Shown here: piece after piece, positions 1 to 64,000 of the stretch | How the letters are laid out: every line of letters begins with the position of its first letter | Numbering within the stretch: the first letter of the stretch is position 1 | Origin: Escherichia coli | GTDB lineage: Bacteria > Pseudomonadota > Gammaproteobacteria > Enterobacterales > Enterobacteriaceae | Assembly (NCBI RefSeq): GCF_013122565.1 | Contig: NZ_CP053258.1 | Direction: 5' to 3' (one strand) | DNA: 64,000 nt | Made by a program: the position numbers and the translations under genes | The notes under the pieces: generated by a model | What the model saw: only the letters and a program-made list of their open reading frames with translations | The model's database searches: none | Told to the model about the DNA's origin: nothing

Positions 1-930
1 CGTGTTGCTACTATCACCCTTAATCCGGCTTATGACCTTGTTGGTTTCTGCCCGGAAATTGAACGCGGCGAAGTGAACCTGGTGAAAACCACCGGTCTGC
101 ATGCGGCGGGTAAAGGCATCAACGTGGCCAAAGTATTAAAAGACCTGGGAATTGATGTCACCGTTGGCGGCTTCCTGGGTAAAGACAATCAGGATGGTTT
201 TCAGCAACTGTTCAGCGAGCTGGGCATTGCCAACCGTTTCCAGGTTGTACAGGGGCGCACCCGAATTAACGTTAAGCTGACGGAAAAAGACGGCGAAGTG
301 ACCGACTTCAACTTCTCGGGTTTTGAAGTCACTCCCGCCGACTGGGAACGCTTTGTGACTGATTCTCTGAGCTGGCTCGGTCAGTTCGATATGGTCTGTG
401 TCAGCGGAAGCTTACCGTCAGGCGTCAGCCCGGAAGCGTTCACCGACTGGATGACTCGCCTGCGTAGTCAGTGCCCTTGCATTATCTTTGATAGTAGCCG
501 TGAAGCGTTAGTAGCAGGTTTGAAAGCGGCACCGTGGTTGGTGAAACCTAACCGCCGCGAGCTGGAAATCTGGGCAGGCCGTAAACTGCCTGAAATGAAA
601 GATGTGATTGAAGCTGCGCATGCGCTGCGTGAACAAGGTATTGCGCATGTTGTTATTTCACTGGGTGCCGAAGGCGCGCTTTGGGTTAATGCCTCCGGCG
701 AATGGATCGCCAAACCACCGTCAGTCGATGTCGTAAGCACCGTTGGCGCAGGGGATTCTATGGTTGGTGGCCTGATTTATGGCTTGCTGATGCGTGAATC
801 CAGTGAACACACACTGCGTCTGGCGACAGCTGTTGCAGCCCTGGCGGTAAGTCAAAGCAATGTGGGTATTACCGATCGTCCGCAGTTGGCCGCAATGATG
901 GCGCGCGTCGACTTACAACCTTTTAACTGA
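1..930 (+). CDS. fruK: 1-phosphofructokinase FruK, 5' end outside window (first ~3 codons missing)
   Basis: Open frame from base 1 (RVATITLNPAYDLVGF...) through ORF-track 73..930; PfkB-family translation matches E. coli FruK from recall; stop TGA 928-930; fruA follows 16 nt downstream. Confidence 0.93.
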   Translation, partial: RVATITLNPAYDLVGFCPEIERGEVNLVKTTGLHAAGKGINVAKVLKDLGIDVTVGGFLGKDNQDGFQQLFSELGIANRFQVVQGRTRINVKLTEKDGEVTDFNFSGFEVTPADWERFVTDSLSWLGQFDMVCVSGSLPSGVSPEAFTDWMTRLRSQCPCIIFDSSREALVAGLKAAPWLVKPNRRELEIWAGRKLPEMKDVIEAAHALREQGIAHVVISLGAEGALWVNASGEWIAKPPSVDVVSTVGAGDSMVGGLIYGLLMRESSEHTLRLATAVAALAVSQSNVGITDRPQLAAMMARVDLQPFN

Positions 931-946
931 CAGCAGGAGAGGCATA

Positions 947-2638
947 ATGAAAACGCTGCTGATTATTGACGCTAATCTCGGTCAGGCACGCGCCTATATG
1001 GCGAAGACCCTGCTGGGCGCGGCGGCGCGAAAAGCAAAACTGGAAATCATCGACAATCCGAACGACGCTGAAATGGCGATTGTTCTCGGTGATTCCATCC
1101 CGAACGACAGCGCGCTGAACGGTAAAAATGTCTGGCTGGGCGATATTTCCCGGGCAGTTGCGCACCCTGAGCTGTTCCTGAGCGAAGCCAAAGGCCATGC
1201 GAAACCTTACACTGCGCCGGTCGCTGCGACAGCACCGGTTGCCGCCAGCGGTCCGAAACGCGTAGTTGCGGTGACTGCTTGCCCGACTGGCGTAGCACAC
1301 ACCTTTATGGCGGCTGAAGCCATTGAAACCGAAGCGAAAAAACGTGGCTGGTGGGTGAAAGTTGAAACCCGTGGTTCTGTTGGCGCGGGTAATGCAATCA
1401 CTCCAGAAGAAGTAGCCGCAGCGGATCTGGTGATTGTGGCGGCAGATATCGAAGTGGATCTGGCGAAATTTGCTGGTAAACCGATGTATCGTACCTCTAC
1501 CGGTCTGGCGCTGAAGAAAACCGCGCAGGAACTGGATAAAGCGGTTGCTGAAGCAACGCCGTATGAACCGGCGGGCAAAGCTCAAACGGCGACCTCTGAA
1601 GGTAAGAAAGAGAGTGCAGGCGCATACCGTCACTTGCTGACGGGCGTCTCTTACATGCTGCCGATGGTCGTTGCAGGTGGTCTGTGTATCGCGCTTTCTT
1701 TTGCTTTTGGTATCGAAGCGTTTAAAGAGCCGGGTACGTTGGCAGCGGCGCTGATGCAGATTGGTGGTGGTTCAGCCTTTGCGCTGATGGTGCCGGTACT
1801 GGCAGGTTACATTGCCTTCTCCATTGCCGATCGTCCGGGTCTCACGCCGGGTCTGATTGGCGGTATGCTGGCGGTCAGCACCGGTTCTGGCTTCATTGGC
1901 GGTATTATTGCGGGCTTCCTGGCTGGTTACATTGCGAAGTTAATCAGTACGCAACTGAAACTGCCACAGAGTATGGAGGCGCTGAAACCGATCCTGATCA
2001 TTCCGCTAATTTCCAGTCTGGTGGTCGGTCTGGCGATGATCTACCTGATCGGTAAACCGGTTGCTGGCATTCTCGAAGGGTTGACTCACTGGCTGCAGAC
2101 CATGGGGACTGCGAATGCGGTTCTGCTGGGGGCGATCCTCGGTGGCATGATGTGTACTGACATGGGCGGTCCGGTAAATAAAGCAGCGTACGCATTCGGT
2201 GTGGGTCTGCTGAGTACTCAAACCTATGGCCCGATGGCGGCGATTATGGCGGCAGGTATGGTGCCACCGCTGGCAATGGGTCTGGCAACAATGGTGGCGC
2301 GTCGCAAATTTGACAAAGCGCAGCAGGAAGGTGGCAAAGCCGCTCTGGTTCTTGGTCTGTGCTTTATTTCGGAAGGTGCAATTCCGTTTGCTGCTCGTGA
2401 TCCGATGCGTGTGCTGCCGTGCTGTATCGTGGGTGGGGCGCTGACTGGCGCAATCTCAATGGCGATTGGTGCGAAACTGATGGCACCGCACGGTGGTCTG
2501 TTTGTTCTACTGATCCCTGGCGCTATTACGCCTGTATTGGGTTACCTGGTAGCAATTATTGCCGGTACGCTGGTGGCGGGTTTGGCCTATGCCTTCCTGA
2601 AACGTCCGGAAGTGGACGCAGTAGCGAAAGCAGCGTAA
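947..2638 (+). CDS. fruA: PTS fructose-specific EIIB'BC component
   Basis: 563-aa ORF, ATG at 947 preceded by caggagagg RBS; translation matches FruA (two B domains plus membrane C domain). Confidence 0.95.
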   Translation: MKTLLIIDANLGQARAYMAKTLLGAAARKAKLEIIDNPNDAEMAIVLGDSIPNDSALNGKNVWLGDISRAVAHPELFLSEAKGHAKPYTAPVAATAPVAASGPKRVVAVTACPTGVAHTFMAAEAIETEAKKRGWWVKVETRGSVGAGNAITPEEVAAADLVIVAADIEVDLAKFAGKPMYRTSTGLALKKTAQELDKAVAEATPYEPAGKAQTATSEGKKESAGAYRHLLTGVSYMLPMVVAGGLCIALSFAFGIEAFKEPGTLAAALMQIGGGSAFALMVPVLAGYIAFSIADRPGLTPGLIGGMLAVSTGSGFIGGIIAGFLAGYIAKLISTQLKLPQSMEALKPILIIPLISSLVVGLAMIYLIGKPVAGILEGLTHWLQTMGTANAVLLGAILGGMMCTDMGGPVNKAAYAFGVGLLSTQTYGPMAAIMAAGMVPPLAMGLATMVARRKFDKAQQEGGKAALVLGLCFISEGAIPFAARDPMRVLPCCIVGGALTGAISMAIGAKLMAPHGGLFVLLIPGAITPVLGYLVAIIAGTLVAGLAYAFLKRPEVDAVAKAA

Positions 2639-2795
2639 TAAAAGGTGTGTTACAGGGCAGAAATTTCCTGCCCTGTATCATTGGATGAGCGCAAAGGGAA
2701 TGACCGGCTTATGAATGTAATTTTATGAATTTAAATGGTTTTATCTTTCAGTAGAAACCTGAAACGTTCATCAAACACTAAGGTTATTTCCTCAA

Positions 2796-2824
2796 GGGCA
2801 GATTATTTTCTGCCCTTTTTTATT
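2796..2824 (+). terminator. Intrinsic terminator downstream of fruBKA
   Basis: Stem gggcaga / tctgccc (2796-2802 / 2809-2815) with 6-nt loop, followed by T-run ttttttatt. Confidence 0.6.
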
Positions 2825-3061
2825 GTTCCTGTTCTGTGCATCCCGTCACAAATTCCTCGCTTTTGTAATTCAGGCATTTAATCGCATTTTGTGAGCCTGC
2901 TCAAATCTGCCCATTTTGCCTCTCTGGCGGTAATTTACTTTACGTAAAACATGCATACTATGAGCACATGTTTAAATATGAACACATGTTTAAACCGTCT
3001 TTGCAGTATCTATATTCTTGTGGATTGACAGGGTTGGTAATTTTTTACCAGAGGACGTGCT

Positions 3062-4003
3062 ATGCGCGAAAAGGATTATGTCGTAATTATAGGTTCGGCG
3101 AATATTGATGTCGCCGGATATTCACATGAATCATTAAATTATGCGGATTCAAATCCAGGTAAAATAAAATTTACGCCTGGTGGAGTCGGGCGCAATATTG
3201 CACAAAACCTGGCGTTGCTGGGGAATAAAGCCTGGCTACTTAGCGCAGTAGGCAGTGATTTTTATGGTCAATCGTTGCTAACGCAAACCAATCAATCTGG
3301 TGTTTATGTCGATAAATGCCTGATTGTGCCGGGAGAAAATACGTCGAGCTATTTATCATTACTCGATAATACCGGTGAAATGCTGGTTGCTATAAATGAC
3401 ATGAATATTAGCAACGCTATTACAGCTGAATATCTCGCACAGCACCGTGAATTTATTCAGAGGGCAAAGGTCATTGTCGCGGACTGTAATATCAGTGAAG
3501 AGGCACTGGCATGGATTCTGGATAATGCCGCCAACGTACCCGTATTTGTCGATCCTGTTTCCGCGTGGAAATGTGTCAAAGTGCGCGACCGTCTAAATCA
3601 GATCCACACTCTCAAACCAAACCGCCTTGAAGCGGAAACCCTGAGTGGGATTGCGCTGTCAGGGCGTGCAGATGTGGCAAAAGTTGCTGCCTGGTTCCAT
3701 CAACATGGCCTGAACCGACTGGTATTGAGCATGGGCGGCGACGGCGTTTATTACAGCGATATCAGCGGTGAAAGTGGCTGGTCTGCGCCGATCAAAACCA
3801 ATGTCATTAATGTTACCGGAGCGGGCGATGCCATGATGGCGGGGCTTGCTTCGTGTTGGGTAGACGGAATGCCGTTTGCCGAATCTGTTCGTTTCGCACA
3901 GGGATGTTCGTCAATGGCGCTCTCCTGTGAATACACCAATAACCCCGATTTATCGATTGCCAACGTTATATCGTTAGTGGAGAACGCAGAATGTCTGAAT
4001 TAA
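3062..4003 (+). CDS. psuK: Pseudouridine kinase (PfkB family)
   Basis: 313-aa ORF MREKDYVVIIGSANIDV...; matches E. coli YeiC/PsuK; 13-nt overlap with psuG start. Confidence 0.92.
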   Translation: MREKDYVVIIGSANIDVAGYSHESLNYADSNPGKIKFTPGGVGRNIAQNLALLGNKAWLLSAVGSDFYGQSLLTQTNQSGVYVDKCLIVPGENTSSYLSLLDNTGEMLVAINDMNISNAITAEYLAQHREFIQRAKVIVADCNISEEALAWILDNAANVPVFVDPVSAWKCVKVRDRLNQIHTLKPNRLEAETLSGIALSGRADVAKVAAWFHQHGLNRLVLSMGGDGVYYSDISGESGWSAPIKTNVINVTGAGDAMMAGLASCWVDGMPFAESVRFAQGCSSMALSCEYTNNPDLSIANVISLVENAECLN

Positions 4004-4929
4004 AAATTTCCCCTGAATTATTACAAATTTCCCCGGAAGTGCAGGACGCTTTAAAAAACAAAAAACCGGTTGTGGCGCTGGAATCGACCATTATTTCTCA
4101 CGGGATGCCGTTCCCACAAAATGCCCAGACCGCAATTGAAGTTGAAGAAACTATTCGTAAACAGGGCGCAGTACCTGCCACTATCGCCATTATTGGTGGC
4201 GTGATGAAAGTGGGTTTAAGCAAAGAAGAAATTGAATTACTGGGTCGTGAAGGGCATAACGTGACTAAAGTTAGTCGTCGCGATTTACCTTTTGTCGTTG
4301 CCGCCGGAAAAAATGGCGCAACCACCGTGGCTTCAACGATGATTATTGCGGCGCTTGCCGGAATTAAAGTATTTGCCACCGGCGGAATTGGTGGTGTTCA
4401 TCGCGGGGCGGAACATACCTTCGATATTTCTGCCGATTTGCAAGAACTGGCAAATACTAATGTCACCGTTGTTTGTGCCGGGGCGAAATCTATTCTCGAT
4501 TTAGGCTTAACTACCGAATATTTAGAAACTTTCGGTGTACCGCTAATTGGCTATCAGACCAAAGCGTTGCCTGCGTTTTTCTGCCGCACCAGCCCGTTTG
4601 ACGTCAGCATTCGTCTCGACAGCGCCAGTGAAATTGCCCGTGCAATGGCGGTGAAATGGCAAAGCGGGCTGAACGGTGGCCTCGTGGTAGCGAACCCGAT
4701 CCCGGAACAGTTTGCGATGCCGGAACAGACCATTAACGCTGCGATTGATCAGGCAGTGGCAGAAGCCGAAGAACAGGGAGTCATTGGTAAAGAAAGTACG
4801 CCATTCCTGCTGGCGCGCGTTGCTGAGCTGACCGGCGGTGACAGCCTGAAATCCAACATCCAGCTGGTGTTCAACAACGCCATTCTGGCGAGCGAAATTG
4901 CCAAAGAATATCAGCGTCTCGCGGGTTAA
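3991..4929 (+). CDS. psuG: Pseudouridine-5'-phosphate glycosidase
   Basis: 312-aa ORF MSELKISPELLQISPEVQDALKNKKPVVALESTIISHGMPFP...; matches YeiN/PsuG. Confidence 0.92.
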   Translation: MSELKISPELLQISPEVQDALKNKKPVVALESTIISHGMPFPQNAQTAIEVEETIRKQGAVPATIAIIGGVMKVGLSKEEIELLGREGHNVTKVSRRDLPFVVAAGKNGATTVASTMIIAALAGIKVFATGGIGGVHRGAEHTFDISADLQELANTNVTVVCAGAKSILDLGLTTEYLETFGVPLIGYQTKALPAFFCRTSPFDVSIRLDSASEIARAMAVKWQSGLNGGLVVANPIPEQFAMPEQTINAAIDQAVAEAEEQGVIGKESTPFLLARVAELTGGDSLKSNIQLVFNNAILASEIAKEYQRLAG

Positions 4930-5022
4930 TTTCTGACGGGCAGAAAGCCGTCGCCCGTACTCATCAAGCATACCAAAACCTGGCGCTGACGCCGGGTTTA
5001 CTGGCATGAAGGGAAAATCATT

Positions 5023-6273
5023 ATGGATATAATGAGAAGTGTTGTGGGGATGGTGGTGTTACTGGCAATAGCATTTCTGTTGTCAGTGAATAAAAAGAGC
5101 ATCAGTTTGCGCACGGTTGGAGCCGCACTGCTGCTGCAAATCGCTATTGGTGGCATCATGCTCTACTTCCCACCGGGAAAATGGGCAGTAGAACAGGCGG
5201 CATTAGGCGTTCATAAAGTGATGTCTTACAGTGATGCCGGTAGCGCCTTTATTTTTGGTTCGCTGGTTGGGCCGAAAATGGATGTCCTGTTTGACGGTGC
5301 GGGTTTTATCTTCGCCTTTCGCGTACTTCCGGCGATTATCTTCGTCACTGCGCTCATTAGTCTGCTGTACTACATTGGCGTGATGGGGCTGCTGATTCGC
5401 ATCCTTGGCAGCATTTTCCAGAAAGCCCTCAACATCAGCAAAATCGAATCTTTTGTCGCAGTCACCACTATTTTCCTCGGGCAAAATGAGATCCCGGCGA
5501 TCGTTAAACCGTTTATCGATCGCATGAATCGCAACGAGTTGTTTACCGCAATTTGTAGCGGGATGGCGTCCATTGCTGGTTCGATGATGATTGGTTATGC
5601 CGGAATGGGCGTACCAATTGACTACCTGTTAGCGGCATCGCTGATGGCGATCCCCGGCGGTATTTTGTTTGCACGTATTCTTAGCCCGGCAACCGAGCCT
5701 TCGCAGGTCACATTTGAAAATCTGTCGTTCAGCGAAACGCCGCCAAAAAGCTTTATCGAAGCGGCGGCGAGCGGTGCGATGACCGGGCTGAAAATCGCCG
5801 CTGGTGTGGCGACGGTGGTCATGGCGTTTGTCGCAATTATTGCGCTGATCAACGGCATTATCGGCGGAATTGGCGGCTGGTTTGGTTTTGCCAATGCCTC
5901 TCTGGAAAGTATTTTTGGCTATGTGCTGGCACCGCTGGCGTGGATCATGGGTGTGGACTGGAGTGATGCCAATCTTGCGGGTAGCCTGATTGGGCAGAAA
6001 CTGGCGATTAACGAATTCGTCGCTTACCTGAGTTTCTCCCCATACCTGCAAACGGGCGGCACGCTGGAAGTGAAAACCATTGCGATTATCTCCTTTGCGC
6101 TTTGTGGTTTTGCTAACTTTGGTTCTATCGGTGTTGTCGTTGGCGCATTTTCGGCTATTTCGCCAAAACGTGCTCCGGAAATCGCTCAGCTTGGTTTACG
6201 GGCGCTGGCAGCAGCAACGCTTTCCAACCTGATGAGCGCGACTATTGCCGGGTTCTTTATTGGTTTAGCTTGA
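5023..6273 (+). CDS. psuT: NupC-family nucleoside transporter (putative pseudouridine transporter)
   Basis: 416-aa polytopic membrane ORF; matches YeiM/PsuT; close paralogue of nupX at 8210. Confidence 0.9.
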   Translation: MDIMRSVVGMVVLLAIAFLLSVNKKSISLRTVGAALLLQIAIGGIMLYFPPGKWAVEQAALGVHKVMSYSDAGSAFIFGSLVGPKMDVLFDGAGFIFAFRVLPAIIFVTALISLLYYIGVMGLLIRILGSIFQKALNISKIESFVAVTTIFLGQNEIPAIVKPFIDRMNRNELFTAICSGMASIAGSMMIGYAGMGVPIDYLLAASLMAIPGGILFARILSPATEPSQVTFENLSFSETPPKSFIEAAASGAMTGLKIAAGVATVVMAFVAIIALINGIIGGIGGWFGFANASLESIFGYVLAPLAWIMGVDWSDANLAGSLIGQKLAINEFVAYLSFSPYLQTGGTLEVKTIAIISFALCGFANFGSIGVVVGAFSAISPKRAPEIAQLGLRALAAATLSNLMSATIAGFFIGLA

Positions 6274-6279
6274 GTTTTA

Positions 6280-6319
6280 TTGCCGGATGTACTCGCTTAT
6301 TAAGCGTTGCATCCGGCAA
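6280..6319. repeat. REP-like palindrome between convergent psuT and yeiL
   Basis: ttgccggatg ... gcatccggcaa inverted repeat immediately after psuT stop. Confidence 0.55.
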
Positions 6320-6340
6320 TCGCACTATTGCAAATAATAT

Positions 6341-7000
6341 TTACTGCATCATCCCGGAGAATTTATTCTCCGGGTCCATCTCCAGCGCCAGTCCTGACAA
6401 CTGCTTTCTGTTTTTAATTAGATATCCTTTCTTGCTTTTAATTAATAAACCGTCGTGAATGAATTGTGCGAGAACATATAAAAGATGTCGATAAGAAACG
6501 CCTAAATACTCTGCCGCTTGCGTATGCTTTTCGTGATAAAGATCACCTTCTTGTGAGAGTAATATAAATGCTGCCAGGCGATTCACTAACGGAAATGATT
6601 GATTCTGAGTTAAAGAAACAATATTACGATAATTTTTATGACTTAAGGTGACGCAAAGTTTTCGTAAAAATAGGGTGTCGTTTAATAACAGCGGACGGTA
6701 ATGTTTCATAGGGAGCGCAAGGCACCAACACTCTTCAATAGCCTGTACCGCACGCGGTTCATGGTCTTTATCGATTAACTCAATCTCACCAATAAAACAG
6801 GGGGCGGCAAAGAAATCGATCAGCGACACGCGACCATTAGCTAGCGTGGCGTAAAGCCTGGCGCGGCCTCGCGTCAGGTAAAACAGCCAGGACGGCTGTT
6901 GCCCTTCCTGCACAATGTAGTCACGCGCTAAAAAATGAAACAGCCGCGTATCGGCTGAAACATCCGTTAAAAAGCAATCCTTAAACGCGGATTCACTCAT
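6341..7000 (-). CDS. yeiL: CRP/FNR-family transcriptional regulator YeiL
   Basis: ORF-track 6341..7039 begins at a GTG; internal ATG at 7000 gives the 219-aa protein [14 protein letters not shown]... matching YeiL. Confidence 0.88.
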
Positions 7001-7168
7001 CAATTGCTGCTTAAGATCATTATTGTGGATTTCTTTCACGATGTTTATCCGCTATGAGATTTCTCATATTTAGCATACGTACGCTGTTGTTAAGATTCAA
7101 TCATCGGCCCGATCGAAATTTCTTTGCTGTAGAAAAAATAACGCAACTGGAAACAGAGGAAATAAACA

Positions 7169-8110
7169 ATGGAAAAGAGAAAAATTATTCTGGATTGTGA
7201 TCCGGGTCATGATGATGCTATTGCTATAATGATGGCGGCGAAACATCCGGCAATAGATTTATTAGGCATCACTATTGTAGCGGGTAATCAGACGCTTGAT
7301 AAAACATTAATTAATGGCCTGAATGTTTGCCAGAAACTGGAGATTAATGTTCCGGTTTATGCGGGGATGCCACAACCCATTATGCGGCAACAAATCGTTG
7401 CCGATAATATTCACGGTGATACCGGACTGGATGGCCCGGTATTCGAGCCGCTGACCCGCCAGGCAGAAAGCACTCATGCGGTGAAATACATCATTGATAC
7501 CCTGATGGCAAGCGATGGCGATATCACTCTGGTGCCGGTTGGTCCGCTTTCAAATATCGCGGTGGCAATGCGTATGCAACCCGCGATCCTGCCCAAAATC
7601 CGTGAAATTGTGCTAATGGGCGGCGCTTACGGTACAGGCAACTTCACGCCATCTGCCGAGTTCAACATCTTTGCTGACCCGGAAGCCGCACGCGTGGTGT
7701 TCACCTCCGGCGTTCCATTAGTGATGATGGGCCTCGATCTTACCAACCAGACCGTTTGCACCCCGGACGTGATTGCACGAATGGAAAGGGCAGGCGGCCC
7801 TGCCGGAGAGCTGTTCAGCGACATCATGAACTTCACTCTCAAAACCCAGTTCGAAAACTACGGCCTGGCTGGCGGCCCGGTGCACGACGCCACCTGCATC
7901 GGTTATCTGATTAACCCTGATGGCATTAAAACCCAGGAGATGTACGTCGAAGTGGACGTCAACAGTGGCCCTTGCTATGGGCGTACCGTCTGCGACGAGC
8001 TGGGCGTTCTTGGCAAGCCCGCTAATACCAAAGTCGGCATCACTATTGATACCGACTGGTTCTGGGGCTTAGTCGAAGAGTGCGTGCGCGGCTACATCAA
8101 AACCCATTAA
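7169..8110 (+). CDS. rihB: Pyrimidine-specific ribonucleoside hydrolase
   Basis: 313-aa ORF with N-terminal DCDPGHDD nucleoside-hydrolase motif; matches RihB/YeiK. Confidence 0.93.
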
Positions 8111-8209
8111 GTGTTGATAACAAGCCGGGTCAGTATCGCAAGATGCAGGCCCGGCTATTTCTGAGGGGCAGAAAGCCGTCGCCCAATATGACATGAAGAG
8201 ATAATCACT

Positions 8210-9460
8210 ATGGATGTCATGAGAAGTGTTCTGGGAATGGTGGTATTGCTGACGATTGCGTTTTTACTGTCAGTAAACAAGAAGAAGATCAGCCTGCGTA
8301 CCGTTGGCGCGGCGTTAGTGTTACAGGTCGTGATTGGCGGCATTATGCTTTGGTTACCGCCAGGGCGTTGGGTCGCTGAAAAAGTCGCTTTTGGCGTGCA
8401 TAAAGTGATGGCGTACAGCGACGCGGGTAGCGCATTTATCTTCGGTTCTCTGGTCGGACCGAAAATGGACACCTTATTTGATGGCGCAGGATTTATCTTT
8501 GGTTTCAGGGTGTTACCGGCAATTATCTTCGTCACCGCGCTGGTGAGTATTCTCTACTACATCGGTGTGATGGGGATCTTAATTCGCATTCTCGGCGGTA
8601 TCTTCCAGAAAGCATTAAATATCAGCAAGATCGAGTCATTCGTCGCGGTCACTACCATTTTCCTCGGGCAAAACGAAATTCCGGCGATCGTCAAACCCTT
8701 TATCGATCGTCTGAATCGCAATGAATTATTTACAGCGATTTGTAGTGGCATGGCCTCGATTGCTGGTTCGACAATGATTGGTTACGCCGCGCTGGGCGTG
8801 CCTGTGGAATATCTGCTGGCGGCATCATTAATGGCGATCCCTGGCGGGATCTTGTTTGCCCGCCTGTTAAGCCCGGCAACGGAATCTTCGCAGGTTTCCT
8901 TTAATAACCTCTCTTTCACCGAAACACCGCCAAAAAGCATTATTGAAGCCGCTGCGACAGGGGCAATGACCGGGCTGAAAATCGCCGCAGGTGTGGCGAC
9001 AGTAGTGATGGCATTTGTCGCCATCATTGCGTTAATTAACGGTATTATCGGCGGCGTTGGCGGCTGGTTTGATTTTGAACATGCCTCGCTGGAATCCATT
9101 TTAGGTTACCTGCTGGCCCTACTGGCGTGGGTGATGGGTGTTGACTGGAGTGATGCGAATCTTGCCGGGAGTTTGATTGGTCAGAAACTGGCAATAAATG
9201 AATTTGTCGCTTATCTCAATTTCTCACCCTATCTGCAAACAGCTGGCACTCTCGATGTTAAAACTGTGGCGATTATTTCCTTCGCGTTGTGCGGTTTCGC
9301 TAACTTTGGTTCTATCGGGGTAGTGGTGGGGGCGTTTTCTGCGGTTGCGCCACACCGCGCGCCGGAAATCGCCCAGCTTGGTTTACGTGCGCTGGCGGCG
9401 GCGACACTTTCTAACCTGATGAGCGCTACCATTGCCGGATTCTTTATTGGTTTAGCGTAG
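8210..9460 (+). CDS. nupX: NupC-family nucleoside permease
   Basis: 416-aa ORF, highly similar along its length to psuT; matches NupX/YeiJ. Confidence 0.9.
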   Translation: MDVMRSVLGMVVLLTIAFLLSVNKKKISLRTVGAALVLQVVIGGIMLWLPPGRWVAEKVAFGVHKVMAYSDAGSAFIFGSLVGPKMDTLFDGAGFIFGFRVLPAIIFVTALVSILYYIGVMGILIRILGGIFQKALNISKIESFVAVTTIFLGQNEIPAIVKPFIDRLNRNELFTAICSGMASIAGSTMIGYAALGVPVEYLLAASLMAIPGGILFARLLSPATESSQVSFNNLSFTETPPKSIIEAAATGAMTGLKIAAGVATVVMAFVAIIALINGIIGGVGGWFDFEHASLESILGYLLALLAWVMGVDWSDANLAGSLIGQKLAINEFVAYLNFSPYLQTAGTLDVKTVAIISFALCGFANFGSIGVVVGAFSAVAPHRAPEIAQLGLRALAAATLSNLMSATIAGFFIGLA

Positions 9461-9474
9461 CGCGCAATTTATGA

Positions 9475-9508
9475 GCCGGATAAGATGCGGTCAAGCGTCG
9501 AATCCGGC
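9475..9508. repeat. REP-like palindrome between convergent nupX and yeiI
   Basis: gccggataagatgcgg ... gaatccggc inverted repeat. Confidence 0.5.
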
Positions 9509-9515
9509 AACATTG

Positions 9516-10604
9516 TTACACCATTGGCACTAATGAAAGCGCGTTATCGGCAGACAGGGTAGGGTTGTTTAAGCTGCCGCTGGCGCGTGAAATTGCCGCG
9601 CAGGCCATCGCAAAACGGGCGCTGTCACGGAAATTGTTTCCCTCCAGAAAGCTATATACCAGGCCCGCCATAAAACCATCGTCAGCACCAAAACTGTCTA
9701 CTGTCGTATGCGCTGGTGCGGTCAGCAAAAATTGTTCTCCATCCTTTTCGCTGCAATAAACTGACTCATCGGGCAAATAAACAAACAGTTGCTGAACACC
9801 TTGCTGATGCAACGCATTCACTGCGGCATTACGGTCAACATCGCTGGTGATCGCCTGTCCCCATAAAATTTCCAGCTCCGGTAAAGTGGGTTTCAGGGTA
9901 TGAATATGCGCCAGCCAGTGTTTGATTTTGCCCGCTTTGAATTCTGAAACGGTATCGACAAACACCGGGATCTCATCAGCGAGGGTAAAGACCCATTCCA
10001 GCGCCTCGGCTGTCAGGTTGCAATCAGCCAGTACCACGCCCGCATGACGAAGTAAATCGCGCGACCCGTTCAGTAGTTGCGGTGTCAACTGTTCCAGCAG
10101 ATGGGTATCGTTAATCGCCAGCACGGTTTGATCGTCTCGATTGGCAATTGCCAGATACGTCGATGTGCTTTGACCATGCAAACGAACGCAGCCGGAGACA
10201 TTCACGCCGGCACGGCGCGTTTCTTCCAGGAGCATTTCGCCATAAAAGTCATCGCCAATCACTGAAAGCAAATGGACGTCGCGGCCTAACAGCGCCAGAT
10301 TGTGGGCGATATTGCGTCCAACGCCGCCCGCCGAGCAATGAATTGTACCGGGATGAGAAGCCGCTTGCGGGTAACGGATATCCGCCATCCCGCGAATATC
10401 CATATTGATTGTCCCCACCACTACGCAGTATTCCTGCTCGGTGAGAATGTAACCTTTGCCTTTAATCCGGCCTTTGCGCATTAAATCCATAATATGCGCC
10501 GCAACGCGCGAACGACTGATTTGCAGCATGTCCGCAATTTCGTTCTGCTGAATCAGCGGGTTACGCCGTAAAATTGCAAGGATCTCCTTTTCCCGGTTAT
10601 TCAT
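9516..10604 (-). CDS. yeiI: HTH-fused PfkB-family carbohydrate/nucleoside kinase (uncharacterised)
   Basis: 362-aa ORF: N-terminal winged-HTH-like segment (MNNREKEILAILRRNPLIQQNEIADMLQISRSRV) fused to a PfkB kinase domain paralogous to psuK; matches YeiI. Confidence 0.88.
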   Translation of the reverse strand: MNNREKEILAILRRNPLIQQNEIADMLQISRSRVAAHIMDLMRKGRIKGKGYILTEQEYCVVVGTINMDIRGMADIRYPQAASHPGTIHCSAGGVGRNIAHNLALLGRDVHLLSVIGDDFYGEMLLEETRRAGVNVSGCVRLHGQSTSTYLAIANRDDQTVLAINDTHLLEQLTPQLLNGSRDLLRHAGVVLADCNLTAEALEWVFTLADEIPVFVDTVSEFKAGKIKHWLAHIHTLKPTLPELEILWGQAITSDVDRNAAVNALHQQGVQQLFVYLPDESVYCSEKDGEQFLLTAPAHTTVDSFGADDGFMAGLVYSFLEGNNFRDSARFAMACAAISRASGSLNNPTLSADNALSLVPMV

Positions 10605-10606
10605 CT

Positions 10607-11464
10607 TCAGGCTACCGCTTTTTCAGTTTGTTGCGCTTTCAGCCAGGCGATCTCTTCTGCCCAGATATCCGGGTTGATGGTTTCAAGGATCAGCGGAATG
10701 CCGTCGAAACGGTCATCCTGCATGATCCAGCGGAACGCATCATGACCGATATTGCCTTCACCGAGGCTATGATGGCGGTCAACGCGGCTGCCAAAGGTGC
10801 TTTTCGCATCGTTAAGGTGCATCCCGCGCAGATACTTAAAGCCGACAATACGGGCAAAATCAGCGAACGTTTTCTCGCATTCGGCTGGAGTACGCAAATC
10901 ATACCCGGCAGCGAAAGCATGGCAGGTATCAATGCAGACGCCGACACGGGATTTATCTTCCACGCCGTCGATAATTGCCGCGAGATGTTCGAATTTAAAC
11001 CCTAAGTTACTACCCTGACCGGCGGTGTTTTCAATCACCGCGGTCACACCTTGAGTTTTATCCAGCGCAATGTTGATGGATTCGGCAATACGCGCAAGGC
11101 AATCCTCTTCTGAAATCTGCATCAGATGGCTGCCAGGGTGGAAGTTGAGCAAAGAAAGCTCCAGCTGTTCGCAACGCTGCATTTCATCTATAAAGGCATC
11201 GCGCGATTTTTCCAGAGCTTCAGTGACCGGATGTCCGAGGTTAATCAGATAGCTGTCGTGGGGAAGAATTTGCGCCGATGTGTAGTGATATTTTTCACAG
11301 GCGGCTTTGAATTCATCGATGGTTTGCGTCGTGAGCGGTGCGGCACGCCACTGACGTTGGTTTTTGGTGAACAAGGCAAACGCGGTTGCGTCGATTTCGG
11401 CGGCGCGAATTGCGGCATTTGCCAGACCGCCAGCAGCACTAACGTGCGCTCCAATGTATTTCAT
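10607..11464 (-). CDS. nfo: Endonuclease IV (AP endonuclease)
   Basis: 285-aa [24 protein letters not shown]...; matches Nfo; 2-nt gap to yeiI downstream on the same strand. Confidence 0.95.
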
Positions 11465-11537
11465 GCGAGGACTCCTGTTAAACCCGCTGGAGGAAAACGG
11501 TAATGATAGCGGGTTAACAGGAGCAAGATGTAGTGGT

Positions 11538-12587
11538 TTATGCGATGACGCTTTGAATCACATAGTTAATCGCACCACCACCAACAATCAGCCAGGCAAA
11601 CAGTACCAGTGCCATCAGCAGAGGTTTCGCCCCGGCTTTTTTCAGCGCGCTGACGTGAGTGGTCAGACCCAGCGCCGCCATCGCCATTGCCAGCAGGAAG
11701 GTATCCAGCGTTACCAGCATGTTCACCACGCTCTGCGGTAACAGGTGGAACGAGTTAAAGATGGCAACTACGATGAACAAGATGGCAAACCACGGAATAG
11801 TGATTTTGCTTTTCTCGCCGCTGTTCGCCCCAGACAGCTGTTTAACACGCGCCGCCAGCAGGATGAGGAACGGAGCCAGCATCATCACGCGCAGCATTTT
11901 GGAAATAACTGCTGCGTTTTCCGCATCCGGGCTGATGGCATGACCTGCCGCCACCACCTGCGCCACTTCGTGCACAGTAGAACCAATGTAGATACCGAAA
12001 GTTTCCGGACTAAACCATTGAGACATCAGCGGATATATCGCCGGGTAGAGGAAAATCGCGACGGTCCCGAAGATAACAACGGTTGCAACAGCCACGGTTA
12101 CTTTACTGGCTTCCGCTTTCACTACCGGCTCAGTCGCCAGTACCGCGGCAGCACCACAGATACTGCTACCGGCACCGATCAACCAGCTGGTGTGCTTATC
12201 CAGACCAAACACTTTCTGTCCCAGGAAGCAAGCCAGCAGGAAGGTACTGGACAGCGTCAACACGTCAATGATGATCCCACTGATACCGACATCGGCAATT
12301 TGCGAGAACGTCAGACGGAAGCCATAAAGAATGATACCCAGACGTAATAAATATTGCTTGGCAAACAGCACACCACCGTCACAGCTTTTCCAGATGTGCG
12401 GATAGATGGTGTTGCCTAAAACCATCCCCAACAAAATTGCGAGGGTGAGGGCACTAAACCCGGCACCCGCAACCGCGGGAATGGAACCACCCCACAGGGC
12501 GACCCCGGTGATAACTGCACTCAGGGCTAACCCCGGAATAAAATGCCACAGTGTACGATGTTGTTTCTGTAAGGTGATATTCGTCAT
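11538..12587 (-). CDS. yeiH: UPF0324 inner-membrane protein YeiH
   Basis: 349-aa polytopic membrane ORF matching YeiH; divergent from the LysR-type gene yeiE. Confidence 0.9.
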
Positions 12588-12640
12588 AACCCTCTCCTTT
12601 ATCCGGGCATAAGGTTACGACTAACTGGTTTAAAAATAAA

Positions 12641-12664
12641 ATTGATTATATATTTATAATCAAT
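12641..12664. promoter_or_regulatory. Perfect 24-bp palindrome in the yeiH/yeiE divergent promoter (putative LysR-type YeiE operator)
   Basis: ATTGATTATA-tatt-TATAATCAAT, 10-bp perfect arms; contains TATAAT hexamers on both strands; 22 nt upstream of the yeiE ATG. Confidence 0.45.
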
Positions 12665-12685
12665 CTTTATAAGTGGTAAGCGACT

Positions 12686-13567
12686 ATGCACATCACCCTC
12701 CGGCAGTTGGAAGTTTTTGCAGAAGTATTGAAAAGTGGATCAACCACCCAGGCGTCGGTGATGCTGGCGTTGTCGCAATCAGCAGTGAGCGCAGCCTTGA
12801 CCGACCTGGAAGGGCAGCTTGGCGTTCAACTGTTTGATCGCGTGGGGAAAAGACTGGTTGTTAATGAACACGGGCGGCTGCTCTATCCGCGTGCGTTGGC
12901 ACTGCTTGAACAGGCGGTTGAAATCGAACAACTGTTTCGTGAAGACAACGGCGCGATTCGTATCTATGCCAGTAGTACCATCGGTAACTACATTCTGCCT
13001 GCAGTCATTGCCCGTTATCGCCATGATTATCCGCAGTTGCCGATTGAACTTAGCGTTGGGAACAGCCAGGACGTGATGCAAGCGGTACTGGATTTCCGCG
13101 TTGATATTGGCTTTATTGAAGGACCGTGCCACAGCACTGAAATCATTTCTGAACCGTGGCTGGAAGACGAGCTGGTGGTTTTCGCCGCGCCGACTTCGCC
13201 GTTGGCCCGTGGTCCGGTCACCTTAGAACAGCTGGCCGCTGCGCCGTGGATCCTGCGTGAACGCGGTTCCGGCACGCGAGAGATTGTCGATTATCTGTTG
13301 CTGTCACATTTACCGAAGTTTGAGATGGCGATGGAATTAGGTAACTCCGAGGCAATCAAACATGCGGTGCGTCATGGGTTGGGAATTAGTTGCCTGTCGC
13401 GACGGGTGATTGAAGATCAATTGCAGGCAGGCACATTAAGTGAAGTTGCGGTCCCTCTGCCGCGCCTGATGCGTACGTTGTGGCGTATACATCATCGGCA
13501 AAAACACCTTTCCAACGCGCTACGGCGCTTCCTGGACTATTGCGATCCCGCGAATGTCCCGCGTTAA
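12686..13567 (+). CDS. yeiE: LysR-family transcriptional regulator YeiE
   Basis: 293-aa ORF with N-terminal LysR HTH ([42 protein letters not shown]); matches YeiE. Confidence 0.92.
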
Positions 13568-13771
13568 GTTGCTGTACAAGAACATGCTGGTGCTGTGTCG
13601 ATTTCGTGACGCAGCGCCCTCAGCATGCATTCGCCAGAAAAGAGATTGGCTGCTTTACTTATAATCCCTGGGCGATCATGAAGGTGTCTTATAACCGTGC
13701 ATTTCTGCCGGAAGGATTGCCAATCGTCTGCTACAATCGCGCCTCATTTTTAAGATGGATAGCATTTTTGT

Positions 13772-15241
13772 ATGGTTTCCGAAACTAAAACCACAGAAGC
13801 GCCGGGCTTACGCCGTGAATTAAAGGCGCGTCACCTGACGATGATTGCCATTGGCGGTTCCATCGGTACAGGTCTTTTTGTTGCCTCTGGCGCAACGATT
13901 TCTCAGGCAGGTCCGGGCGGGGCATTGCTCTCGTATATGCTGATTGGCCTGATGGTTTACTTCCTGATGACCAGTCTCGGTGAACTGGCTGCATATATGC
14001 CGGTTTCCGGTTCGTTTGCCACTTATGGTCAGAACTATGTTGAAGAAGGCTTTGGCTTCGCGCTGGGCTGGAACTACTGGTACAACTGGGCGGTGACTAT
14101 CGCCGTTGACCTGGTTGCAGCTCAGCTGGTCATGAGCTGGTGGTTCCCGGATACACCGGGCTGGATCTGGAGTGCGCTGTTCCTCGGCGTTATCTTCCTG
14201 CTGAACTACATCTCAGTTCGTGGCTTTGGTGAAGCGGAATACTGGTTCTCACTGATCAAAGTCACGACAGTTATTGTCTTTATCATCGTTGGCGTGCTGA
14301 TGATTATCGGTATCTTCAAAGGCGCGCAGCCTGCGGGCTGGAGCAACTGGACAATCGGCGAAGCGCCGTTTGCTGGTGGTTTTGCGGCGATGATCGGCGT
14401 AGCTATGATTGTCGGCTTCTCTTTCCAGGGAACCGAGCTGATCGGTATTGCTGCAGGCGAGTCCGAAGATCCGGCGAAAAACATTCCACGCGCGGTACGT
14501 CAGGTGTTCTGGCGAATCCTGTTGTTCTATGTGTTCGCGATCCTGATTATCAGCCTGATTATTCCGTACACCGATCCGAGCCTGCTGCGTAACGATGTTA
14601 AAGACATCAGCGTCAGTCCGTTCACCCTGGTGTTCCAGCACGCGGGTCTGCTCTCTGCGGCGGCGGTGATGAACGCAGTTATTCTGACGGCGGTGCTGTC
14701 AGCAGGTAACTCCGGTATGTATGCGTCTACTCGTATGCTGTACACCCTGGCGTGTGACGGTAAAGCGCCGCGCATTTTCGCTAAACTGTCGCGTGGTGGC
14801 GTGCCGCGTAATGCGCTGTATGCGACGACGGTGATTGCCGGTCTGTGCTTCCTGACCTCCATGTTTGGCAACCAGACGGTATACCTGTGGCTGCTGAACA
14901 CCTCCGGGATGACCGGTTTTATCGCCTGGCTGGGGATTGCCATTAGCCACTATCGCTTCCGTCGCGGTTACGTATTGCAGGGACACGACATTAACGATCT
15001 GCCGTACCGTTCAGGTTTCTTCCCATTGGGGCCGATCTTCGCATTCATTCTGTGTCTGATTATCACTTTGGGCCAGAACTACGAAGCGTTCCTGAAAGAT
15101 ACCATCGACTGGGGCGGCGTAGCGGCAACGTATATTGGTATCCCGCTGTTCCTGATTATTTGGTTCGGCTACAAGCTGATTAAAGGAACTCACTTCGTAC
15201 GTTACAGCGAAATGAAGTTCCCGCAGAACGATAAGAAATAA
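13772..15241 (+). CDS. lysP: Lysine-specific permease (APC family)
   Basis: 489-aa ORF MVSETKTTEAPGLRRELKARHLTMIAIGG...; matches LysP. Confidence 0.95.
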   Translation: MVSETKTTEAPGLRRELKARHLTMIAIGGSIGTGLFVASGATISQAGPGGALLSYMLIGLMVYFLMTSLGELAAYMPVSGSFATYGQNYVEEGFGFALGWNYWYNWAVTIAVDLVAAQLVMSWWFPDTPGWIWSALFLGVIFLLNYISVRGFGEAEYWFSLIKVTTVIVFIIVGVLMIIGIFKGAQPAGWSNWTIGEAPFAGGFAAMIGVAMIVGFSFQGTELIGIAAGESEDPAKNIPRAVRQVFWRILLFYVFAILIISLIIPYTDPSLLRNDVKDISVSPFTLVFQHAGLLSAAAVMNAVILTAVLSAGNSGMYASTRMLYTLACDGKAPRIFAKLSRGGVPRNALYATTVIAGLCFLTSMFGNQTVYLWLLNTSGMTGFIAWLGIAISHYRFRRGYVLQGHDINDLPYRSGFFPLGPIFAFILCLIITLGQNYEAFLKDTIDWGGVAATYIGIPLFLIIWFGYKLIKGTHFVRYSEMKFPQNDKK

Positions 15242-15261
15242 GTTTCCTCCCTTCCTTGCTA

Positions 15262-15288
15262 AGCCCTCTCAACCGAGAGGGCTTTTTC
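15262..15288 (+). terminator. Intrinsic terminator of lysP
   Basis: Stem agccctctc / gagagggct with aacc loop, then TTTTT. Confidence 0.8.
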
Positions 15289-15336
15289 AATTCCATTTCC
15301 CTGACAAATCATGCGGATATAAAATTTAACATTTGG

Positions 15337-15366
15337 ATTGATAATTGTTATCGTTTGCATTATCGT
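15337..15366 (+). promoter_or_regulatory. Fur box in the cirA promoter
   Basis: attgATAATTGTTATCgtttgcATTATCg: overlapping GATAAT/ATTATC hexamers typical of Fur sites, about 170 nt upstream of the cirA ATG. Confidence 0.7.
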
Positions 15367-15533
15367 TACGCCGCAATCAAAAAAGGCTGACAAATCAGAG
15401 GCTGTTCCGGCTTTCTGGGATGATCACCTGCATACAAATAAGTCCACCGCGATGCTGCCGTACGCAAGGGGACGTGAAGAAGATGTGAGCGATAACCCAT
15501 TTTATTTTCGTAGTTACCTCATGGAGATATGGA

Positions 15534-17513
15534 ATGTTTAGGTTGAACCCTTTCGTACGGGTCGGGCTGTGTTTGTCCGCTATTTCTTGTGCATGGCCTG
15601 TGTTAGCGGTCGATGATGATGGCGAAACGATGGTTGTCACTGCATCTTCCGTTGAACAAAACCTTAAAGATGCACCTGCCAGTATCAGCGTCATTACCCA
15701 GGAAGACCTGCAGCGAAAACCGGTACAGAATCTGAAGGATGTCCTCAAAGAAGTGCCTGGCGTACAACTGACGAACGAAGGGGATAACCGTAAGGGCGTT
15801 AGTATTCGTGGTCTGGACAGCAGCTATACCCTGATTCTTGTCGACGGTAAACGCGTTAACTCCCGCAATGCCGTCTTCCGCCACAATGATTTCGATCTGA
15901 ACTGGATCCCGGTCGATTCCATCGAACGTATTGAAGTGGTTCGTGGCCCGATGTCGTCGCTGTACGGTTCCGATGCGCTCGGCGGTGTTGTGAATATCAT
16001 CACCAAAAAAATCGGTCAGAAATGGTCGGGTACCGTTACCGTCGATACCACCATTCAGGAACATCGCGATCGCGGTGATACCTATAACGGTCAGTTCTTT
16101 GCCAGCGGACCATTAATTGACGGTGTGCTGGGAATGAAAGCTTACGGCAGCCTGGCAAAACGTGAAAAGGATGATCCGCAAAACTCAACGACCACCGATA
16201 CTGGAGAAACGCCGCGTATTGAAGGATTCTCCAGCCGCGACGGCAATGTCGAATTTGCCTGGACACCGAATCAAAATCACGATTTTACTGCCGGATACGG
16301 TTTCGACCGTCAGGATCGTGATTCCGACTCGCTGGACAAAAACCGCCTGGAACGCCAGAACTACTCCGTCAGCCATAATGGGCGTTGGGATTACGGCACC
16401 AGCGAACTGAAATACTACGGTGAGAAAGTCGAGAACAAAAACCCTGGCAACAGCAGCCCGATAACTTCCGAAAGCAATACGGTCGACGGCAAATACACGT
16501 TGCCGCTGACGGCGATTAATCAGTTTCTCACAGTTGGCGGTGAATGGCGTCACGACAAACTTAGCGATGCGGTGAACCTGACCGGGGGAACCAGCTCCAA
16601 AACGTCTGCCAGCCAGTACGCGCTGTTTGTGGAAGATGAATGGCGGATCTTCGAGCCGCTGGCGCTGACGACCGGCGTACGTATGGACGATCATGAAACC
16701 TACGGTGAACACTGGAGTCCGCGTGCCTACCTGGTTTATAACGCCACCGACACCGTAACGGTGAAAGGGGGCTGGGCGACGGCATTTAAAGCGCCTTCTC
16801 TGTTGCAACTTAGCCCTGACTGGACGAGCAATTCCTGCCGTGGCGCATGTAAGATTGTGGGTAGCCCGGATCTGAAACCAGAAACCAGCGAAAGTTGGGA
16901 GCTGGGGCTTTACTATATGGGTGAAGAAGGCTGGCTGGAAGGGGTTGAATCCAGCGTTACCGTTTTCCGTAACGATGTGAAAGATCGCATCAGCATCAGC
17001 CGTACGTCTGACGTCAATGCTGCACCGGGCTACCAAAACTTTGTCGGTTTTACAGCGGGCGGTGTGCCGGTATTCAGCTACTACAACGTTAACAAAGCAC
17101 GTATTCAGGGCGTGGAAACCGAACTGAAAATTCCGTTCAACGATGAATGGAAACTGTCACTCAACTACACCTACAACGATGGTCGTGATGTCAGCAACGG
17201 CGAAAATAAACCGCTATCCGATCTGCCGTTCCATACTGCTAACGGTACGCTGGACTGGAAACCGCTGGCGCTGGAAGACTGGTCATTCTATGTTTCTGGT
17301 CACTATACCGGGCAGAAACGAGCCGACAGCGCGACGGCTAAAACACCGGGCGGTTATACCATCTGGAATACCGGCGCGGCCTGGCAGGTGACCAAAGATG
17401 TCAAACTGCGCGCAGGCGTGCTGAACCTTGGCGACAAGGATCTCAGTCGTGACGACTACAGCTATAACGAAGACGGACGTCGTTACTTTATGGCAGTGGA
17501 TTATCGCTTCTGA
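15534..17513 (+). CDS. cirA: TonB-dependent catecholate siderophore / colicin I receptor
   Basis: 659-aa ORF with signal peptide, TonB box (ETMVVTAS) and C-terminal ...AVDYRF; matches CirA. Confidence 0.95.
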
Positions 17514-17520
17514 TGAGAAG

Positions 17521-17547
17521 ATGCCCGGCGCGGATCCTGCCGGGCAT
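17521..17547. terminator. GC-rich hairpin between convergent cirA and the island transporter (possible bidirectional terminator, no U-tract)
   Basis: atgcccggc gcggatcct gccgggcat: 9-bp perfect stem. Confidence 0.35.
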
Positions 17548-17571
17548 AATGCCAGAAATTCGGTTCTGGAT

Positions 17572-18894
17572 TTATAACCGATGAAATTTTGCCAGTAAGG
17601 CCAGTGAAAATGTTGTCAGCAAAATGGTAATGACGGCGTAAATATACACGCCTGACCATTCCCAACTGTTTTTCACCATAATAACTGGAAGCCCTGCCAT
17701 TGCCGCGCCTACATAACTAAATAAGCCCCTGAACCCAGTAATGGAACCTGCCGCATCTTTATGCGTAACATCAAGACATCCGACAGCGAATAACATATGT
17801 GGTCCATATAATGCAAACCCCATGATTGTAAAAAGAATAGCCGTTAATGTGTAGGAGACGTCCTGCACCAGCGGCACGAGAACGATGCAAATACATAAGG
17901 CGATGGCAAACATTAATCCGGTCATCCAGCGGTTACTTTTAAACATAAAATCGGACAAGTACCCCGCCAGTAATCCCCCTGCAAGTCCACCTGCTTCAAA
18001 CCAGGATATAATGGAGTTCGCTTTAATCAGGCTCCAGTTATGAACCTGAGAATAATAAATTTGTGGCCAGTCATTGAGGATGGTGCGTGCAATATAGACT
18101 GACATATCCCCGAGGATAATCAGCCAAACTAATGGGTTGGTAAGAATATATTTAATGAAAATTTGCCAAAAACTCAGATCTACCGGGCTTGCTTTAACTT
18201 GTGCAAGTTCTGTCGGGTCGTTGCGCCACTTACCTACGTTAGGCAAACCGAGTGTGCCAGGACGATCTTTAATCGTAAACAGGGCAACAACCCCCATAAT
18301 CAGCGATATTACACCCGGAACATAAAAGCCCATTTTCCAGCTGCCACTAAAAGCAATGGCAAAGCTTGTCAGGAGAGGCGCAAGACTACCGCCAATATTA
18401 TGCGCCGCTTCAACAACTGCCCACCAGCGCCCGCGTTCATTTTTAGAAAACCACGAGGCCATAATTTTTGCCATCGGCGGAAAACTGGTACCCTGAAGAA
18501 TAGCATTAAGGCTATACAGGATATAGAACGCAGCAACGCTGTCTGAAAAACCGAAAAGAATGTTAACAATACCGACGCCAATAAGTACGGGGCCGGTCAT
18601 TGCGCGTGGGTTAATTTTATCGACTAACATGCCCCCTACAAACTTCATGGAGCCATAAAGAATGTAAAAGACCGACGACATGATAGCGAAATCTTGTGCG
18701 GTTAATGACGTATCCGTCAACATCGCCGGCATGGCCGCAGAGAAATTCTTGCGGGTTAAATAAAATACGGCATAAGAGATAAATACAGAGGTGATGATTT
18801 CAATACGAAATTTTTTATAAGTATGATCAACTTCTTCTTTCGGTTTGACCACTGGTTGGTCGGCCTGGCTGAAAATAAATTTTTTCAAGCTCAT
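17572..18894 (-). CDS. Organophosphate:phosphate antiporter family MFS transporter (GlpT/UhpT/PgtP-like); accessory
   Basis: 440-aa 12-TM ORF; N-terminal VDHTYKKFRIEII and YLTRKNF, WFSKNERGRWWAVVEAAHNIGG and YGPHMLF closely parallel GlpT/PgtP signature regions recalled from E. coli/Salmonella; RBS aaggaaa before the ATG. Confidence 0.8.
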   Translation of the reverse strand: MSLKKFIFSQADQPVVKPKEEVDHTYKKFRIEIITSVFISYAVFYLTRKNFSAAMPAMLTDTSLTAQDFAIMSSVFYILYGSMKFVGGMLVDKINPRAMTGPVLIGVGIVNILFGFSDSVAAFYILYSLNAILQGTSFPPMAKIMASWFSKNERGRWWAVVEAAHNIGGSLAPLLTSFAIAFSGSWKMGFYVPGVISLIMGVVALFTIKDRPGTLGLPNVGKWRNDPTELAQVKASPVDLSFWQIFIKYILTNPLVWLIILGDMSVYIARTILNDWPQIYYSQVHNWSLIKANSIISWFEAGGLAGGLLAGYLSDFMFKSNRWMTGLMFAIALCICIVLVPLVQDVSYTLTAILFTIMGFALYGPHMLFAVGCLDVTHKDAAGSITGFRGLFSYVGAAMAGLPVIMVKNSWEWSGVYIYAVITILLTTFSLALLAKFHRL

Positions 18895-18926
18895 CGTGAG
18901 TTTCCTTTTCTGTGAACCTTATGGTG

Positions 18927-19814
18927 CTATAGTTTTTCTTCTATAAAAAAGAGAAGCGACTCGAAACCATTAAAATTAATCTGGTTAGTAACTTTTTCCC
19001 GGGTTTTAGGTTTTGCTTTCCATGCCACGCCATACCCGGCATGCAGAAGCATAGGAATATCATTAGCGCCATCTCCGCAGGCAATGATGTTTTCACGACA
19101 AATAGATAACTCTGTCGCCAAATTTATCAGGGTTTGCTTTTTCTTTTCTGCATTCATAATGGGAAAGGTAATTTTGTCAGTTAATAGATCTTCCTGAATG
19201 CGTACAGAGTTAGAAAATGCAAAATCAAGTTGATATTTTTCTTTTAATCTCTCAGTAAAAATATCTAAACCGCCGGATATAATTGCCGTCTTGAATCCTT
19301 TTTCTTTAAGAATGGGAAGAATAGTTTTAAGACCTGGTGAAAGGGTCATCTGTTCACAAACCTGATGCAATATATCTTTATGTGTTCCTTTAAGCATGCC
19401 AATTCGGCGGGTAAAACTGGTATCAAAATCGATTTTTCCTTCCATCGCTTCACGGGTCAGCGCGGTGATTTTTTCAGAGATCCCGAGTCTACGGGCTATT
19501 TCATCGACGCCTTCCTCTTCAACAAAGGTGGAATCCATATCAAAGGCAATAATTCCCTCAGCCGGTAAGTCCGTAGGTTTGCGGAAAAAATCAAAATGAT
19601 GATGATCAGCACGGTGACGTAAACCAGCATAAAAATCAGGATTGGTTACATCATCTGTTAATACTAGCTTTAGATACTCTTTATTTATTTGCTCACTGTA
19701 ATTCGTTGTTAACGAAAACACCGAGGATGAAACCTTTAAATGTTGCAAATAATGTTCCAGACATTTTTTGGTGATGTCGATGCCTGTTGGCGACAAGAAA
19801 TAAATAATCGTCAT
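18927..19814 (-). CDS. Phosphoserine-phosphatase-like HAD hydrolase (SerB paralogue); accessory
   Basis: 295-aa ORF with HAD motif I FDMDSTF, EAMEGKIDFDTSFTRRIGMLKG and GDGANDIPML...AWKAKPK closely paralleling E. coli SerB catalytic-domain motifs; no signal peptide. Confidence 0.8.
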   Translation of the reverse strand: MTIIYFLSPTGIDITKKCLEHYLQHLKVSSSVFSLTTNYSEQINKEYLKLVLTDDVTNPDFYAGLRHRADHHHFDFFRKPTDLPAEGIIAFDMDSTFVEEEGVDEIARRLGISEKITALTREAMEGKIDFDTSFTRRIGMLKGTHKDILHQVCEQMTLSPGLKTILPILKEKGFKTAIISGGLDIFTERLKEKYQLDFAFSNSVRIQEDLLTDKITFPIMNAEKKKQTLINLATELSICRENIIACGDGANDIPMLLHAGYGVAWKAKPKTREKVTNQINFNGFESLLFFIEEKL

Positions 19815-20023
19815 TTACCGCTCCTTTTTATCTGCAATGATTATAATAAGGTTTCGTAGCGGCTGATGTATCTAACAATCACAGTTGTGAATGTTAAATA
19901 AAAGATAAAAAAGTGCTTTTTTTGATACCCTGAAATAATAAGATACTAAAAGTACCATTTTTGATACCTTTGCCAGGATATAACGAATAACGAGTTTCAA
20001 CGTTGAAGGAATCATTTACAAAA

Positions 20024-21376
20024 ATGGAAAGCTGCTTAGATATATTCAAGATAGTTATAGGTCCATCCAGTTCCCGCACTGTCGGGCCAATGCGTGCGGC
20101 TTATAATTTTGTCTCACAATTGAAACAGCGAGAAATGTTACCTTTGTTGCGGAAAATTGATGTCGAACTTTATGGCGCACTGTCATTAAGCCGCAAGTGC
20201 CATAATGTTGATGTGGCGATTTATCTCGGTTTGCAAGGTCACTTACCTGACAGCGTTGATATCCGCATGGAAATGTCCGCCATCAGGCGTGCGGAAACTG
20301 AGGCGACGCTGGAAGTTATGCCTGGTGTCAACGTTGGTGTAGCCATTATTTCTAATCCACAGGCGCACCCGGGGCATCCTTATGCGATGACATTTCGTGC
20401 CAGAGATGACTGGTTTACGCTTTATGAAGAAACCTGCTTTTCTGTCGGCGACGGTCAGGTTCAAAAAGCGGGAGAGGCGATGATTCCCTCCTCAGTCACT
20501 CCACATCCTTTTGAATTCCAGAACGCAAACGAATTATTAAAACTTTGTCAGCAAAACGGATTATCTGTTGCGGCATTAATGATGAAAAACGAACTACACT
20601 GCCAGACTTCTGATTTTTTGCATGACGATCTCAATAAAAAATGGGAAGTAATGAAGGATGCGGTCTATCGCGGGATGCATACAGAGGGATTACTTCCTGG
20701 TCCGTATCAGGTTAACCGTCGTGCCTGTGCTTTATATAAATCGTTGCAGGCAAAGGGGTTTACCAATGACTTCCTGACTACGATCAATTGGGTCAATACT
20801 TTTGCCATTGCGGTGAGCGAAGAAAATGCTGCAGGTGGACGCGTCGTGACAGCACCCACCAACGGCGCGAGCGGTATTATCCCGGCCGTACTGTGTTGGT
20901 ATGACAAATTCATTCACGAGCTTGATACTTACTCCGTTACCCGCTTTTTTCTGACCGCCGGTGCCATAGCCATTCTGTTCAAAAAAAATGCCTCTATTCT
21001 GGGGTCTGAAGTTGGATGTCAGGGGGAAATAGGCGTTGCCAGTTCAATGGCGGCAGCAGGATTAGCAGAACTTATGGGCGGGTCAGTGACTCAGGTACTC
21101 AGCGCGGCAGAAATTGCGATGGAACACCATTTAGGTTTGACCTGTGATCCAGTTGGCGGGCAGGTACAAATTCCTTGTATTGAACGAAATGCTATTTCAG
21201 CCGTGAAAGCTATCAACGCAACGACGATGGCTTTGAGTCGCATAAGCGAGCCGTGCATTACGCTGGATGAGATAATTTCCGCGATGTATGAAACCGGAAA
21301 GGATATGAGCGCTAAATACCGGGAAACTTATCATGGCTGTCTTAGCAAATTGCAGCCAAGAAAAAAGGACGCGTAA
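20024..21376 (+). CDS. L-serine dehydratase (Fe-S, SdaA/SdaB/TdcG family paralogue); accessory
   Basis: ORF-track 20003..21376 starts at a TTG; ATG at 20024 ([23 protein letters not shown]...) aligns with the SdaA N-terminus [23 protein letters not shown]; conserved [25 protein letters not shown] and LTCDPV..GQVQ.PCIERNA blocks. Confidence 0.85.
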
Positions 21377-21377
21377 G

Positions 21378-21767
21378 ATGAAATACAATACCATGAATAA
21401 CAACGAAATTATTTTATCTCTGTGCGCACGTATTAAAGAAACGCGGATCTCATTATCATTGACCCAGCAGCAGTTAGCCGATCGTGCATTGGTGGGCATT
21501 GCAACGGTCAAGCGGATTGAAAAGGGGGGAAGTTTAAATCTTGATACCCTCATTTCTCTTCTGCGCGCGCTGAATAAATTGCAAAATCTCGATGCCATAT
21601 TGTTCGAAGCAGAAATGCGTAATTTCAATGAAAATACTTCCAGCGGCGAAGGGGCAGGGCGACTTCAGGTGCGCCAGCAACTGACAGATTTAAACCAGAA
21701 GTCTCCAGCCCCGCACGCAGATGACCGTGATTTTAGTACGGCGCTGGAAAATACTCTTTGCTGGTGA
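21378..21767 (+). CDS. XRE-family (Cro/CI-type HTH) transcriptional regulator; accessory
   Basis: ORF-track 21333..21767; ATG at 21378 (MKYNTMNNNEIILSLCARIKETRISLSLTQQQLADRALVGIATVKRIEKGG) begins 1 nt after the dehydratase stop; typical HTH_XRE signature. Confidence 0.75.
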   Translation: MKYNTMNNNEIILSLCARIKETRISLSLTQQQLADRALVGIATVKRIEKGGSLNLDTLISLLRALNKLQNLDAILFEAEMRNFNENTSSGEGAGRLQVRQQLTDLNQKSPAPHADDRDFSTALENTLCW

Positions 21768-22637
<870 letters not shown>

Positions 22638-22861
22638 TCATCATACCGTTTATTCAATGTGCTGTGAGTAACTTTCACTTCCGTATTTGCATAACGATGT
22701 TTTAACATCTGCTGATGAAAGGCAGCGGCAATTACAATAATTATCGCTGTGAATACTGGATTATGTGCGCCGCCTCACGCACAATAATCAGGCTGTAAAT
22801 CAGCTTAATAACTTTGCCCCCACGCAGGGCGGAGGCGTCACACCTGCAGGAGAAATCATAA

Positions 22862-23530
22862 ATGCCATCACTCAGTAAAGAAGCGGCCCTGGTTCATGAA
22901 GCGTTAGTTGCGCGAGGACTGGAAACACCGCTGCGCCCGCCCGTGCATGAAATGGATAACGAAACGCGCAAAAGCCTTATTGCTGGTCATATGACCGAAA
23001 TCATGCAGCTGCTGAATCTCGACCTGGCTGATGACAGTTTGATGGAAACGCCGCATCGCATCGCTAAAATGTATGTCGATGAAATTTTCTCCGGTCTGGA
23101 TTACGCCAACTTCCCGAAAATCACCCTCATTGAAAACAAAATGAAGGTCGATGAAATGGTCACCGTGCGCGATATCACTCTGACCAGTACCTGTGAACAC
23201 CATTTTGTTACCATCGATGGCAAAGCGACGGTGGCTTATATCCCGAAAGATTCGGTGATCGGTCTGTCAAAAATTAACCGTATCGTGCAGTTCTTTGCCC
23301 AGCGTCCGCAGGTGCAGGAACGTCTGACGCAGCAAATTCTTATTGCGCTACAAACGCTGCTGGGCACCAATAACGTGGCTGTCTCTATCGACGCGGTGCA
23401 TTACTGCGTGAAGGCGCGTGGCATCCGCGATGCAACCAGTGCCACGACAACGACCTCTCTTGGTGGATTGTTCAAATCCAGTCAGAATACGCGCCACGAG
23501 TTTCTGCGCGCTGTGCGTCATCACAACTGA
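22862..23530 (+). CDS. folE: GTP cyclohydrolase I
   Basis: 222-aa [27 protein letters not shown]...; matches FolE. Confidence 0.95.
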
Positions 23531-23546
23531 TTAAAAGGCAGGAACC

Positions 23547-24704
23547 ATGGAGCGCAACGTCACGCTCGATTTTGTTCGCGGCGTCGCCATTCTGGGGATC
23601 CTGCTATTAAACATCAGCGCCTTTGGGCTACCAAAGGCGGCTTATCTCAATCCCGCCTGGTACGGCGCTATTACGCCGCAGGATGCATGGACCTGGGCAT
23701 TTCTCGATCTCATCGGCCAGGTGAAATTCCTCACGCTTTTTGCGCTGCTGTTTGGTGCTGGCCTGCAAATGTTGCTGCCCCGTGGCAGACGCTGGATCCA
23801 GTCGCGGTTAACGCTGTTAGTCTTGCTGGGCTTTATTCACGGTTTATTGTTCTGGGACGGCGATATTCTGCTGGCTTACGGGCTGGTGGGCTTAATCTGC
23901 TGGCGGCTGGTGCGCGATGCGCCATCGGTAAAAAGCCTGTTTAATACAGGCGTCATGCTTTATCTGGTGGGGCTTGGCGTTTTGCTGTTATTGGGGCTGA
24001 TTTCCGACAGCGAGACCAGCCGCGCCTGGACGCCGGATGCATCGGCTATTTTGTATGAAAAATACTGGAAGCTTCACAGCGGCGTTGAAGCGATCAGTAA
24101 TCGTGCCGATGGTGTTGGCAACAGTTTACTGGCACTGGGCGCACAGTATGGCTGGCAACTGGCTGGGATGATGCTCATTGGTGCGGCGCTGATGCGCAGC
24201 GGCTGGCTGAAAGGGCAGTTCAGCTTACGTCACTATCGTCGTACTGGTTTTGTGCTGGTGGCGATTGGGGTGACCATTAACCTTCCTGCCATCGCCCTGC
24301 AATGGCAGCTGGACTGGGCGTATCGCTGGTGTGCCTTCTTACTTCAGATGCCGCGGGAACTGAGTGCGCCGTTTCAGGCGATTGGCTATGCGTCGCTGTT
24401 TTATGGCTTCTGGCCGCAATTGAGCCGCTTTAAGCTGGTGCTGGCGATCGCCTGCGTCGGACGGATGGCGCTGACCAACTATCTATTGCAAACGCTGATT
24501 TGTACCACGCTTTTTTATCACCTCGGTTTGTTTATGCAGTTTGACCGTCTGGAATTGCTGGCGTTTGTTATTCCGGTATGGCTGGCTAATATCCTCTTCT
24601 CTGTTATCTGGCTGCGTTACTTCCGCCAGGGGCCGGTGGAATGGCTCTGGCGTCAGTTAACTTTGCGTGCTGTCGGACCGACAATATCTAAAACATCAAG
24701 ATAA
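23547..24704 (+). CDS. yeiB: DUF418-family inner-membrane protein YeiB
   Basis: 385-aa polytopic membrane ORF matching YeiB. Confidence 0.88.
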   Translation: MERNVTLDFVRGVAILGILLLNISAFGLPKAAYLNPAWYGAITPQDAWTWAFLDLIGQVKFLTLFALLFGAGLQMLLPRGRRWIQSRLTLLVLLGFIHGLLFWDGDILLAYGLVGLICWRLVRDAPSVKSLFNTGVMLYLVGLGVLLLLGLISDSETSRAWTPDASAILYEKYWKLHSGVEAISNRADGVGNSLLALGAQYGWQLAGMMLIGAALMRSGWLKGQFSLRHYRRTGFVLVAIGVTINLPAIALQWQLDWAYRWCAFLLQMPRELSAPFQAIGYASLFYGFWPQLSRFKLVLAIACVGRMALTNYLLQTLICTTLFYHLGLFMQFDRLELLAFVIPVWLANILFSVIWLRYFRQGPVEWLWRQLTLRAVGPTISKTSR

Positions 24705-24845
24705 CGATCTGGATCACATTCGTTAACAAAACGGCTGTAACCGTTTCCATTGCTGTGACTCGATTCACGAAGTCCTGTAGTCAGTGCTGACAAAATAGCC
24801 GCCAGCAAGCAGTCATTTACTGCAATCTCATAACAGGTAGTGAAT

Positions 24846-25886
24846 ATGATCACCATTCGTGATGTAGCGCGTCAGGCTGGCGTCTCTGTGGCAACGGTTT
24901 CCCGGGTGCTCAATAACAGCACGCTGGTCAGTGCCGACACGCGTGAAGCAGTAATGAAAGCCGTGAGTGAGCTGGATTATCGGCCAAACGCCAATGCCCA
25001 GGCGCTGGCAACTCAGGTTAGCGATACCATTGGCGTGGTGGTGATGGACGTTTCTGATGCGTTTTTCGGCGCGCTGGTAAAAGCGGTGGATCTGGTCGCC
25101 CAGCAGCATGAGAAATACGTGCTAATCGGCAATAGCTATCATGAAGCGGAAAAAGAGCGTCACGCTATTGAGGTGTTAATTCGCCAGCGTTGTAATGCGT
25201 TGATTGTTCACTCAAAAGCATTGAGTGACGATGAACTGGCACAATTTATGGATAACATTCCCGGTATGGTGTTAATCAACCGCGTTGTGCCGGGGTACGC
25301 CCATCGTTGCGTTTGCCTGGATAATCTCAGCGGTGCCCGAATGGCGACGCGCATGTTGCTGAATAACGGTCATCAACGTATTGGTTATCTTTCTTCCAGC
25401 CACGGCATTGAAGATGACGCCATGCGTAAAGCAGGCTGGATGAGTGCGTTGAAAGAGCAGGATATTATTCCGCCGGAAAGCTGGATTGGCACTGGTACGC
25501 CGGACATGCCGGGCGGTGAGGCGGCGATGGTTGAACTGCTGGGGCGCAATCTACAACTTACCGCTGTATTTGCTTATAACGACAATATGGCCGCTGGCGC
25601 ACTGACAGCATTAAAAGATAATGGCATTGCGATTCCGTTACATCTCTCAATCATCGGTTTCGATGATATTCCCATCGCCCGTTACACCGACCCGCAATTA
25701 ACGACCGTGCGTTATCCCATTGCTTCAATGGCTAAATTAGCCACCGAACTGGCCTTGCAGGGGGCAGCAGGCAATATTGATCCTCGTGCCAGCCACTGTT
25801 TTATGCCGACGTTAGTGCGTCGTCATTCTGTCGCAACTCGCCAGAATGCGGCGGCGATCACTAACTCAACAAATCAGGCGATGTAA
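24846..25886 (+). CDS. galS: LacI/GalR-family galactose isorepressor
   Basis: ORF-track 24840 is a GTG; ATG at 24846 gives 346-aa [25 protein letters not shown]... matching GalS. Confidence 0.92.
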
Positions 25887-25898
25887 CCGCTTTCAATC

Positions 25899-25914
25899 TG
25901 TGAGTGATTTCACA
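25899..25914 (+). promoter_or_regulatory. Consensus CRP site in the mgl control region
   Basis: TGTGA-gtgatt-TCACA, perfect CRP half-sites; lies just after the galS stop and upstream of mglB; an adjacent GalR/GalS-operator-like sequence tgtaaccgctttca overlaps the galS stop. Confidence 0.55.
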
Positions 25915-26165
25915 GTATCTTAACAATGTGATAGCTATGATTGCACCGTTTTAACGTTGTAACCCGTATGTAACAGTGAATAATCACTTTCACCGAGGTA
26001 ATAGCGTCATAACAACAATTAAAGCCGTTTTCTGGAGCGTTACCGGGCATGGAAGAACGAATTTTAAAAAGTAAGCTTCGGCGTTCAGTAACACTTCATT
26101 AACTCTACTGCCCCGCCGAGCATTTATCTCAAGCACTACCCTGCATAAGAAAAACCGGAGATACC

Positions 26166-27164
26166 ATGAATAAGAAGGTGTTAACCCTGTCTGCTGTGAT
26201 GGCCAGCATGTTATTCGGTGCCGCTGCACACGCTGCTGATACTCGCATTGGTGTAACAATCTATAAGTACGACGATAACTTTATGTCTGTAGTGCGCAAG
26301 GCTATTGAGCAGGATGCGAAAGCCGCGCCAGATGTTCAGCTGCTGATGAATGATTCTCAGAATGACCAGTCCAAGCAGAACGATCAGATCGACGTATTGC
26401 TGGCGAAAGGGGTGAAGGCACTGGCAATCAACCTGGTTGACCCAGCAGCTGCGGGTACGGTGATTGAGAAAGCGCGTGGGCAAAACGTGCCGGTGGTTTT
26501 CTTCAACAAAGAACCGTCTCGTAAGGCGCTGGATAGCTACGACAAAGCCTACTACGTTGGCACTGACTCCAAAGAGTCCGGCATTATTCAGGGCGATTTG
26601 ATTGCTAAACACTGGGCGGCGAATCAGGGATGGGATCTGAATAAAGACGGTCAGATTCAATTCGTACTACTGAAAGGTGAGCCGGGCCATCCGGATGCAG
26701 AAGCACGTACCACTTACGTGATTAAAGAGCTGAACGACAAAGGCATCAAAACTGAACAGTTACAGTTAGATACCGCTATGTGGGATACCGCTCAGGCGAA
26801 AGATAAGATGGACGCCTGGCTGTCTGGCCCGAACGCCAACAAAATCGAAGTGGTTATCGCCAACAACGATGCGATGGCAATGGGCGCGGTAGAAGCACTG
26901 AAAGCACACAACAAGTCCAGCATTCCGGTGTTTGGCGTCGATGCTCTGCCAGAAGCGCTGGCGCTGGTGAAATCCGGTGCACTGGCGGGCACCGTACTGA
27001 ACGATGCTAACAACCAGGCGAAAGCGACCTTTGATCTGGCGAAAAACCTGGCCGATGGCAAAGGTGCGGCTGATGGCACCAACTGGAAAATCGACAACAA
27101 AGTGGTCCGCGTACCTTATGTTGGCGTAGATAAAGACAACCTGGCTGAATTCAGCAAGAAATAA
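26166..27164 (+). CDS. mglB: Periplasmic galactose/glucose-binding protein
   Basis: 332-aa ORF with signal peptide [23 protein letters not shown]; matches MglB. Confidence 0.95.
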
Positions 27165-27224
27165 GACTGATTGGGCGCAGTCTATTACTGCGCCCTTATT
27201 GTATGACCAACAAGGTAAAATTAT

Positions 27225-28745
27225 ATGGTCAGCTCAACGACTCCGTCCTCCGGGGAATACTTGTTGGAAATGAGCGGTATCAACAAGTCCTTTCCTGGTG
27301 TTAAGGCACTTGATAACGTTAATTTAAATGTCCGGCCACATTCTATCCATGCATTAATGGGGGAAAACGGCGCAGGAAAATCAACATTATTAAAATGCCT
27401 GTTTGGTATTTATCAAAAAGACTCCGGCACCATTTTATTCCAGGGTAAAGAGATCGATTTCCATTCTGCAAAAGAAGCCCTGGAAAATGGTATTTCGATG
27501 GTACACCAGGAGTTAAACCTGGTATTACAACGTTCGGTGATGGATAACATGTGGCTGGGGCGATATCCCACCAAAGGCATGTTTGTCGATCAGGACAAAA
27601 TGTACCGCGAAACCAAAGCGATTTTTGACGAACTGGATATTGATATCGATCCGCGTGCGCGCGTCGGCACATTATCCGTTTCGCAAATGCAGATGATCGA
27701 AATCGCCAAAGCGTTTTCCTATAACGCGAAAATTGTGATTATGGATGAACCGACTTCTTCGTTAACCGAAAAAGAGGTCAATCATCTGTTCACTATTATT
27801 CGTAAATTAAAAGAGCGCGGCTGCGGTATTGTTTATATCTCGCATAAAATGGAAGAAATCTTCCAGTTATGTGATGAAGTTACCGTATTGCGCGACGGTC
27901 AGTGGATCGCTACCGAACCGTTGGCAGGGCTGACGATGGATAAGATCATCGCCATGATGGTTGGGCGTTCTCTTAACCAGCGTTTCCCTGACAAAGAAAA
28001 CAAGCCGGGCGAAGTCATCCTCGAGGTGCGTAACCTGACGTCACTGCGCCAGCCGTCGATCCGTGATGTCTCGTTTGATCTGCATAAAGGGGAGATCCTC
28101 GGTATTGCCGGTCTGGTGGGGGCGAAACGTACCGATATTGTTGAGACGTTATTTGGTATTCGCGAGAAATCGGCTGGCACCATTACGTTGCACGGCAAAA
28201 AGATCAATAACCATAATGCCAATGAAGCCATAAACCACGGATTTGCTCTGGTAACTGAGGAGCGCCGCTCAACGGGAATTTATGCCTATCTGGATATTGG
28301 TTTTAACTCGTTAATTTCCAATATTCGCAACTACAAAAACAAAGTTGGTTTACTGGATAACTCGCGGATGAAAAGCGATACCCAGTGGGTGATTGATTCG
28401 ATGCGGGTAAAAACGCCGGGGCATCGGACGCAAATTGGTTCGCTCTCAGGTGGTAATCAGCAAAAGGTGATTATTGGGCGCTGGCTACTAACGCAACCGG
28501 AAATATTAATGCTCGATGAACCGACGCGCGGTATTGATGTCGGGGCGAAGTTTGAGATCTATCAGTTAATTGCCGAACTGGCGAAGAAAGGCAAAGGGAT
28601 TATTATTATCTCCTCTGAAATGCCTGAGTTGTTAGGGATAACAGACCGTATTCTGGTCATGAGCAACGGTCTCGTTTCCGGAATTGTCGACACAAAAACA
28701 ACAACGCAAAACGAAATTCTGCGTCTTGCGTCTTTGCACCTTTAA
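27225..28745 (+). CDS. mglA: Galactose/methyl-galactoside ABC transporter ATP-binding protein (duplicated ABC domains)
   Basis: 506-aa ORF with two Walker A motifs (GENGAGKST; GLVGAKRT); matches MglA. Confidence 0.95.
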
Positions 28746-28760
28746 GATTAGGGGCTTCCC

Positions 28761-29771
28761 ATGAGTGCGTTAAATAAGAAAAGTTTTCTTACTTACCTGA
28801 AAGAGGGCGGTATTTACGTCGTTCTTTTAGTTTTGCTGGCGATTATTATTTTCCAGGACCCAACATTTTTAAGTCTGTTGAACTTAAGTAATATTCTCAC
28901 CCAGTCATCGGTGCGTATTATTATCGCGCTCGGTGTGGCAGGGTTAATTGTCACCCAGGGGACCGACCTTTCTGCAGGTCGCCAGGTGGGGCTGGCGGCA
29001 GTAGTAGCGGCGACGTTATTGCAGTCCATGGATAACGCCAACAAAGTGTTCCCGGAAATGGCGACGATGCCGATTGCGCTGGTTATTCTGATTGTCTGTG
29101 CCATTGGTGCGGTGATCGGTTTGATCAACGGTCTGATTATCGCTTATCTCAACGTGACGCCGTTCATTACCACGCTCGGCACGATGATCATCGTCTATGG
29201 CATCAACTCGCTCTATTACGACTTTGTCGGGGCGTCGCCGATTTCTGGTTTCGACAGTGGCTTCTCTACCTTTGCTCAGGGCTTTGTCGCGCTGGGGAGT
29301 TTCCGTCTCTCTTACATCACCTTCTACGCGTTGATTGCGGTGGCGTTCGTCTGGGTGTTGTGGAACAAAACCCGCTTCGGTAAGAACATTTTTGCCATTG
29401 GCGGTAACCCGGAAGCGGCAAAAGTATCTGGTGTCAACGTCGGCCTGAACCTGCTGATGATCTACGCGTTGTCTGGCGTGTTCTATGCCTTTGGCGGGAT
29501 GTTAGAAGCCGGACGTATCGGCTCTGCCACCAACAACCTCGGCTTTATGTATGAGCTGGATGCTATCGCGGCGTGCGTGGTAGGCGGTGTATCGTTCAGC
29601 GGCGGTGTGGGGACGGTGATTGGCGTGGTGACCGGGGTAATTATTTTTACCGTCATCAACTATGGCCTGACGTATATCGGCGTAAACCCATACTGGCAGT
29701 ACATCATCAAAGGGGCGATTATTATCTTCGCCGTAGCGCTGGATTCACTGAAATACGCGCGTAAGAAGTGA
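28761..29771 (+). CDS. mglC: Galactose/methyl-galactoside ABC transporter permease
   Basis: 336-aa membrane ORF matching MglC. Confidence 0.95.
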   Translation: MSALNKKSFLTYLKEGGIYVVLLVLLAIIIFQDPTFLSLLNLSNILTQSSVRIIIALGVAGLIVTQGTDLSAGRQVGLAAVVAATLLQSMDNANKVFPEMATMPIALVILIVCAIGAVIGLINGLIIAYLNVTPFITTLGTMIIVYGINSLYYDFVGASPISGFDSGFSTFAQGFVALGSFRLSYITFYALIAVAFVWVLWNKTRFGKNIFAIGGNPEAAKVSGVNVGLNLLMIYALSGVFYAFGGMLEAGRIGSATNNLGFMYELDAIAACVVGGVSFSGGVGTVIGVVTGVIIFTVINYGLTYIGVNPYWQYIIKGAIIIFAVALDSLKYARKK

Positions 29772-29785
29772 TGTAATTGTGGATA

Positions 29786-29832
29786 TTGCCGGATGCGCTG
29801 CATCCGGCAATCGGTGCCAAATGCCGGATGCG
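29786..29832. repeat. REP element(s) between convergent mglC and preA
   Basis: Perfect palindrome ttgccggatgc-gct-gcatccggcaa, then a second partial gccggatgcg copy. Confidence 0.6.
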
Positions 29833-29841
29833 TCTCTGGTT

Positions 29842-31077
29842 TTACAACGTTACCGGGTGTTCTTTCTCTCCCTTCTTAAACTTCACTTCTCCGAGATCAA
29901 TACAACCCACCGGGCAGACGTGACCACAAAGCAGACAACCCACACATTTCTCGGTATTACAATGCGGTGTGCGGGTTTTCTCGCTCCATTCCATCGCCTG
30001 GTGACCGCCGTCGTAACAGGAAATATAACAGCGTCCACAGCCAACACATTTATCAAGATTGATACGGGGATAGACAATATAACTGCGGTCTAAATCTTCC
30101 GCCGGGACAATATTGTTATTCGCCAGACCTACCATCTCCTGCAACGAATCAAATCCCTGATCGGCGAGATAATGCGATAACCCGCTCGCCATATCTTCTA
30201 CGATGCGATAGCCGTACTGCATAATGCCGGTGGTGACCTGTAACGTTGCTGCGCCGAGCAATAAAAACTCCGCCGCATCCTCCCAGGTTTCAATACCGCC
30301 GATACCGCTGATTGGGAAATCGCGCAGTTCTGGATGGGTGCGCATTTGCTGAATGAAGCGCAGGGCGATCGGTTTTACCGCTTTACCGGAATATCCGGAA
30401 ATACTCGATTTTCCGTTAACGATCGGCATACCGATTTTCTGATTAAGATCGATATTGGTGATGGATTTAACGGTGTTAATCGCCGCAATGCCATCTGCGC
30501 CGCCGCGCTTCGCCGCCAGCGCCACTTCGCACATATCACCGATATTCGGCGTCATCTTCGCCAGCATTGGCAGCGTGGAACCCCGTTTCACTGCCCGACA
30601 ATATTTTTCTACCAGCTCCGGGCTTTGCCCGACATCGCTACCCATCGCATGAGAAGTCATTTGCGGACAGGAGAAGTTGCACTCGATCATATCCGCGCCA
30701 GCTTCTTGCACCAGGCGCGCCAGCTCCTCCCATTGCTGCTCATTTTCCCCCATGATCGAAGCGATCAATACTTTGTCCGGGTAATCTTCCTTCAGCCGAC
30801 GCAGGGCGGCCAGATTCTCTTCCAACGGATGTTCAGCAATCTGCTCCATATTTTTGAAGCCGATAAAACCGGTATCTTCTTTCACCAGATGATCAAAACG
30901 CGGCGAGACTTCGTTGGCGATAAAAAAGCCGATCGTTTTAAACACCACACCGCCCCAACCTGTGTCGTAGGCTTTGGCACACATCTCATAGCAGTTGCCT
31001 ACCGGCGAAGAAGAGAGGCAGAATGGGTTGGGAAACTTCACGCCGCAAAAAGTAATCGAAAGATCTTTCGTTAACAT
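29842..31077 (-). CDS. preA: NAD-dependent dihydropyrimidine dehydrogenase subunit PreA
   Basis: ORF-track 29842..31083; start moved to the second Met (31077) to give 411-aa [19 protein letters not shown]...; C-terminal 4Fe-4S ferredoxin cysteine motifs; matches PreA/YeiA. Confidence 0.9.
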
Positions 31078-32309
31078 GAGCAAGCTCCCTCTAAATAGTG
31101 ATGAATCGCCTCGGCGGCTTCTTTCCCGGTTTTCACGGCATAGACCACGGTTTTGTCACCCTCAACAATATCGCCAGCAGCAAAGACTTGCGGATCGCGG
31201 GTCTGATAATTTTGTGTTTTGATGGTGTTACGCTGCGGCTCTAACTCCGCAAAGGCATCCAGTCTGGCATGCTGACCGACGGCGAGAATAATTTTATCTG
31301 CCACCATCGTCAGTTCGCCCGATAACCGTACATGCTTAAACGTGACTTTATTGCCTTCCACGGCTACTGGCGTGAATCCATCGATGATCGAAACGCCCAG
31401 CTCCCGGGCGCTGGCAAACTCTTTTTCGCTTGCCGGAAACTCATCTAACTCTTCACGCGCTACGCAAGTTACCGCCTGACAGCCGAGAACTTTCAGCGTG
31501 CTGGCTACGTCCATCGCGACATCACCGCCGCCGATAATTAATGCGCTTTGTGGAATGCTGATATCGCCTTGCGCCTGTCGTGCACGTTGCAGGAAGTCGA
31601 CGGCAATCTCAACGTCGCTATGCTCAAACAGCGGTAGCCCGGAACCGCTTGATAACCCCACGGTGACCAGTACCGCGCGGTTTTCCGCTTTCAGTTGCTC
31701 CAGGGTGAGTGTTTTACCGACTTCGTTGTTGCACTTAATGGTCACGCCCATTTTTTCAATACGGGCGATTTCTGCATCCAGCACTGATTGCGGTAACCGA
31801 AATTGCGGAATACCGTTACGCAACCAGCCACCGGGGTGCGCTTCTTTCTCATAAATCGTGACGTCATAACCCTGGTTTGTTAGCGTCACACTGGCCTGCA
31901 ATCCGGCAGGACCTGCGCCAATAATCGCGACTTTGCCGAGCGTTTTAGTACCGGGCTGATAAATTTCCATCCCGGTTTGTTGTTCAAAATCAGTAACAAA
32001 ACGCTGTAAGCGGCCGATATCAATGGGAGCATCAACACCGGCACGGGTACAACCGCTTTGGCATAATTTCTCCGTCGGGCACACTCTGGCACAAACGGCA
32101 CCGAGGGCATTATTTTCGCGAATTGTCTCGGCAGCGCCTTTAAAATTACGAAAGTAGATTGAGCGAATAAATTTCCCCGGATCGGTCTGTGCCGGGCAAG
32201 CCTGACTACAGGGAGCGTCGTGACATAATAAACAGCGAGAGGCTTCTTTAATCGCCAGTAAAGGCGTAAAAGCCGGAGTGAGTTCATCCAGATAATTTTG
32301 TTGCGGCAT
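31071..32309 (-). CDS. preT: NAD-dependent dihydropyrimidine dehydrogenase subunit PreT
   Basis: 412-aa ORF with GAGPAG dinucleotide-binding motif; matches PreT/YeiT; overlaps preA start. Confidence 0.9.
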
Positions 32310-32401
32310 GTGATCTTCCTTAATGCTATGAGTAATTAAGGCGAACGCTAAATAAATATTGCGTGCTGATATTAAGGCTATGCGCGTGGGGAAATTTAAA
32401 C

Positions 32402-32417
32402 TGTGAAAGGATTCACA
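32402..32417 (-). promoter_or_regulatory. Consensus CRP site upstream of preTA
   Basis: TGTGA-aaggat-TCACA, about 90 bp upstream of the preT start. Confidence 0.45.
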
Positions 32418-32502
32418 AATAGCTGCGGTTCAGAATGTTATATCCGCAGCTTATTGAGTGAAGTAATAATTATTCTCAATAATTAACAGAAAAGAGAAAA
32501 TA

Positions 32503-34498
<1,996 letters not shown>

Positions 34499-34554
34499 GG
34501 CGTTGCCTCATAATCATGTAATGGGATAACAGTTTACGAACCCGTTATGGCTTT

Positions 34555-34627
34555 ATATGTGATCTGAATCTCATTAATTATGCAACGCGTGAAACTTACA
34601 TCAAAAATGCGCGACGCATCGCAAATT
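34555..34627 (-). promoter_or_regulatory. cdd promoter region with tandem CRP-like sites (CytR/CRP-regulated)
   Basis: TGTGAtctgaaTCTCA at 34558-34573 and a second CRP-like element tgcgcgacgcatcgcaaa near 34608-34625, in the 129-bp region upstream of cdd. Confidence 0.5.
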
Positions 34628-35754
<1,127 letters not shown>

Positions 35755-35956
35755 TTAATTCGTAAAACGTGCTACCGATCACATTAAGAAATCAGCGCTT
35801 ATTTTTTCGCTCCCCGGTATTACGCAATGAGCAGCGAACTCAGGCATACATCAAGCATAGAGAGGGATTGCAGTTTGCAGCAATCCCTCTTTGCAGACCT
35901 TTAATCCGCTGACCATCGGCGCTAACATAGCGCCTCATTTTTTTGCGGGTGATGAT

Positions 35957-36907
35957 ATGCGTGTGTTACTGGCACCGATGGAGGGAGTGCTTGACTCTCT
36001 GGTGCGTGAATTGCTGACCGAAGTTAACGACTACGATCTGTGCATCACCGAGTTCGTCCGCGTGGTGGATCAACTGCTGCCGGTAAAAGTTTTTCATCGC
36101 ATTTGCCCTGAGCTACAAAACGCCAGCCGGACACCATCCGGTACGCTGGTGCGCGTGCAGTTGTTGGGTCAGTTCCCACAATGGCTGGCAGAGAACGCCT
36201 CCCGTGCGGTGGAATTAGGTTCCTGGGGCGTGGATCTCAATTGCGGCTGCCCGTCGAAAACGGTTAACGGTAGCGGCGGCGGCGCGACGTTACTCAAAGA
36301 TCCTGAACTCATCTACCAGGGTGCAAAAGCGATGCGTGAAGCTGTACCGGCGCATTTGCCCGTCAGCGTGAAAGTGCGTCTGGGCTGGGACAGCGGTGAG
36401 AAGAAATTTGAAATCGCCGATGCGGTTCAACAGGCTGGCGCTACGGAGCTGGTGGTGCATGGGCGGACGAAAGAGCAGGGTTACCGCGCGGAGCATATTG
36501 ACTGGCAGGCGATTGGTGAGATTCGCCAGCGGCTGAATATTCCGGTGATTGCCAACGGTGAAATCTGGGACTGGCAGAGCGCGCAACAATGCATGGCGAT
36601 CAGCGGCTGCGACGCAGTGATGATTGGTCGCGGGGCGCTCAATATTCCCAACCTGAGCCGGGTAGTAAAATATAACGAACCGCGAATGCCGTGGCCGGAG
36701 GTGGTTGCTTTGCTGCAAAAATATACCCGTCTGGAAAAGCAGGGCGATACCGGGTTATATCACGTAGCGCGGATTAAACAGTGGTTGAGTTATTTGCGTA
36801 AAGAATACGCTGAAGCAACAGAATTATTTCAGCATGTTCGGGTGTTGAATAATTCCCCTGATATTGCAAGGGCTATTCAGGCAATTGATATCGATAAGCT
36901 GCGATAA
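35957..36907 (+). CDS. dusC: tRNA-dihydrouridine(16) synthase
   Basis: ORF-track starts at a TTG (35891); ATG at 35957 gives [19 protein letters not shown]... matching DusC. Confidence 0.9.
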
Positions 36908-37294
36908 TAGTGGAATCGCAGCTTATCAGAGACAATGAATCGCTTATTCAGCTTCATCATCTTGTTGCGCTCCTTTCATGAACTAAGCCATATATTGCCA
37001 CTGGCGCAAGGAGCGCGCAGGGGGAGGACAATCGCCTCCTCCCCCTGCACCCCCGGGCTCTGGCGAACAAAATCGCCGCTGCGCGGTACCTTCAGCTTAT
37101 CCCCTTCGGCTACCGGGTCGGGCGCGAGGTAACGTCCTTGTAAGACGCGCCCTCAGCCCACATCCATGTGGGCTGTCCCGGCCTTCGGGGAACGCTTCAG
37201 CGATTTTGACGCCACCAACACCGGAGCTGTTTGCAAATCAAGTACACAAAATATCTAGTTCCTGACCTGACAACTTATATGCCATATCTGATTT

Positions 37295-37378
37295 TTAAAA
37301 TATCATCTTAAATACGCCAGTCACCACCAGTAGCCCAATCAGGAAAATAATCAATACAGCCCAGAGTATAATTTTCAT
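37295..37378 (-). CDS. yohP: Small membrane protein YohP (27 aa)
   Basis: Hand translation of the minus strand: MKIILWAVLIIFLIGLLVVTGVFKMIF*, a single hydrophobic helix; below the ORF-track size cut-off; matches YohP from recall. Confidence 0.75.
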   Translation of the reverse strand: MKIILWAVLIIFLIGLLVVTGVFKMIF

Positions 37379-37601
37379 TGGCGTTCCTTTATTTGTGAGT
37401 GCTGAATAAGTATAGGAAAAAACGAAGCCCTTTGCCGTTATCCATAAACGATTAAGATAAATCGGAAGATATCATTCACTTAGTGTATATTTTTCTGGAT
37501 ATGTCGTTTTATTGCTACTGATGTATTGCCACGCGAAACTAAAAAATATATCGCAACACACGGTAATCTCCCCGCACCTTTTCTTACCTGATTATTCCCC
37601 C

Positions 37602-39038
37602 ATGAATCGTGATTCCTTTTATCCAGCCATCGCCTGTTTTCCGCTGTTACTGATGCTGGCCGGATGTGCGCCTATGCATGAAACCCGCCAGGCGTTAAGC
37701 CAGCAAACGCCCGCTGCACAAGTTGACACCGCATTACCCACGGCGCTGAAAAATGGTTGGCCAGACAGCCAATGGTGGCTGGAGTATCACGATAATCAAC
37801 TCACTTCATTAATTAACAATGCACTACAGAACGCACCGGATATGCAGGTGGCTGAACAGCGCATTCAGCTAGCTGAAGCCCAGGCGAAGGCAGTTGCTAC
37901 TCAGGATGGTCCGCAGATCGACTTTTCTGCGGATATGGAGCGGCAAAAAATGTCGGCAGAAGGGCTAATGGGGCCGTTTGCTCTGAACGATCCGGCCGCA
38001 GGTACGACCGGTCCGTGGTACACCAACGGAACTTTTGGCTTAACGGCGGGCTGGCATCTCGATATCTGGGGAAAGAATCGGGCGGAGGTTACTGCCCGCC
38101 TGGGTACGGTTAAAGCACGGGCGGCGGAACGCGAGCAAACCCGCCAATTGCTGGCTGGCAGCGTAGCCCGCCTGTACTGGGAGTGGCAAACCCAGGCGGC
38201 GTTAAACACGGTCTTGCAGCAAATAGAAAAAGAGCAGAACACCATTATCGCGACCGATCGCCAGCTATATCAGAACGGGATTACTTCTTCAGTTGAAGGT
38301 GTGGAAACCGATATTAATGCCAGCAAAACCCGGCAGCAGCTCAACGATGTCGCGGGGAAAATGAAAATTATTGAGGCACGGTTAAGCGCACTTACAAATC
38401 ACCAGACAAAGTCATTGAAGCTTAAACCGGTCGCGTTGCCGAAAGTGGCAAGCCAGCTTCCTGATGAACTGGGGTACTCCTTACTGGCCCGGCGGGCAGA
38501 TTTGCAGGCGGCGCACTGGTACGTTGAGTCATCGTTAAGCACCATTGATGCGGCGAAAGCGGCATTTTATCCTGACATCAACCTGATGGCCTTCCTGCAA
38601 CAGGATGCGTTGCACTTAAGCGATCTGTTCCGTCATTCCGCGCAGCAAATGGGCGTTACGGCAGGCCTGACGCTACCCATTTTCGATAGTGGTCGTCTTA
38701 ACGCAAACCTCGATATCGCAAAAGCCGAAAGCAACTTGTCTATCGCCAGCTACAACAAAGCAGTGGTTGAAGCGGTGAATGACGTGGCGCGGGCAGCCAG
38801 TCAGGTTCAGACACTGGCGGAGAAAAACCAGCATCAGGCGCAAATTGAGCGCGATGCCTTGCGTGTGGTAGGTCTTGCGCAGGCGCGCTTTAACGCGGGC
38901 ATCATTGCTGGTTCCCGTGTCAGCGAAGCCAGAATCCCGGCGCTGCGTGAGCGGGCCAATGGCCTGTTATTGCAAGGGCAGTGGCTGGATGCCTCCATTC
39001 AACTCACTGGTGCGTTGGGCGGGGGTTACAAACGCTGA
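37602..39038 (+). CDS. mdtQ: Outer-membrane efflux lipoprotein (NodT/OprM family), apparently intact
   Basis: ORF-track 37512..39038 is one continuous frame; ATG at 37602 gives MNRDSFYPAIACFPLLLMLAGC (lipobox LAGC); 478 aa. Confidence 0.8.
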   Translation: MNRDSFYPAIACFPLLLMLAGCAPMHETRQALSQQTPAAQVDTALPTALKNGWPDSQWWLEYHDNQLTSLINNALQNAPDMQVAEQRIQLAEAQAKAVATQDGPQIDFSADMERQKMSAEGLMGPFALNDPAAGTTGPWYTNGTFGLTAGWHLDIWGKNRAEVTARLGTVKARAAEREQTRQLLAGSVARLYWEWQTQAALNTVLQQIEKEQNTIIATDRQLYQNGITSSVEGVETDINASKTRQQLNDVAGKMKIIEARLSALTNHQTKSLKLKPVALPKVASQLPDELGYSLLARRADLQAAHWYVESSLSTIDAAKAAFYPDINLMAFLQQDALHLSDLFRHSAQQMGVTAGLTLPIFDSGRLNANLDIAKAESNLSIASYNKAVVEAVNDVARAASQVQTLAEKNQHQAQIERDALRVVGLAQARFNAGIIAGSRVSEARIPALRERANGLLLQGQWLDASIQLTGALGGGYKR

Positions 39039-39090
39039 TGATATGCGCCTTCTATACTTAACGTTTATTCAGCGTTAAGTGGAGAACTCG

Positions 39091-39852
39091 ATGGCACAGG
39101 TCGCGATTATTACCGCCTCCGATTCGGGGATCGGCAAAGAGTGCGCGTTATTACTGGCGCAGCAGGGGTTTGATATTGGCATTACCTGGCACTCAGATGA
39201 AGAAGGGGCAAAAGATACCGCGCGTGAGGTGGTTAGCCATGGCGTACGTGCGGAGATCGTGCAACTGGATCTCGGCAATCTGCCAGAAGGTGCGCAGGCG
39301 CTGGAGAAACTCATTCAACGGCTGGGGCGTATTGATGTGCTGGTGAATAATGCGGGTGCAATGACCAAAGCGCCGTTTCTTGATATGGCTTTCGATGAGT
39401 GGCGCAAGATTTTTACCGTTGATGTTGATGGTGCATTTTTATGCTCGCAAATTGCTGCCCGTCAGATGGTGAAACAAGGGCAGGGCGGTCGCATCATCAA
39501 CATTACGTCGGTACATGAACATACACCGTTGCCGGATGCCAGCGCCTACACAGCCGCTAAACATGCGCTCGGCGGGTTAACCAAAGCGATGGCGCTGGAG
39601 CTGGTCAGGCATAAGATTTTGGTGAACGCAGTCGCACCTGGGGCGATCGCTACGCCAATGAACGGCATGGATGATAGCGACGTGAAGCCCGACGCGGAGC
39701 CTTCGATTCCTCTGCGGCGTTTTGGCGCAACGCATGAGATTGCCAGCCTGGTGGTGTGGCTTTGTTCGGAGGGCGCAAATTACACCACCGGGCAGTCGTT
39801 GATAGTGGATGGCGGCTTTATGTTGGCGAATCCGCAGTTCAACCCAGAATAG
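39091..39852 (+). CDS. yohF: SDR-family oxidoreductase YohF
   Basis: ORF-track starts at a GTG (39079); ATG at 39091 gives 253-aa MAQVAIITASDSGIGKECAL... (TGxxxGIG motif); matches YohF. Confidence 0.9.
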   Translation: MAQVAIITASDSGIGKECALLLAQQGFDIGITWHSDEEGAKDTAREVVSHGVRAEIVQLDLGNLPEGAQALEKLIQRLGRIDVLVNNAGAMTKAPFLDMAFDEWRKIFTVDVDGAFLCSQIAARQMVKQGQGGRIINITSVHEHTPLPDASAYTAAKHALGGLTKAMALELVRHKILVNAVAPGAIATPMNGMDDSDVKPDAEPSIPLRRFGATHEIASLVVWLCSEGANYTTGQSLIVDGGFMLANPQFNPE

Positions 39853-39893
39853 CGCAGTGAGGTGCGTGGTTATTTCAATGGGGAATATTTTGG

Positions 39894-39957
39894 TAGGCAT
39901 GGTAAGACGCGCCAGCAACGCATCAGGCATGTTGGATGCGGCGCGAGCGCCTTACCC
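39894..39957. repeat. REP-like GC-rich palindromic element between convergent yohF and yohD
   Basis: ggtaagacgcgcc ... ggcgcgagcgccttacc imperfect inverted repeats. Confidence 0.45.
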
Positions 39958-39969
39958 AAGGCAATGGTT

Positions 39970-40548
39970 TTACGCCTGATTATCCGGCTTTTTCTTCCCG
40001 CGCCGTTTCAGCCACCAGCGCACGCCTACCACCAGAACCACGACCAGAATCAACCAGACCCAGTGCTTCAAATGCTGATCGAGATTGTGCAACCACGGCG
40101 CAATCACCTGACCACCAGCGTAACCGATAGTGGTAAAAATCAACGCCCAGGCAAATGCGCCGAGGATATTCAGTGGCAGAAAGATTTTCGGCGGCAGCTG
40201 GCTGGCACCAATCAGCGTCGGGCCAATCACCCTAAAGCCATACATAAAACGCGTACCAATGACAAACAGATACGGATGGCGTTGGATAAGTTTCTGCGCC
40301 CGCTCAATTTTATCCTGATGTTTCGAGAAACGGCGTAACAGCTTGCCGCCAAACCGCCGTCCGCACAGATAGAGCACCTGGTCGCCAATCATGCCGCCAA
40401 GCGCTACAGAAAGTACCACCAGCGGGAACTTTAATAGCTCCTGATGTGCCGCAACGCCTCCCAGCAAAGTCACGGTTTCACCTTCCGCCAGGCTACCGAT
40501 CACCAGCGCGGCATAACCATATTGTGAGATGAGTGTATTGAGATCCAT
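39970..40548 (-). CDS. yohD: DedA-family inner-membrane protein YohD
   Basis: ORF-track 39970..40584; internal ATG at 40548 gives 192-aa MDLNTLISQYGYAALVIGSLAEG... Confidence 0.88.
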   Translation of the reverse strand: MDLNTLISQYGYAALVIGSLAEGETVTLLGGVAAHQELLKFPLVVLSVALGGMIGDQVLYLCGRRFGGKLLRRFSKHQDKIERAQKLIQRHPYLFVIGTRFMYGFRVIGPTLIGASQLPPKIFLPLNILGAFAWALIFTTIGYAGGQVIAPWLHNLDQHLKHWVWLILVVVLVVGVRWWLKRRGKKKPDNQA

Positions 40549-40717
40549 AGGCCAGTCTGTCTCCCTTTGGTTGTCTGTAAGCATACACCCTGTGAATCAT
40601 TCACGCTGAAAAAGGACATACATCAGACGGTGCAAATTACATGGGTGAACAAAAAATAATCACAAGCTGGCTTATACTTGAACTGTCAGGTTCATGAACT
40701 CACAACAAGGGGGCGGT

Positions 40718-41305
40718 ATGAGCCATGTCTGGGGACTGTTTTCTCATCCCGATCGTGAAATGCAGGTGATTAATCGCGAAAACGAAACGATTTCTCACCA
40801 TTACACCCACCACGTTTTGCTGATGGCGGCGATTCCGGTGATTTGCGCCTTCATTGGCACTACACAGATTGGCTGGAATTTTGGCGATGGCACTATCCTG
40901 AAGTTATCCTGGTTTACCGGACTGGCGCTGGCTGTCTTGTTTTACGGCGTTATGCTGGCTGGGGTTGCGGTGATGGGGCGGGTCATCTGGTGGATGGCGC
41001 GTAATTATCCGCAGCGTCCGTCACTTGCGCACTGCATGGTCTTCGCGGGCTACGTTGCAACTCCGCTGTTTTTAAGCGGTCTGGTGGCGCTCTACCCGCT
41101 GGTCTGGTTGTGCGCGCTGGTCGGCACGGTGGCACTGTTTTACACCGGTTACCTGCTTTACCTTGGTATTCCGAGCTTCCTGAATATCAACAAAGAGGAA
41201 GGCCTTAGCTTCTCCAGTTCGACGCTGGCGATTGGCGTGCTGGTGCTGGAAGTGCTTCTCGCCCTAACCGTTATACTATGGGGCTACGGTTATCGTTTGT
41301 TCTAG
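40718..41305 (+). CDS. yohC: Yip1-family inner-membrane protein YohC
   Basis: ORF-track 40694..41305; ATG at 40718 after aagggggcgg gives 195-aa MSHVWGLFSHPDREMQVINREN... Confidence 0.88.
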   Translation: MSHVWGLFSHPDREMQVINRENETISHHYTHHVLLMAAIPVICAFIGTTQIGWNFGDGTILKLSWFTGLALAVLFYGVMLAGVAVMGRVIWWMARNYPQRPSLAHCMVFAGYVATPLFLSGLVALYPLVWLCALVGTVALFYTGYLLYLGIPSFLNINKEEGLSFSSSTLAIGVLVLEVLLALTVILWGYGYRLF

Positions 41306-41478
41306 AAAGTTCTTTTGCGTTGCATTGCTGGCGTAAATGTCAGCAATGCAGCATTTCCTCACGATTCTCCTTTGACGATCGCACTTTTTGCTCGTTATGA
41401 TGGCGTCGCTAGCCTCAGTAAATCCTTACTCCGGCGGTGCGCAACCCGTGCGCGTGAACCACTATCTGAATGCTCATC

Positions 41479-42411
41479 ATGCCGAAATTTCGAGTTTCTT
41501 TATTTAGCCTGGCCCTTATGCTGGCTGTGCCTTTTGCACCGCAGGCCGTTGCGAAAACGGCAGCCGCTACCACCGCTTCACAACCGGAAATTGCCTCCGG
41601 TAGCGCGATGATTGTTGATCTGAATACTAACAAAGTGATCTATTCGAACCACCCGGATCTGGTGCGTCCGATTGCGTCTATCAGCAAATTAATGACCGCG
41701 ATGGTTGTGCTGGATGCACGACTGCCGCTGGATGAAAAACTAAAAGTGGATATCAGCCAGACGCCGGAGATGAAAGGGGTCTATTCGCGCGTACGACTGA
41801 ATAGCGAAATCAGCCGTAAAGATATGCTGTTGCTGGCGCTGATGTCTTCAGAAAACCGCGCGGCGGCAAGCCTTGCGCACCATTATCCCGGTGGTTACAA
41901 AGCCTTTATTAAGGCAATGAATGCGAAAGCGAAATCGCTCGGAATGAACAACACGCGCTTTGTTGAACCTACCGGATTGTCGGTGCATAACGTTTCAACT
42001 GCCCGTGACTTAACCAAACTGCTCATTGCCAGCAAACAATATCCGTTGATCGGTCAGTTAAGTACTACCCGGGAAGATATGGCAACCTTCTCTAACCCGA
42101 CGTATACGCTGCCGTTCCGCAATACTAATCATCTGGTGTATCGCGATAACTGGAATATCCAGCTAACCAAAACCGGCTTTACCAATGCGGCGGGCCATTG
42201 TCTGGTGATGCGTACGGTTATCAATAATAAACCGGTGGCGCTGGTAGTGATGGACGCGTTTGGCAAATATACCCATTTTGCCGATGCCAGCCGCCTGCGT
42301 ACCTGGATTGAAACCGGTAAAGTGATGCCTGTTCCGGCAGCAGCGTTGAGCTATAAAAAACAAAAAGCCGCCCAAATGGCGGCGGCGGGGCAGACGGCAC
42401 AGAACGATTAA
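41479..42411 (+). CDS. pbpG: D-alanyl-D-alanine endopeptidase (PBP7)
   Basis: ATG at 41479 gives 310-aa [25 protein letters not shown]...; SxxK motif SISK; matches PbpG. Confidence 0.92.
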
Positions 42412-42414
42412 GAG

Positions 42415-42595
42415 TAGGCAGGATAAGGCGTTTACGCCGCATCCGGCATTCGGAGCACAATGCCTGATGCGATGTTTGCGCATCTTATCAGGCCTACAAA
42501 CGTGACGCGTCCGTAGGCAGGATAAGGCGTTCACGCCGCATCCGGCATCCGGTGCACGCTGGCTGATAAGATGCTTGCGCATCTTATCAGGACTC
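42415..42595. repeat. BIME/REP cluster between convergent pbpG and dld
   Basis: Two copies of gcaggataaggcgtt(t/c)acgccgcatccggcat plus repeated gcgcatcttatcagg units. Confidence 0.75.
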
Positions 42596-42622
42596 CATCT
42601 GCATCATGGCATCCAGCCGTAT

Positions 42623-44338
42623 TTACTCCACTTCCTGCCAGTTTTTCCGCTTACTGGTTTTACCGATCCCCGGATTCATACTGTTGGTCGGATCGTTCTC
42701 GCGATAAAACTTCTGCAACGTCTCCGGTGCTTTATACAAATGACCGACGTTATGCTCGGCAGGGTATTGTGCGCCGCGCTGCTGTAGCAGTTCCAGCATC
42801 TGTTCTTTCAACGCATGCACATCCACGCCTTTTTTAACGATGTAATCCTGATGGAAGACATAGCACATAAAATGGCCGTAATAGAGCTTGTGCACCAGCT
42901 GGCTGTCGATCTCCGGCGGTAAATGCTCATACCATTCGGTGTCGTTACGCCGCAGAGCGATATCCAGCGCCAGAATGTCTTCGACTTCATCGGAATGCAC
43001 CGCCTGATAACGAATTGCTGCGCCCGCAGCGGCGAAACGGTGTAAAAACGCTTTGCTGCCTTCCTCCGGCGTACAGACAAAGAAATCGCCCTCGGCCTGT
43101 TTGAAATAATCCACCAGCCACGATTTGGCTTCACCAACGCCATCGCCCGCCATTTTTAACAGCAGATGATGCTCGTATTTATCGCGCCAGTTTTTCATGC
43201 GCGGCGGTAAATGGCTGGGGAACAGGTGACCGAATTTTTGCATCGCACGGTCAGTAAAATGCGGACGGAAGAATTTCACTTTCTCCAGCATCGCATCGGT
43301 GCGTCCCTTGAGATTAAAGAAGAACGGCATCTTATCGGTGCCTAACTTATCAATCATCAGGAAGGTGTCTTTGCCGTATTTTTCCGCAATATCGTAGATA
43401 TCCCGGTGCATATATTCCCCGGCAACCGGCAGATTTTCGAAGTTAGCCAGAATATGACGGCGGATTTCGGTCAGCACTTCCGGCTGGTTGGTGCCGATAT
43501 AAAACACCTGCTGATTTTTTTCCGCTTCGAAGGTATCAAGACGTACTGCAAAGACGGCCAGCTTCCCGGCGCAACCAGACGATTCAAATAACCGATCCGG
43601 ATCGGCGTTATAACGTGCGGGCGTGTCGGCTTCAATATCACGAACGCGGTGGACATAGTCATAATCGTGGGCGTGACGACCATCGTGACGCACATCGTCA
43701 TCTTTGATGCGATCGTCATCCAGCTTGCTAAGGATCTGCTCCGGCGTTTCGCCCAGATCAATCCCCAGATGGTTCACCAGCGTCAGTTTGCCATCTTCAT
43801 TTATACGCGCGAATAACGACATTTCGGTATACGCCGGGCCACGTTGCACCAGCGAGCCGCCGGAGTTGTTACAAATACCGCCGATAACCGATGCGCCAAT
43901 GCACGATGAACCAATCACCGAGTGCGGTTCGCGTCCCAGCGGTTTGAGGGCTTTTTCCAGCGAATAGAGCGTGGTGCCCGGATAGGCCAGCACCTGTTCG
44001 CCCTTGCCAAGAACGTGCAGCTTGTCGAGACGCAGGGTGCTGATGATCACGATATCGCGATCATAATCGTTACCGTTTGGCGTCGATCCTTCGGTCAGGC
44101 CTGTATTGGCAGCCTGCATCAGAATAATTTTGTCGGCGGTGACGCAGGCTTTCAGCACCCGCCACAATTCCAGTAGTGAGCCAGGGAAAACGACAGCCAG
44201 CGCGTCGCCCTGACCAGAACGGAAGCCCTTGCGATAGCGGGCCGTTTTTGCGGGATCGGTGAGCAGGTGTGAATGACCGACCAGACGGGCAAGTTCATTC
44301 AAAAAGGCTTTATTATCAGTTGTTGTCATGGAAGACAT
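42623..44338 (-). CDS. dld: FAD-dependent D-lactate dehydrogenase (membrane-associated)
   Basis: ORF-track starts at a GTG (44371); ATG at 44338 gives 571-aa MSSMTTTDNKAFLNELARLVG... matching Dld. Confidence 0.93.
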   Translation of the reverse strand: MSSMTTTDNKAFLNELARLVGHSHLLTDPAKTARYRKGFRSGQGDALAVVFPGSLLELWRVLKACVTADKIILMQAANTGLTEGSTPNGNDYDRDIVIISTLRLDKLHVLGKGEQVLAYPGTTLYSLEKALKPLGREPHSVIGSSCIGASVIGGICNNSGGSLVQRGPAYTEMSLFARINEDGKLTLVNHLGIDLGETPEQILSKLDDDRIKDDDVRHDGRHAHDYDYVHRVRDIEADTPARYNADPDRLFESSGCAGKLAVFAVRLDTFEAEKNQQVFYIGTNQPEVLTEIRRHILANFENLPVAGEYMHRDIYDIAEKYGKDTFLMIDKLGTDKMPFFFNLKGRTDAMLEKVKFFRPHFTDRAMQKFGHLFPSHLPPRMKNWRDKYEHHLLLKMAGDGVGEAKSWLVDYFKQAEGDFFVCTPEEGSKAFLHRFAAAGAAIRYQAVHSDEVEDILALDIALRRNDTEWYEHLPPEIDSQLVHKLYYGHFMCYVFHQDYIVKKGVDVHALKEQMLELLQQRGAQYPAEHNVGHLYKAPETLQKFYRENDPTNSMNPGIGKTSKRKNWQEVE

Positions 44339-44533
44339 TTTCCACTCCTTGTGGTGGCGAAAAAATATCACAAACTAGAATAGCGCCTTGTATGACAATT
44401 CAGCGAGTGAATATTTTGAAAATTCAGACAATAAACTGAGCATTCTTTTTCTCTCTCCATCATGCTTATGGCAAACTACGGTTTTTGCACCATTTTCGCT
44501 GCCACGTCGGGCAACAAAGGAAGAAAAATCCAT

Positions 44534-46831
44534 ATGAAATGGCTATGTTCAGTAGGAATCGCGGTGAGTCTGGCCCTGCAGCCAGCACTGGCGGATGATT
44601 TATTCGGTAACCATCCATTAACGCCTGAAGCGCGGGATGCGTTCGTCACCGAACTGCTTAAGAAAATGACAGTTGATGAGAAAATTGGTCAGCTGCGCTT
44701 AATCAGCGTCGGCCCGGATAACCCGAAAGAGGCGATCCGCGAGATGATCAAAGACGGTCAGGTTGGGGCGATTTTCAATACCGTAACCCGTCAGGATATC
44801 CGCGCCATGCAGGATCAGGTGATGGAATTAAGCCGCCTGAAAATTCCTCTTTTCTTTGCTTACGACGTGCTGCACGGTCAGCGCACGGTGTTCCCGATTA
44901 GCCTCGGTCTGGCCTCGTCTTTTAACCTCGATGCAGTAAAAACGGTCGGACGTGTCTCTGCTTATGAAGCGGCAGATGATGGCCTGAATATGACCTGGGC
45001 ACCGATGGTCGATGTCTCGCGCGATCCGCGCTGGGGACGTGCTTCCGAAGGTTTTGGCGAAGATACGTATCTCACCTCAACAATGGGTAAAACCATGGTG
45101 GAAGCGATGCAGGGTAAAAGCCCGGCAGATCGCTACTCGGTGATGACCAGCGTCAAACACTTTGCCGCATACGGCGCGGTAGAAGGCGGTAAAGAGTACA
45201 ACACCGTCGATATGAGTCCGCAGCGCCTGTTTAATGATTATATGCCGCCGTACAAAGCGGGGCTGGACGCAGGCAGCGGCGCGGTGATGGTGGCGCTGAA
45301 CTCGCTGAACGGCACGCCAGCCACCTCCGATTCCTGGCTGCTGAAAGATGTTCTGCGCGACCAGTGGGGCTTTAAAGGCATCACCGTTTCCGATCACGGT
45401 GCAATCAAAGAGCTGATTAAACATGGCACGGCGGCAGACCCGGAAGATGCGGTGCGCGTGGCGCTGAAATCCGGAATCAACATGAGCATGAGCGACGAGT
45501 ACTACTCGAAGTATCTGCCTGGGTTGATCAAATCTGGCAAAGTGACGATGGCAGAGCTGGACGATGCTGCCCGCCATGTACTGAACGTTAAATATGATAT
45601 GGGGTTGTTTAACGACCCATACAGCCATTTGGGGCCGAAAGAGTCTGACCCGGTGGATACCAATGCCGAAAGCCGCCTGCACCGTAAAGAAGCGCGTGAA
45701 GTGGCGCGTGAAAGCCTGGTGTTGCTGAAAAACCGTCTCGAAACGTTACCGCTGAAAAAATCGGCCACCATTGCGGTGGTTGGGCCACTGGCGGACAGTA
45801 AACGTGACGTGATGGGCAGCTGGTCCGCAGCCGGTGTTGCCGATCAATCCGTGACCGTACTGACCGGGATTAAAAATGCCGTCGGTGAAAACGGTAAAGT
45901 GCGGTACGCCAAAGGGGCGAACGTTACCAGTGACAAAGGCATTATCGATTTCCTGAATCAGTATGAAGAAGCGGTCAAAGTCGATCCGCGCTCGCCGCAA
46001 GAGATGATTGATGAAGCGGTGCAGACTGCGAAACAATCTGATGTGGTGGTGGCTGTGGTCGGTGAAGCACAAGGCATGGCGCACGAGGCCTCCAGCCGTA
46101 CCGATATCACTATTCCGCAAAGCCAACGTGACTTGATTGCGGCGCTGAAAGCCACTGGTAAACCGCTGGTGCTGGTGCTGATGAACGGGCGTCCGCTGGC
46201 GCTGGTGAAAGAAGATCAGCAGGCTGATGCGATTCTGGAAACCTGGTTTGCGGGGACTGAAGGCGGTAATGCAATTGCCGATGTATTGTTTGGCGATTAC
46301 AACCCGTCCGGCAAGCTGCCAATGTCCTTCCCGCGTTCTGTCGGGCAGATCCCGGTGTACTACAGCCATCTGAATACCGGGCGTCCGTATAATGCCGACA
46401 AGCCGAACAAATACACTTCGCGTTATTTTGATGAGGCTAACGGGGCGCTGTATCCGTTCGGCTATGGTCTGAGCTATACCACTTTCACCGTCTCTGATGT
46501 GAAACTTTCTGCGCCGACCATGAAGCGTGACGGTAAAGTAACTGCCAGCGTGCAGGTGACGAACACCGGTAAGCGCGAAGGGGCGACGGTAGTCCAGATG
46601 TACTTGCAGGATGTGACGGCTTCCATGAGCCGTCCAGTGAAGCAGCTGAAAGGCTTTGAGAAAATCACCCTGAAGCCGGGCGAAACTCAGACCGTCAGCT
46701 TCCCGATTGATATCGAGGCGCTGAAGTTCTGGAATCAGCAGATGAAATATGACGCCGAGCCTGGCAAGTTCAATGTCTTTATCGGCACTGATTCCGCACG
46801 CGTTAAGAAAGGCGAGTTTGAGTTGCTGTAA
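44534..46831 (+). CDS. bglX: Periplasmic beta-glucosidase (GH3)
   Basis: ORF-track 44462..46831; ATG at 44534 gives 765-aa protein with signal peptide MKWLCSVGIAVSLALQPALA; matches BglX. Confidence 0.93.
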   Translation: MKWLCSVGIAVSLALQPALADDLFGNHPLTPEARDAFVTELLKKMTVDEKIGQLRLISVGPDNPKEAIREMIKDGQVGAIFNTVTRQDIRAMQDQVMELSRLKIPLFFAYDVLHGQRTVFPISLGLASSFNLDAVKTVGRVSAYEAADDGLNMTWAPMVDVSRDPRWGRASEGFGEDTYLTSTMGKTMVEAMQGKSPADRYSVMTSVKHFAAYGAVEGGKEYNTVDMSPQRLFNDYMPPYKAGLDAGSGAVMVALNSLNGTPATSDSWLLKDVLRDQWGFKGITVSDHGAIKELIKHGTAADPEDAVRVALKSGINMSMSDEYYSKYLPGLIKSGKVTMAELDDAARHVLNVKYDMGLFNDPYSHLGPKESDPVDTNAESRLHRKEAREVARESLVLLKNRLETLPLKKSATIAVVGPLADSKRDVMGSWSAAGVADQSVTVLTGIKNAVGENGKVRYAKGANVTSDKGIIDFLNQYEEAVKVDPRSPQEMIDEAVQTAKQSDVVVAVVGEAQGMAHEASSRTDITIPQSQRDLIAALKATGKPLVLVLMNGRPLALVKEDQQADAILETWFAGTEGGNAIADVLFGDYNPSGKLPMSFPRSVGQIPVYYSHLNTGRPYNADKPNKYTSRYFDEANGALYPFGYGLSYTTFTVSDVKLSAPTMKRDGKVTASVQVTNTGKREGATVVQMYLQDVTASMSRPVKQLKGFEKITLKPGETQTVSFPIDIEALKFWNQQMKYDAEPGKFNVFIGTDSARVKKGEFELL

Positions 46832-46840
46832 TGCTTTAGT

Positions 46841-46900
46841 AAGGGCGCGACGTTTGCGCCCTTTGTAGGCCGGATAAGGCGCTCGCGCCGCATCCGGCAG
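46841..46900 (+). terminator. bglX terminator hairpin followed by a REP unit
   Basis: Stem aagggcgc / gcgccctt with 7-nt loop, then taggccggataaggcgctcgcgccgcatccggcag REP. Confidence 0.6.
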
Positions 46901-47041
46901 GAAACGCCGGACCGAATATGCCTCTTAAGTATTTATCTGATTCTGCAACTGATTCCTTCCGCTCAGGCTAACCCCGCCATTATCAACTATGCTTTTCTCT
47001 TAATTCGCTGAAAACAACAGTAAAAGAATGAGGAAAGCATC

Positions 47042-47959
47042 ATGCCACTCTTAAAGCTCTGGGCAGGTTCACTGGTTATGTTGGCAGCCGTGAGCCTGCC
47101 GCTACAGGCGGCTTCCCCCGTTAAAGTCGGTTCAAAAATCGATACCGAAGGCGCGCTGCTCGGCAACATCATCTTGCAGGTACTCGAAAGCCACGGCGTA
47201 CCGACGGTGAATAAAGTGCAACTCGGAACGACTCCTGTGGTGCGCGGGGCGATTACTTCCGGTGAACTGGATATCTATCCGGAATATACCGGCAATGGCG
47301 CTTTCTTCTTTAAAGATGAAAACGATGCAGCGTGGAAAAATGCCGGGCAGGGCTACGAGAAAGTCAAAAAGCTCGATGCGGAGCACAACAAGTTAATCTG
47401 GCTGACGCCCGCACCTGCGAATAACACCTGGACCATCGCCGTGCGTCAGGATGTGGCAGAGAAAAACAAACTCACTTCGCTTGCTGACCTGAGTCGTTAT
47501 CTGAAAGAGGGCGGAACCTTCAAACTGGCAGCCTCGGCAGAGTTTATCGAACGCGCCGATGCCTTACCCGCGTTTGAAAAAGCCTACGACTTTAAACTCG
47601 ATCAGGATCAGTTACTGTCACTGGCCGGTGGCGACACGGCGGTAACGATTAAAGCCGCTGCCCAGCAAACTTCTGGCGTTAATGCCGCAATGGCTTACGG
47701 CACTGACGGTCCGGTCGCGGCGCTGGGGCTGCAAACCTTAAGCGATCCGCAAGGCGTGCAACCTATCTACGCGCCTGCACCAGTAGTGCGTGAATCGGTG
47801 TTGAAGGAATATCCGCAAATGGCACAGTGGCTACAGCCAGTCTTCGCCAGCCTCGATGCAAAAACATTGCAGCAACTGAATGCCAGCATTGCAGTGGAAG
47901 GACTGGATGCCAAAAAAGTGGCTGCCGACTACCTGAAACAAAAAGGGTGGACGAAGTAA
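47042..47959 (+). CDS. osmF: Glycine betaine ABC transporter periplasmic binding protein
   Basis: 305-aa ORF with signal peptide MPLLKLWAGSLVMLAAVSLPLQAA; matches OsmF/YehZ. Confidence 0.93.
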   Translation: MPLLKLWAGSLVMLAAVSLPLQAASPVKVGSKIDTEGALLGNIILQVLESHGVPTVNKVQLGTTPVVRGAITSGELDIYPEYTGNGAFFFKDENDAAWKNAGQGYEKVKKLDAEHNKLIWLTPAPANNTWTIAVRQDVAEKNKLTSLADLSRYLKEGGTFKLAASAEFIERADALPAFEKAYDFKLDQDQLLSLAGGDTAVTIKAAAQQTSGVNAAMAYGTDGPVAALGLQTLSDPQGVQPIYAPAPVVRESVLKEYPQMAQWLQPVFASLDAKTLQQLNASIAVEGLDAKKVAADYLKQKGWTK

Positions 47960-47965
47960 TTTCCC

Positions 47966-49123
47966 GTGACTTATCTACGTATTAATCCTGTTCTGGCGCT
48001 GCTGCTGTTGCTGACGGCAATCGCAGCGGCGCTGCCGTTTATCAGTTACGCGCCTAATCGTTTAGTCTCGGGTGAAGGGCGACATCTCTGGCAGCTGTGG
48101 CCGCAAACGATCTGGATGCTGGTGGGCTTTGGTTGCGCCTGGCTGACAGCCTGTTTTATTCCCGCTAAAAAAGGCAGCATTTTTGCACTCATTCTGGCGC
48201 AATTCGTCTTCGTATTGCTGGTGTGGGGAGCTGGAAAGGCGGCGACCCAACTGGCGCAAAATGGCAGTTCGCTGGCGCGTACCAGCCTCGGCAGTGGTTT
48301 CTGGCTGGCTGCCGCGCTGGCATTGCTGGCCTGTAGCGATGCCATCCGCCGAATCTCCACGCATCCGCTGTGGCGCTGGTTGTTGCATATGCAGATTGCC
48401 ATTATTCCGCTGTGGTTGCTGTACTCCGGCATGCTTAACGATCTCTCACTAATGAAAGAATACGCCAACCGTCAGGATGTGTTTGACGACGCGCTGGCAC
48501 AACATCTGACGTTGCTGTTTGGTGCGGTGCTGCCTGCGTTAGTGATTGGTGTGCCGTTGGGCATCTGGTGCTACTTTTCCACTGCGCGGCAGGGGGCAAT
48601 TTTTTCTCTGTTCAATGTCATTCAGACCGTGCCTTCGGTAGCGCTTTTTGGCCTGTTGATTGCGCCGCTTGCCGCGCTGGTTACGGCCTTTCCGTGGCTG
48701 GGGAAGCTCGGCATAGCAGGAACCGGAATGACACCCGCACTGATTGCGCTGGTGCTCTATGCCTTGCTGCCGCTGGTGCGCGGCGTGGTAGTCGGTTTGA
48801 ACCAGATCCCGCGCGATGTGCTGGAGAGCGCCAGAGCGATGGGCATGAGCGGGGCGCAGCGATTCCTGCATGTTCAGTTACCACTGGCGTTACCGGTATT
48901 TCTGCGCAGCCTGCGGGTGGTGATGGTGCAAACTGTAGGTATGGCGGTGATTGCGGCGTTAATCGGCGCAGGCGGTTTTGGTGCGCTGGTTTTCCAGGGG
49001 CTGCTAAGCAGCGCCATTGATTTAGTGTTGCTGGGGGTGATCCCGGTAATTGTTCTGGCGGTGCTTACCGACGCGCTGTTCGATTTGCTTATCGCACTGC
49101 TGAAGGTGAAACGTAATGATTGA
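47966..49123 (+). CDS. yehY: Glycine betaine ABC transporter permease
   Basis: 385-aa membrane ORF (GTG start at 47966) matching YehY. Confidence 0.88.
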
Positions 49124-50042
49124 ATTTAGCCATGTCAGCAAACTGTTCGGCGCACAAAAAGCCGTTAACGATCTCAATCTCAATTTTCAGGAAGGGAGTT
49201 TTTCGGTGCTGATTGGCACATCTGGTTCCGGCAAATCCACCACCCTGAAAATGATTAATCGCCTGGTGGAGCATGACAGCGGAGAGATCCGCTTTGCCGG
49301 AGAAGAAATTCGTTCGCTGCCAGTACTGGAGTTGCGCCGCCGGATGGGCTATGCCATTCAATCTATTGGCCTGTTCCCCCACTGGAGCGTGGCGCAAAAC
49401 ATCGCTACCGTGCCGCAATTGCAAAAATGGTCGCGGGCGCGGATTGACGATCGTATCGACGAATTAATGGCGCTACTGGGGCTGGAGTCAAATTTGCGTG
49501 AGCGTTATCCGCATCAGCTTTCCGGTGGTCAGCAGCAACGTGTGGGAGTGGCGCGCGCACTGGCTGCCGATCCGCAAGTCTTACTGATGGATGAACCCTT
49601 TGGCGCACTGGACCCGGTAACGCGCGGCGCGTTGCAACAAGAGATGACGCGCATTCACCGTTTGCTGGGGCGCACTATTGTGCTGGTCACTCATGATATT
49701 GATGAGGCGCTACGGCTGGCAGAACATCTGGTATTGATGGATCGCGGTGAAGTGGTGCAGCAGGGCAATCCGCTGACGATGCTGACTCGTCCGGCGAATG
49801 ATTTTGTCCGCCAGTTTTTTGGACGTAGTGAACTGGGTGTGCGCCTGCTTTCGTTACGTAGTGTGGCGGATTACGTGCGTCGCGAAGAACGAGCAGAAGG
49901 TGAGGCACTGGCAGAAGAGATGACGCTACGCGATGCGCTCTCTCTGTTTGTCGCGCGGGGATGCGAGGTGCTGCCGGTGGTGAACATGCTGGGCCAGCCT
50001 TGCGGCACGCTGCATTTTCAGGATCTGCTGGTGGAGGCGTAA
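49116..50042 (+). CDS. yehX: Glycine betaine ABC transporter ATP-binding protein
   Basis: 308-aa ORF with Walker [10 protein letters not shown] and signature LSGGQQQR; overlaps yehY by 8 nt. Confidence 0.93.
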
Positions 50043-50046
50043 ACGT

Positions 50047-50778
50047 ATGAAGATGTTGCGCGATCCGCTGTTCTGGCTCATTGCTCTGTTTGTGGCACTG
50101 ATTTTCTGGCTGCCTTACAGCCAGCCGCTGTTTGCTGCCTTGTTCCCACAACTGCCACGACCCGTTTATCAGCAAGAAAGTTTTGCAGCTCTGGCACTGG
50201 CTCATTTCTGGCTGGTGGGAATTTCGAGTTTGTTTGCGGTGATCATTGGTACTGGTGCCGGAATTGCAGTCACTCGCCCGTGGGGCGCGGAATTTCGCCC
50301 ACTGGTGGAAACTATTGCCGCCGTTGGGCAGACTTTTCCGCCTGTCGCAGTGCTGGCGATTGCTGTTCCGGTGATCGGCTTTGGTCTGCAACCAGCGATT
50401 ATCGCCTTGATCCTGTACGGCGTGCTGCCCGTCCTGCAGGCGACACTTGCCGGGCTGGGAGCGATTGATGCCAGCGTGACAGAAGTTGCGAAGGGTATGG
50501 GAATGAGTCGTGGTCAGCGACTGCGTAAGGTCGAGCTACCGCTGGCGGCTCCGGTGATTCTGGCGGGCGTGCGAACTTCGGTGATTATCAACATTGGTAC
50601 GGCGACAATCGCCTCAACGGTAGGGGCCAGCACGCTGGGTACGCCCATCATCATCGGGCTTAGCGGATTTAATACCGCGTATGTGATCCAGGGGGCGTTA
50701 CTGGTGGCACTGGCGGCGATCATCGCAGACCGCCTGTTTGAAAGGCTGGTGCAGGCGCTTAGCCAGCACGCAAAATAA
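50047..50778 (+). CDS. yehW: Glycine betaine ABC transporter permease
   Basis: 243-aa membrane ORF matching YehW. Confidence 0.92.
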
Positions 50779-50866
50779 AGGTATAACCTGCGAGCATGAC
50801 GCCACCAATTCCGCCTAACGCCATAAACAGGAACAGGGCGATGACCCCAATTTTAGCTATGCGCAT
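50759..50866 (-). CDS. yohO: Small membrane protein YohO (35 aa)
   Basis: Hand translation of the minus strand: [35 protein letters not shown], preceded by aaggag SD; 3' end overlaps the yehW stop region convergently; absent from the ORF track. Confidence 0.7.
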
Positions 50867-50925
50867 AATGCACTCCTTATGTTAACGAAAGGATTGTACA
50901 GTAAAGCGCATTTGTTAACGAATCA

Positions 50926-51657
50926 TTAAATGCCGAGTGGGAAAATATCATGGCCTTGTTCTTGCCAACTGGTGAGTTGCTGCTGTTGGGCGGAGGTTCG
51001 ATTTTCACCGCACCACACCAGCAATGTACGGCCTTCGAATAGTTCAGGGCGTAGTTGATTGAGCGAGTGGGCGAGGACATCAATGCGCCATCCTTGTTGA
51101 CTGGCAATCCAGCCCTCCAGCCACAGACGGGTGGTATCCTGAATATTCCAGCCAACCACCAGCGCATCTTTACCCTGTTTTTTACGTGCCGAAGCCAGAC
51201 AAATGGCGATGTAGTTGATCAGTACGCCGTCGAGGATCGCCAGCAGCGCCTGGAGAGTCGGTTGTTGGCACTGAAGCCGTCGGCGCAGAGGAATAAACAG
51301 ATGCGTGGTGAGTGTCTGGGCGGGGTAATCCTGACCGCGCTCTTTGATCCACGTTCGCAGGCTATGCAGATTGCCGCTTTGCAGGTAAGTCAGTAATGTT
51401 TCTTGCTGATCGCGCCAGCCGTTCTGCACATCAACATTTTCATTACTGAGCAGCACTTTTACTTTGCTGACCTGCACGCCGTTGTCGATCCAGCGTTTGA
51501 TCTCGCGGATCCGGTCAATATCGGCATCGTTGAACAGCCGATGACCGCCGTCTGTCCGTTGCGGTTTCAGCAATCCGTAACGCCTCTGCCACGCGCGTAA
51601 CGTGACAGGGTTAATATCACAAAGCAACGCCACTTCACCAATTGTGTAAAGCGCCAT
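50926..51657 (-). CDS. mlrA: MerR-family transcriptional regulator MlrA (curli/csgD activator)
   Basis: 243-aa ORF MALYTIGEVALLCDINPVTLRAWQRRYGLL... (MerR HTH); matches MlrA. Confidence 0.93.
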   Translation of the reverse strand: MALYTIGEVALLCDINPVTLRAWQRRYGLLKPQRTDGGHRLFNDADIDRIREIKRWIDNGVQVSKVKVLLSNENVDVQNGWRDQQETLLTYLQSGNLHSLRTWIKERGQDYPAQTLTTHLFIPLRRRLQCQQPTLQALLAILDGVLINYIAICLASARKKQGKDALVVGWNIQDTTRLWLEGWIASQQGWRIDVLAHSLNQLRPELFEGRTLLVWCGENRTSAQQQQLTSWQEQGHDIFPLGI

Positions 51658-51878
51658 CGTCTCACCCTTGCTCGCGAGGTCCCGGTTTAACTTTAGACGC
51701 AGTTTTGCGAACCAGGTAGTTTTGCCCGTTTTTTGTGCATCTATAGGGTGATTTTATTTTTGCCAGGCGATTTTGAGTGATCGTACTCACGAATTCTCAT
51801 TTTTCTGCAAGAGTTCAAAGAAAGTTAAACGCAGGCAATGTATGTTACGCGTTTTAAAGGGAAGTGTGGTTTGCGGGT

Positions 51879-53564
51879 ATGTACGATTTTAATCTGGTGT
51901 TGCTGCTGCTTCAGCAGATGTGCGTTTTTTTAGTCATTGCATGGTTAATGAGTAAAACGCCATTATTCATACCGTTAATGCAGGTCACGGTTCGTCTGCC
52001 GCATAAATTTCTCTGCTACATCGTCTTTTCCATCTTCTGCATCATGGGCACCTGGTTTGGGTTGCACATTGACGATTCTATTGCCAATACCCGTGCGATA
52101 GGCGCGGTAATGGGCGGCTTACTCGGCGGTCCGGTCGTCGGTGGACTGGTTGGTCTGACCGGCGGGTTACATCGATATTCGATGGGGGGCATGACCGCGT
52201 TAAGTTGCATGATCTCGACCATCGTTGAAGGATTGCTCGGCGGCCTGGTACACAGCATCCTGATCCGCCGCGGGCGCACTGATAAAGTCTTTAACCCCAT
52301 TACCGCCGGTGCCGTCACGTTCGTCGCTGAAATGGTGCAAATGTTGATCATCCTGGCAATCGCCCGACCTTATGAAGATGCGGTGCGTCTGGTGAGTAAT
52401 ATTGCTGCGCCAATGATGGTCACCAATACCGTCGGCGCGGCGCTGTTTATGCGTATATTGCTCGATAAACGCGCGATGTTTGAAAAATACACTTCAGCTT
52501 TTTCTGCCACTGCGCTGAAAGTGGCGGCCTCGACGGAAGGCATTTTGCGTCAGGGGTTTAACGAAGTGAACAGCATGAAAGTGGCACAGGTGCTGTATCA
52601 GGAGCTGGATATTGGTGCAGTCGCGATTACCGATAGAGAGAAATTGCTGGCCTTTACCGGAATTGGTGACGACCACCATTTACCCGGCAAACCGATTTCT
52701 TCGACTTACACCTTAAAAGCGATTGAAACCGGTGAAGTGGTCTACGCTGATGGCAACGAAGTACCTTATCGTTGCTCTTTGCATCCGCAATGCAAACTGG
52801 GGTCGACGCTGGTAATTCCGTTGCGTGGTGAAAATCAGCGGGTGATGGGCACCATCAAATTGTATGAAGCCAAAAACCGTTTATTCAGTTCAATCAACCG
52901 CACGCTGGGCGAGGGGATTGCGCAACTGCTTTCGGCGCAGATCCTCGCCGGGCAATATGAGCGGCAAAAAGCGATGCTCACCCAGTCAGAGATCAAACTG
53001 CTTCACGCCCAGGTGAACCCCCATTTTTTGTTTAATGCGCTTAACACCATTAAAGCGGTGATCCGTCGCGACAGCGAACAGGCCAGCCAGCTGGTGCAGT
53101 ATCTTTCCACTTTTTTCCGCAAAAACTTAAAGCGGCCTTCGGAGTTTGTTACTCTCGCCGACGAAATTGAACATGTGAATGCTTATCTGCAAATTGAAAA
53201 GGCGCGCTTCCAGTCGCGGTTGCAGGTCAACATTGCTATTCCGCAAGAATTATCCCAGCAGCAATTGCCCGCGTTTACCCTGCAACCGATAGTGGAAAAC
53301 GCCATTAAACATGGGACATCACAACTGCTGGATACAGGGCGAGTGGCAATCAGCGCCCGACGTGAGGGGCAACATTTGATGCTGGAGATCGAAGACAATG
53401 CCGGTTTGTATCAACCGGTAACCAATGCCAGTGGGCTGGGGATGAATCTGGTGGATAAGCGTTTACGTGAACGGTTTGGCGATGACTATGGGATAAGCGT
53501 CGCCTGTGAGCCTGATAGTTACACCCGAATAACGTTACGACTACCATGGAGGGACGAGGCATGA
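51879..53564 (+). CDS. btsS: LytS-type sensor histidine kinase (pyruvate-responsive BtsS)
   Basis: ORF-track starts at a GTG (51864); ATG at 51879 gives 561-aa [15 protein letters not shown]...; 5TM-LytS N-terminus, GAF and His-kinase blocks. Confidence 0.9.
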
Positions 53565-54280
53565 TTAAAGTCTTAATTGTCGATGATGAACCGTTAGCAC
53601 GGGAGAACCTGCGCGTATTTTTGCAGGAGCAGAGCGATATTGAAATCGTTGGAGAGTGTTCAAACGCCGTGGAAGGGATCGGCGCGGTGCATAAACTGCG
53701 CCCGGATGTGCTGTTTCTCGATATCCAGATGCCGCGCATCAGTGGTCTGGAAATGGTGGGGATGCTTGACCCGGAACATCGCCCGTATATTGTTTTTCTC
53801 ACCGCGTTTGACGAATACGCCATTAAAGCCTTTGAAGAACATGCCTTTGATTATCTGCTGAAGCCAATTGATGAAGCGCGACTGGAGAAAACGCTGGCGC
53901 GTTTGCGGCAGGAACGCAGCAAGCAGGATGTTTCGCTGTTACCGGAAAATCAACAGGCGCTGAAATTTATCCCTTGTACGGGGCATAGTCGGATTTATTT
54001 GCTGCAAATGAAAGATGTGGCATTTGTCAGCAGTCGGATGAGCGGTGTCTACGTTACCAGCCACGAAGGGAAAGAGGGCTTTACCGAATTGACATTACGT
54101 ACCCTGGAAAGTCGTACACCACTACTGCGCTGCCATCGTCAGTATCTGGTTAACCTCGCGCATTTACAGGAGATTCGTCTGGAAGATAACGGCCAGGCCG
54201 AGTTGATTTTGCGTAATGGCTTAACCGTGCCGGTCAGCCGCCGTTATCTGAAAAGCTTAAAAGAGGCGATTGGCCTGTAA
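53561..54280 (+). CDS. btsR: LytTR-family response regulator BtsR
   Basis: ATG at 53561 (ATGA overlap with btsS stop) gives 239-aa [18 protein letters not shown]... Confidence 0.92.
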
Positions 54281-54326
54281 AAGACTGCTAAAATGGCTTT
54301 TTGCCTCATCAACACCTGAAGGCCTC

Positions 54327-54797
54327 ATGCTAAGTAACGATATTCTGCGCAGCGTGCGCTACATTTTGAAAGCCAATAATAATGACCTGGTGCGTATTCT
54401 GGCGCTGGGTAATGTCGAAGCCACCGCGGAACAGATCGCCGTCTGGCTACGTAAAGAAGACGAAGAGGGTTTTCAGCGTTGTCCGGACATTGTTTTGTCG
54501 TCATTCCTCAATGGCCTGATTTATGAAAAACGCGGCAAGGATGAGTCTGCTCCGGCACTGGAGCCGGAACGTCGCATTAATAACAACATCGTGCTGAAAA
54601 AATTACGCATCGCGTTTTCGCTGAAAACCGATGACATTCTGGCGATCCTCACCGAACAGCAGTTCCGCGTTTCGATGCCGGAAATTACAGCGATGATGCG
54701 CGCACCGGATCATAAAAACTTCCGCGAATGCGGCGATCAATTTTTACGTTATTTTCTGCGTGGACTGGCAGCGCGCCAGCATGTGAAGAAAAGCTAA
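54327..54797 (+). CDS. yehS: DUF1456-family protein YehS
   Basis: ORF-track 54270..54797; ATG at 54327 after tgaagg RBS gives 156-aa MLSNDILRSVRYILKANNNDLV... Confidence 0.85.
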   Translation: MLSNDILRSVRYILKANNNDLVRILALGNVEATAEQIAVWLRKEDEEGFQRCPDIVLSSFLNGLIYEKRGKDESAPALEPERRINNNIVLKKLRIAFSLKTDDILAILTEQQFRVSMPEITAMMRAPDHKNFRECGDQFLRYFLRGLAARQHVKKS

Positions 54798-54837
54798 GAC
54801 GGGTATGGCGGCCATGCGAAACATGGCCGCCGACAGA

Positions 54838-55299
54838 TTATTTCACTTCTTTAAAACCAGCGGCTTTCATCACCAGTTCCATTTGCGCCATAGTGATACC
54901 TTTTTTGGCATCTTCAGCAGAAACGTTGATTCCTGAAATACCCTGCAGGGCTTTAAAATCCACTTTTTCCATATCGATAGTCACGTTTTCCTGCGCGTAG
55001 GTATCGGTATAGGTTAATTTTTCTTCAACACCCTCGATGTTTTTGTATTTGGCGCTTAACGGCTCAAGTGTCTTGGCAGCATCTTCTTTGGTGGTTGCAC
55101 CAATGGAGGCAAATTGAATTTTGGTTTCAGAAGATTGCTTAAGCACCTTGTCACCTTTGTAGATATAGGTAATGGCAATTTCAGTGCCGTTCAGATTGGC
55201 GCTGAATTTCTTCGATTCTTCTTTGTCACCGCAGCCAGCAAGAGAGAAAACCAGAACAGATGCAACAACAAGGGAAAACAGCTTATTGAAAGCCTTCAT
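54838..55299 (-). CDS. yehR: Lipoprotein YehR
   Basis: ATG at 55299 gives 153-aa MKAFNKLFSLVVASVLVFSLAGC (lipobox). Confidence 0.88.
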   Translation of the reverse strand: MKAFNKLFSLVVASVLVFSLAGCGDKEESKKFSANLNGTEIAITYIYKGDKVLKQSSETKIQFASIGATTKEDAAKTLEPLSAKYKNIEGVEEKLTYTDTYAQENVTIDMEKVDFKALQGISGINVSAEDAKKGITMAQMELVMKAAGFKEVK

Positions 55300-55423
55300 G
55301 TAAAACTCCATTTTATTTAATCAAGGAACTGGTGACTCTCACCAGGGGCTATATAGGATATGCCTAATACCGTGGCGTGAGCAGTCCGGAACTGGAGTAG
55401 AACTCTTAGTAAAAAGCACTATT

Positions 55424-57424
55424 TCATCCTTTTTGCTGAAGCATGGGGAATAATTGTTCGCACAGCAAAACACCGTTATTCATTGCTTCTACCCGTGCCT
55501 CGCTTTCTGTATTACGAAATTGTCCCAACACATGTGCCAGCCGATAAAAAACCACCGCGGTGAGGTCATTCGCCAGCAACTCTGCCTGACCAATAGCACT
55601 CTGTTCCTGATAGCGCCAGCCGTTATGGAGCAGTTGAATAAGTAACGCCTGGCAGCGCATCAGCAACTGATGAGCAGTAGACGGCACAGGCAGAACGCTG
55701 GCAGAAGGTAGCGGTGCCACAGGCGCAGTTTCTGCGTCCAGCGCCCAGGCGCGGGTTTTTGTCATCATTACCCGTGGTTCCAGTGTCAATTGCCCATCAA
55801 CAAAACTGACAAAGCCAGAAACCAGACACACGGGGTCCTCTGTTTGTTGCAAAAGCGCCGCCATGCGTTCAACGGCATAAGGCGCGCTGGCTGAGGCTGG
55901 TAGGGATAACGTCAGCACATTATCTTCCCCTTCGCCGCTAATGACCTGCGCATCCAGTGTCTGGCGGCTGCTATCCCAACCAAGCGAAATACACTCCGCT
56001 ACCGGCAGAATAAATAAGTTATCGACCTGGTTGAGTGGTCGTATGCAGGCGGGGGGACGCTGGCGTAAATATTCCCGCAAAGCCACAATGCCCGGCTGGC
56101 GCAACGGCGCGCTCAACATTTGCCAGGCGTCTGGCGACAACGGCACAACGCTGCTTAAGCGGTTGCGGGTAGCTAACAGCAGCTCGCCATCGGCACTGCG
56201 TTTTGCTGCTTGTGAAACAATTTGCCCACCTGCCAGTGCGCCAGCCTGAAAACTAAACAGCCGACGTTTTGCCGCGGGAGCGTTTTCTTGTTCGCTTCTC
56301 GGCCAACTACGCGAAAGATGCAAAATACTGCCGGTGTCGGGATCGGTGAACCAGATGCGTAAACCATACTGCTCAATATCCTGCCAGCAACGCATACCTA
56401 AAGACACCAGCCGCAGATGATCAAGCTTTGCTTCTCCGGCAATGCCAGCGCCAACGACCGTGCGCCACGGCACAGGAGGAACTTCACCGATACTGTCGCG
56501 CCGGGCCATCTCTTGTGCGCAATTTAATCGACTGTTTAATGCCGCAAGCTGACGTAAGCATTCTCCGGCATGATAGTGGCTGGCGCGGGCGTGGAAGGCA
56601 TCAACGCTGGCGCGCAGTTGCCGTAGCGATTCACTCACCCATCGCCAGTTGCAGCGTTCCGCCGCCTGCTGTGCGCGGCTGAAAGCGGCCTCGTAATGGA
56701 TTGGCGGCTGGCTGATGCCGCCCAGCCATAATGCCTGACTTAATTGCTGAACATATTGACGACACGCGTTGCCCTCTTCGCTGGCAAACGGATCGTCAGA
56801 TGATGTGACGTGTTCGCTGCGCATCTGCCAGATTAAATGAGTAAATTCCGCTTGCTGAGTTTTTGCCTCGACGAAGGCCTGCACAGCCAGTACGACATGT
56901 TCGCAAAGTGTGCCGTCAATACAATCACAACGGGCGAAACGAATACTGCTGCGGGAATAAAAACGCACATCGCTCATCGGTAAGCGGGCAGAGGGAATTT
57001 CGCCCGGCGTACAGAACAACTCAATGGTGATGCCTTTAGCGACCAACGCCTGTGCGCGTTTGCGGGTGGCATCGGGAAGGGTAGCCAGTTCTTCCAGCCA
57101 GATTGCCGGATCCCACTCTTCTTCTTTTTCCGTGGGCTGAACGGTGGCACAAAGTCGTTGATAACTTAACACCAGCATAACGCGATGACGGCACATGCCG
57201 CTGGCCCCGCAGGTGCACTGAGCCTCTTTCAGTGCCTGACCGTTCGCCAGCTGGGTACGGACACCGTCACTGAAGGTGGCGATTAAAGCGCCGTTCTCAT
57301 GGCTGATTTCCGGGACGTTGCCATTTTCCAGTTCCTTAAGGCTGCGCTTAACAAAACCGGCATTGCTTAACGCCGTCAGTGCCTGCGGTGTCAGTTCTAA
57401 TAATTCCGGGCGTAGTGAATTCAT
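55424..57424 (-). CDS. yehQ: SWIM zinc-finger protein YehQ
   Basis: ORF-track 55424..57448; start placed at the ATG at 57424, which forms an ATGA overlap with the yehP stop; contains CxC...CxH SWIM-type motifs (CTCGASGMCRHRV; CDCIDGTLCEHVV). Confidence 0.8.
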   Translation of the reverse strand: MNSLRPELLELTPQALTALSNAGFVKRSLKELENGNVPEISHENGALIATFSDGVRTQLANGQALKEAQCTCGASGMCRHRVMLVLSYQRLCATVQPTEKEEEWDPAIWLEELATLPDATRKRAQALVAKGITIELFCTPGEIPSARLPMSDVRFYSRSSIRFARCDCIDGTLCEHVVLAVQAFVEAKTQQAEFTHLIWQMRSEHVTSSDDPFASEEGNACRQYVQQLSQALWLGGISQPPIHYEAAFSRAQQAAERCNWRWVSESLRQLRASVDAFHARASHYHAGECLRQLAALNSRLNCAQEMARRDSIGEVPPVPWRTVVGAGIAGEAKLDHLRLVSLGMRCWQDIEQYGLRIWFTDPDTGSILHLSRSWPRSEQENAPAAKRRLFSFQAGALAGGQIVSQAAKRSADGELLLATRNRLSSVVPLSPDAWQMLSAPLRQPGIVALREYLRQRPPACIRPLNQVDNLFILPVAECISLGWDSSRQTLDAQVISGEGEDNVLTLSLPASASAPYAVERMAALLQQTEDPVCLVSGFVSFVDGQLTLEPRVMMTKTRAWALDAETAPVAPLPSASVLPVPSTAHQLLMRCQALLIQLLHNGWRYQEQSAIGQAELLANDLTAVVFYRLAHVLGQFRNTESEARVEAMNNGVLLCEQLFPMLQQKG

Positions 57425-58557
57425 GACTGAAGATTCTCCGCAAGCCATGATGCCAGCTCGCCCGGTGTCATGGCGGCTATTTGTGCGCCGATATTAACCA
57501 GCGCCTGGGCCGTATCGTGGTCATAGCAGGGTGTTGCGTTGCTATCGAGCGCCGCCAGTCCCAGCACTTTGATGCCGCTCTGGACACACTTTTTCACCTG
57601 ATGCGTCAGCAATGATGATGAACCCCCTTCGTAAAAATCGCTCACGAGGATAATGACGCTTTTTGCTGGTTGTTCAATAAGTTGCCGACCATACTCCACG
57701 GCACTGGCGATATTGGTCCCGCCACCCAACTGTACTTTCATTAATAACTCTACCGGATCGGCAACGTCTGCCGTGAGATCAACGACGCTTGTGTCAAACG
57801 CCACCAGATGGGTACGAATGCCGGGTAACTGCCACAAACAGGCCGCCATCACCGCAGAGTGGATCACCGAATCGACCATCGAGCCGCTTTGATCAACCAG
57901 TAAGACCAGTTGCCATTGTTCGCTTTGGCGTTTAATGCGGCTGTTAAAGCGGGGGGATTCGATATACAACTTGCCGTGTTGCGGGTGCCAGTGTTGCAGG
58001 TTGGCGCGCAGAGTACTTTTGAAATCAAAGTTTCGCGCCAGTGGAATAAATGAGCGGCGACGGCGATCGCGGACACCAGAAAAAGCCTGACGAACCTCCT
58101 TTGCCAGTTGTGCCATAATTTCTTCCACAACCTGGCGCACTATCCGGCGGGCGGCAGCCAGTACTTCGGGATTCATCAGATGTTTGGTGTGCAAAACGGC
58201 GCGTAGCAGGCTTTCAGAAGGCTGCATACGTTCCAGCACGTCGAGATTTGTCACCACATCTTCAATGCCGTAGCGCAGTACGGCATCGCTTTCCAGCCGC
58301 TCAATCACCTGTTGCGGAAACAGCGTGTGAATACTGTTGATCCACTCAGGAGTGGTGAGATTTGAGCCACCTAATCCACCGGAGCGTTCACCACGCTGGA
58401 GCCGTTCAGGATCGCGCCCATACAGCCACTCCAGCGCGTGGTCTATCTGCCGGGCGTTGTCATCCAGCCCACAAAGCGTCGTTTCTGCCGCTTCGCCAAG
58501 AATTAATCGCCAGCGTTGTAGTTCACGGGTGGTCAGAAGATCGTTCAGTTCAGACAT
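57421..58557 (-). CDS. yehP: von Willebrand factor A (VWA) domain protein YehP
   Basis: ORF-track 57421..58785; internal ATG at 58557 gives 378-aa MSELNDLLTTRELQRW...; MIDAS motif LVLLVDQSGSM. Confidence 0.88.
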   Translation of the reverse strand: MSELNDLLTTRELQRWRLILGEAAETTLCGLDDNARQIDHALEWLYGRDPERLQRGERSGGLGGSNLTTPEWINSIHTLFPQQVIERLESDAVLRYGIEDVVTNLDVLERMQPSESLLRAVLHTKHLMNPEVLAAARRIVRQVVEEIMAQLAKEVRQAFSGVRDRRRRSFIPLARNFDFKSTLRANLQHWHPQHGKLYIESPRFNSRIKRQSEQWQLVLLVDQSGSMVDSVIHSAVMAACLWQLPGIRTHLVAFDTSVVDLTADVADPVELLMKVQLGGGTNIASAVEYGRQLIEQPAKSVIILVSDFYEGGSSSLLTHQVKKCVQSGIKVLGLAALDSNATPCYDHDTAQALVNIGAQIAAMTPGELASWLAENLQS

Positions 58558-60829
58558 GGAAAACTCCCCAGTGTTGCAGCGATGCCAGTGCCTGCTGTTC
58601 GAGTTGTTGATGATGTGCAATGGCTTGTGGTGGACAATGCAACGGCATTTGCAGAGCCGAAACGGGAAGTTGCGCCAGTTGATAATGTTCAAGCACCTGA
58701 TGCGCCAGCGTCCCGCGTTCTCGTGGCGGTAGCCAGGCCATCGCCGCGCGTAAATCGGGCAGGGCATTGATAAAATCGGCATCACTTAGTTGATTTAAAT
58801 GACTGCTGAAACCGGCGATAAATGCCGGCTGACAAGCCAGTTGATGACGGGCTAATGCCAGCAAACCGTGCAGCGCCTCGCCGGATTGGGCCGGGGATAA
58901 CTGCGTCAGCATTGTCAGCGCCGCTTCGGCACTAGCGTTGGGATGTTCCAGACGCATCAGTGCGCCAAGAGTCGCGCCGCGATCCAGCGCCGGGGCATGA
59001 ATCGCCTGACTGCGGCGCTCCAGTAAGGCTACCGCCGCAGAAAGCGAAACGCCGGATAAGTTAACGCCGCTATGTAGATCGCGCAGGATATGGCAAAGCG
59101 CTTGCCAGCTATGCAGGTGAGCGTGAAACTCCTTTTCATCCGGTCTGCCGTTGGATTCACACAGCCACAGCGTGCGATCGATAGCCGCGCATAACGTCGT
59201 TTGTAATATCTGCGCGCCTTGCATACCGCTAATTTCATCCAGCCGCCATAAGGCATATAGCACTTCCAGCGCCTGGCCCATTTCGGCAAATTGATTTTCC
59301 TGGGCGATTAATAATGTGAGTTGTTCCAGTAATTGCTCACTAAAGCTCGCCAGGCCCGCTAACGCCGCCTGGCTAAGACATGCGGTAATGCTGCCGATTC
59401 CACCCGCGTCCAGCATATCGGCTTCTAATTTATTGCGTGCGGCTTCCTGGAGTGTTGCACCAAAGCAGGCGGCCTCAATCAATGCCGCATGCTGGCTAAG
59501 CGGGCGGGTTAATTTCCAGCGTTCTTCACCGTTGCCTGCAAGTGTCAGTGTACTTCCCTGCTGGCGTACAATCCCTGGGATCTCCAGTATTGCCAGCCGA
59601 TGTAACACCTGACTTTGCGCTAGTCCATTGGGGTTAAAGCGATTTAAGGTAAGCTGCGCCGGAAGAGAGATTCCGGTACGTTCCAGTTCGCAGGTGACAT
59701 CTTTTGGCAGAGGCGGTTGTGGCGTGGAGGGGGCAAGTTTACCGAATCCGTCACCCGCTAATGTGTCTATCAACGTTAGCAGAATCGGATCGGTATCGGG
59801 ATGAATAACTCCGCGATAGCTCCACGGCAACGGCGCGTTCAAGGCTTCTTTAATCAGCGAGCCTGCTATGGCATCCAGCCAGTCAGTGCGTAACGGTAGT
59901 GTATGACCGCGCAACTGTGCCAGCGCCATCACATGCAGATGAGCGGCAGCCATATCAGCGGTAGAAGCGGGCAATTTGTGCTGGCGCAAACGGGCAAGGA
60001 TAGTTTTTAGCAGTTGTTCACCGGCCTGCTGTAAGCCCCACTGCCAGCACCAGTTTTGCCAGACCGGGGCAGGCATACCGGAAAGGTATCCAGCCAGCAC
60101 ATCAAGGCGCTTTTCACTGTAGGGGGTGAGATAACAACCTGTAACGGCATCTGCCAGCGACGGCAATTCTGGCGTGTTAATTTCCTGCGGACATTCGCGC
60201 CACATTTTTGCCAGTGCCGGAGCGTGCCAGCCACCGCAGACAACTAACACGTCGCCATTATTTTGCTGCATCGCCCATCCAATCCAGCGGGCCATAAAGG
60301 CTTCGCGCTGACGATTGAGTGCATCGCCGAGGAAATCGCCCCGCAGTTGGGCAAAATAGTGCGCCAGTGCAGAGGGTAATGCAGTTCGCTGGCTTTCATC
60401 TTCGAACAAGTGATCCCACAGGGTATCGCTGTTATCCATGCGGGTGGCACGCAGCAGCAAGGTCTGGCTTTCCTCTTGCGTATCAGGCGAATCGTCCTCT
60501 TCTTCACTCTGTGCCCAGCAAGGCAAATCGATGAAGTAAGTTTGTGCCTGAATACGACGAGCGGCTTGTAGCGCCTGCCACTCCGGCGAAAATTCAGCAA
60601 ATGGCGTCCAGGCACCACGCCCGGGGGCTGCACCGTCCTGATACTGGCAATAACTGTAAATAGCTACCGGAAGCTGGTGGGCTAAAAACAGTTCGTCTAC
60701 CCGGTCATTAAAATCAGCCGGGCCTTCAATCAACACGTATCGTGGCCGCTGGCTTTCGATTAACGATTTCACCAGCCGGGCGCAGGCCGGACTATGATGC
60801 CGGATGCCGACAATTAACAGCTCGCTCAT
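58550..60829 (-). CDS. yehM: Large uncharacterised protein YehM
   Basis: ORF-track 58550..60997; internal ATG at 60829 gives 759-aa MSELLIVGIRHHSPACARLV... Confidence 0.85.
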   Translation of the reverse strand: MSELLIVGIRHHSPACARLVKSLIESQRPRYVLIEGPADFNDRVDELFLAHQLPVAIYSYCQYQDGAAPGRGAWTPFAEFSPEWQALQAARRIQAQTYFIDLPCWAQSEEEDDSPDTQEESQTLLLRATRMDNSDTLWDHLFEDESQRTALPSALAHYFAQLRGDFLGDALNRQREAFMARWIGWAMQQNNGDVLVVCGGWHAPALAKMWRECPQEINTPELPSLADAVTGCYLTPYSEKRLDVLAGYLSGMPAPVWQNWCWQWGLQQAGEQLLKTILARLRQHKLPASTADMAAAHLHVMALAQLRGHTLPLRTDWLDAIAGSLIKEALNAPLPWSYRGVIHPDTDPILLTLIDTLAGDGFGKLAPSTPQPPLPKDVTCELERTGISLPAQLTLNRFNPNGLAQSQVLHRLAILEIPGIVRQQGSTLTLAGNGEERWKLTRPLSQHAALIEAACFGATLQEAARNKLEADMLDAGGIGSITACLSQAALAGLASFSEQLLEQLTLLIAQENQFAEMGQALEVLYALWRLDEISGMQGAQILQTTLCAAIDRTLWLCESNGRPDEKEFHAHLHSWQALCHILRDLHSGVNLSGVSLSAAVALLERRSQAIHAPALDRGATLGALMRLEHPNASAEAALTMLTQLSPAQSGEALHGLLALARHQLACQPAFIAGFSSHLNQLSDADFINALPDLRAAMAWLPPRERGTLAHQVLEHYQLAQLPVSALQMPLHCPPQAIAHHQQLEQQALASLQHWGVFHV

Positions 60830-60839
60830 GCATCTTTCC

Positions 60840-61928
60840 TCACGGCAGGCGGTGGCGGGCTTGATAATAAGCCTGCCAGTGAGCTTCTTTATGTGTGGCG
60901 ACTCGCTGTTCGAAGTAACGGCGCAGACGAGCGCGATCTTCTTCGTTATCTTTGACGATGGTTCCGGCAATACAGTCCACCAGATCGGCTGGCTCACCTG
61001 CGCGATTCGCTAAAAACCAGGCGCGGACGCCCACAGCGTGGGCCACGTTCACGGCTTCAGCGGTGGACATAATCGCTGTTAGTGTATCCATTGACGTTTT
61101 CTTTTCGCCGTTGGCACGCAGATCGCGGAAGGTGCGGACCAGTAACTCCAGTACCGCGTCAGGCACTTTATGCGGAATACCGCTATGGGCCAGCAAACGC
61201 GCCGAAGCACTGGCGACCAGTTCCAGCTCCTGAGCGAAATCCATAATCGGAAAGACAGTTTCAAAATCGAAGCGACGCTTTAGCGCAGCACTCATCTCAT
61301 TGACGCCGCGATCGCGCGTATTGGCAGTGGCAATAATATTAAAGCCTTCCCGCGCATAGAGTTGACTGGCTTCACCAGTGAGTTCCGGCACCGTCATCAC
61401 CCTGTCAGAAAGCATACCTAACAGACAGTCTTGCACTTCCAGCGGTGTACGCGTTATCTCTTCAAAACGGACGATTTTGCCGTCGCGCATTCCCTGGTAA
61501 AGCGGGGCAGGGACCAGCGCTTCCGTTGATGGACCATGATTGATAAGCAGAGCGTAGTTCCAGCCGTACTTGATTTGATCTTCAGTGGTAGATGCGCCGC
61601 CCTGGATGGTTAACCCGGCATCGCCGCTAATAGCGGTTGCCAGTAATTCAGACAGGAGAGATTTTGCGGTGCCCGGTTCCCCCACCAACATCAAACCGCG
61701 CCCGGTGGCAAGAGTGACTAACATACGTTCGACAGCAGAGGGACTAATCACGACTTTACGGCTAATATTTTGCGCGCTATCGCCAAGGATAAAAGCACGT
61801 GCCGCAGGCAAACTTAACTGCCAACCGGGCGGGCAAGGTGCGTTATCATTTTGTTTTAATTTTGCCAGTTCATCGGCGTATAACACAGCGGCAGGCGGAC
61901 GCTGCAGATGATTATTCTGCGGTGACAT
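60840..61928 (-). CDS. yehL: MoxR-like AAA+ ATPase YehL
   Basis: ORF-track 60840..61994; internal ATG at 61928 gives 362-aa MSPQNNHLQRPPAAVLYADEL...; Walker A GEPGTAKS. Confidence 0.88.
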   Translation of the reverse strand: MSPQNNHLQRPPAAVLYADELAKLKQNDNAPCPPGWQLSLPAARAFILGDSAQNISRKVVISPSAVERMLVTLATGRGLMLVGEPGTAKSLLSELLATAISGDAGLTIQGGASTTEDQIKYGWNYALLINHGPSTEALVPAPLYQGMRDGKIVRFEEITRTPLEVQDCLLGMLSDRVMTVPELTGEASQLYAREGFNIIATANTRDRGVNEMSAALKRRFDFETVFPIMDFAQELELVASASARLLAHSGIPHKVPDAVLELLVRTFRDLRANGEKKTSMDTLTAIMSTAEAVNVAHAVGVRAWFLANRAGEPADLVDCIAGTIVKDNEEDRARLRRYFEQRVATHKEAHWQAYYQARHRLP

Positions 61929-62037
61929 ATATTCATCCCTGAAATGTATTAATGAAATAAACGATATTTTACGCGCAATAAATGTTTGGTGCATTAGTTG
62001 TTTGAGCGAAAAATATCTGGAAAGCAGATCACAGTAA

Positions 62038-62120
62038 ATAAAAAAACCTGCTGGTGAGGCAGGTTCTTTTATTTACTACAGTGACGCTAACTTGCTGATT
62101 GTGCAACATTTCGTACCAAC
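62038..62120 (-). ncRNA. orzO: OrzO-like type I antitoxin sRNA (about 83 nt)
   Basis: Minus-strand promoter (-35 TTGCAA at 62150-55, 17-bp spacer, -10 TATAAT as reverse complement of 62127-32); 5' region complementary to the zorO 5' UTR; ends at hairpin aacctgc-tggtgag-gcaggtt (62045-62065) followed on the minus strand by TTTTTTT. Confidence 0.7.
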
Positions 62121-62126
62121 GAATAA

Positions 62127-62177
62127 ATTATAACCATATCCACACTCCATTGCAATTCAGTGAGTGAGATTTATAAT
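62127..62177. promoter_or_regulatory. Overlapping divergent promoters of orzO (-) and zorO (+) sharing one -35 hexamer
   Basis: Palindromic TTGCAA (62150-55) serves as -35 for +strand -10 TATAAT (62172-77, 16-bp spacer) and -strand -10 TATAAT (62127-32, 17-bp spacer). Confidence 0.65.
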
Positions 62178-62358
62178 CCTGCCCGTTGGGAGGTTGTGCC
62201 GGATCGGACCAATTTTAAGTCCTGGCTGCCGGACGGGTGGTGCCGCAGGCGGTGCCCTGATCCGGAGAGCAACGTTTCGTACCAACATACGTAAACCAGT
62301 ATCGACAGGCAGTGTAAGGGTAAGGTGCTGGTGTTGCGCTCCTTAATAAGGAGAGCGG

Positions 62359-62448
62359 ATGGACACGCTGACACAAAAGTTAACCGTGCTCATTGCCGTA
62401 CTGGAGTTATTAGTGGCTCTGTTACGGTTGATTGATTTGTTGAAGTAA
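62359..62448 (+). CDS. zorO: Type I toxin ZorO (29-aa hydrophobic peptide)
   Basis: Hand translation MDTLTQKLTVLIAVLELLVALLRLIDLLK*; strong SD aaggag 5 nt upstream; about 174-nt 5' UTR from the predicted TSS; matches my recollection of ZorO from E. coli O157:H7. Confidence 0.85.
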   Translation: MDTLTQKLTVLIAVLELLVALLRLIDLLK

Positions 62449-62469
62449 CGGGCAAATTGAAACGCATCT

Positions 62470-62496
62470 AAGGGGGAATACCGTTTCCCCCTTTAA
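62470..62496 (+). terminator. Terminator hairpin after zorO
   Basis: Stem aagggggaa / ttccccctt with 6-nt loop, short T tail. Confidence 0.55.
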
Positions 62497-62645
62497 TAAA
62501 ATGATTACATCTTCCATTAATTCACCCGATAACTTTTTTCATATTTATAAATTCATCGATTTTATAATCAACGTACTATTTGGCCGGGATGTGAATAATC
62601 ATGGTGGGCTATTGGCGAAAAATATCTGGAAAGTAGATCGCAGAA

Positions 62646-62729
62646 AATAAAAGAACCTGCTGGTGAGGCAGGTTCTTTTATTTACTACTTTGATGTTAAG
62701 TTACTGATAGTGCAACATGGCATCTCAAC
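62646..62729 (-). ncRNA. orzP: OrzP-like type I antitoxin sRNA
   Basis: Same architecture as orzO: -35 TTGCAA 62759-64, -10 reverse complement of 62736-41, hairpin 62654-62674 plus T-run on the minus strand. Confidence 0.65.
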
Positions 62730-62735
62730 GAACGA

Positions 62736-62786
62736 ATTATAACCACCTCGGGGCCGTGTTGCAATTAAGATAATGAGATTTATAAT
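62736..62786. promoter_or_regulatory. Overlapping divergent promoters of orzP (-) and zorP (+)
   Basis: Shared TTGCAA (62759-64); +strand TATAAT 62781-86; -strand TATAAT reverse complement of 62736-41. Confidence 0.6.
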
Positions 62787-62967
62787 CCTGACTGTTGGGA
62801 AGTTGCGCCGGATCGAACCCATTTCAAGTCCTGGCTACCGGACGGGTGGTGCCGCAGGTAGTGCTCTGATCCGGAGTGCAACATGGCGACTCAACATACG
62901 TAAACCAGTATCGACAGGCAGTGTAAGGGTAAGGTGCTGGTGTTGCGCTCCTTAATAAGGAGAGCGG

Positions 62968-63057
62968 ATGGACACGCTGACAAAAAAGTTAACCGTGCTC
63001 ATTGCCGTACTGGAGTTATTAGTGGCTCTGTTACGGTTGATTGATTTGTTGAAGTAA
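62968..63057 (+). CDS. zorP: Type I toxin ZorP (29 aa; one substitution, Q6K, relative to the upstream copy)
   Basis: Hand translation MDTLTKKLTVLIAVLELLVALLRLIDLLK*; identical SD and context to zorO. Confidence 0.85.
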   Translation: MDTLTKKLTVLIAVLELLVALLRLIDLLK

Positions 63058-63078
63058 CGGGCAAATTGAAACGCATCT

Positions 63079-63105
63079 AAGGGGGAATACCGTTTCCCCC
63101 TTTAA
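63079..63105 (+). terminator. Terminator hairpin after zorP
   Basis: Same aagggggaa / ttccccctt hairpin as after zorO. Confidence 0.55.
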
Positions 63106-63110
63106 TAAAG

Positions 63111-63238
63111 CTATACTCGTCATACTTCAAGTTGCATGTGCTGCGACTGCGTTCGTTCACCCCGGTCACTTACTTTAGTAAGCTCCTGGGAATTCACTCG
63201 CTTATCGCCTTCCTGCAACTTGAATTATTTAGAGTATA
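63111..63238. repeat. ERIC (IRU) enterobacterial repetitive intergenic consensus element
   Basis: Reverse complement of 63150-63198 reads gtgaattcccaggagcttactaaagtaagtgaccggggtgaacgaac, matching the ERIC core GTGAATCCCCAGGAGCTTACATAAGTAAGTGACTGGGGTGAGCG; terminal inverted repeats ctatactcgtcatacttcaagttgca / tgcaacttgaat...agagtata. Confidence 0.85.
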
Positions 63239-63541
63239 TTATTCTATTTCTTGGTTGAATATATTCTGTAGTTCGCGATTAAAAATTGCTATTACCGTTT
63301 CAGGTGATTCACCTCGTAATTTCCGCTCATCAATACACTCATCTCTTATATAAATCAACGCATCATTTATTTGCGGGTCGGCATCATTAAATGTTGGATG
63401 TAGCCGGAATCGCTCCAGCCGGTAGACGGAACCTGTAAATAATTCAGAGCATTTATGGATCTCAAGTCTGAAGGAAAACGGATCTTCAGGTACAGGGACC
63501 TCATAATCGTAAATAGCAACCAGCTCTTTTTGCACGATCAT
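63239..63541 (-). CDS. yehK: Small uncharacterised protein (YehK-like)
   Basis: 100-aa ORF MIVQKELVAIYDYEVPVPEDPF...; the position between yehI and yehL corresponds to yehK in K-12; identity by synteny only. Confidence 0.5.
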   Translation of the reverse strand: MIVQKELVAIYDYEVPVPEDPFSFRLEIHKCSELFTGSVYRLERFRLHPTFNDADPQINDALIYIRDECIDERKLRGESPETVIAIFNRELQNIFNQEIE

Positions 63542-63600
63542 CGCTTTCCCGTTGGTAAGTCGTGTTGAAAACGGGCAGTCGCATCACTGCCCGTTGTGTT

Positions 63601-64000
63601 TTAATGGAAAATGACGTCGGGTGCGCTTAACGCCTCACTCAAATCAAACACATCAAGTTCGGCAAAAGTGACGGATTTATTGTCACGGTACACTCGAAGA
63701 GAACGGAAGCTCATTAACGCTTTGCTATCAACATTGTAGTGGTTAAAACCGGGTGAAAACTTAAGGACCAGCCGGTACTCGCCCAGGTCATAGACAAATG
63801 CATCCTCATAGCCTGACTCCCAGCCTTTGTATCGCATTCCCATAAGCTGCCCAACGGTAGCGGATTTACCTTCCCAGCGAGTCAGGCTGTTACTGGTTGA
63901 CTCGTCAGGTGTGAGCAGCACCGTGCGGCGCGACAACTGGCGAAAAGGCGGCATAATTTCGTAATCGGCAAAAAGCTGTGCAAATTCACTGCGCATTTCT
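63601..64000 (-). CDS. yehI: 3' end of a large ORF continuing beyond the window (likely YehI, DUF4132 family)
   Basis: Open frame on the minus strand from the window edge down to the stop at 63601 (...FDLSEALSAPDVIFH*); assignment by synteny with K-12 yehI-yehK-yehL. Confidence 0.5.
   Translation of the reverse strand, partial: EMRSEFAQLFADYEIMPPFRQLSRRTVLLTPDESTSNSLTRWEGKSATVGQLMGMRYKGWESGYEDAFVYDLGEYRLVLKFSPGFNHYNVDSKALMSFRSLRVYRDNKSVTFAELDVFDLSEALSAPDVIFH

Follow-up and report, generated by a model that had tools for sequence, protein, structure and literature searches.

What do the products of yehL, yehM, yehP and yehQ do in Escherichia coli, and do they act as one unit? The four genes lie in the window, the 64,000-nt stretch of E. 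coli DNA analysed here, and the original prediction described them as a tightly coupled MoxR-AAA+/VWA/SWIM module with no assigned function. On the last point the literature searched agrees: neither an assigned function for yehLMPQ nor experiments on these proteins were found in it, and the MoxR gene is mentioned only as the type member of the ‘YehL subfamily’, one of seven named subfamilies of MoxR ATPases (PMC3893208). The best explanation that we can offer, and one that we hold tentatively, is that yehLMPQ encodes the four downstream components of a conserved five-part machine, whose full set is a WGR-DUF4132 protein, YehL, YehM, YehP and YehQ.

Gene organization and co-conservation

The four open reading frames are confirmed on the minus strand, with identical RefSeq annotation in other E. 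coli: yehL at 60840-61928 (362 aa), yehM at 58550-60829 (759 aa), yehP at 57421-58557 (378 aa) and yehQ at 55424-57424 (666 aa). Read on the sequence, their junctions are as tight as predicted. The TGA stop of yehL is separated from the yehM ATG by the 10-nt spacer GGAAAGATGC, yehM and yehP overlap by the 8 nt ATGTCTGA, and yehP and yehQ share an ATGA. Of 5426 complete E. coli genomes, 5202 carry the operon. It is under purifying selection within Escherichia (dN/dS 0.03-0.20) and is richer in GC (55%) than its flanks (45-50%).

Co-conservation was assessed in 82 YehM-bearing sequences, comprising 80 loci from Gamma- and Betaproteobacteria, Myxococcota and Actinomycetota together with two Escherichia sequences. 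YehL is found in 81 of the 82, YehP in 80 and YehQ in 79, so that the claim of a module, which stands or falls with co-conservation of its gene neighbourhood, holds for all four genes. What it lacked was a fifth partner: DUF4132 proteins of 1100-1450 aa are encoded in 74 of the same 82 sequences, and the order on one strand is nearly always DUF4132 (one or more copies)-L-M-P-Q. Given that an identical one-strand gene order recurs in Gamma-, Beta- and Alphaproteobacteria, Myxococcota and Actinomycetota, the coupling of the four genes is far beyond chance. Around the 80 loci, no further co-conserved gene families were found. All five genes are kept in Proteus even though its YehM is only 28% identical, and YehM-YehP fusion proteins exist (P0231, P0264, P0266). 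Between E. coli and Actinomycetota, identity is 64% for YehL and 58% for YehP, compared with 27-38% for YehQ, YehM and DUF4132.

DUF4132 proteins as the fifth component

The DUF4132 genes lie upstream on the operon's strand as one to three diverging paralogues per locus; on a Sinorhizobium plasmid the order is L-M-DUF4132-P-Q with overlapping junctions, placing the DUF4132 gene inside the operon. In E. coli the family is represented by MolR and YehI (Pfam DUF4132, E 3e-50 and 5e-47), whose genes lie mostly beyond the window end. The 3′ end of yehI occupies 63601-64000 on the minus strand and runs off the window, and an open reading frame at 63601-63996 matches the YehI/MolR (DUF4132-family) HMMs. 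With molR upstream of yehI, the complete order can be read in E. coli CT02: molR (1264 aa), yehI (1210 aa, its length in other E. coli as well), a yehK-like gene and yehLMPQ.

Of the long DUF4132 open reading frames in these loci, about 60% start with a WGR domain. The MolR N-terminus is one such case, as indicated by the PF05406 annotation of K-12 YehF and a profile match to the PARP3 WGR domain (2eoc, E 1.2e-3), and apart from this WGR-like N-terminus neither MolR nor YehI matched any NCBIfam family. Many D, E, H and R residues are invariant in the C-terminal half of DUF4132, and that half, rather than YehM, could be the real catalytic part.

The YehL ATPase and the YehP MIDAS protein

YehL was predicted to be a MoxR-type AAA+ ATPase carrying GEPGTAKS, and this is well supported. 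It matches Pfam AAA_5 (E 2.6e-34) and has the Walker A, Walker B, sensor and Arg motifs of such a module; its Walker A sequence GEPGTAKS (83-90), VRFEE (153-157), TANTRD (201-206) and KRRF (217-220) are each 100% conserved in 80 orthologues; dN/dS for the gene is 0.03-0.04. The gene for its VWA partner, yehP, lies two genes downstream. YehP matches Pfam VWA_CoxE (E 5.8e-72) and, as expected from the prediction of a MIDAS motif, has a complete one, composed of DQSGS at 222-226 (D222-x-S224-x-S226), T281 and D307 and at least 93% conserved in 78 orthologues. A conserved domain of about 150 aa forms its N-terminus.

YehM, a predicted TIKI-type fold on a helical scaffold

The description of YehM as a protein with no obvious motif is outdated: it is a DUF5682 protein (Pfam E 1e-96, its sole Pfam match) with a recognisable fold. 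Structure prediction, which had been proposed as a check on both YehM and YehQ, gives for YehM a model (pLDDT 93) with a TIKI/TraB/ChaN/Ere-fold N-domain at about 1-250, a middle domain and a HEAT/ARM-like solenoid at about 460-759. The N-domain model has the alpha/beta architecture with a parallel beta-sheet core that defines the TIKI fold, and its top PDB fold matches are TraB, ChaN, HopBA1, an Ere-like protein and EreC. Invariant polar residues are concentrated in this domain; among them H11, E35, R175 and H202 sit at strand ends or helix starts in the model and correspond in order and similar spacing to the catalytic residues H3902, E3930, R4001 and H4030 of RRSP (PMC6254334). Of the TIKI 2His/2Glu set, the first Glu is absent, with R10 preceding H11. 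Because hhalign comparisons with the E. coli TraB-family protein YbaP and with a low-diversity YbaP profile were not significant (E 0.24 and 0.36), TIKI membership of YehM is based on fold and motif order. The N-domain is a putative TIKI/TraB-fold hydrolase, possibly a peptidase or esterase.

YehQ, SWIM elements and a predicted tandem OB fold

YehQ contains two CxC...CxH elements, at residues 56-88 and 160-183, with weak Pfam SWIM matches (E 1.3e-3 and 0.12). Of the two SWIM-like fingers originally proposed, the first stands, with the CxCxnCxH ligands C70, C72, C78 and H80 kept in 74 of 78 homologues; the second is degenerate in about half of the family, its Cys pair being kept in only 41 of the 78. 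Beyond these elements, the protein is predicted to have a tandem OB fold between two helical bundles, the second of them C-terminal. The model at about 330-560 superposes on the tandem OB modules of RPA70 and HIN domains with marginal Foldseek values (E about 1e-3). With a median net charge of -1 this stretch is not basic, and OB folds mediate protein contacts too; both points weaken the case for a nucleic-acid link.

Regulation, neighbouring genes and broken copies

A published list of LexA genes whose SOS box is known includes molR (PMC6590174), and in K-12 a box-like site, CTGGATAAAATTACAG, ends 10 nt upstream of the molR ATG. LexA-type boxes were seen upstream of WGR-DUF4132 genes in 2 of 29 Gamma- and Betaproteobacterial cases, one of them E. 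coli itself, and no clean Cheo box was found upstream of such genes in actinomycetes. The system is conserved from E. coli to actinomycetes, its first gene being documented as SOS-regulated in E. coli; judged by recognisable boxes, SOS control is not visibly conserved in other taxa. In Deinococcus, depletion of DdrO strongly raises the expression of a DUF4132 gene and of a WGR protein, a response that belongs to the radiation response regulon (PMC8533742). Across the 64,000-nt window, which holds yehLMPQ itself, the LexA-box pattern is no commoner than chance. The operon's own promoter is expected at 61929-62039 on the minus strand, upstream of yehL, where a simple scan found no sigma-70 consensus promoter. 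An hns/stpA mutant of K-12 shows de-repression of yehL and yehM, and the intergenic region is bound by H-NS (PMC3686432). yehLMPQ has a separate H-NS-silenced promoter, apart from the LexA control of molR.

The toxin-antitoxin locus noted beside the operon is real; two type I zorO/orzO-like units lie in tandem at 62040-63057. Its adjacency is not meaningful, because the zor-orz pair does not occur in K-12, which has a yehK-yehL spacer of 306 nt, or in any of the other taxa examined; it is a strain-variable insertion. Between this insertion and yehI lies yehK (63239-63541, minus strand), a 100-aa open reading frame with homologues only in Escherichia among the 82 sequences; the gene is lineage-specific and probably lies outside the core. 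Broken copies of the system also occur: K-12 has a molR pseudogene and an amber codon in yehQ, CT02 an internal stop in yehM, and ST131 an insertion of TnMB1860.

Possible explanations for the role of the operon

Under the five-component reading, a MoxR/VWA remodelling machine may well gate a hydrolase acting on a nucleoprotein or protein substrate, a proposal that we put forward with some reserve. By analogy with CbbQ/CbbO, NorQ/NorD, RavA/ViaA and CobS/CobT, the YehL ring would use ATP, and the YehP MIDAS would grip an acidic residue, so that YehL acts via YehP to remodel a partner. This partner would be an assembly of YehM, YehQ and DUF4132, with ATP gating or delivering the YehM hydrolase (peptidase or esterase) and the WGR, SWIM and OB modules recognising the substrate. 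Modules of the WGR, SWIM and OB type typically recognise DNA ends, ssDNA and nucleoprotein. Taken together with molR being a LexA-repressed SOS gene, these recognition modules lead us to favour an action on DNA-protein assemblies that are damaged or aberrant.

One possible but doubtful alternative is anti-phage or anti-plasmid defence, in which the variable DUF4132, SWIM and OB proteins would act as sensors of foreign nucleic acid or of a phage protein, the MoxR/VWA pair would be an ATP-dependent switch and the TIKI hydrolase of YehM would be the effector. The patchy spread over distant phyla with near-alike engine proteins, as the YehL and YehP identities illustrate, suggests horizontal transfer, and there are plasmid copies, including one on a mobilizable Iodobacter plasmid of 77 kb, on which the array lies next to IS elements and a restriction-modification system of type I. 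The diverging DUF4132 paralogues, the H-NS silencing, the raised GC content and the frequent lesions in K-12, CT02 and ST131 fit the same idea, and TIKI-fold effectors are known in toxins such as RRSP and HopBA1. However, none of the four proteins matched any of the 5027 PADLOC models at E <= 0.01, no genuine phage copies were found, and no defence genes are co-conserved across the 80 loci. In E. coli the operon is moreover core, at a fixed site and under purifying selection, unlike typical accessory defence islands. An opposite view, that the genes are neighbours without shared function or a decaying remnant, could appeal to those same lesions and to the DGF-298 genome-reduction paper, which mentions all four genes and may have deleted them. 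With order, strand and overlapping junctions conserved across phyla, invariant catalytic motifs, low dN/dS and fusion proteins, it is highly improbable, and the co-conservation data effectively refute it.

A classical MoxR/VWA maturation chaperone, chelatase- or CoxD/CoxE-like, with the YehM His/Glu site or DUF4132 as its client, is in our view unlikely; in this role YehL and YehP would either load the client enzyme with a metal or cofactor or assemble it. Such a chaperone might account for the old name of molR, ‘molybdate metabolism regulator’, and would agree with the placement of YehP in VWA_CoxE, with the haem binding of ChaN, one of the top structural matches of YehM, and with the metal dependence of TIKI itself. 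In its three-part layout, with an AAA_5 ATPase, a VWA protein and a third protein exceeding 1200 aa, the system resembles CobS/CobT/CobN and BchI/BchD/BchH. Weak NCBIfam matches of YehL to GvpN and MadB and of YehP to cobaltochelatase would fit as well. Most characterised MoxR systems, too, are maturation factors (PMC3893208). Against this, all the NCBIfam matches fall well short of their curated cut-offs: that of YehL to GvpN reaches 33 bits against 267, and YehP scores 18 against 779 for cobaltochelatase, and the pair matches no curated subunit family of the AAA+/VWA chelatases (CobNST, BchHID) above its cut-off. The genes co-conserved across the 80 loci include no transporter, metabolic enzyme or cofactor-synthesis gene, and WGR, SWIM and OB modules and LexA control are unexpected for a cofactor chaperone. 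Nothing found supports the molybdate link of molR; in Deinococcus, molybdate genes did not co-vary (PMC8533742).

Comparison with known systems

Viewed as a five-component machine, the system combines parts that resemble several known ones. The N-domain of YehM shares its fold with the TIKI/TraB/PrgY/ChaN/erythromycin-esterase superfamily, including the RRSP endopeptidase and HopBA1, with no significant sequence-profile similarity to TraB (PF01963); unlike these proteins, it carries a fused helical scaffold of 500 residues and is encoded in an operon with an AAA+ ATPase. The N-terminus of MolR matches the WGR domain of PARP1-3 and of bacterial MolR-like proteins, whereas the PARP catalytic domain is absent and the WGR domain is followed by about 1200 residues ending in DUF4132. 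YehQ at about 330-560 superposes on the tandem OB folds of RPA70 DBD-A/B, AIM2/p202 HIN, Teb1 and POT1; in contrast to these DNA binders, it has no sequence similarity to them, is not basic and is flanked by SWIM fingers and helical bundles.

For the engine, the closest parallels are the MoxR/VWA pairs RavA-ViaA, CbbQ-CbbO, NorQ-NorD, CoxD-CoxE and CobS-CobT, in which, as in yehL/yehP, an AAA_5 ATPase gene adjoins a gene for a VWA protein with a full MIDAS; YehP itself belongs to the CoxE-type VWA family. Compared with the characterised pairs, YehL has EE instead of DE in its Walker B motif, and yehLMPQ has three extra obligatory partners and no co-encoded client enzyme. To our knowledge, partners of the YehM (DUF5682), YehQ (SWIM-OB) and WGR-DUF4132 types have not been described for any characterised MoxR system. 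The closest solved sequence relatives of the YehL AAA module are the AAA modules of midasin (Rea1/Mdn1; E 3e-10), which combines AAA_5 modules with a MIDAS/VWA domain and pulls factors off a nucleoprotein particle. Midasin is one eukaryotic polypeptide of about 4700-4900 aa working on pre-60S ribosomes, whereas the YehL ATPase and the YehP MIDAS are separate small proteins with other partners.

Operon layout and conservation in E. coli

The four genes follow one another on the minus strand as yehL (60840-61928, 362 aa), yehM (58550-60829, 759 aa), yehP (57421-58557, 378 aa) and yehQ (55424-57424, 666 aa), and RefSeq annotates all four in other E. coli at lengths identical to those in the window. 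Read on the window sequence, a 10-nt spacer, GGAAAGATGC, separates the TGA stop of yehL from the yehM ATG; yehM and yehP share an 8-nt overlap, ATGTCTGA, and an ATGA overlap joins yehP to yehQ. The arrangement of four consecutive minus-strand genes with overlapping or near-overlapping junctions is thus as originally predicted. A 7.4-kb operon query was covered over at least 80% in 5202 of 5426 complete E. coli genomes; its top identity was merely 97.2%, which indicates that the window comes from a somewhat divergent Escherichia. All four genes have dN/dS values of 0.03-0.20 when the window is compared with K-12 and strain CT02. YehP-YehQ fusions are predicted in some E. coli (proteins P0006, P0069 and P0070) and may have originated from an indel at the ATGA junction, and YehM-YehP fusions of ~1170-1180 aa occur in unrelated organisms (metagenomic proteins P0231, P0264 and P0266).

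GC content is 54-56% across yehLMPQ (55500-61500) versus 42-50% in the flanking intergenic and neighbouring regions of the window. This excess would fit an operon acquired long ago from a GC-richer donor, yet H-NS silences it: mutation of hns/stpA relieves the repression of yehL and yehM, and H-NS occupies the intergenic region upstream (PMC3686432).

The window carries two tandem type I zorO/orzO-type units (62040-63057) in the yehK-yehL interval, each with divergent promoter-like sites. Rfam places OrzO-P antitoxin RNAs on the minus strand at 62040-62113 and 62649-62722, and ZorO-like ORFs of 29 aa lie on the plus strand at 62359-62448 (MDTLTQKLTVLIAVLELLVALLRLIDLLK) and 62968-63057 (MDTLTKKLTV...). 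K-12 has a 306-nt spacer in place of this insert, and other taxa of the loci searched lack it. The toxin-antitoxin locus first noticed beside the operon is therefore real, but its adjacency to yehLMPQ is incidental.

A five-component unit across bacteria

The YehM family comprises 2246 clusters at 50% identity (E <= 1e-3). At least 561 YehM loci were confirmed in a scan of a single genome per species, and 80 were kept, from Gamma- and Betaproteobacteria, Myxococcota and Actinomycetota. ORFs called in these loci were searched with HMMs, which were seeded with the E. coli proteins and built up by iteration. With the window and E. coli CT02 included (n = 82), homologues of YehL, YehP and YehQ were present in 81, 80 and 79 sequences, respectively, so that the proposal of a co-conserved yehLMPQ module holds; the unit is larger than proposed, however, as a YehI/MolR-like (DUF4132) homologue was found in 74 of the 82. 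Gene order is nearly constant on one strand: one to three DUF4132 genes precede L, M, P and Q. On a conjugative Sinorhizobium plasmid the order is AAA, DUF5682, DUF4132 (with WGR), VWA and SWIM with overlapping junctions, which places the DUF4132 gene inside the operon. Proteus mirabilis keeps all five components, though its YehM is just 28% identical. An even more distant Rhizobium variant keeps YehL, YehM, YehP and a 460-aa SWIM protein, and no DUF4132 protein was detected in it. On the Iodobacter fluviatilis plasmid pl1 (77 kb, mobilizable; locus L085, 15092-18749), the five-gene array has a type I restriction-modification system as its direct neighbour, along with several IS elements; the yehQ homologue there is split into two ORFs.

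No further co-conserved family was found in the loci searched. The only neighbour clusters shared by several taxa were generic ABC ATPases and a spurious MFS-like/low-complexity cluster, and YehK, YehR and YehS occurred only in Escherichia and Klebsiella. When the E. coli proteins are compared with those of actinomycetes, median identity is 64% for YehL and 58% for YehP, compared with 38% for YehM, 38% for MolR and 33% for YehI (coverage being partial for the last two) and 27% for YehQ. The YehL/YehP engine is far better conserved than its partner proteins.

Both E. coli DUF4132 proteins are encoded upstream of yehK: MolR, of 1264 aa, has an N-terminal WGR domain, and YehI has 1210 aa. The window holds only the last 131 codons of yehI. 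In the MolR/DUF4132 alignment, residues 100-690 are poorly conserved, and the C-terminal half (690-1264) carries invariant D871, R875, D948, R949, K1018, D1019, R1030, E1032, H1053, D1083, H1107, D1125 and E1127, among others. Rich in such charged, catalytic-type invariants, the C-terminal half could be an enzyme.

Two sets of database matches were rejected. Several PHROGs families (phrog_30700, 33984, 31592, 29006, 20839, 36602 and 36295) match E. coli YehM, YehP, YehQ, YehI/MolR and YehK near-perfectly, with bit scores of up to 1694. They are single-origin families with the appearance of host DNA, and look like host genes brought into the viral set by an over-extended prophage call; the phage collection gave a single weak, partial match. 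Similarly, PLSDB 'plasmids' of 4-4.9 Mb (NZ_OL790696.1, NZ_CP134663.1, NZ_CP141089.1, NZ_OL790811.1 and others) are evidently chromosomes, and inflated the count of plasmid matches to the operon.

Predicted domains and active sites

YehL matches Pfam AAA_5 (E 2.6e-34), its nearest solved relatives by sequence are midasin AAA modules, and its motifs GEPGTAKS, VRFEE, TANTRD and KRRF are 100% conserved in 80 orthologues. YehP matches Pfam VWA_CoxE (E 5.8e-72) with a complete MIDAS (D222, S224, S226, T281, D307), each position at least 93% conserved. The assignments of YehL as a MoxR-type AAA+ ATPase and YehP as a VWA protein with a MIDAS are thereby confirmed; NCBIfam gave AAA+/VWA matches below threshold only. 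YehL is the type of one of seven MoxR subfamilies, listed with no stated role (PMC3893208).

YehM had been described as having no obvious motif, a description that no longer stands. It matches Pfam DUF5682 (E 1e-96), with no NCBIfam, PADLOC or PDB sequence match, and PDB single-sequence and profile searches with YehM and YehQ returned nothing meaningful. In a 91-sequence alignment its invariant residues fall mostly within the first 202, many of them polar (R10, H11, E35, H51, E83, D101, R175 and H202). The AlphaFold2 model is confident (pLDDT 93.3): its C-terminal half matches HEAT/ARM solenoids (symplekin, TAF6, huntingtin), and ~100 residues give a match of doubtful meaning to AAA+ proteins, BchI and dynein among them. 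The N-terminal domain is predicted from this model to adopt a TIKI fold, with the invariant His/Glu/Arg/His residues forming a putative TIKI-type hydrolase site. The catalytic set of the superfamily in RRSP is 2His/2Glu plus a conserved Arg (E3900, H3902, E3930, R4001, H4030; PMC6254334). YehM H11, E35, R175 and H202 come in the same order as their RRSP counterparts and at similar spacing, with 24 versus 28 residues from His to Glu and 27 versus 29 from Arg to His, and in the model they sit at strand ends or helix starts. An hhalign comparison with the TraB-family E. coli protein YbaP was not significant, the YbaP profile being weak because its homologue search yielded close relatives only; the TIKI assignment of YehM is accordingly a structural one.

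In YehQ, Pfam finds two SWIM matches, both weak. The first of the two SWIM-like fingers originally predicted is well supported, its ligands C70, C72, C78 and H80 being kept in 74 of 78 homologues, but the second finger retains its Cys pair in only 41 of 78. The YehQ model (pLDDT 93.0) has a beta-rich region at ~330-560 besides the SWIM region, a helical bundle and a C-terminal bundle. For the beta-rich region, the Foldseek matches are tandem OB folds (p202/AIM2/MNDA HIN, RPA70 DBD-A/B, Teb1 AB, LEF-3, CTC1, POT1), with E values of 1e-3 to 1e-1 and high probabilities. The net charge of this region is non-basic and lends no support to DNA binding, so YehQ can be considered only a possible DNA-binding protein.

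Regulation and lesions in E. coli

The molR promoter responds to activation by BglJ-RcsB and, by contrast with yehL and yehM, is not repressed by H-NS (PMC3950696); a published list of LexA-regulated genes includes molR as one that has a known SOS box (PMC6590174). Consistent with that listing, a candidate SOS-box-like site, CTGGATAAAATTACAG, ends 10 nt before the molR/yehF ATG at the K-12 MG1655 locus (L082, 3450-3465). Depletion of DdrO in Deinococcus radiodurans strongly induces a DUF4132 gene and a WGR protein as part of the radiation response regulon (PMC8533742). A scan for LexA and Cheo boxes found none conserved upstream of WGR-DUF4132 genes in other taxa, and within the window, the LexA-box pattern occurs no more often than expected by chance. 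In five related Lentzea loci (L047, L055, L062, L066 and L067), a sequence ~80 nt upstream of the WGR-DUF4132 genes, GAACGGTTGATC or GAACGGTTGGTC, is conserved and differs by a single mismatch from GAAC-N4-GTTC, the core of the actinobacterial LexA (Cheo) box; conservation within the genus may be all that this site reflects.

K-12 carries two lesions. Its molR is broken up into yehF, which holds the WGR part, and the pseudogene yehH (L082, 3475-7270), and its yehQ (L082, 16101-17945) loses the final 52 residues to a nonsense mutation at codon 615 (GAG to TAG). Screens based on K-12 therefore probably test a defective system, a possible explanation for why they have revealed no function. In CT02, whose locus is the closest full-length match to the window, the annotation gives yehM (L001, 12551-14830) as a pseudogene, with a stop codon inside the gene, and in an ST131 sublineage the resistance transposon TnMB1860 lies in the DUF4132 region (PMC9334617).

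Possible functions

The yehLMPQ genes and their lack of an assigned function have long been known, and a MoxR-VWA pairing for the YehL subfamily is in the literature. Our gene- and domain-name searches (mostly author-name noise) gave no functional study, in agreement with the original prediction. In the searchable papers we found no account of WGR-DUF4132 and yehLMPQ as one five-gene unit, of a TIKI-fold hydrolase domain within YehM, of the YehQ tandem OB fold or of the K-12 double lesion. At ~14 kb without zor-orz and seven genes counting yehK, molR-yehQ is among the largest fully uncharacterised conserved gene sets of the E. coli core genome, with homologues in more than 2200 sequence clusters from several phyla. 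The five-component unit tells experimenters what to co-express, and it offers testable activities in a predicted YehM hydrolase with named residues, a MIDAS adaptor and WGR/OB/SWIM recognition modules.

A defence system is one possible, if doubtful, reading. Patchy distribution, H-NS silencing, paralogue expansion and plasmid copies, one of them beside a restriction-modification system, would all suit it, but PADLOC matched none of the four yehLMPQ proteins, the operon is core in E. coli and no defence neighbours are conserved; if true, this would be a new defence family, with a MoxR/VWA switch as its basis. The CoxE-type VWA domain of YehP and a layout akin to CobS/T/N point instead to a cofactor-insertion chaperone, which we consider unlikely given that no enzyme or cofactor gene is co-conserved and that the family scores are sub-threshold.

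The gene set itself is co-inherited with an intact ATPase and MIDAS, it contains recognition-type modules (WGR, SWIM and tandem OB), and two independent published links tie DUF4132/WGR genes to DNA-damage regulons. We infer that a YehL ring and YehP as MIDAS adaptor would remodel an assembly of YehM, YehQ and DUF4132, and that this remodelling would gate the predicted YehM hydrolase or deliver it to a substrate. The recognition modules would select that substrate, most plausibly a protein on damaged or aberrant DNA. At its most specific, and as a long shot, the five proteins might form a DNA-damage-linked, ATP-driven proteolytic 'segregase', in which WGR/SWIM/OB modules recognise breaks, gaps or ssDNA, the MoxR/VWA engine extracts or unfolds a DNA-trapped protein, and the YehM TIKI-fold peptidase cuts it. 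Were the DNA-damage link true, the SOS response would gain a new type of machine. Such a segregase would do in bacteria what the p97/Cdc48 and SPRTN/Wss1 pathway does in eukaryotes for DNA-protein crosslinks and stalled complexes, an analogy that implies no homology.

Follow-up and report, generated by a model that had tools for sequence, protein, structure and literature searches.

A tandem two-copy zor-orz type I toxin-antitoxin array between yehL and yehK in Escherichia coli

Genes and features of the yehL-yehK interval

In the window, a 64,000-nt stretch of the E. coli contig NZ_CP053258.1, the region between yehL and yehK consists of two tandem zor-orz units, 62006-62497 and 62615-63106. 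Each is 492 bp long; they repeat with a period of 609 and share 89.6% identity, far above chance. A preliminary description of this DNA had recognized the tandem repeat, but its period of 610 does not hold. Direct-repeat blocks were found at 62006-62136 and 62615-62745 (D2, 86%) and at 62150-62449 and 62759-63058 (D1, 92%). The yehL-yehK intergenic region is empty in the RefSeq annotation, in line with the earlier remark that the open reading frame track had missed these genes. The features, with +1 positions and sRNA 5′ ends as predicted, are as follows.

60840-61994, minus strand: yehL, flanking ORF
62006-62497: repeat unit 1, a cassette of the zorO/orzO type, 492 bp; identity to the O unit of O157:H7 98.8%, to the P unit of O157:H7 88.5%
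62040-62120, minus strand: orzO sRNA gene, ~81 nt, Rfam RF02083 match of 88.8 bits covering 62040-62113; putative 5′ end at 62120
62127-62155, minus strand: orzO promoter, -35 TTGCAA, 17-nt spacer, -10 TATAAT; the hexamers equal the published consensus (PMC11264685, Table 3)
62150-62177, plus strand: zorO promoter, -35 TTGCAA, 16-nt spacer, -10 TATAAT; its -35 overlaps the orzO -35 (PMC11264685, Table 3)
62185-62358, plus strand: zorO 5′ UTR, 174 nt, putative +1 at 62185
62269-62286, plus strand: OrzO target in the zorO 5′ UTR, GCAACGTTTCGTACCAAC; 18 consecutive pairs with the OrzO 5′ end, one of them G-U, -32.9 kcal/mol
62348-62353, plus strand: zorO RBS AAGGAG, 5 nt upstream of the ATG, within the anti-SD hairpin CTCCTT-AAT-AAGGAG
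62359-62448, plus strand: zorO ORF, 29 aa, MDTLTQKLTVLIAVLELLVALLRLIDLLK, exact match to 'Small toxic protein ZorO' (UniProt ZORO_ECO57)
62470-62493, plus strand: zorO 3′ hairpin, AAGGGGGAA-loop-TTCCCCCTT and a short U tract, -15.3 kcal/mol, z = -2.1
62498-62614: spacer between the units, AT-rich, of the O-Q spacer type by comparison with strain NT1F10
62615-63106: repeat unit 2, zorQ/orzQ-type cassette, 89.7% identical to the O157:H7 O unit and 90.1% to its P unit
62649-62729, minus strand: orzQ sRNA gene, ~81 nt, Rfam RF02083 match of 90.2 bits covering 62649-62722; putative 5′ end at 62729; fold z = -4.6
62736-62764, minus strand: orzQ promoter, TTGCAA, 17-nt spacer, TATAAT
62759-62786, plus strand: zorQ promoter, TTGCAA, 16-nt spacer, TATAAT
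62794-62967, plus strand: zorQ 5′ UTR, 174 nt, putative +1, in the same register as unit 1
62876-62895, plus strand: OrzQ target in the zorQ 5′ UTR, GTGCAACATGGCGACTCAAC; 19 of 20 positions paired (a 13-nt run with one G-U, one internal mismatch, then 6 nt), -37.6 kcal/mol
62957-62962, plus strand: zorQ RBS AAGGAG, 5 nt upstream of the ATG, in the anti-SD hairpin
62968-63057, plus strand: zorQ-type ORF, 29 aa, Q6K allele, MDTLTKKLTVLIAVLELLVALLRLIDLLK; net charge +1, GRAVY 1.38
63079-63102, plus strand: zorQ 3′ hairpin, identical to that of unit 1
63239-63541, minus strand: yehK, flanking ORF

Both minus-strand sRNAs match the Rfam OrzO-P family (RF02083) over its full length, model positions 1-76 of 76, with scores above the gathering score of 60, and each gene closes with a 12-bp hairpin (62045-62065 in orzO, 62654-62674 in orzQ) and a U run, as expected from the earlier account of a divergent sRNA ending at an intrinsic terminator. 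OrzO is predicted to fold into a single-stranded 5′ seed, a small stem-loop and the 12-bp terminator (z = -2.4). Its 5′ end was set 7 nt past the -10 hexamer, making the first 18 nt the pairing seed as published (PMC3919570). The match of orzQ to the Rfam ohsC model is weak and sub-threshold (35 bits; gathering score 50), and we regard the Rfam hits that fall below threshold here (ohsC, STnc370, Trp leader, and ncr1015) as terminator-driven or due to chance. Divergent promoter-like TTGCAA/TATAAT pairs occur in both units and on both strands, with exactly four sites in 61900-63300, a count no higher than in shuffled sequence (3.6 ± 1.8). The zorO 3′ hairpin was not called by a consensus terminator scan because only three T follow it.

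The remaining features of zor-orz membership are present as well, namely the 29-aa hydrophobic Zor peptide, the promoter hexamers, the AAGGAG RBS and the putative 174-nt 5′ UTR (PMC5397157; PMC11264685, Table 3). Hence the preliminary description was right in placing the two tandem copies in the known O157:H7 type I family, and in its account of two 29-aa hydrophobic peptides, the second with Q6K, behind a strong SD and a long 5′ UTR. The exact ZorO peptide is found on at least 1000 contigs, and has a GRAVY of 1.40 and a net charge of 0. An NCBIfam scan of both 29-aa peptides found no family. The 22-nt anti-SD/SD hairpin was present in three non-coli Escherichia species in a one-genome-per-species scan, which is not a census because the E. 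coli representative went unreported though ATCC 11775 contains the 22-mer.

The same yehL and yehK neighbors surround the zor-orz locus in O157:H7, GF3-3, K-12, and E. whittamii. An assembly artefact was rejected as the source of the duplication, given that about 10% of positions differ between the units and that independent complete genomes have the same layout. A 49-aa ORF in the spacer (62501-62650) was also rejected as a gene because stops interrupt its frame in other spacer types. Nothing in the sequence of the window conflicts with the zor-orz explanation.

Cognate pairing and predicted translational control

With its +1 at 62185, zorO has its RBS at +164 to +169 and its Orz target at +85 to +102, matching the published register (PMC5397157), and the EAP region (+73 to +102) falls at 62257-62286. 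In the minimum free energy structure of the zorO 5′ UTR, +1 to +22 is paired with +74 to +102, and the same architecture is predicted for zorQ, with the 5′ end pairing to the EAP/target region and the RBS in a hairpin. Removal of 28 nt is predicted to open the target modestly, from P(unpaired) 0.35 to 0.47 in unit 1 and from 0.40 to 0.51 in unit 2. The zorO RBS stays closed: its P(unpaired) is 0.07 at full length and 0.08 in the delta-28 RNA, and values of 0.07-0.08 describe both RNA forms in the UTR folds generally.

The published thresholds for repression call for a run of 15 or more continuous pairs, or for 17 or more pairs if there is one internal mismatch. OrzO on zorO (18 continuous) and OrzQ on zorQ (19/20, one mismatch) pass them, whereas the cross pairs of the window do not: their longest runs are 9 and 7, with 4-5 mismatches. 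Duplex energies in the window are -33 and -38 kcal/mol for the cognate pairs vs. -23 and -25 for the cross pairs; when the O, Q, and P types are taken together, the cognate values are -32.9, -37.6, and -39.0 kcal/mol and the cross values range from -23.4 to -29.5. Pairing also covaries among types: for the types O, P, Q, and Q′, paired cells make up 95% vs. 26-40% in slid controls, and both sides have changed in 5/20 pairs, in a sample of four distinct types only. Since the two pairing segments of a cassette are directly repeated at the DNA level, gene conversion between them could give the same pattern as selection for pairing.

These features are consistent with the following scheme. Each cassette would be transcribed from back-to-back sigma-70 promoters. 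The rightward transcript would be a zor mRNA with a 174-nt 5′ UTR; at full length its first ~22 nt would pair over +74 to +102 and its RBS would be locked in the CTCCTT/AAGGAG hairpin, so that translation would be poor. Loss of the first 28 nt would expose the EAP at +73 to +102, a putative ribosome standby site, and make the 29-aa membrane peptide translatable. The leftward transcript would be the ~81-nt Orz sRNA, the single-stranded 5′ end of which would pair with the 3′ part of its own cassette's EAP, blocking standby loading and leading to RNase III cleavage. Because the pairing sequence differs between cassettes, each sRNA would control only its own toxin. Toxicity on overexpression, rescue by the sRNA, and dependence on RNase III have been demonstrated for EDL933 zorO/orzO only (PMC3919570), and delta-28 processing and the role of the EAP come from the literature on EDL933 zorO (PMC5397157). 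Both cassettes are probably expressed and functional in the source strain.

Taken together, the evidence makes it very probable that the window holds a real, intact-looking two-copy array of the Escherichia chromosomal zor-orz type I toxin-antitoxin, in the order zorO/orzO then zorQ/orzQ and with the described control mechanism. Publications already cover the system with its mechanism, copy-number variation, and three locus types, and the view that this family assignment was known rather than new was correct. Automated pipelines miss zor-orz genes, and the value of the present work lies mainly in correct annotation.

Cassette identity, rival readings, and array evolution

The preliminary description had called the first unit zorO/orzO, which its sequence supports, and the second zorP/orzP as in EDL933, with Q6K as the ZorP difference. 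Two tandem copies do lie at the O157:H7 site, and the Rfam family that matches both sRNAs carries the name OrzO-P. However, unit 2 resembles the P unit no more than it does the O unit. Its pairing sequences (orz GTGCAACATGGCATCTCAAC with the target listed above) differ at several positions from those of the P type (…CATCGTGTTCCAAC and …CATCGTGGTCCAAC), and O157:H7 OrzP reaches just -29.2 kcal/mol on the unit 2 target vs. -39.0 on its own. Moreover, EDL933 ZorP differs from ZorO by T3S rather than Q6K (PMC11264685), and the yehL-adjacent unit is P in O157:H7 but O-type in the window. The O/P labeling is therefore refuted, with next to no chance of being right.

Unit 2 is instead best assigned to zorQ/orzQ, the third described type. 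The orz and zor pairing sequences of unit 2 are identical to those of the A20S-encoding unit of strain 602354 (a four-place genome) and to those of unit 3 in the three-copy arrays of NT1F10 and ZF34. Since this pairing type encodes the published ZorQ (A20S) in 602354, unit 2 would be zorQ/orzQ. The published criterion for the type is a BLASTn bit score >650 against a zorQ/orzQ query (PMC11264685). The A20S allele of 602354 lies in a GAGCTA… nucleotide context, and a 61-nt query for A20S in the O/Q nucleotide context had no exact match. Unit 2 is matched by 1,094 E. coli records at 95-99%, including units at 98.6% in ST69, C4, and many other strains, and most Q-type units in our sample encode the ZorO peptide sequence. 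The O, P, and Q labels are best set by pairing sequence, not by array position or peptide substitution.

Q6K is a private allele of the window: the unit 2 peptide had no exact match in a collection of 15 billion proteins, and the CAA>AAA change occurs in none of 5,426 complete E. coli genomes (best match 61/62). Such absence suggests a recent allele, untried by selection, and would suit a functionally altered or decaying unit 2, in which Q6K (charge 0 to +1, beside K7) weakens or changes toxicity and zorO is the sole active toxin. The neighboring K7E substitution, which abolishes ZorO toxicity, points the same way, but K7Q remains toxic (PMC9860968). Furthermore, unit 2 has intact, consensus-like regulatory elements throughout, the GRAVY of its peptide is practically that of ZorO, and the Zor of E. 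whittamii has Q6R at the very position altered in unit 2, indicating that a basic residue recurs there. Decay of unit 2 is quite improbable on this evidence, and the Q6K peptide is probably still toxic.

A different reading holds that an RNA-level function (other Orz targets, or a stable zor mRNA with an effect such as aminoglycoside tolerance) is the main reason why the locus persists, toxin-antitoxin activity being secondary. Orphan antitoxins lend it some weight. P-type orz and its promoter are intact in K-12 and HS, which have no toxin gene, orz stands alone in about 30% of E. coli genomes, and the K-12 orphan antitoxin OrzPmg is published as conserved and expressed (PMC11264685). In addition, the non-toxic ZorO variant R23L still improved growth in kanamycin (PMC9860968). 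Conversely, the peptide is strongly conserved, with an identical Zor sequence in 24/30 sampled units from 11 distinct ORF sequences that vary synonymously; sRNA seed and target covary between types, which argues that the toxin-control circuit itself is under selection; experiments have shown toxicity and rescue for zorO/orzO (PMC3919570); and no other Orz target is known. We regard a primarily RNA-level role as unlikely, if slightly less so than decay of unit 2.

The wider distribution bears on two further statements of the preliminary description. The toxin genes are indeed absent from K-12, which has no zor ORF, but the same site still holds a P-type orz gene with the two promoters, plus ~31 nt from the 5′ UTR of zorP. 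To call the locus accessory is a stretch, given that, of 5,426 complete E. coli genomes, 3,396 have a zor ORF and 5,232 at least part of the locus.

Unit 1 carries slot-1 (yehL-side) variants up to 62035, is identical to all other units over 62036-62078, and is O-like from 62079. The segment 62260-62735, which covers the inter-unit spacer, is 98.9% identical to the O-Q junction of the three-copy array of NT1F10. In its O-Q order the window corresponds to units two and three of a three-copy P-O-Q array, and the putative breakpoint lies within the conserved orz terminator. The O and P specificity types are common to E. coli and E. whittamii. It is conceivable, and we propose it tentatively, that zor-orz is a small recombining cassette array in which old O, P, and Q types are reshuffled by unequal crossing-over, giving P-O-Q, P-O, P-Q, and O-Q arrays and single copies. 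Recombination may break only within stretches that all units share unchanged (the orz terminator, and the zor ORF with its 3′ end), which would keep every sRNA seed together with its own target; the window would then have arisen as an O-Q derivative through a breakpoint in the 43-bp block of the orz terminator, and would carry a private Q6K. Such a limit, if it applies genome-wide, would amount to a population-genetic sign that orphan toxins are selected against. The private Q6K and the O-Q layout with its orz-terminator breakpoint are small additions, usable for a study of array evolution.

Comparison with known systems

The zorO-orzO system of E. coli O157:H7 EDL933 is the subject of Fozo 2010, Wen 2014 (PMC3919570), and Wen 2017 (PMC5397157). 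Unit 1 agrees with that cassette at 98.8% over 492 bp, in the identical peptide, in the 18-nt seed and its target, and in the promoters, the 174-nt UTR register, the RBS hairpin, the terminators, and the yehL-yehK site. The two differ in position: in O157:H7 the O cassette is yehK-proximal and preceded by P, whereas in the window it is yehL-proximal and has a yehL-side left edge up to 62035. Unit 2 has the pairing type of the published zorQ/orzQ, but ZorQ carries A20S and the unit 2 peptide Q6K (PMC11264685). EDL933 zorP/orzP and K-12 orzPmg share family, site, and cassette architecture with the window, while zorP/orzP has the pairing sequence …CATCGTGTTCCAAC and a T3S peptide, and the window contains no P-type cassette.

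We know of no SOS regulation of zor-orz. Like zor-orz, the type I systems tisB-istR1, shoB-ohsC, and dinQ-agrB, which act through a standby site in the 5′ UTR, have a divergent sRNA, pairing far upstream of a sequestered RBS, and an mRNA activated by 5′ processing (PMC5397157). Their peptides and RNAs are unrelated to zor-orz in sequence, and zor-orz, unlike these three systems, forms a tandem array of specificity variants.

Two tandem cassettes of different type

Between the start of yehL and the end of yehK lies a direct repeat (period 609 bp) made up of two zor-orz units (toxin gene plus divergent antitoxin sRNA) of 492 bp each, with a mutual identity of 89.6% and an AT-rich spacer of 117 bp.

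60840..61994, minus strand: yehL, 384-aa ORF
62006-62497: unit 1
62359..62448, plus strand: zor ORF of unit 1, 29 aa, MDTLTQKLTVLIAVLELLVALLRLIDLLK
62615-63106: unit 2
62968..63057, plus strand: zor ORF of unit 2, 29 aa, MDTLTQKLTVLIAVLELLVALLRLIDLLK with Q6K
63239..63541, minus strand: yehK, 100-aa ORF

In both units an AAGGAG ribosome binding site (RBS) precedes the ATG by 5 nt, promoter-like TTGCAA/TATAAT sites stand back to back as a pair, and the minus strand matches Rfam RF02083, the OrzO-P antitoxin, over its full length (88.8 and 90.2 bits, one per unit; gathering score 60). The sRNAs share one predicted fold, in which the 5′ end is free and a small stem-loop precedes a 12-bp terminator hairpin with its U run (z-scores of -2.4 for orzO in unit 1 and -4.6 for orzQ in unit 2). 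The preliminary description of a tandemly duplicated 29-aa ORF with a strong RBS and a divergent, terminated sRNA is therefore confirmed, aside from small corrections to its period of 610 bp and unit length of roughly 495 bp. A 49-aa ORF in the spacer (62501..62650, plus strand) runs into the orzQ terminator. GF3-3 and the O|Q spacer of NT1F10 carry it uninterrupted, but the other spacer type has stops in it, and it is unlikely to be a gene.

Read from yehL to yehK, the first unit of O157:H7 strain 3384 encodes MDSLTQ…, which is UniProt ZORP_ECO57 (T3S), and the second encodes ZorO. Unit 1 is 98.8% identical to the O157:H7 O unit and 88.5% to the P unit, in keeping with its recognition as a zorO/orzO locus. 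The assignment of unit 2 to zorP/orzP did not hold: it is 90.1% identical to the P unit vs 89.7% to the O unit, and its pairing sequences differ from those of both, so it represents a third type.

Pairing segments of the locus types (plus strand)
O type: orz segment GCAACATTTCGTACCAAC; zor 5′ UTR target GCAACGTTTCGTACCAAC
P type: orz segment GTGCAACATCGTGTTCCAAC; zor 5′ UTR target GTGCAACATCGTGGTCCAAC
Window unit 2: orz segment GTGCAACATGGCATCTCAAC; zor 5′ UTR target GTGCAACATGGCGACTCAAC

This third type is common (1,094 records at 95-99%), comes after a P unit in ST69 and C4, and in NT1F10 and ZF34 is the last of three copies, after P and O. A 2024 mSystems study distinguishes O, P and Q types of the locus and gives ZorP as T3S and ZorQ as A20S (PMC11264685). 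In strain 602354 the A20S peptide is encoded by a unit with exactly the pairing type of unit 2. We conclude from these sequences that unit 2 is of the zorQ/orzQ type, an assignment made through the A20S-encoding unit of 602354.

The Zor peptide is conserved at the sequence level. Of 30 units sampled, 24 share an identical peptide, encoded by 11 different ORF nucleotide sequences, and the sample holds six amino-acid variants, each a singleton, and six synonymous codon variants. Q6K had been taken as a ZorP signature, but ZorP is T3S. The exact Q6K peptide was not found among ~15 billion proteins, a collection in which ZorO occurs on at least 1000 contigs, ZorP on 457 and A20S on 326, and none of 5,426 complete E. 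coli genomes matched a 62-nt query with CAA>AAA exactly (best match 61/62 in all 3,396 with a zor ORF). Its absence from both collections marks Q6K, as judged from databases, as a private or very rare allele. With the substitution, net charge becomes +1 instead of 0 and hydropathy is almost unchanged; the P unit of E. whittamii encodes a Q6R peptide. Mutagenesis of ZorO at the adjacent K7, which did not cover Q6, found K7E non-toxic and K7Q toxic (PMC9860968). We regard the allele as a minor lead.

Leader architecture and pairing specificity

EDL933 zorO has a 174-nt 5′ UTR with its RBS (+164..+169) in a stem, a better translated processed form (delta-28), and a region exposed after processing (EAP, +73..+102) that is probably a ribosome standby site (PMC5397157). 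If the +1 of unit 1 is inferred from a 174-nt distance to the ATG, it lies at 62185, 8 nt past the -10 hexamer; the RBS (62348-62353) is then at +164..+169 and the OrzO target (62269-62286) at +85..+102, in exact agreement with the published positions; unit 2 has the identical register, with +1 at 62794. In full-length ViennaRNA minimum free energy structures of both units, +1..+22 is paired across +74..+102. From full length to delta-28, the probability of being unpaired changes from 0.07 to 0.08 (unit 1) and 0.07 to 0.07 (unit 2) for the RBS, and from 0.35 to 0.47 and 0.40 to 0.51, respectively, for the target. The predicted opening agrees with the published model in direction, but is modest in size.

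Published criteria for repression are at least 15 continuous pairs, or at least 17 with one mismatch. OrzO and zorO form 18 consecutive pairs and OrzQ and zorQ 19 of 20, with one internal mismatch, both within these limits; both cross combinations in the window fall short (longest runs 9 and 7). Predicted duplex energies tell the same story, at -32.9 and -37.6 kcal/mol for the cognate pairs of the window, -39.0 for O157:H7 P/P and -23.4 to -29.5 for all cross-pairs. Over a set of four rows only (O, P, Q and Q′, the Q-like variant of ATCC 11775), standard pairs fill 95% of duplex cells (slid controls: 26-40%), and both partners have changed in 5 of the 20 pairs. The pairing segments are direct repeats at the DNA level, so gene conversion inside the cassette could contribute to this covariation.

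Position 7 of the sRNA seed (target column 40 of the pairing-region alignment A1; 62888-62889 in unit 2) is paired in O only and unpaired in P, Q and Q′, an internal mismatch conserved in three of four types. ATCC 11775 (L011, 1039-1830) has a single Q-like cassette. Three positions separate its orz seed, GCAACATGGCGCCCCAAC, from that of standard Q; the zor target of the cassette is standard Q, and this fourth seed variant pairs with one mismatch and one G-U.

Array history and distribution

Arrays sampled, all read yehL to yehK
P-O: O157:H7, E. whittamii
P-Q: ST69, C4, PCN033, 602354
P-O-Q: NT1F10, ZF34
O-Q: window, GF3-3, 2012C-4502
Single O: P15-25
Single P: AVS0655, WP4-S17-ESBL-08
Single Q-like: ATCC 11775
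orzP only: K-12, HS

Positions 62260-62735, which run from the target of unit 1 across the spacer to the orz seed of unit 2, share 98.9% identity with the O|Q junction of NT1F10. In a three-way alignment, unit 1 carries variants of the yehL-side array position up to 62035 and O-type sequence from 62079; the 43 bp between (62036-62078), identical in all units, are the orz terminator. A single unequal crossover within a P-O-Q array, at the 3′ ends of orzP and orzO and with loss of one period, would be the simplest reading, though the event may have run the other way. The whole O-Q locus matches at most 159 of 20,395 records at 95% or more, so the arrangement is uncommon. The O-Q array of 2012C-4502 (L009, 1300-2320) has the spacer found after P units elsewhere and not the O|Q spacer of the window, which suggests that O-Q arrays have more than one origin. 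E. whittamii Sa2BVA5 (L016, reverse-complemented, 134-1430) has a P-O array at yehL-yehK with P and O pairing sequences equal to those of E. coli; the specificity types are therefore either older than the species boundary or cross it. The idea that breakpoints may be restricted to blocks common to all units, keeping seed and target together, is a minor lead.

The locus had been called absent from K-12. Since K-12 MG1655 retains orzP, this is true of the toxin genes only: its 306-bp yehK-yehL intergenic region keeps an intact P-type orz with terminator, both promoters and ~31 nt of zorP UTR, which a deletion fuses to the right end of an ERIC-like element. The orphan K-12 RNA, OrzPmg, is expressed (PMC11264685). 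Some part of the locus was matched in 5,232 of 5,426 complete E. coli genomes, and a zor ORF in 3,396; at 95% or more, O-type units match 1,253 records and Q-type units 1,094. The best E. coli matches among those listed for the flanking segment yehP-yehM-yehL share 97.5-98.6% identity with it, which places the window in E. coli; no complete genome in the collection came out as near-identical in this search. A 22-nt exact pattern, GCGCTCCTTAATAAGGAGAGCG, scanned against one genome per species, located the locus in three non-coli Escherichia species and none other. The scan gave no E. coli record, though ATCC 11775 contains the pattern, so it is unreliable as a census; its E. coli representative may be another, orz-only strain.

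Neighboring elements and relation to known systems

63112-63136 and 63214-63238: arms of an ERIC/IRU-like palindrome
41394-41474, plus strand: Peptidase-S11 RNA motif, 72.8 bits
42417-42494 and 42516-42593, plus strand: naRNA4/CssrE, 80.6 and 65.9 bits

The imperfect palindrome (63112-63238) has the zorQ 3′ hairpin on one side and the yehK stop codon on the other, and agrees with the ERIC1R primer at 19/22 and with the ERIC2 primer at 20/22; its Rfam V_AS5 match (40 bits) is below threshold. It is not in GF3-3, is truncated in O157:H7 and has a nested insert in ATCC 11775; in K-12 its right end is where the deletion is joined. The other matches, from a whole-window Rfam scan, exceed their gathering scores.

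The preliminary description named the family correctly, and zor-orz is already well characterised; the window adds nothing new in mechanism. What the analysis corrects is the second cassette (Q, not P), the standing of Q6K as an apparently private allele, the statement on K-12, and the cassette order from yehL to yehK, which is P-O in O157:H7 whereas it is O-Q in the window.

Follow-up and report, generated by a model that had tools for sequence, protein, structure and literature searches.

The hairpin at 62045–62065 of the window (the entire 64,000-nt stretch of Escherichia coli contig NZ_CP053258.1 analyzed here) is very probably the terminator and 3′ stability stem of an OrzO-type small RNA (sRNA), an element that insulates the yehLMPQ operon rather than coupling it to the toxin–antitoxin (TA) locus beside it. 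In the proposed mechanism, a near-consensus promoter (62155–62127) would drive an OrzO-type type I antitoxin sRNA of ~82 nt from the minus strand, and RNA polymerase would stop in the U7 tract at ~62039–62040 by Rho-independent termination; the terminator would therefore shield the co-directional, H-NS-silenced yehLMPQ from the strongly expressed orz promoter. The plus-strand T-run would be the other arm of the extended A-tract/U-tract stem of the sRNA, with nothing obvious to terminate at this yehL-proximal copy. The insulation view is based on the sequence, fold, Rfam membership, conservation, and geometry presented below, and the position of the 3′ end and the near-zero local read-through come from the literature on the K-12 orthologue. 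The hairpin is real but ordinary, being already known as the stem of a curated Rfam family, as the site of an EcoCyc orzP entry, and from mapped 3′ ends in K-12.

The orz Gene and Its Terminator

Rfam family RF02083 (OrzO-P antitoxin) matches positions 62040–62113 on the minus strand over the full model (1–76) with 88.8 bits (gathering score 60), and the hairpin corresponds to the terminal 12-bp stem plus U-tail of that model. This agrees with the initial annotation, which had the hairpin ending the Orz sRNA on the minus strand about 110 nt before the yehL ATG: K-12 mapping places the 3′ end at the equivalent of window position 62039, 111 nt upstream of 61928. Both orz copies in the window score at least 60 bits on the strand divergent from zor. 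The 5′ end of Orz was placed from the location of the −10 hexamer and is to that extent putative; the TTGCAA/TATAAT hexamers are at least 99% conserved in E. coli (PMC11264685). The coordinates of all features are collected in table 1.

Table 1. Features of the yehL–yehK intergenic region, in window coordinates
Feature	Position	Strand	Basis
yehL start codon (ATG)	61926–61928	−	ORF list; RefSeq yehL in aligned K-12, O157, and other loci
Spacer, Orz 3′ end to yehL ATG	61929–62038	−	Nearly invariant in 10 genomes
Extended palindrome	62033–62077	Both	Inverted-repeat search; fold; Rfam consensus pairing (12 bp)
Orz U-tract and 3′ end (UUUUUUU, then A)	62039–62046	−	Sequence; K-12 Term-seq and TRS terminus
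orzO-type antitoxin sRNA gene, ~82 nt	62039–62120	−	RF02083; promoter; duplex prediction; 99.2% O157 identity
Core hairpin AACCTGC-TGGTGAG-GCAGGTT	62045–62065	Both	Sequence; fold; 17-nt core CCTGCTGGTGAGGCAGG
orz promoter TTGCAA-17-TATAAT, 10/12 matches	62127–62155	−	Promoter scan
zorO promoter TTGCAA-16-TATAAT, −35 region common with divergent orz	62150–62177	+	Promoter scan
Orz pairing site in zorO 5′ UTR, GCAACGTTTCGTACCAAC	62269–62286	+	Sequence; duplex prediction
zorO toxin ORF, 29 aa, MDTLTQKLTVLIAVLELLVALLRLIDLLK	62359–62448	+	ORF list
zorO terminator hairpin AAGGGGGAATACCGTTTCCCCCTT, convergent with second orz	62470–62493	+	−15.3 kcal/mol, z −3.5; inverted repeat
Second palindrome/terminator (hairpin 62654–62674), orz-strand U-tract UUCUUUUAUUUU	62642–62686	Both	Rfam; fold; repeats
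Second orz sRNA gene, third pairing-specificity variant	62648–62729	−	RF02083 at 62649–62722, 90.2 bits
Second zor toxin ORF, 29 aa, Q6K (MDTLTKKLTV...)	62968–63057	+	ORF list

A direct check of the sequence returned the annotated hairpin exactly, and the T-runs described on either side of it were also borne out, the A and T tracts being symmetric. Read on the minus strand, the hairpin region is GCAGGTTTTTTTATTTAC and continues past the stem as TTTTTTTATTTAC. The seven T of this strand occupy 62046–62040, of which 62046, together with 62045, had already been counted as a stem base; five T come after the stem as drawn, with A and TTT behind them. On the plus strand, CTTTTATTTAC follows the stem.

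The hairpin is the center of a larger palindrome, whose 19-nt arms (62033–62051 and 62059–62077) are 95% complementary around a 7-nt loop. With one arm rich in A and the other in T, the palindrome gives the sRNA a long 3′ stem and looks like a terminator on either strand. The core stem alone is modest (7 bp, −8.5 kcal/mol), but it extends to 12–19 bp and is directly abutted by U7, as in an intrinsic terminator. The fold of a 91-nt minus-strand segment has an energy of −31.7 kcal/mol (z −5.1), a value equalled by none of 200 shuffles.

Ten Escherichia genomes supplied 15 orz copies for comparison; all of them have the same hairpin core, CCTGCTGGTGAGGCAGG, and 14 have the A7 tract, the exception being the internal copy of the window. 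The quality of the U-tract did not differ between yehL-proximal and internal copies (U7 in 14/15 overall). A simple terminator scan flagged the hairpin on the plus strand only and found one site against 2.1 expected from shuffles; it was not relied on because it returned fewer sites than shuffles and missed the minus strand, probably through a G–T-tolerant stem extension that swallows the T-run. A d'Aubenton-Carafa-style score computed with modern energies, which serves as a relative ranking rather than calibrated evidence, was positive for this copy on the minus strand only.

Tandem zor–orz Modules

The window holds two tandem zor–orz type I TA modules with a start-to-start spacing of 609 nt. 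Each has an orz promoter on the minus strand (TTGCAA-17-TATAAT), a divergent zor promoter on the plus strand (TTGCAA-16-TATAAT), a 29-aa hydrophobic toxin ORF divergent from orz, and a zor terminator hairpin. The first 18 nt of Orz (62103–62120) are complementary to 62269–62286 over 18 nt with one G–U pair, and the predicted duplexes discriminate between the copies: −40.8 kcal/mol for the zorO UTR with its cognate versus −23.5 kcal/mol with the other Orz, and −41.0 versus −31.1 kcal/mol for the second module. In the window, the ~18 nt by which the 5′ end of Orz complements the 5′ UTR of its cognate zor thus discriminate between copies, and an 18-nt copy-specific pairing region was described for Orz in EDL933, where toxicity of ZorO and rescue by OrzO were demonstrated (PMC3919570).

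The modules share with OrzO/OrzP of O157:H7 EDL933 and with the orphan orzP of K-12 the RF02083 family, the same terminator hairpin, and the site between yehL and yehK. Also as in O157:H7, there is a divergent promoter pair and a 29-aa toxin, and the yehL-adjacent module is 99.2% identical to zorO–orzO. The name orzO given in the initial annotation fits by sequence type, but not by the position that orzO holds in the O157:H7 genome compared: in strain Z1832 the zorO–orzO module lies next to yehK and an orzP type lies next to yehL. K-12 likewise has the orzP type beside yehL, unlike the window, which has the orzO type there, as does E. coli N3. ZorP differs from ZorO by T3S (PMC11264685); the ORF at 62359–62448 has T3 and the yehL-proximal ORF of O157 has S3. 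IstR-1/tisB and OhsC/shoB are comparable in that a short, divergently transcribed antitoxin sRNA uses its 5′ end to pair with the long 5′ UTR of the toxin, but belong to other sequence families at other loci. The second orz copy gave a weak match to the Rfam ohsC_RNA family (35.4 bits), which does not make it a member because the score is under the gathering threshold of 50.

A variant with a specificity of its own, the second module (62612–63109) is ~90.5% identical to O157 zorP–orzP and differs from the O157 modules in its Q6K toxin, its pairing region (orz, GCAACATGGCATCTCAAC; zor UTR, GCAACATGGCGACTCAAC), and its Orz U-tract, which is interrupted (UUCUUUUAUUUU) unlike those of the other 14 of the 15 copies. 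E. coli N3 and LD91-1 also have an internal copy that is identical to it in the orz-proximal sequence. The duplicated module begins at 62006, ~35 nt past the Orz 3′ end, so that the segment 62006–62038 recurs at 62615–62647; this post-terminator segment holds the weak promoter-like TTTACT-17-TATTTT, directed toward yehL at the first copy and antisense toward the 3′ end of zorO at the second. The inter-module spacer (62498–62614) was also considered as a diverged yehL upstream spacer and rejected, as 158 of 500 shuffles attained its local alignment score of 11.

Between the second zor terminator and yehK lies an ERIC-like repeat (63112–63238) with 25-nt inverted arms that are 84% complementary; a match to Rfam V_AS5 in this repeat is below threshold (40.2 bits vs. 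a gathering score of 96). In K-12, the orz-only deletion has its junction between the zor 5′ UTR (~62215) and the repeat's right end (~63216).

Distribution across Escherichia

The locus had been described as an acquired TA system beside a core operon, a view that the distribution contradicts. Of 5426 complete E. coli genomes, 5231 matched a 197-nt query covering the spacer and orz (61929–62125) and 5334 matched yehLM. At 98% identity or more, most of the 5231 matches span the first 150 nt, and an O-like orz body next to yehL is present as well in 911. In a species-representative collection the exact 21-mer hairpin occurred in three Escherichia genomes only (E. whittamii and two other species), adjoining yehL in all three, and no E. 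coli representative matched. An exact 21-mer search is blind to variants, so absence outside Escherichia is weak evidence. K-12 has lost the toxin and retains an intact orphan orzP with its promoter and the same hairpin, and orz-only loci occur in ~30% of E. coli (Shore et al. 2024, PMC11264685). From the near-universal matches, the other Escherichia species, and the K-12 orphan, we infer that the locus is ancestral at this site and approximately as core as yehL, rather than a recent acquisition.

The type of the yehL-adjacent module varies between strains (P in K-12, O157, and LD91-1; O in the window and N3) against a constant hairpin and spacer, and zor–orz copy number ranges from 0.5 to 5 (PMC11264685). 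These patterns, and the start of the duplicated module at 62006 instead of at the terminator, would suit a palindrome that acts with its ~35-nt flank mainly at the DNA level, as a protein-binding site or as a recombination anchor for shuffling or amplifying zor–orz modules, termination being secondary. Such a role is extremely improbable: ordinary homologous recombination between tandem repeats accounts for the module swaps with no need of a special site, the element fits a curated sRNA family whose 3′ end has been mapped experimentally, and no binding protein or recombinase is indicated.

Two further observations were made in the genome comparison. The yehLM region of the window (58000–61900) is at most 98.5% identical to any of the 5426 complete E. 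coli genomes, so that the window derives from an Escherichia lineage with no near-identical member among them. E. coli ECKH-505 has an IS1 element where yehL to yehQ normally sit and keeps the spacer only from ~62004 onward.

Transcript Ends in K-12 and Proposed Read-through into yehLMPQ

Over the stretch that starts at the yehL ATG and takes in U7 and the hairpin, K-12 and the window differ by one spacer base, and K-12 data were transferred to the present strain because of this near identity; termination probably behaves in the same way here. Term-seq of K-12 (Adams et al. 2021) placed a 3′ end at 2204485 (+), −111 from the yehL ATG, with the transcript reading ...GCAGGTTTTTTT and A as the next base. 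A TRS study of K-12 reported a “Primary” terminus at 2204482–2204492, annotated as orzP (EcoCyc G0-17076), with R values of 1.0 and 0.996 (rank 97) in two data sets. As R = L/(L + D), where D gives how many reads start within the 67 nt downstream and R = 1 means no read-through, these values leave at most ~0.4% of the 3′-end signal within the next 67 nt. OrzPmg gives a Northern signal in MG1655 (Shore et al. 2024, PMC11264685). All of these transcript data are from K-12, which has an orzP-type body and no toxin gene, under few laboratory conditions.

In LB at OD 0.4, Adams et al. (2021) reported a K-12 3′ end at 2204446 (+), −150 from yehL and classed as not Rho-dependent; this internal end was the sole call in that condition, the terminator end being absent. 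Position 2204446 corresponds to 62078 of the window, at the 5′ foot of the extended terminator stem. The RNA ending there, perhaps a product of processing, would be an Orz 5′ fragment of ~43 nt that has the pairing region but lacks the terminator. Wen et al. reported no success in detecting alternative forms of OrzO.

The initial annotation proposed that read-through would run into yehLMPQ, so that the TA locus could affect the neighboring operon. Such a leaky terminator would let a useful fraction of orz transcripts enter yehLMPQ, and the TA locus or an orphan orz would set or modulate the operon. The geometry gives this some appeal, as orz and yehL are co-directional and just 111 nt apart, the orz promoter matches consensus at 10/12 positions versus 8/12 for the promoter-like sites of yehL, and the 7-bp core stem is modest; the zor–orz papers of the Fozo laboratory consulted here do not discuss neighboring genes. 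It is nevertheless a very doubtful explanation given the TRS values for K-12, the extension of the stem, and the U7 that abuts it. Moreover, yehL and yehM, cited as example genes beside an “intergenic” H-NS site, are raised only in hns/stpA mutants (PMC3686432), remaining silent otherwise though OrzP is expressed, and DirectRNA-seq coverage of the yehL 5′ region downstream of the terminator is low in K-12 (37 reads per 800 nt). Functional read-through into yehL is thus unlikely on two grounds, the R values of 0.996–1.0 and the H-NS/StpA dependence of yehL and yehM, and the K-12 evidence runs counter to the annotation on this point. The supplements of SMRT-Cappable-seq and TERMITe contained no yehL, yehK, or 22044xx entries.

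The K-12 data are steady-state measurements and therefore under-count unstable read-through RNA, and because the promoter candidates of yehL are very weak, even rare read-through from the strong orz promoter could matter. There is accordingly a very slim prospect that the orz unit has a role in cis at yehL, through conditional read-through or through interference with a weak promoter that overlaps the U-tract (TTTACT-17-TATTTT, 62038–62010). If true, this could explain why toxin-less, intact, and expressed orz persists in ~30% of E. coli and why Escherichia genomes scarcely vary in the hairpin-to-yehL spacer, and it would answer the question of Shore et al. (2024) on the purpose of an orphan type I antitoxin. 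Current evidence is against a cis effect, the K-12 data pointing to insulation of yehLMPQ from orz and not to coupling.

The Hairpin on the Plus Strand

Bidirectional intrinsic terminators between convergent genes were reportedly described genome-wide in E. coli by Ju and colleagues in 2019, using SEnd-seq. The element upstream of yehL resembles these in its GC-rich hairpin with A-tract and T-tract flanks, which present a hairpin plus U-run on both strands (AGTAAATAAAAAAACCTGC and GCAGGTTCTTTTATTTACT, the plus-strand tract being interrupted by C). It differs in its surroundings, as there is no convergent unit at 62045–62065, where yehL lies downstream in the same direction; only the internal copy (62654–62674) lies between convergent genes, with zorO (+) facing orz (−).

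Judged from the symmetric A/T tracts, plus-strand action at the yehL-proximal copy is plausible, as the initial annotation had it. That this palindrome is a true bidirectional terminator, stopping plus-strand transcription that runs antisense to yehL or divergently from the yehL promoter region and so guarding orz from antisense RNA, is nonetheless unlikely. A 56-nt plus-strand segment does fold well (−23.6 kcal/mol, z −5.9; 0/200 shuffles as good), and the terminator scan flags the site on this strand, but the T-tract is broken by C at its third base and at this copy the rough terminator score is positive on the minus strand alone. The plus-strand sequence TTCTTTTATTT is unchanged in all 15 orz copies of the 10 genomes; its conservation needs no plus-strand function because the T-rich arm is the 5′ half of the extended stem of the sRNA, and the T-tract thus belongs to Orz itself. 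A promoter scan found no plus-strand promoter-like site within 61500–62045, and among the matches listed for two K-12 data sets there was no opposite-strand 3′ end at 22044xx. We infer that the plus-strand arm serves the Orz stem.

The internal palindrome could be a different case. It faces zorO and could back up the zorO terminator, which would keep convergent transcription from running antisense through the second orz; the arrangement of the two genes makes this backstop role plausible.

The Spacer and the yehL Start

The spacer leads to yehL, the MoxR-type AAA+ ATPase gene at the head of yehLMPQ, and presumably carries the weak, H-NS-silenced promoter and 5′ UTR of this gene. A promoter scan of the spacer at 9/12 matches or better returned no sites, and a relaxed scan gave two σ70-like candidates, both 8/12: TTTACT-17-TATTTT (62038 to 62010) and TGCACC-16-TAAAAT (61993 to 61966).

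An in-frame ATG at 61994, 22 codons upstream of the annotated yehL start, would extend the ORF to 384 aa (60840–61994). The annotated start at 61928 is likelier because it is preceded by AGGGA and 61994 lacks an obvious Shine–Dalgarno sequence. An inverted repeat of 27 nt (78% complementary) at 61927–61953, over the yehL start, and 63238–63264, at the yehK stop, brackets the yehL–yehK intergenic region; as both arms are AT-rich, it is probably due to chance.

What the first reader, a model, noticed from the sequence alone, without database searches (positions are those of the whole stretch)
62103..62286. The antitoxin sRNA pairing region is a diverged direct repeat of its target in the toxin 5' UTR, and differs between the two copies
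+strand gcaacatttcgtaccaac (62103-62120, the 5' end of orzO on the other strand) versus UTR gcaacgtttcgtaccaac (62269-62286) gives an 18-nt sRNA-mRNA duplex with one G-U pair. In unit 2, tgcaacatggcatctcaac (62711-62729) versus tgcaacatggcgactcaac (62877-62895) gives a duplex with one G-U and one mismatch. The two units differ strongly in exactly this region, while the SD, ORF and 3' part of the UTR are almost identical. This is what you would expect if each antitoxin is specific for its own toxin.
Basis: seen in the sequence. Interest (0 to 1): 0.5.

Follow-up and report, generated by a model that had tools for sequence, protein, structure and literature searches.

The report
Known zor-orz toxin-antitoxin pairing sites

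Summary
62103-62120 and 62269-62286 differ at 1 of 18 bases. 62711-62729 and 62877-62895 differ at 2 of 19 bases, and this repeat extends to 21 nt (62709-62729 and 62875-62895). Chance expects about 0.01 such matches in the window.

The locus is the tandem zor-orz type I toxin-antitoxin locus between yehL and yehK. Both sRNAs match Rfam OrzO-P at 88.8 and 90.2 bits (threshold 60). The unit 1 toxin is identical to the ZorO encoded in an O157:H7 genome.

The first 18 nt of OrzO pair with zorO +85..+102, OrzP cannot repress zorO, and nucleotides +9..+11 set specificity (Wen 2014, 2017).

Unit 2 is not the published zorP/orzP. It is a third pairing allele, most likely the zorQ/orzQ named by Shore et al. 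2024, who also suggested that variation at the pairing site prevents crosstalk.

My additions are modest:
- Cognate seed duplexes fold at -31 to -34 kcal/mol and non-cognate ones at -18 to -24.
- Five positions show compensatory changes among O, P and Q.
- The G·U and mismatch imperfections are never "repaired" in 5,426 complete genomes.
- Type-specific divergence covers about 210 bp and stops at the 3' edge of the target.

OrzQ specificity itself remains untested. Verdict: already known, low interest.

The parts
62036..62120 (-). orzO antitoxin sRNA gene (TSS 62120, terminator hairpin 62045-62065 plus U run)
   Evidence: Rfam RF02083 OrzO-P at 62040-62113, 88.8 bits against a gathering score of 60. 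Terminator (I2). -10 TATAAT at 62132-62127, 7 nt upstream.
62103..62120 (-). OrzO seed, sRNA +1..+18 (5'-GUUGGUACGAAAUGUUGC), variable core +5..+11
   Evidence: Identical to the seed of the O unit in an O157:H7 genome. V1 GAA at +9..+11 as in PMC3919570.
62127..62155 (-). orzO promoter (-35 TTGCAA at 62155-62150, 17-nt spacer, -10 TATAAT at 62132-62127)
   Evidence: The -35 and -10 hexamers match those tabulated in PMC11264685.
62150..62177 (+). zorO promoter (-35 TTGCAA at 62150-62155, the same palindromic hexamer used by orzO; -10 TATAAT at 62172-62177)
62185..62358 (+). zorO 5' UTR, 174 nt (TSS inferred from the promoter and the published UTR length)
   Evidence: ATG at 62359 minus the 174-nt UTR of PMC5397157 gives 62185, which lies 8 nt after the -10.
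62269..62286 (+). [quoted passage not shown]
   Evidence: (duplex mapped to mRNA 84-103). EAP +73..+102 and OrzO protection in PMC5397157.
62359..62448 (+). zorO toxin ORF, 29 aa MDTLTQKLTVLIAVLELLVALLRLIDLLK
   Evidence: Identical to the toxin encoded next to the O seed in O157:H7 (L001 unit 2).
62470..62500 (+). zorO 3' hairpin and T run (probable terminator), end of repeat unit 1
   Evidence: Read from the sequence: AAGGGGGAA...TTTCCCCCTTT. The unit alignment ends here.
62645..62729 (-). Second antitoxin sRNA gene, third pairing allele (orzQ type), TSS 62729
   Evidence: Rfam RF02083 at 62649-62722, 90.2 bits. -10 at 62741-62736.
62709..62729 (-). OrzQ-type seed, sRNA +1..+21 (5'-GUUGAGAUGCCAUGUUGCACU)
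62736..62786 (.). Divergent promoters of unit 2 sharing the -35 TTGCAA at 62759-62764
62794..62967 (+). 5' UTR of the second toxin mRNA (zorQ type), by register with unit 1
   Evidence: Alignment of the units. ATG at 62968.
62875..62895 (+). Target of the second sRNA: 20 of 21 positions paired, A·A mismatch at sRNA +7, G·U at +8
62968..63057 (+). Second toxin ORF, 29 aa MDTLTKKLTVLIAVLELLVALLRLIDLLK (Q6K relative to ZorO)
62079..62286 (.). Type-specific block of unit 1: Orz 5' half, both promoters, and the UTR up to and including the target. This is the only part whose variation tracks the O/P/Q type.

Best explanation
This is the tandem zor-orz type I toxin-antitoxin locus of Escherichia, lying between yehL and yehK. 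Each unit encodes a 29-aa membrane toxin behind a 174-nt leader and a divergently transcribed Orz sRNA of about 85 nt.

The single-stranded 5' end of Orz (+1 to about +18/21) pairs with positions +85..+102 of its own toxin leader. That site is the 3' end of the region exposed after 5' processing (EAP), which promotes translation. Pairing blocks translation and triggers RNase III cleavage. Because the genes are divergent, this complementarity shows up as a direct repeat on the + strand.

The conserved flanks of the seed (+1..+4 and +12..+18) are shared by all units. The core (+5..+11) differs between units and co-varies with the target, so each sRNA recognises only its own mRNA.

Unit 1 is the published O type (zorO/orzO). 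Unit 2 is the third type (zorQ/orzQ), not the published P type.

Shown elsewhere by experiment, for the O and P units of O157:H7: pairing site, sufficiency of the 18 nt, non-cross-reaction, and V1 as the specificity determinant. Shown here: identity of unit 1 with that system, anatomy, energetics and covariation. Inferred: that OrzQ represses zorQ and that O and Q do not cross-react.
For: - Family membership: Rfam OrzO-P hits at 88.8 and 90.2 bits against a threshold of 60. The ZorO peptide, seed and target are identical to those of an O157:H7 genome. The genomic site, yehL-yehK, is the same.
- Promoters sit where the literature places them. V1 = GAA at +9..+11 and the target at +85..+102 reproduce the published numbering.
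- Literature: PMC3919570, PMC5397157, PMC11264685.
- Energetics: cognate seed duplexes -31.3 (OrzO/zorO), -34.4 (OrzQ/zorQ) and -34.0 (OrzP/zorP). Non-cognate duplexes -17.9 to -24.4. The experimentally inactive OrzP/zorO pair is -18.9.
- Covariation: compensatory double changes at +5, +6, +9, +10 and +11 among O, P and Q.
- Conservation: seed and target show zero within-type variation across 26 units, against 0.24-0.30 between types. The same alleles occur in three other Escherichia species.
- Population counts: the O seed is in 1,261 genomes and the O target in 1,257 of 5,426 complete E. coli genomes.
Against: Nothing contradicts the explanation. The limits are these:
- No experiment on OrzQ/zorQ was found. 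'orzQ' occurs in only one paper of the library.
- The equation of my Q allele with the published zorQ/orzQ rests on the A20S toxin variant seen in one Q unit (L005), because the supplementary table was truncated.
- Predicted non-cognate duplexes are still better than shuffled seeds (means -14.6 and -16.4), because the flanks are shared. Weak crosstalk at high sRNA levels is therefore not excluded.
- Thermodynamic predictions ignore kinetics and the kissing-type initiation proposed in the literature.
Confidence: 0.93

Rival explanations
1. The difference between the two pairing sites is a by-product of neutral compensatory drift in old paralogs. It was not selected to prevent crosstalk. Only pairing is constrained, not sequence, so seed and target wander together.
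For: The whole block of about 210 bp at 62079-62286 is diverged, not only the pairing sites. The functionally looser orz promoter spacer is the most diverged stretch, at 10 of 13. Each duplex tolerates an imperfection.
Against: Seed and target differ 2.6-fold more than the rest of the 5' part (p = 0.004). Within each type they are invariant across 26 units and across Escherichia species, so they are not drifting now. All 9 two-unit loci examined carry two different types, though these are not phylogenetically independent. PMC3919570 shows real non-cross-reaction between OrzP and zorO.
Confidence: 0.2
2. The direct repeat is a relic of how the antitoxin arose, by duplication of a piece of the toxin leader next to an outward promoter. 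Its present sequence similarity reflects that ancestry more than selection.
For: In unit 2 the repeat can be extended leftward. CTGAT-AGTGCAAC at 62704-62716 matches CTGAT(CCGG)AGTGCAAC at 62866-62882 if a 4-nt indel is allowed (read from the sequence).
Against: The extension is absent in the P type (sequences). Similarity stops abruptly at CCAAC, which is exactly the sRNA +1. Compensatory changes at 5 positions show that selection currently maintains pairing. Origin and present function are not mutually exclusive.
Confidence: 0.1
3. The repeat is coincidental or is a protein-binding or recombination site, not an RNA pairing site.
For: None found.
Against: Chance expectation is 0.01. The repeat sits at the exact 5' end of an Rfam-recognised sRNA. 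Published lead-probing footprints and compensatory mutagenesis map the pairing to this site.
Confidence: 0.01

Closest known systems
zorO-orzO / zorP-orzP of E. coli O157:H7 EDL933 (Wen, Won, Fozo 2014, PMC3919570; Wen, Harp, Fozo 2017, PMC5397157)
   Same: Unit 1 has the same seed, target, toxin peptide and promoter hexamers, the same 174-nt leader geometry and the same chromosomal site. The tandem two-unit organisation is the same, and specificity lies in the core of the seed.
   Different: Here the O unit occupies the first slot and is partnered with a Q-type unit. In O157:H7 the order is P then O. Overall locus identity to O157:H7 is only 89%.
zorQ/orzQ, the 'third locus type' (Shore et al. 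2024, mSystems, PMC11264685)
   Same: Unit 2 carries a third seed/target allele, GUUGAGAUGCCAUGUUGC. In strain 18AR0366 (L005) that allele accompanies the A20S toxin variant that the paper calls ZorQ. The paper already notes that the variable pairing region may prevent crosstalk.
   Different: In this window the toxin of unit 2 has Q6K, not A20S. The paper's sequence tables could not be read (truncated), so the identity is inferred. No specificity experiment for OrzQ was found.
tisB-istR-1 and shoB-ohsC (divergent chromosomal type I toxin-antitoxin systems of E. coli)
   Same: The sRNA is divergently encoded, with a short stretch of complementarity at its 5' end. The target lies far upstream of the RBS in a long, processed leader (a standby-type site). 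IstR-1 action is RNase III-dependent (as summarised).
   Different: The toxin and sRNA sequences are unrelated. The weak ohsC_RNA hit, 35 bits against a threshold of 50, is only terminator-like. These systems are single-copy, so no paralog discrimination is needed.
[quoted passage not shown]
   Same: Multiple near-identical copies sit in one genome, and each antitoxin discriminates its own mRNA through short variable recognition regions (mentioned in PMC3919570).
   Different: Sib RNAs are fully antisense (cis-encoded) with two recognition domains. Orz RNAs are divergent, with one seed of 18-21 nt.

Membership tests
zor-orz type I toxin-antitoxin family (Rfam RF02083 OrzO-P) | sRNA matches the OrzO-P covariance model above the gathering score | tested here: met
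   88.8 and 90.2 bits against 60, both full length 1-76.
zor-orz type I toxin-antitoxin family | 29-aa hydrophobic Zor toxin ORF downstream of an AAGGAG RBS | tested here: met
   The unit 1 ORF is identical to the toxin next to the O seed in O157:H7. Unit 2 differs by Q6K. NCBIfam has no model for it.
zor-orz type I toxin-antitoxin family | Divergent arrangement, with the sRNA 5' end complementary to about +85..+102 of a 174-nt toxin leader | tested here: met
   Duplexes map to sRNA 1-19/22 and mRNA 81/84-103. Promoters and TSS geometry.
zor-orz type I toxin-antitoxin family | Chromosomal location between yehL and yehK | tested here: met
zor-orz type I toxin-antitoxin family | Toxicity of Zor overproduction and rescue by the cognate Orz, aided by RNase III | not testable with these tools
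   Shown for zorO/OrzO of EDL933 only.
zorO/orzO (O type) specifically, for unit 1 | Seed GUUGGUACGAAAUGUUGC with V1 = GAA, and target GCAACGUUUCGUACCAAC | tested here: met
   Identical to the O unit of O157:H7 strain 17B6-2. V1 as.
zorP/orzP (P type), for unit 2 | Seed with V1 = ACG (GUUGGAACACGAUGUUGC) | tested here: not met
   The unit 2 seed is GUUGAGAUGCCAUGUUGC, with +9..+11 = GCC.
zorQ/orzQ (third type), for unit 2 | Locus sequence closest to the zorQ/orzQ query of PMC11264685 | tested here: inconclusive
Indirect link: the same pairing allele accompanies the ZorQ-defining A20S toxin in L005.

The most novel reading that the evidence does not exclude
O, P and Q may be three ancient, mutually orthogonal 'specificity cassettes' of about 210 bp, each comprising the Orz 5' half, the promoters and the leader up to the target. 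On this reading they predate the splits between Escherichia species and are exchanged between two chromosomal slots, while recombination keeps the toxin half homogeneous. Each cassette would also keep its own imperfection in the duplex because that imperfection is selected, for example to tune RNase III cleavage or duplex turnover. The imperfections are G·U at +13 in O, A·G at +7 in P, and A·A at +7 plus G·U at +8 in Q. No 'repaired' version was found in 5,426 complete genomes. The mosaic pattern and the fixation are observed here. Their selective meaning is speculation.
Probability: 0.2. Interest if true: 0.35.

Novelty: already known. Interest (0 to 1): 0.1.

Why it matters
The finding matters little beyond correct annotation. 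RefSeq records show no feature under this locus and NCBIfam has no ZorO model, so recognising two toxin genes and two sRNA genes here is useful bookkeeping.

The only open piece touched here is that the O/Q combination in this genome has never been tested for cross-repression.

Tried and rejected
- **RNAduplex on full-length RNAs.** It gave unrealistic duplexes running the whole length of the molecules. I replaced it with seed-versus-mRNA duplexes and cofolding.
- **Test for a three-unit P-O-Q ancestor.** I used a concatenated P+O+Q core query. No genome ranked above the two-unit O157-like loci at 96.3%, so the idea that O-Q, P-O and P-Q arise by deletion from P-O-Q remains unverified.
- **Scan of one genome per species for the Orz terminator 21-mer.** It returned only three non-coli Escherichia loci, all with O or P alleles. 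This gave no new specificity types and no reach outside the genus.
- **NCBIfam scan of both toxins.** No family matched.
- **Supplementary tables of PMC11264685.** They were truncated before the zor/orz sheets, so the published zorQ/orzQ sequence could not be compared directly.
- **Weak Rfam hits.** ohsC_RNA, STnc370 and Trp_leader all fall below their gathering scores and overlap the Orz terminator, so I treated them as noise.
- **Accessibility prediction of the target, full-length versus processed leader.** The shift was small, 0.35 to 0.47 and 0.40 to 0.51. It is in the direction of the published probing but is not decisive.

Full report
**1. Observation**

- In unit 1, 62103-62120 (GCAACATTTCGTACCAAC) and 62269-62286 (GCAACGTTTCGTACCAAC) differ at one base.
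- In unit 2, 62711-62729 and 62877-62895 differ at two adjacent bases. This repeat is 2 nt longer than reported, at 62709-62729 and 62875-62895.

The repeat finder groups the four copies into one family with spacings of 166, 443 and 166 nt. In the whole 64-kb window each seed has exactly one partner within 2-3 mismatches, where shuffles expect 0.01 and 0.00. The repeat is real and non-random.

**2. What it is**

Two Rfam OrzO-P antitoxin sRNAs lie on the minus strand at 62040-62113 (88.8 bits) and 62649-62722 (90.2 bits), against a gathering score of 60. Downstream of each, on the plus strand, is a 29-aa ORF:
- MDTLTQKLTVLIAVLELLVALLRLIDLLK at 62359-62448.
- The Q6K variant at 62968-63057.

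The locus sits between yehL and yehK, as in E. coli O157:H7.

The promoter scan found exactly four sigma-70-like promoters, two per unit. Each divergent pair shares a single palindromic -35 hexamer TTGCAA, at 62150-62155 and at 62759-62764. The orz -10 boxes place the sRNA 5' ends at 62120 and 62729, the last base of each repeat copy. The published 174-nt leader puts the toxin TSSs at 62185 and 62794.

[quoted passage not shown] The best match is strain GF3-3 at 99.1%, and O157:H7 matches at only 89%.

**3. How it works, according to published experiments**

Wen, Won and Fozo (PMC3919570) showed the following:
- ZorO is toxic and OrzO rescues.
- The first 18 nt of OrzO, grafted onto IstR-1 or OhsC, are sufficient for repression.
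- RNase III is needed at high toxin levels.
- OrzP does not repress zorO.
- Exchanging V1 (+9..+11, GAA against ACG) switches specificity, with compensatory rescue in zorO.

Wen, Harp and Fozo (PMC5397157) added:
- The full-length 174-nt leader is translationally inert.
- Removing 28 nt opens the region +73..+102 (EAP), which promotes translation.
- OrzO protects the 3' end of EAP in lead probing and inhibits translation in vitro.

In this window the seed/target duplex maps to mRNA +84..+103 and sRNA +1..+19, and +9..+11 of the unit 1 sRNA is GAA. Unit 1 is therefore the published zorO/orzO in every testable respect. Its seed and target are identical to those of the O unit of an O157:H7 genome, including the U·G wobble at +13.

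**4. Unit 2 is not the published zorP/orzP**

I extracted seed and target from 14 E. coli loci sampled across the identity range and from 3 other Escherichia species. This gave three discrete allele pairs:

| Type | sRNA seed | Target (mRNA) |
|---|---|---|
| O | GUUGGUACGAAAUGUUGC | GCAACGUUUCGUACCAAC |
| P | GUUGGAACACGAUGUUGC | GCAACAUCGUGGUCCAAC |
| Q (unit 2 here) | GUUGAGAUGCCAUGUUGC | GCAACAUGGCGACUCAAC |

One sRNA variant, q (GUUGGGGCGCCAUGUUGC), was also found, paired with a Q target.

Observed arrangements are O-Q (this window, GF3-3, OkiPb01710), P-O (O157:H7, O111:H8, E. whittamii), P-Q, and single P, O or q units. K-12-like strains carry an orphan orzP.

All of this has been described. 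Shore et al. [quoted passage not shown] They find that 99.8% of 2,439 loci keep cognate pairing potential, and they describe the orphan OrzPmg of MG1655. I link my Q allele to their zorQ/orzQ only indirectly, through the A20S toxin in L005 unit 2. The supplementary sequences were truncated.

**5.

Seed (22 nt) against whole mRNA duplex energies, in kcal/mol:

| sRNA | zorO | zorQ | zorP |
|---|---|---|---|
| OrzO | -31.3 | -23.4 | -24.4 |
| OrzQ | -17.9 | -34.4 | -22.6 |
| OrzP | -18.9 | -21.3 | -34.0 |

Shuffled seeds average -14.6 and -16.4 (z = -7.4 and -7.5). Full-length cofolding gives the same ranking, with binding energy (ddG) of -17.0 and -25.7 for cognate pairs against -10.5 and -2.5 for non-cognate pairs.

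Counting pairs with the two sequences held in the same alignment gives the following:
- O pairs over 18 contiguous positions, including one G·U.
- Q pairs as 6(1)14.
- P pairs as 6(1)13.
- Non-cognate pairs in this window reach only 16 of 21, with longest runs of 9 and 7.

The non-cognate values are like the experimentally inactive OrzP/zorO pair (16 of 21, longest run 8). They fall below the published requirement of 15 contiguous or 17 discontinuous nucleotides with one mismatch.

Among O, P and Q there are compensatory double changes at +5, +6, +9, +10 and +11. The flanks +1..+4 and +12..+18 are invariant.

**6. Where the units differ**

| Region | Differences between unit 1 and unit 2 |
|---|---|
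| Seed plus target | 13 of 42 |
| orz promoter spacer, 62137-62149 | 10 of 13 |
| Rest of the 5' part | 27 of 225 (Fisher p = 0.004 against seed plus target) |
| From 62287 onward | 1 of 214 |

Across 26 units, variation that tracks type is confined to about 62079-62286. The seed and target show no within-type variation at all.

In nine two-unit genomes the core block differs at 37-53 of about 209 positions. The 3' half differs at 1-7 of 208, and that variation is not type-linked, at 4.2 against 5.3 differences. Unit flanks follow the slot, not the type.

I infer that the toxin half recombines freely, or is converted between units, while the specificity block is kept apart. This was not tested formally.

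**7. Small additions**

The imperfections in the duplexes are fixed. I queried 49-50-mers centred on the imperfect positions, so that a mismatch there prevents a megablast seed:

| Sequence | Natural version (of 5,426 complete E. coli genomes) | 'Repaired' Watson-Crick version |
|---|---|---|
| O target | 1,257 | 0 |
| O seed | 1,261 | 0 |
| Q target | 1,097 | 0 |
| Q seed | 855 | 0 |

The same imperfect O and P alleles occur in E. whittamii and in two unnamed Escherichia species. Whether this reflects selection or mere sufficiency of 17 or more pairs is unknown.

**8. Verdict**

The only untested element is the O/Q orthogonality in this particular arrangement, which computation predicts. Interest is low.

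Noticed in passing
62150-62155 and 62759-62764: A single palindromic -35 hexamer TTGCAA serves both divergent promoters of each unit: zor with a 16-nt spacer and orz with a 17-nt spacer. The two promoters must therefore compete for or share one RNA polymerase contact.
   Followed up: partly
62137-62149 vs 62746-62758: The spacer of the orz promoter is the most diverged stretch between the two units, at 10 of 13 positions. It is also strongly type-linked across genomes, 0.54 between types against 0.125 within. Its meaning is unknown. It could set different Orz expression levels per type.
   Followed up: no
62286/62287 (and 62895/62896): Divergence steps down more than ten-fold exactly at the 3' edge of the target site. 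Co-resident units differ at 37-53 of about 209 positions upstream and at 1-7 of 208 downstream in nine genomes. The downstream variation is not linked to the O/P/Q type. This suggests recombination or gene conversion of the toxin half.
   Followed up: partly
62007-62078 and 62495-62506; loci L001-L017: Unit flanks follow the slot (first or second position), while the core follows the type. The O core is in slot 1 here but in slot 2 in O157:H7. Only the orders O-Q, P-O and P-Q were seen. A P-O-Q three-unit ancestor was searched for and not found.
   Followed up: partly
62274 / 62108; 62888-62889 / 62722-62723: The wobble and mismatch positions of the cognate duplexes are fixed. The natural alleles occur in 855-1,261 of 5,426 complete E. 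coli genomes and the perfectly complementary versions in none.
   Followed up: yes
62185-62199 (and 62794-62808): The first 15 nt of the toxin mRNA (GUUGGGAGGUUGUGC) resemble the Orz seed, sharing GUUGG...GUUG.GC. In the predicted fold of the full-length leader they pair with the target region. This fits the published closure of the +73..+102 EAP region before 5' processing. The mRNA 5' end may act as a built-in mimic of the antitoxin.
   Followed up: partly
L009 (E. coli SCU-116), 719-741: A single-unit locus carries a variant sRNA seed (GUUGGGGCGCCAUGUUGC) opposite an ordinary Q target, still pairing at 19 of 21 positions. Such variants probably account for part of the roughly 240-genome excess of Q targets (1,097) over Q seeds (855).
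   Followed up: partly
L014 (K-12-like strain 1FA), 666-760: An orphan orzP-type sRNA gene with promoter but no toxin or target. It is already published as OrzPmg of MG1655.
   Followed up: yes
63112-63238: An ERIC-like repetitive element lies between the second unit and yehK. It has 25-nt inverted terminal arms (I1) and a sub-threshold hit to Rfam V_AS5, 40 bits against 96. The ERIC identification is from my own reading of the sequence.
   Followed up: no
62000-63110: RefSeq records show no annotated feature under the zor/orz units, and NCBIfam has no model that recognises the 29-aa toxins. These four genes are therefore routinely missing from annotation.
   Followed up: yes
62704-62716 vs 62866-62882: In unit 2 the repeat can be extended by CTGAT if a 4-nt CCGG insertion in the leader is allowed. 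This gives possible extra pairing of sRNA +22..+26. It is also present in O but absent in P.
   Followed up: no
41394-41474; 42417-42494; 42516-42593: There are ordinary Rfam hits elsewhere in the window: Peptidase-S11 RNA at 72.8 bits and two naRNA4 (REP-derived) copies at 80.6 and 65.9 bits.
   Followed up: no

Follow-up and report, generated by a model that had tools for sequence, protein, structure and literature searches.

The window, the whole stretch of 64,000 nucleotides of Escherichia coli DNA analyzed here, carries near its right end the known zorO-orzO/zorP-orzP type I toxin-antitoxin pair, which lies between yehL and yehK. The locus is identified by its matches to the Rfam OrzO-P family, by the identity of an encoded peptide to ZorO, and by the yehL and yehK flanks. 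The OrzO-P model (RF02083, gathering score 60) matches the minus strand over its full length in both units, at 62040-62113 with 88.8 bits and at 62649-62722 with 90.2 bits. The product of the first toxin ORF, MDTLTQKLTVLIAVLELLVALLRLIDLLK, is identical to the ZorO peptide printed in PMC6669753. In homologous annotated records yehL and yehK flank the match, and the window ORFs at 60840-61994 and 63239-63541 are in the corresponding positions. BLAST places the region, adjoining yehL, in 5,232 of 5,426 complete E. coli genomes. The best strain match of the window is GF3-3 (99.2%). zor and orz are unannotated in the RefSeq records of the region, and NCBIfam has no Zor family model.

The zor-orz genes were discovered between yehI and yehL in O157:H7 (PMC2887945) and have been characterized by the Fozo laboratory (PMC3919570, PMC5397157). 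The toxicity of Zor and its rescue by Orz come from experiments on the EDL933 genes (PMC3919570). The window and EDL933 have the same locus, and the 174-nt leader, the 18-nt pairing, and the -35 and -10 elements agree. The window represents another strain, however, and its second toxin carries Q6K. The features of units 1 and 2, which are a tandem duplication with 89.6% identity, are as follows.

62037-62120, minus strand: OrzO antitoxin sRNA (Rfam RF02083), with its 5' end placed at 62120 as the probable start
62045-62065, minus strand: OrzO terminator stem, followed by a U run ending at about 62040-62037
62127-62132, minus strand: orzO -10 box TATAAT (ATTATA on the plus strand), with a 17-bp spacer (62133-62149) to the -35 box
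62150-62155, both strands: palindromic -35 box TTGCAA of unit 1, shared by the zorO and orzO promoters (direct reading)
62172-62177, plus strand: zorO -10 box TATAAT, with a 16-bp spacer (62156-62171) to the -35 box
62185-62358, plus strand: zorO 5' UTR, 174 nt, with the OrzO target at 62270-62287 and the RBS AAGGAG at 62348-62353
62359-62448, plus strand: zorO toxin ORF, 29 aa, MDTLTQKLTVLIAVLELLVALLRLIDLLK, downstream of the plus-strand -10 box
62646-62729, minus strand: OrzP-like antitoxin sRNA (Rfam RF02083), probable 5' end 62729
62736-62741, minus strand: orzP-like -10 box TATAAT (ATTATA on the plus strand), with a 17-bp spacer
62759-62764, both strands: palindromic -35 box TTGCAA of unit 2, shared by the zorP-like and orzP-like promoters
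62781-62786, plus strand: zorP-like -10 box TATAAT, with a 16-bp spacer
62794-62967, plus strand: 5' UTR of the unit 2 toxin, 174 nt by analogy, with +1 at G 62794 from the geometry of unit 1
62968-63057, plus strand: toxin ORF of unit 2, 29 aa, MDTLTKKLTVLIAVLELLVALLRLIDLLK, with Q6K relative to ZorO

The elements that the initial annotation had assigned to a toxin and an antitoxin are indeed positioned to serve these genes. An OrzO-P sequence lies downstream of each minus-strand -10 box and a ZorO ORF downstream of each plus-strand -10 box. Directly after the second toxin gene is an ERIC/IRU-like intergenic repeat (63112-63240), a long imperfect palindrome that we take from its sequence to be an ERIC element. 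The same stretch has a sub-threshold Rfam match to V_AS5 (40 bits, gathering score 96).

Transcript starts and RNA pairing

The zorO leader is 174 nt long and has its RBS at +164 to +169 (PMC5397157). These landmarks and the AAGGAG at 62348-62353 place the zorO +1 at G 62185, 8 nt downstream of the plus-strand -10 box. The first 18 nt of OrzO pair with the zorO leader (PMC3919570), which puts the OrzO start at G 62120, 7 nt downstream of the minus-strand -10 box. Both positions are thus published landmarks projected onto the window, and both are consistent with the hexamers. Primer extension had been used to map the starts of the two mRNAs and the two sRNAs (PMC2887945). In each unit, 65 bp separate the two starts.

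With this start, nt 1-18 of OrzO pair without interruption with 62270-62287, and the sRNA is 81-84 nt long, in agreement with the published bands of about 80-85 nt (PMC2887945). The 5' end of the OrzP-like sRNA pairs with the UTR of unit 2 in the same way. The cognate duplexes have energies of -32.9 (unit 1) and -37.6 (unit 2) kcal/mol, versus -25.0 and -23.4 kcal/mol for the non-cognate ones. The Rfam OrzO-P model starts at 62113, 7 nt downstream of the implied 5' end at 62120, so that the model is without part of the functional seed. In growing cultures OrzO is abundant and zor mRNA is also detectable (PMC2887945). The control of zor that has been shown consists of RNA pairing, RNase III, and leader processing (PMC3919570, PMC5397157).

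Geometry and conservation of the promoter core

The promoter core measures 51 bp between the outer edges of the two -10 boxes. On direct reading of unit 1, the hexamers and the 17- and 16-bp gaps proposed for it proved correct to the base, and the proposed repetition in unit 2 (62736-62786) is present with identical hexamers and identical gaps. The consensus scan recovered exactly these four promoter-like sites, two per strand, each with 10 of 12 matches. Each of the four promoters combines TTGCAA (4/6) with TATAAT (6/6), and its spacer of 17 or 16 bp lies within the 16-18 bp of the sigma-70 criterion. The two -10 boxes are separate, with 39 bp between them, and in unit 1 TTGCAA is present only once in that interval.

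Four palindromic hexamers reach the maximum match of 4/6 to TTGACA. TTGCAA is one of them and the only one that keeps TTG, which it does on both strands. For a box that is shared completely it is therefore the best compromise, and its weakness would be offset by the two perfect -10 boxes. Alternative, unshared -35 boxes at other spacings were rejected, as a frame shift of one base gives matches of at most 2/6. The consensus scan detected no extended -10 (TGn) on either side, and the orz side has a conserved GGT only. The segment between -10 box and start is C-rich on the zor side (CCTGCCC at 62178-62184, CCTGACT at 62787-62793), which has the 16-bp spacer, and T-rich on the orz side (TTATTC at 62121-62126, TCGTTC at 62730-62735), which has the 17-bp spacer. 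A 16-bp spacer together with a C-rich segment at the discriminator position, as on the toxin side, resembles short-lived, ppGpp-sensitive promoters. Such features could make the split between the two promoters dependent on growth rate.

The promoter elements themselves are already known and are not new. Figure 1A of Wen 2014 (PMC3919570) has the predicted -35 and -10 elements boxed and the mapped starts marked. A 2024 survey of about 2,400 loci gives TTGCAA as the -35 and TATAAT as the -10 of both genes (PMC11264685). In its Table 3 the -35 occupies one row, '-35 (TTGCAA)', and the percentages given there for zor and orz are equal. Only one TTGCAA lies between the -10 boxes, so the zor and orz -35 elements tabulated there are the same hexamer, and the claim of a single TTGCAA common to both promoters is upheld as something that the published annotation implies. 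The boxes are termed 'predicted' in the source papers. The available portions of the zor-orz literature hold no statement that the hexamer is shared or palindromic, and in the same portions we found no paper on polymerase competition or on overlapping, interfering, or bidirectional promoters at zor-orz. A 2025 review states that the regulation of zor-orz 'remains to be deciphered' (PMC11951105).

Conservation of the core was assessed in copies that a search with the Orz terminator or a BLAST search with the whole locus had brought up. These comprised nine further E. coli records with 83-99% identity and three other Escherichia lineages (E. whittamii, sp. E1V33, and sp. MOD1-EC7003), which were found via the Orz terminator and not via the promoter. 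The cross-species contig scan with this terminator yielded only three loci, which suffice to establish conservation beyond E. coli, from a sample to which E. fergusonii, E. albertii, and Shigella did not belong. All 18 homologous copies, from four Escherichia lineages, have the three hexamers with zero mismatches and keep the 17/16 spacing, and each of the 18 Orz terminators is accompanied by a single core. None of the 18 hexamer columns of the 51-bp core is variable, versus 20 of the 33 columns elsewhere in it (Fisher p=1e-5). The spacer on the orz side has a pairwise diversity of 0.32 and that on the zor side one of 0.16. Outside the hexamers the conserved stretches are short: ACCA adjoins the orz -10, TT follows the -35, and GAGATT precedes the zor -10. 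Across the 2,439 loci of the survey, the -35 is 99.4% identical and the -10 boxes are 99.8-100% identical (PMC11264685 Table 3). The aligned copies indicate that selection acts on the hexamers and their spacing and leaves most of the spacer sequence free, a pattern that functional promoters should show.

No other stretch of the module varies as much as the orz-side spacer (62133-62149, 62742-62758), and in the 30-bp bin that holds it units 1 and 2 are only 63% identical. The spacer is GC-rich in P-type copies and adjoins the equally variable 5' pairing region of the sRNA.

Comparison with other divergent promoters

Two promoters are considered overlapping when the reverse start lies within -80 to +20 and their -40 to +10 regions collide, a situation found for about 14% of E. 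coli promoters (PMC3167631). At zor-orz the reverse start lies at -65, and the two -40 regions have 16 bp in common, with the hexamer in the middle. It is thus one of the tail-to-tail overlapping promoter pairs, which form a common class. Bendtsen et al. 2011 treated binding at such promoters as exclusive and found, by model and experiment, that interference follows occupancy and not strength (PMC3167631). This class is broad, whereas at zor-orz the overlap amounts to exactly one complete palindromic -35. The two products of zor-orz also set it apart among tail-to-tail pairs, as they are a toxin mRNA and its antitoxin RNA.

The starts of bidirectional promoters are said to lie about 18 bp apart in the original description by the Grainger laboratory. 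The two -10 boxes of zor-orz are 39 bp apart and its starts 65 bp, which places it outside that group, and separate divergent promoters are explicitly excluded from the bidirectional class (PMC12825309). The Grainger promoters, which share a -10, are likewise symmetric, can be bound in either orientation, and exclude a second polymerase when one is bound (PMC12825309, PMC10268837). Competition occurs at these promoters only when one direction is made strong or is activated, and noise is then also reduced (PMC12825309). Competition and effects on noise have thus been demonstrated there.

Two other E. coli type I systems, shoB-ohsC and tisB-istR-1, are like zor-orz in having a divergent sRNA antitoxin whose 5' end pairs with a long toxin leader. 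The -35 boxes of shoB-ohsC are GTGACC and TTGTAA and lie about 70 bp apart, whereas zor-orz has one shared box. tisB-istR-1 is LexA-controlled, istR-1 has the -35 TTGCGC, none is given for tisB, and there is no shared -35. Among the divergent type I systems compared (shoB-ohsC and tisB-istR-1), the shared -35 is particular to zor-orz. Since shoB-ohsC has the same layout without it, the sharing is not forced by the gene arrangement. OrzP gives a weak match to the Rfam ohsC model (35.4 bits, E=0.003), and the comparison suggests that zor-orz and shoB-ohsC are of common ancestry. In K-12, the pairing motif of shoB-ohsC (gtgcagcatgcaccctcaa..., at the sRNA 5' end and in the leader) and the layout of the genes resemble those of zor-orz.

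Two other divergent pairs offer a comparison. PR and PRM of phage lambda are a close divergent pair in which a polymerase at one promoter lowers the activity of the other (summarized in PMC3167631). At the gonococcal mtrR/mtrCDE promoters, changes in the adjacent -35 elements shift polymerase between the two (bioRxiv 10.1101/448712). The lambda and mtr pairs have separate or adjacent -35 elements and dedicated repressors, whereas zor-orz has one shared hexamer and no known regulator.

A scan of IMG/VR found the pattern ATTATA-N16-18-TTGCAA-N16-18-TATAAT in at least 120 viral contigs. Removal of near-duplicates from the matches listed left 78 clusters. Among the matches listed, these were distributed over the spacer pairs as follows, the expected numbers being those for nine equally likely ordered spacer combinations.

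Spacer pair 17/17: 34 clusters, 8.7 expected
Spacer pair 17/18: 23 clusters, 17.3 expected
Spacer pair 16/17: 10 clusters, 17.3 expected
Spacer pair 16/18: 6 clusters, 17.3 expected
Spacer pair 18/18: 3 clusters, 8.7 expected
Spacer pair 16/16: 2 clusters, 8.7 expected

The roughly fourfold excess of 17/17 among the matches listed suggests that many of the viral sites are real promoters, perhaps on both sides. Among the matches listed, 11 of 121 sites are between divergent ORFs and 35 of 121 are inside long ORFs. These matches are a hint that divergent pairs sharing a -35 may form a wider class that is recurrent in AT-rich phages.

Proposed polymerase exclusion and its alternatives

We consider it probable, at about three chances in four, that the core is a sigma-70 zor-orz promoter pair with one palindromic -35 at which polymerases exclude each other, so that one promoter fires at a time. 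Two sigma-70-type promoters point away from each other, each with a perfect TATAAT and both resting on one TTGCAA. The plus-strand promoter gives the zorO mRNA, with its 174-nt leader and a 29-aa hydrophobic membrane toxin, and the minus-strand promoter the OrzO sRNA of about 81-84 nt, the first 18 nt of which pair with that leader. Two polymerases would both have to place sigma region 4 in one and the same -35 major groove, and they would therefore not be docked at once. Two polymerases thus very probably cannot hold one -35 simultaneously, and a polymerase on the -35 should bar a second one in the opposite orientation. Only one promoter per template would then fire at any one time, with promoter kinetics setting the split. 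The spacers are invariably asymmetric, with 17 bp on the orz side and 16 bp on the zor side, which should favour the antitoxin, and such a bias would fit the usual logic of these modules. How far exclusion alters the level of either RNA would depend on the fraction of time for which the promoters are occupied.

Exclusion is in our judgment a sound steric inference for a pair that overlaps in the manner defined in PMC3167631. The initial annotation had gone further, describing the two initiations as 'built to be mutually exclusive', which is beyond the evidence, as steric exclusion at overlapping and bidirectional promoters alters output only at high occupancy (PMC3167631, PMC12825309). Both RNAs have been detected in the same cultures (PMC2887945), and any exclusion would thus be kinetic and not all-or-none. 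Mutual exclusion at zor-orz is a reasonable hypothesis attached to a known feature.

The arrangement itself is accurately described and non-random. The probability that intergenic AT-rich hexamers fell into this arrangement by chance is negligible, the idea being effectively refuted by the conservation and the published starts. The simple promoter scan is compatible with chance, as it is unenriched (4 sites found, 3.6 expected from shuffles), and the exact composite also occurs in the AT-rich viral contigs, of which there are at least 120. However, the 18-base composite with at most two mismatches is present twice in 64 kb against 0.02 expected per window (100 shuffles), and a relaxed scan of all 64 kb for tail-to-tail pairs sharing a -35 returned only these two, with none in 60 Markov simulations. 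The two composites are not independent but reflect one event because of the tandem duplication, and the independent support is the conservation, the composite being invariant in 18 of 18 copies while the spacers vary. Experimentally detected RNAs, moreover, start at the expected distances. It is improbable that TTGCAA is mainly the core of an operator, at which a dimeric regulator would switch both promoters together. In favour of an operator, the hexamer is perfectly palindromic and lies in the middle of the control region, CpxR is reported to bind the related shoB-ohsC locus (PMC11264685), and effects of carbon source on zorO and orzO have been given as unpublished observations (PMC3919570). 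The conserved block, however, is only TTGCAATT; the columns on either side vary freely among the copies, and they contain no conserved symmetric site of 12-20 bp. As selection does not extend to a longer symmetric site, a conserved operator bound by a dimeric regulator is less likely, and an extended operator around TTGCAA was rejected on the variation of the flanking columns. The hexamer also stands 17 and 16 bp from perfect -10 boxes with fitting starts, and no regulator has been reported for zor-orz.

A more serious alternative, which we rate at somewhat below even odds, is that the hexamer is physically shared while the promoters are independent in the cell. Occupancy would then be low and the balance of the two RNAs set entirely after transcription, and the sharing would be a compact layout or a leftover of the module's origin. 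Five natural bidirectional promoters with a shared -10, which clash even more directly than zor-orz, speak for this explanation, as at basal activity the loss of one direction left the other without a rise (PMC12825309). So does the modelled interference, which scales with the fraction of time for which a promoter is occupied (PMC3167631). Growing cells contain OrzO as well as zor mRNA (PMC2887945), and all the control that has been shown acts through RNA pairing, RNase III, and leader processing (PMC3919570, PMC5397157). On the other hand, both zor-orz promoters look strong (perfect -10 boxes, 10/12), which is the condition for competition in PMC12825309. The 17/16 geometry has stayed exactly the same in copies whose spacers have diverged, and the related shoB-ohsC is without a shared -35. 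Positive coupling, in which the two promoters would help each other through divergent supercoiling and through the AT-rich -10 of each serving as an UP element for the other, appears quite improbable. By their coordinates, the -10 boxes each lie at about -47 to -58 of the opposite promoter, which is where an UP element would lie. In E. coli, neighbouring divergent promoters have been documented to be topologically coupled (PMC4469952, PMC5175336). The -35 is fully shared, however, and leaves a second polymerase without a free docking site while the first is bound, so that coupling could act only after promoter escape.

The preferred reading, exclusion at the shared -35, admits a stronger form that we regard as unlikely. 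Shared docking would cause the initiations to block each other, the two RNAs would be anticorrelated in single cells, and their ratio and cell-to-cell noise would be set partly by competition between promoters with 17-bp and 16-bp spacers and by the level of free polymerase, in addition to RNA pairing, so that the core would act as a toggle. Such a toggle could explain rare bursts of toxin and also the preservation of an intact toxin promoter in strains without the toxin. If the competition is real, toxin and antitoxin would be coupled at the level of transcription, beyond RNA pairing, and the core would be a compact natural toggle with a shared -35, to be set beside the bidirectional promoters with a shared -10. 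If there is no competition, zor-orz would be an ordinary pair of compact divergent promoters. The wider question touched by these possibilities is how chromosomal type I toxins escape from their antitoxins.

Two strain variants of the core were observed. At the 'orz-only' locus of K-12 MG1655 (NC_000913.3 2203900-2206500; minus strand 446-496), both -10 boxes and TTGCAA are intact. About 30 nt past the zor start, the sequence jumps to the DNA right of the ERIC-like element of the window (~63216), and the orphan toxin promoter points antisense into yehK. The zor -10 is 100% conserved in the 656 orz-only loci of the survey (PMC11264685). In E. coli S1-INA-02-A (NZ_CP145663.1, ~560-600), the end of an IS1 abuts the orz-side spacer 16 bp from TTGCAA. 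The antitoxin -10 is thereby split from the shared -35, and the remnant of the zor-side promoter is intact.
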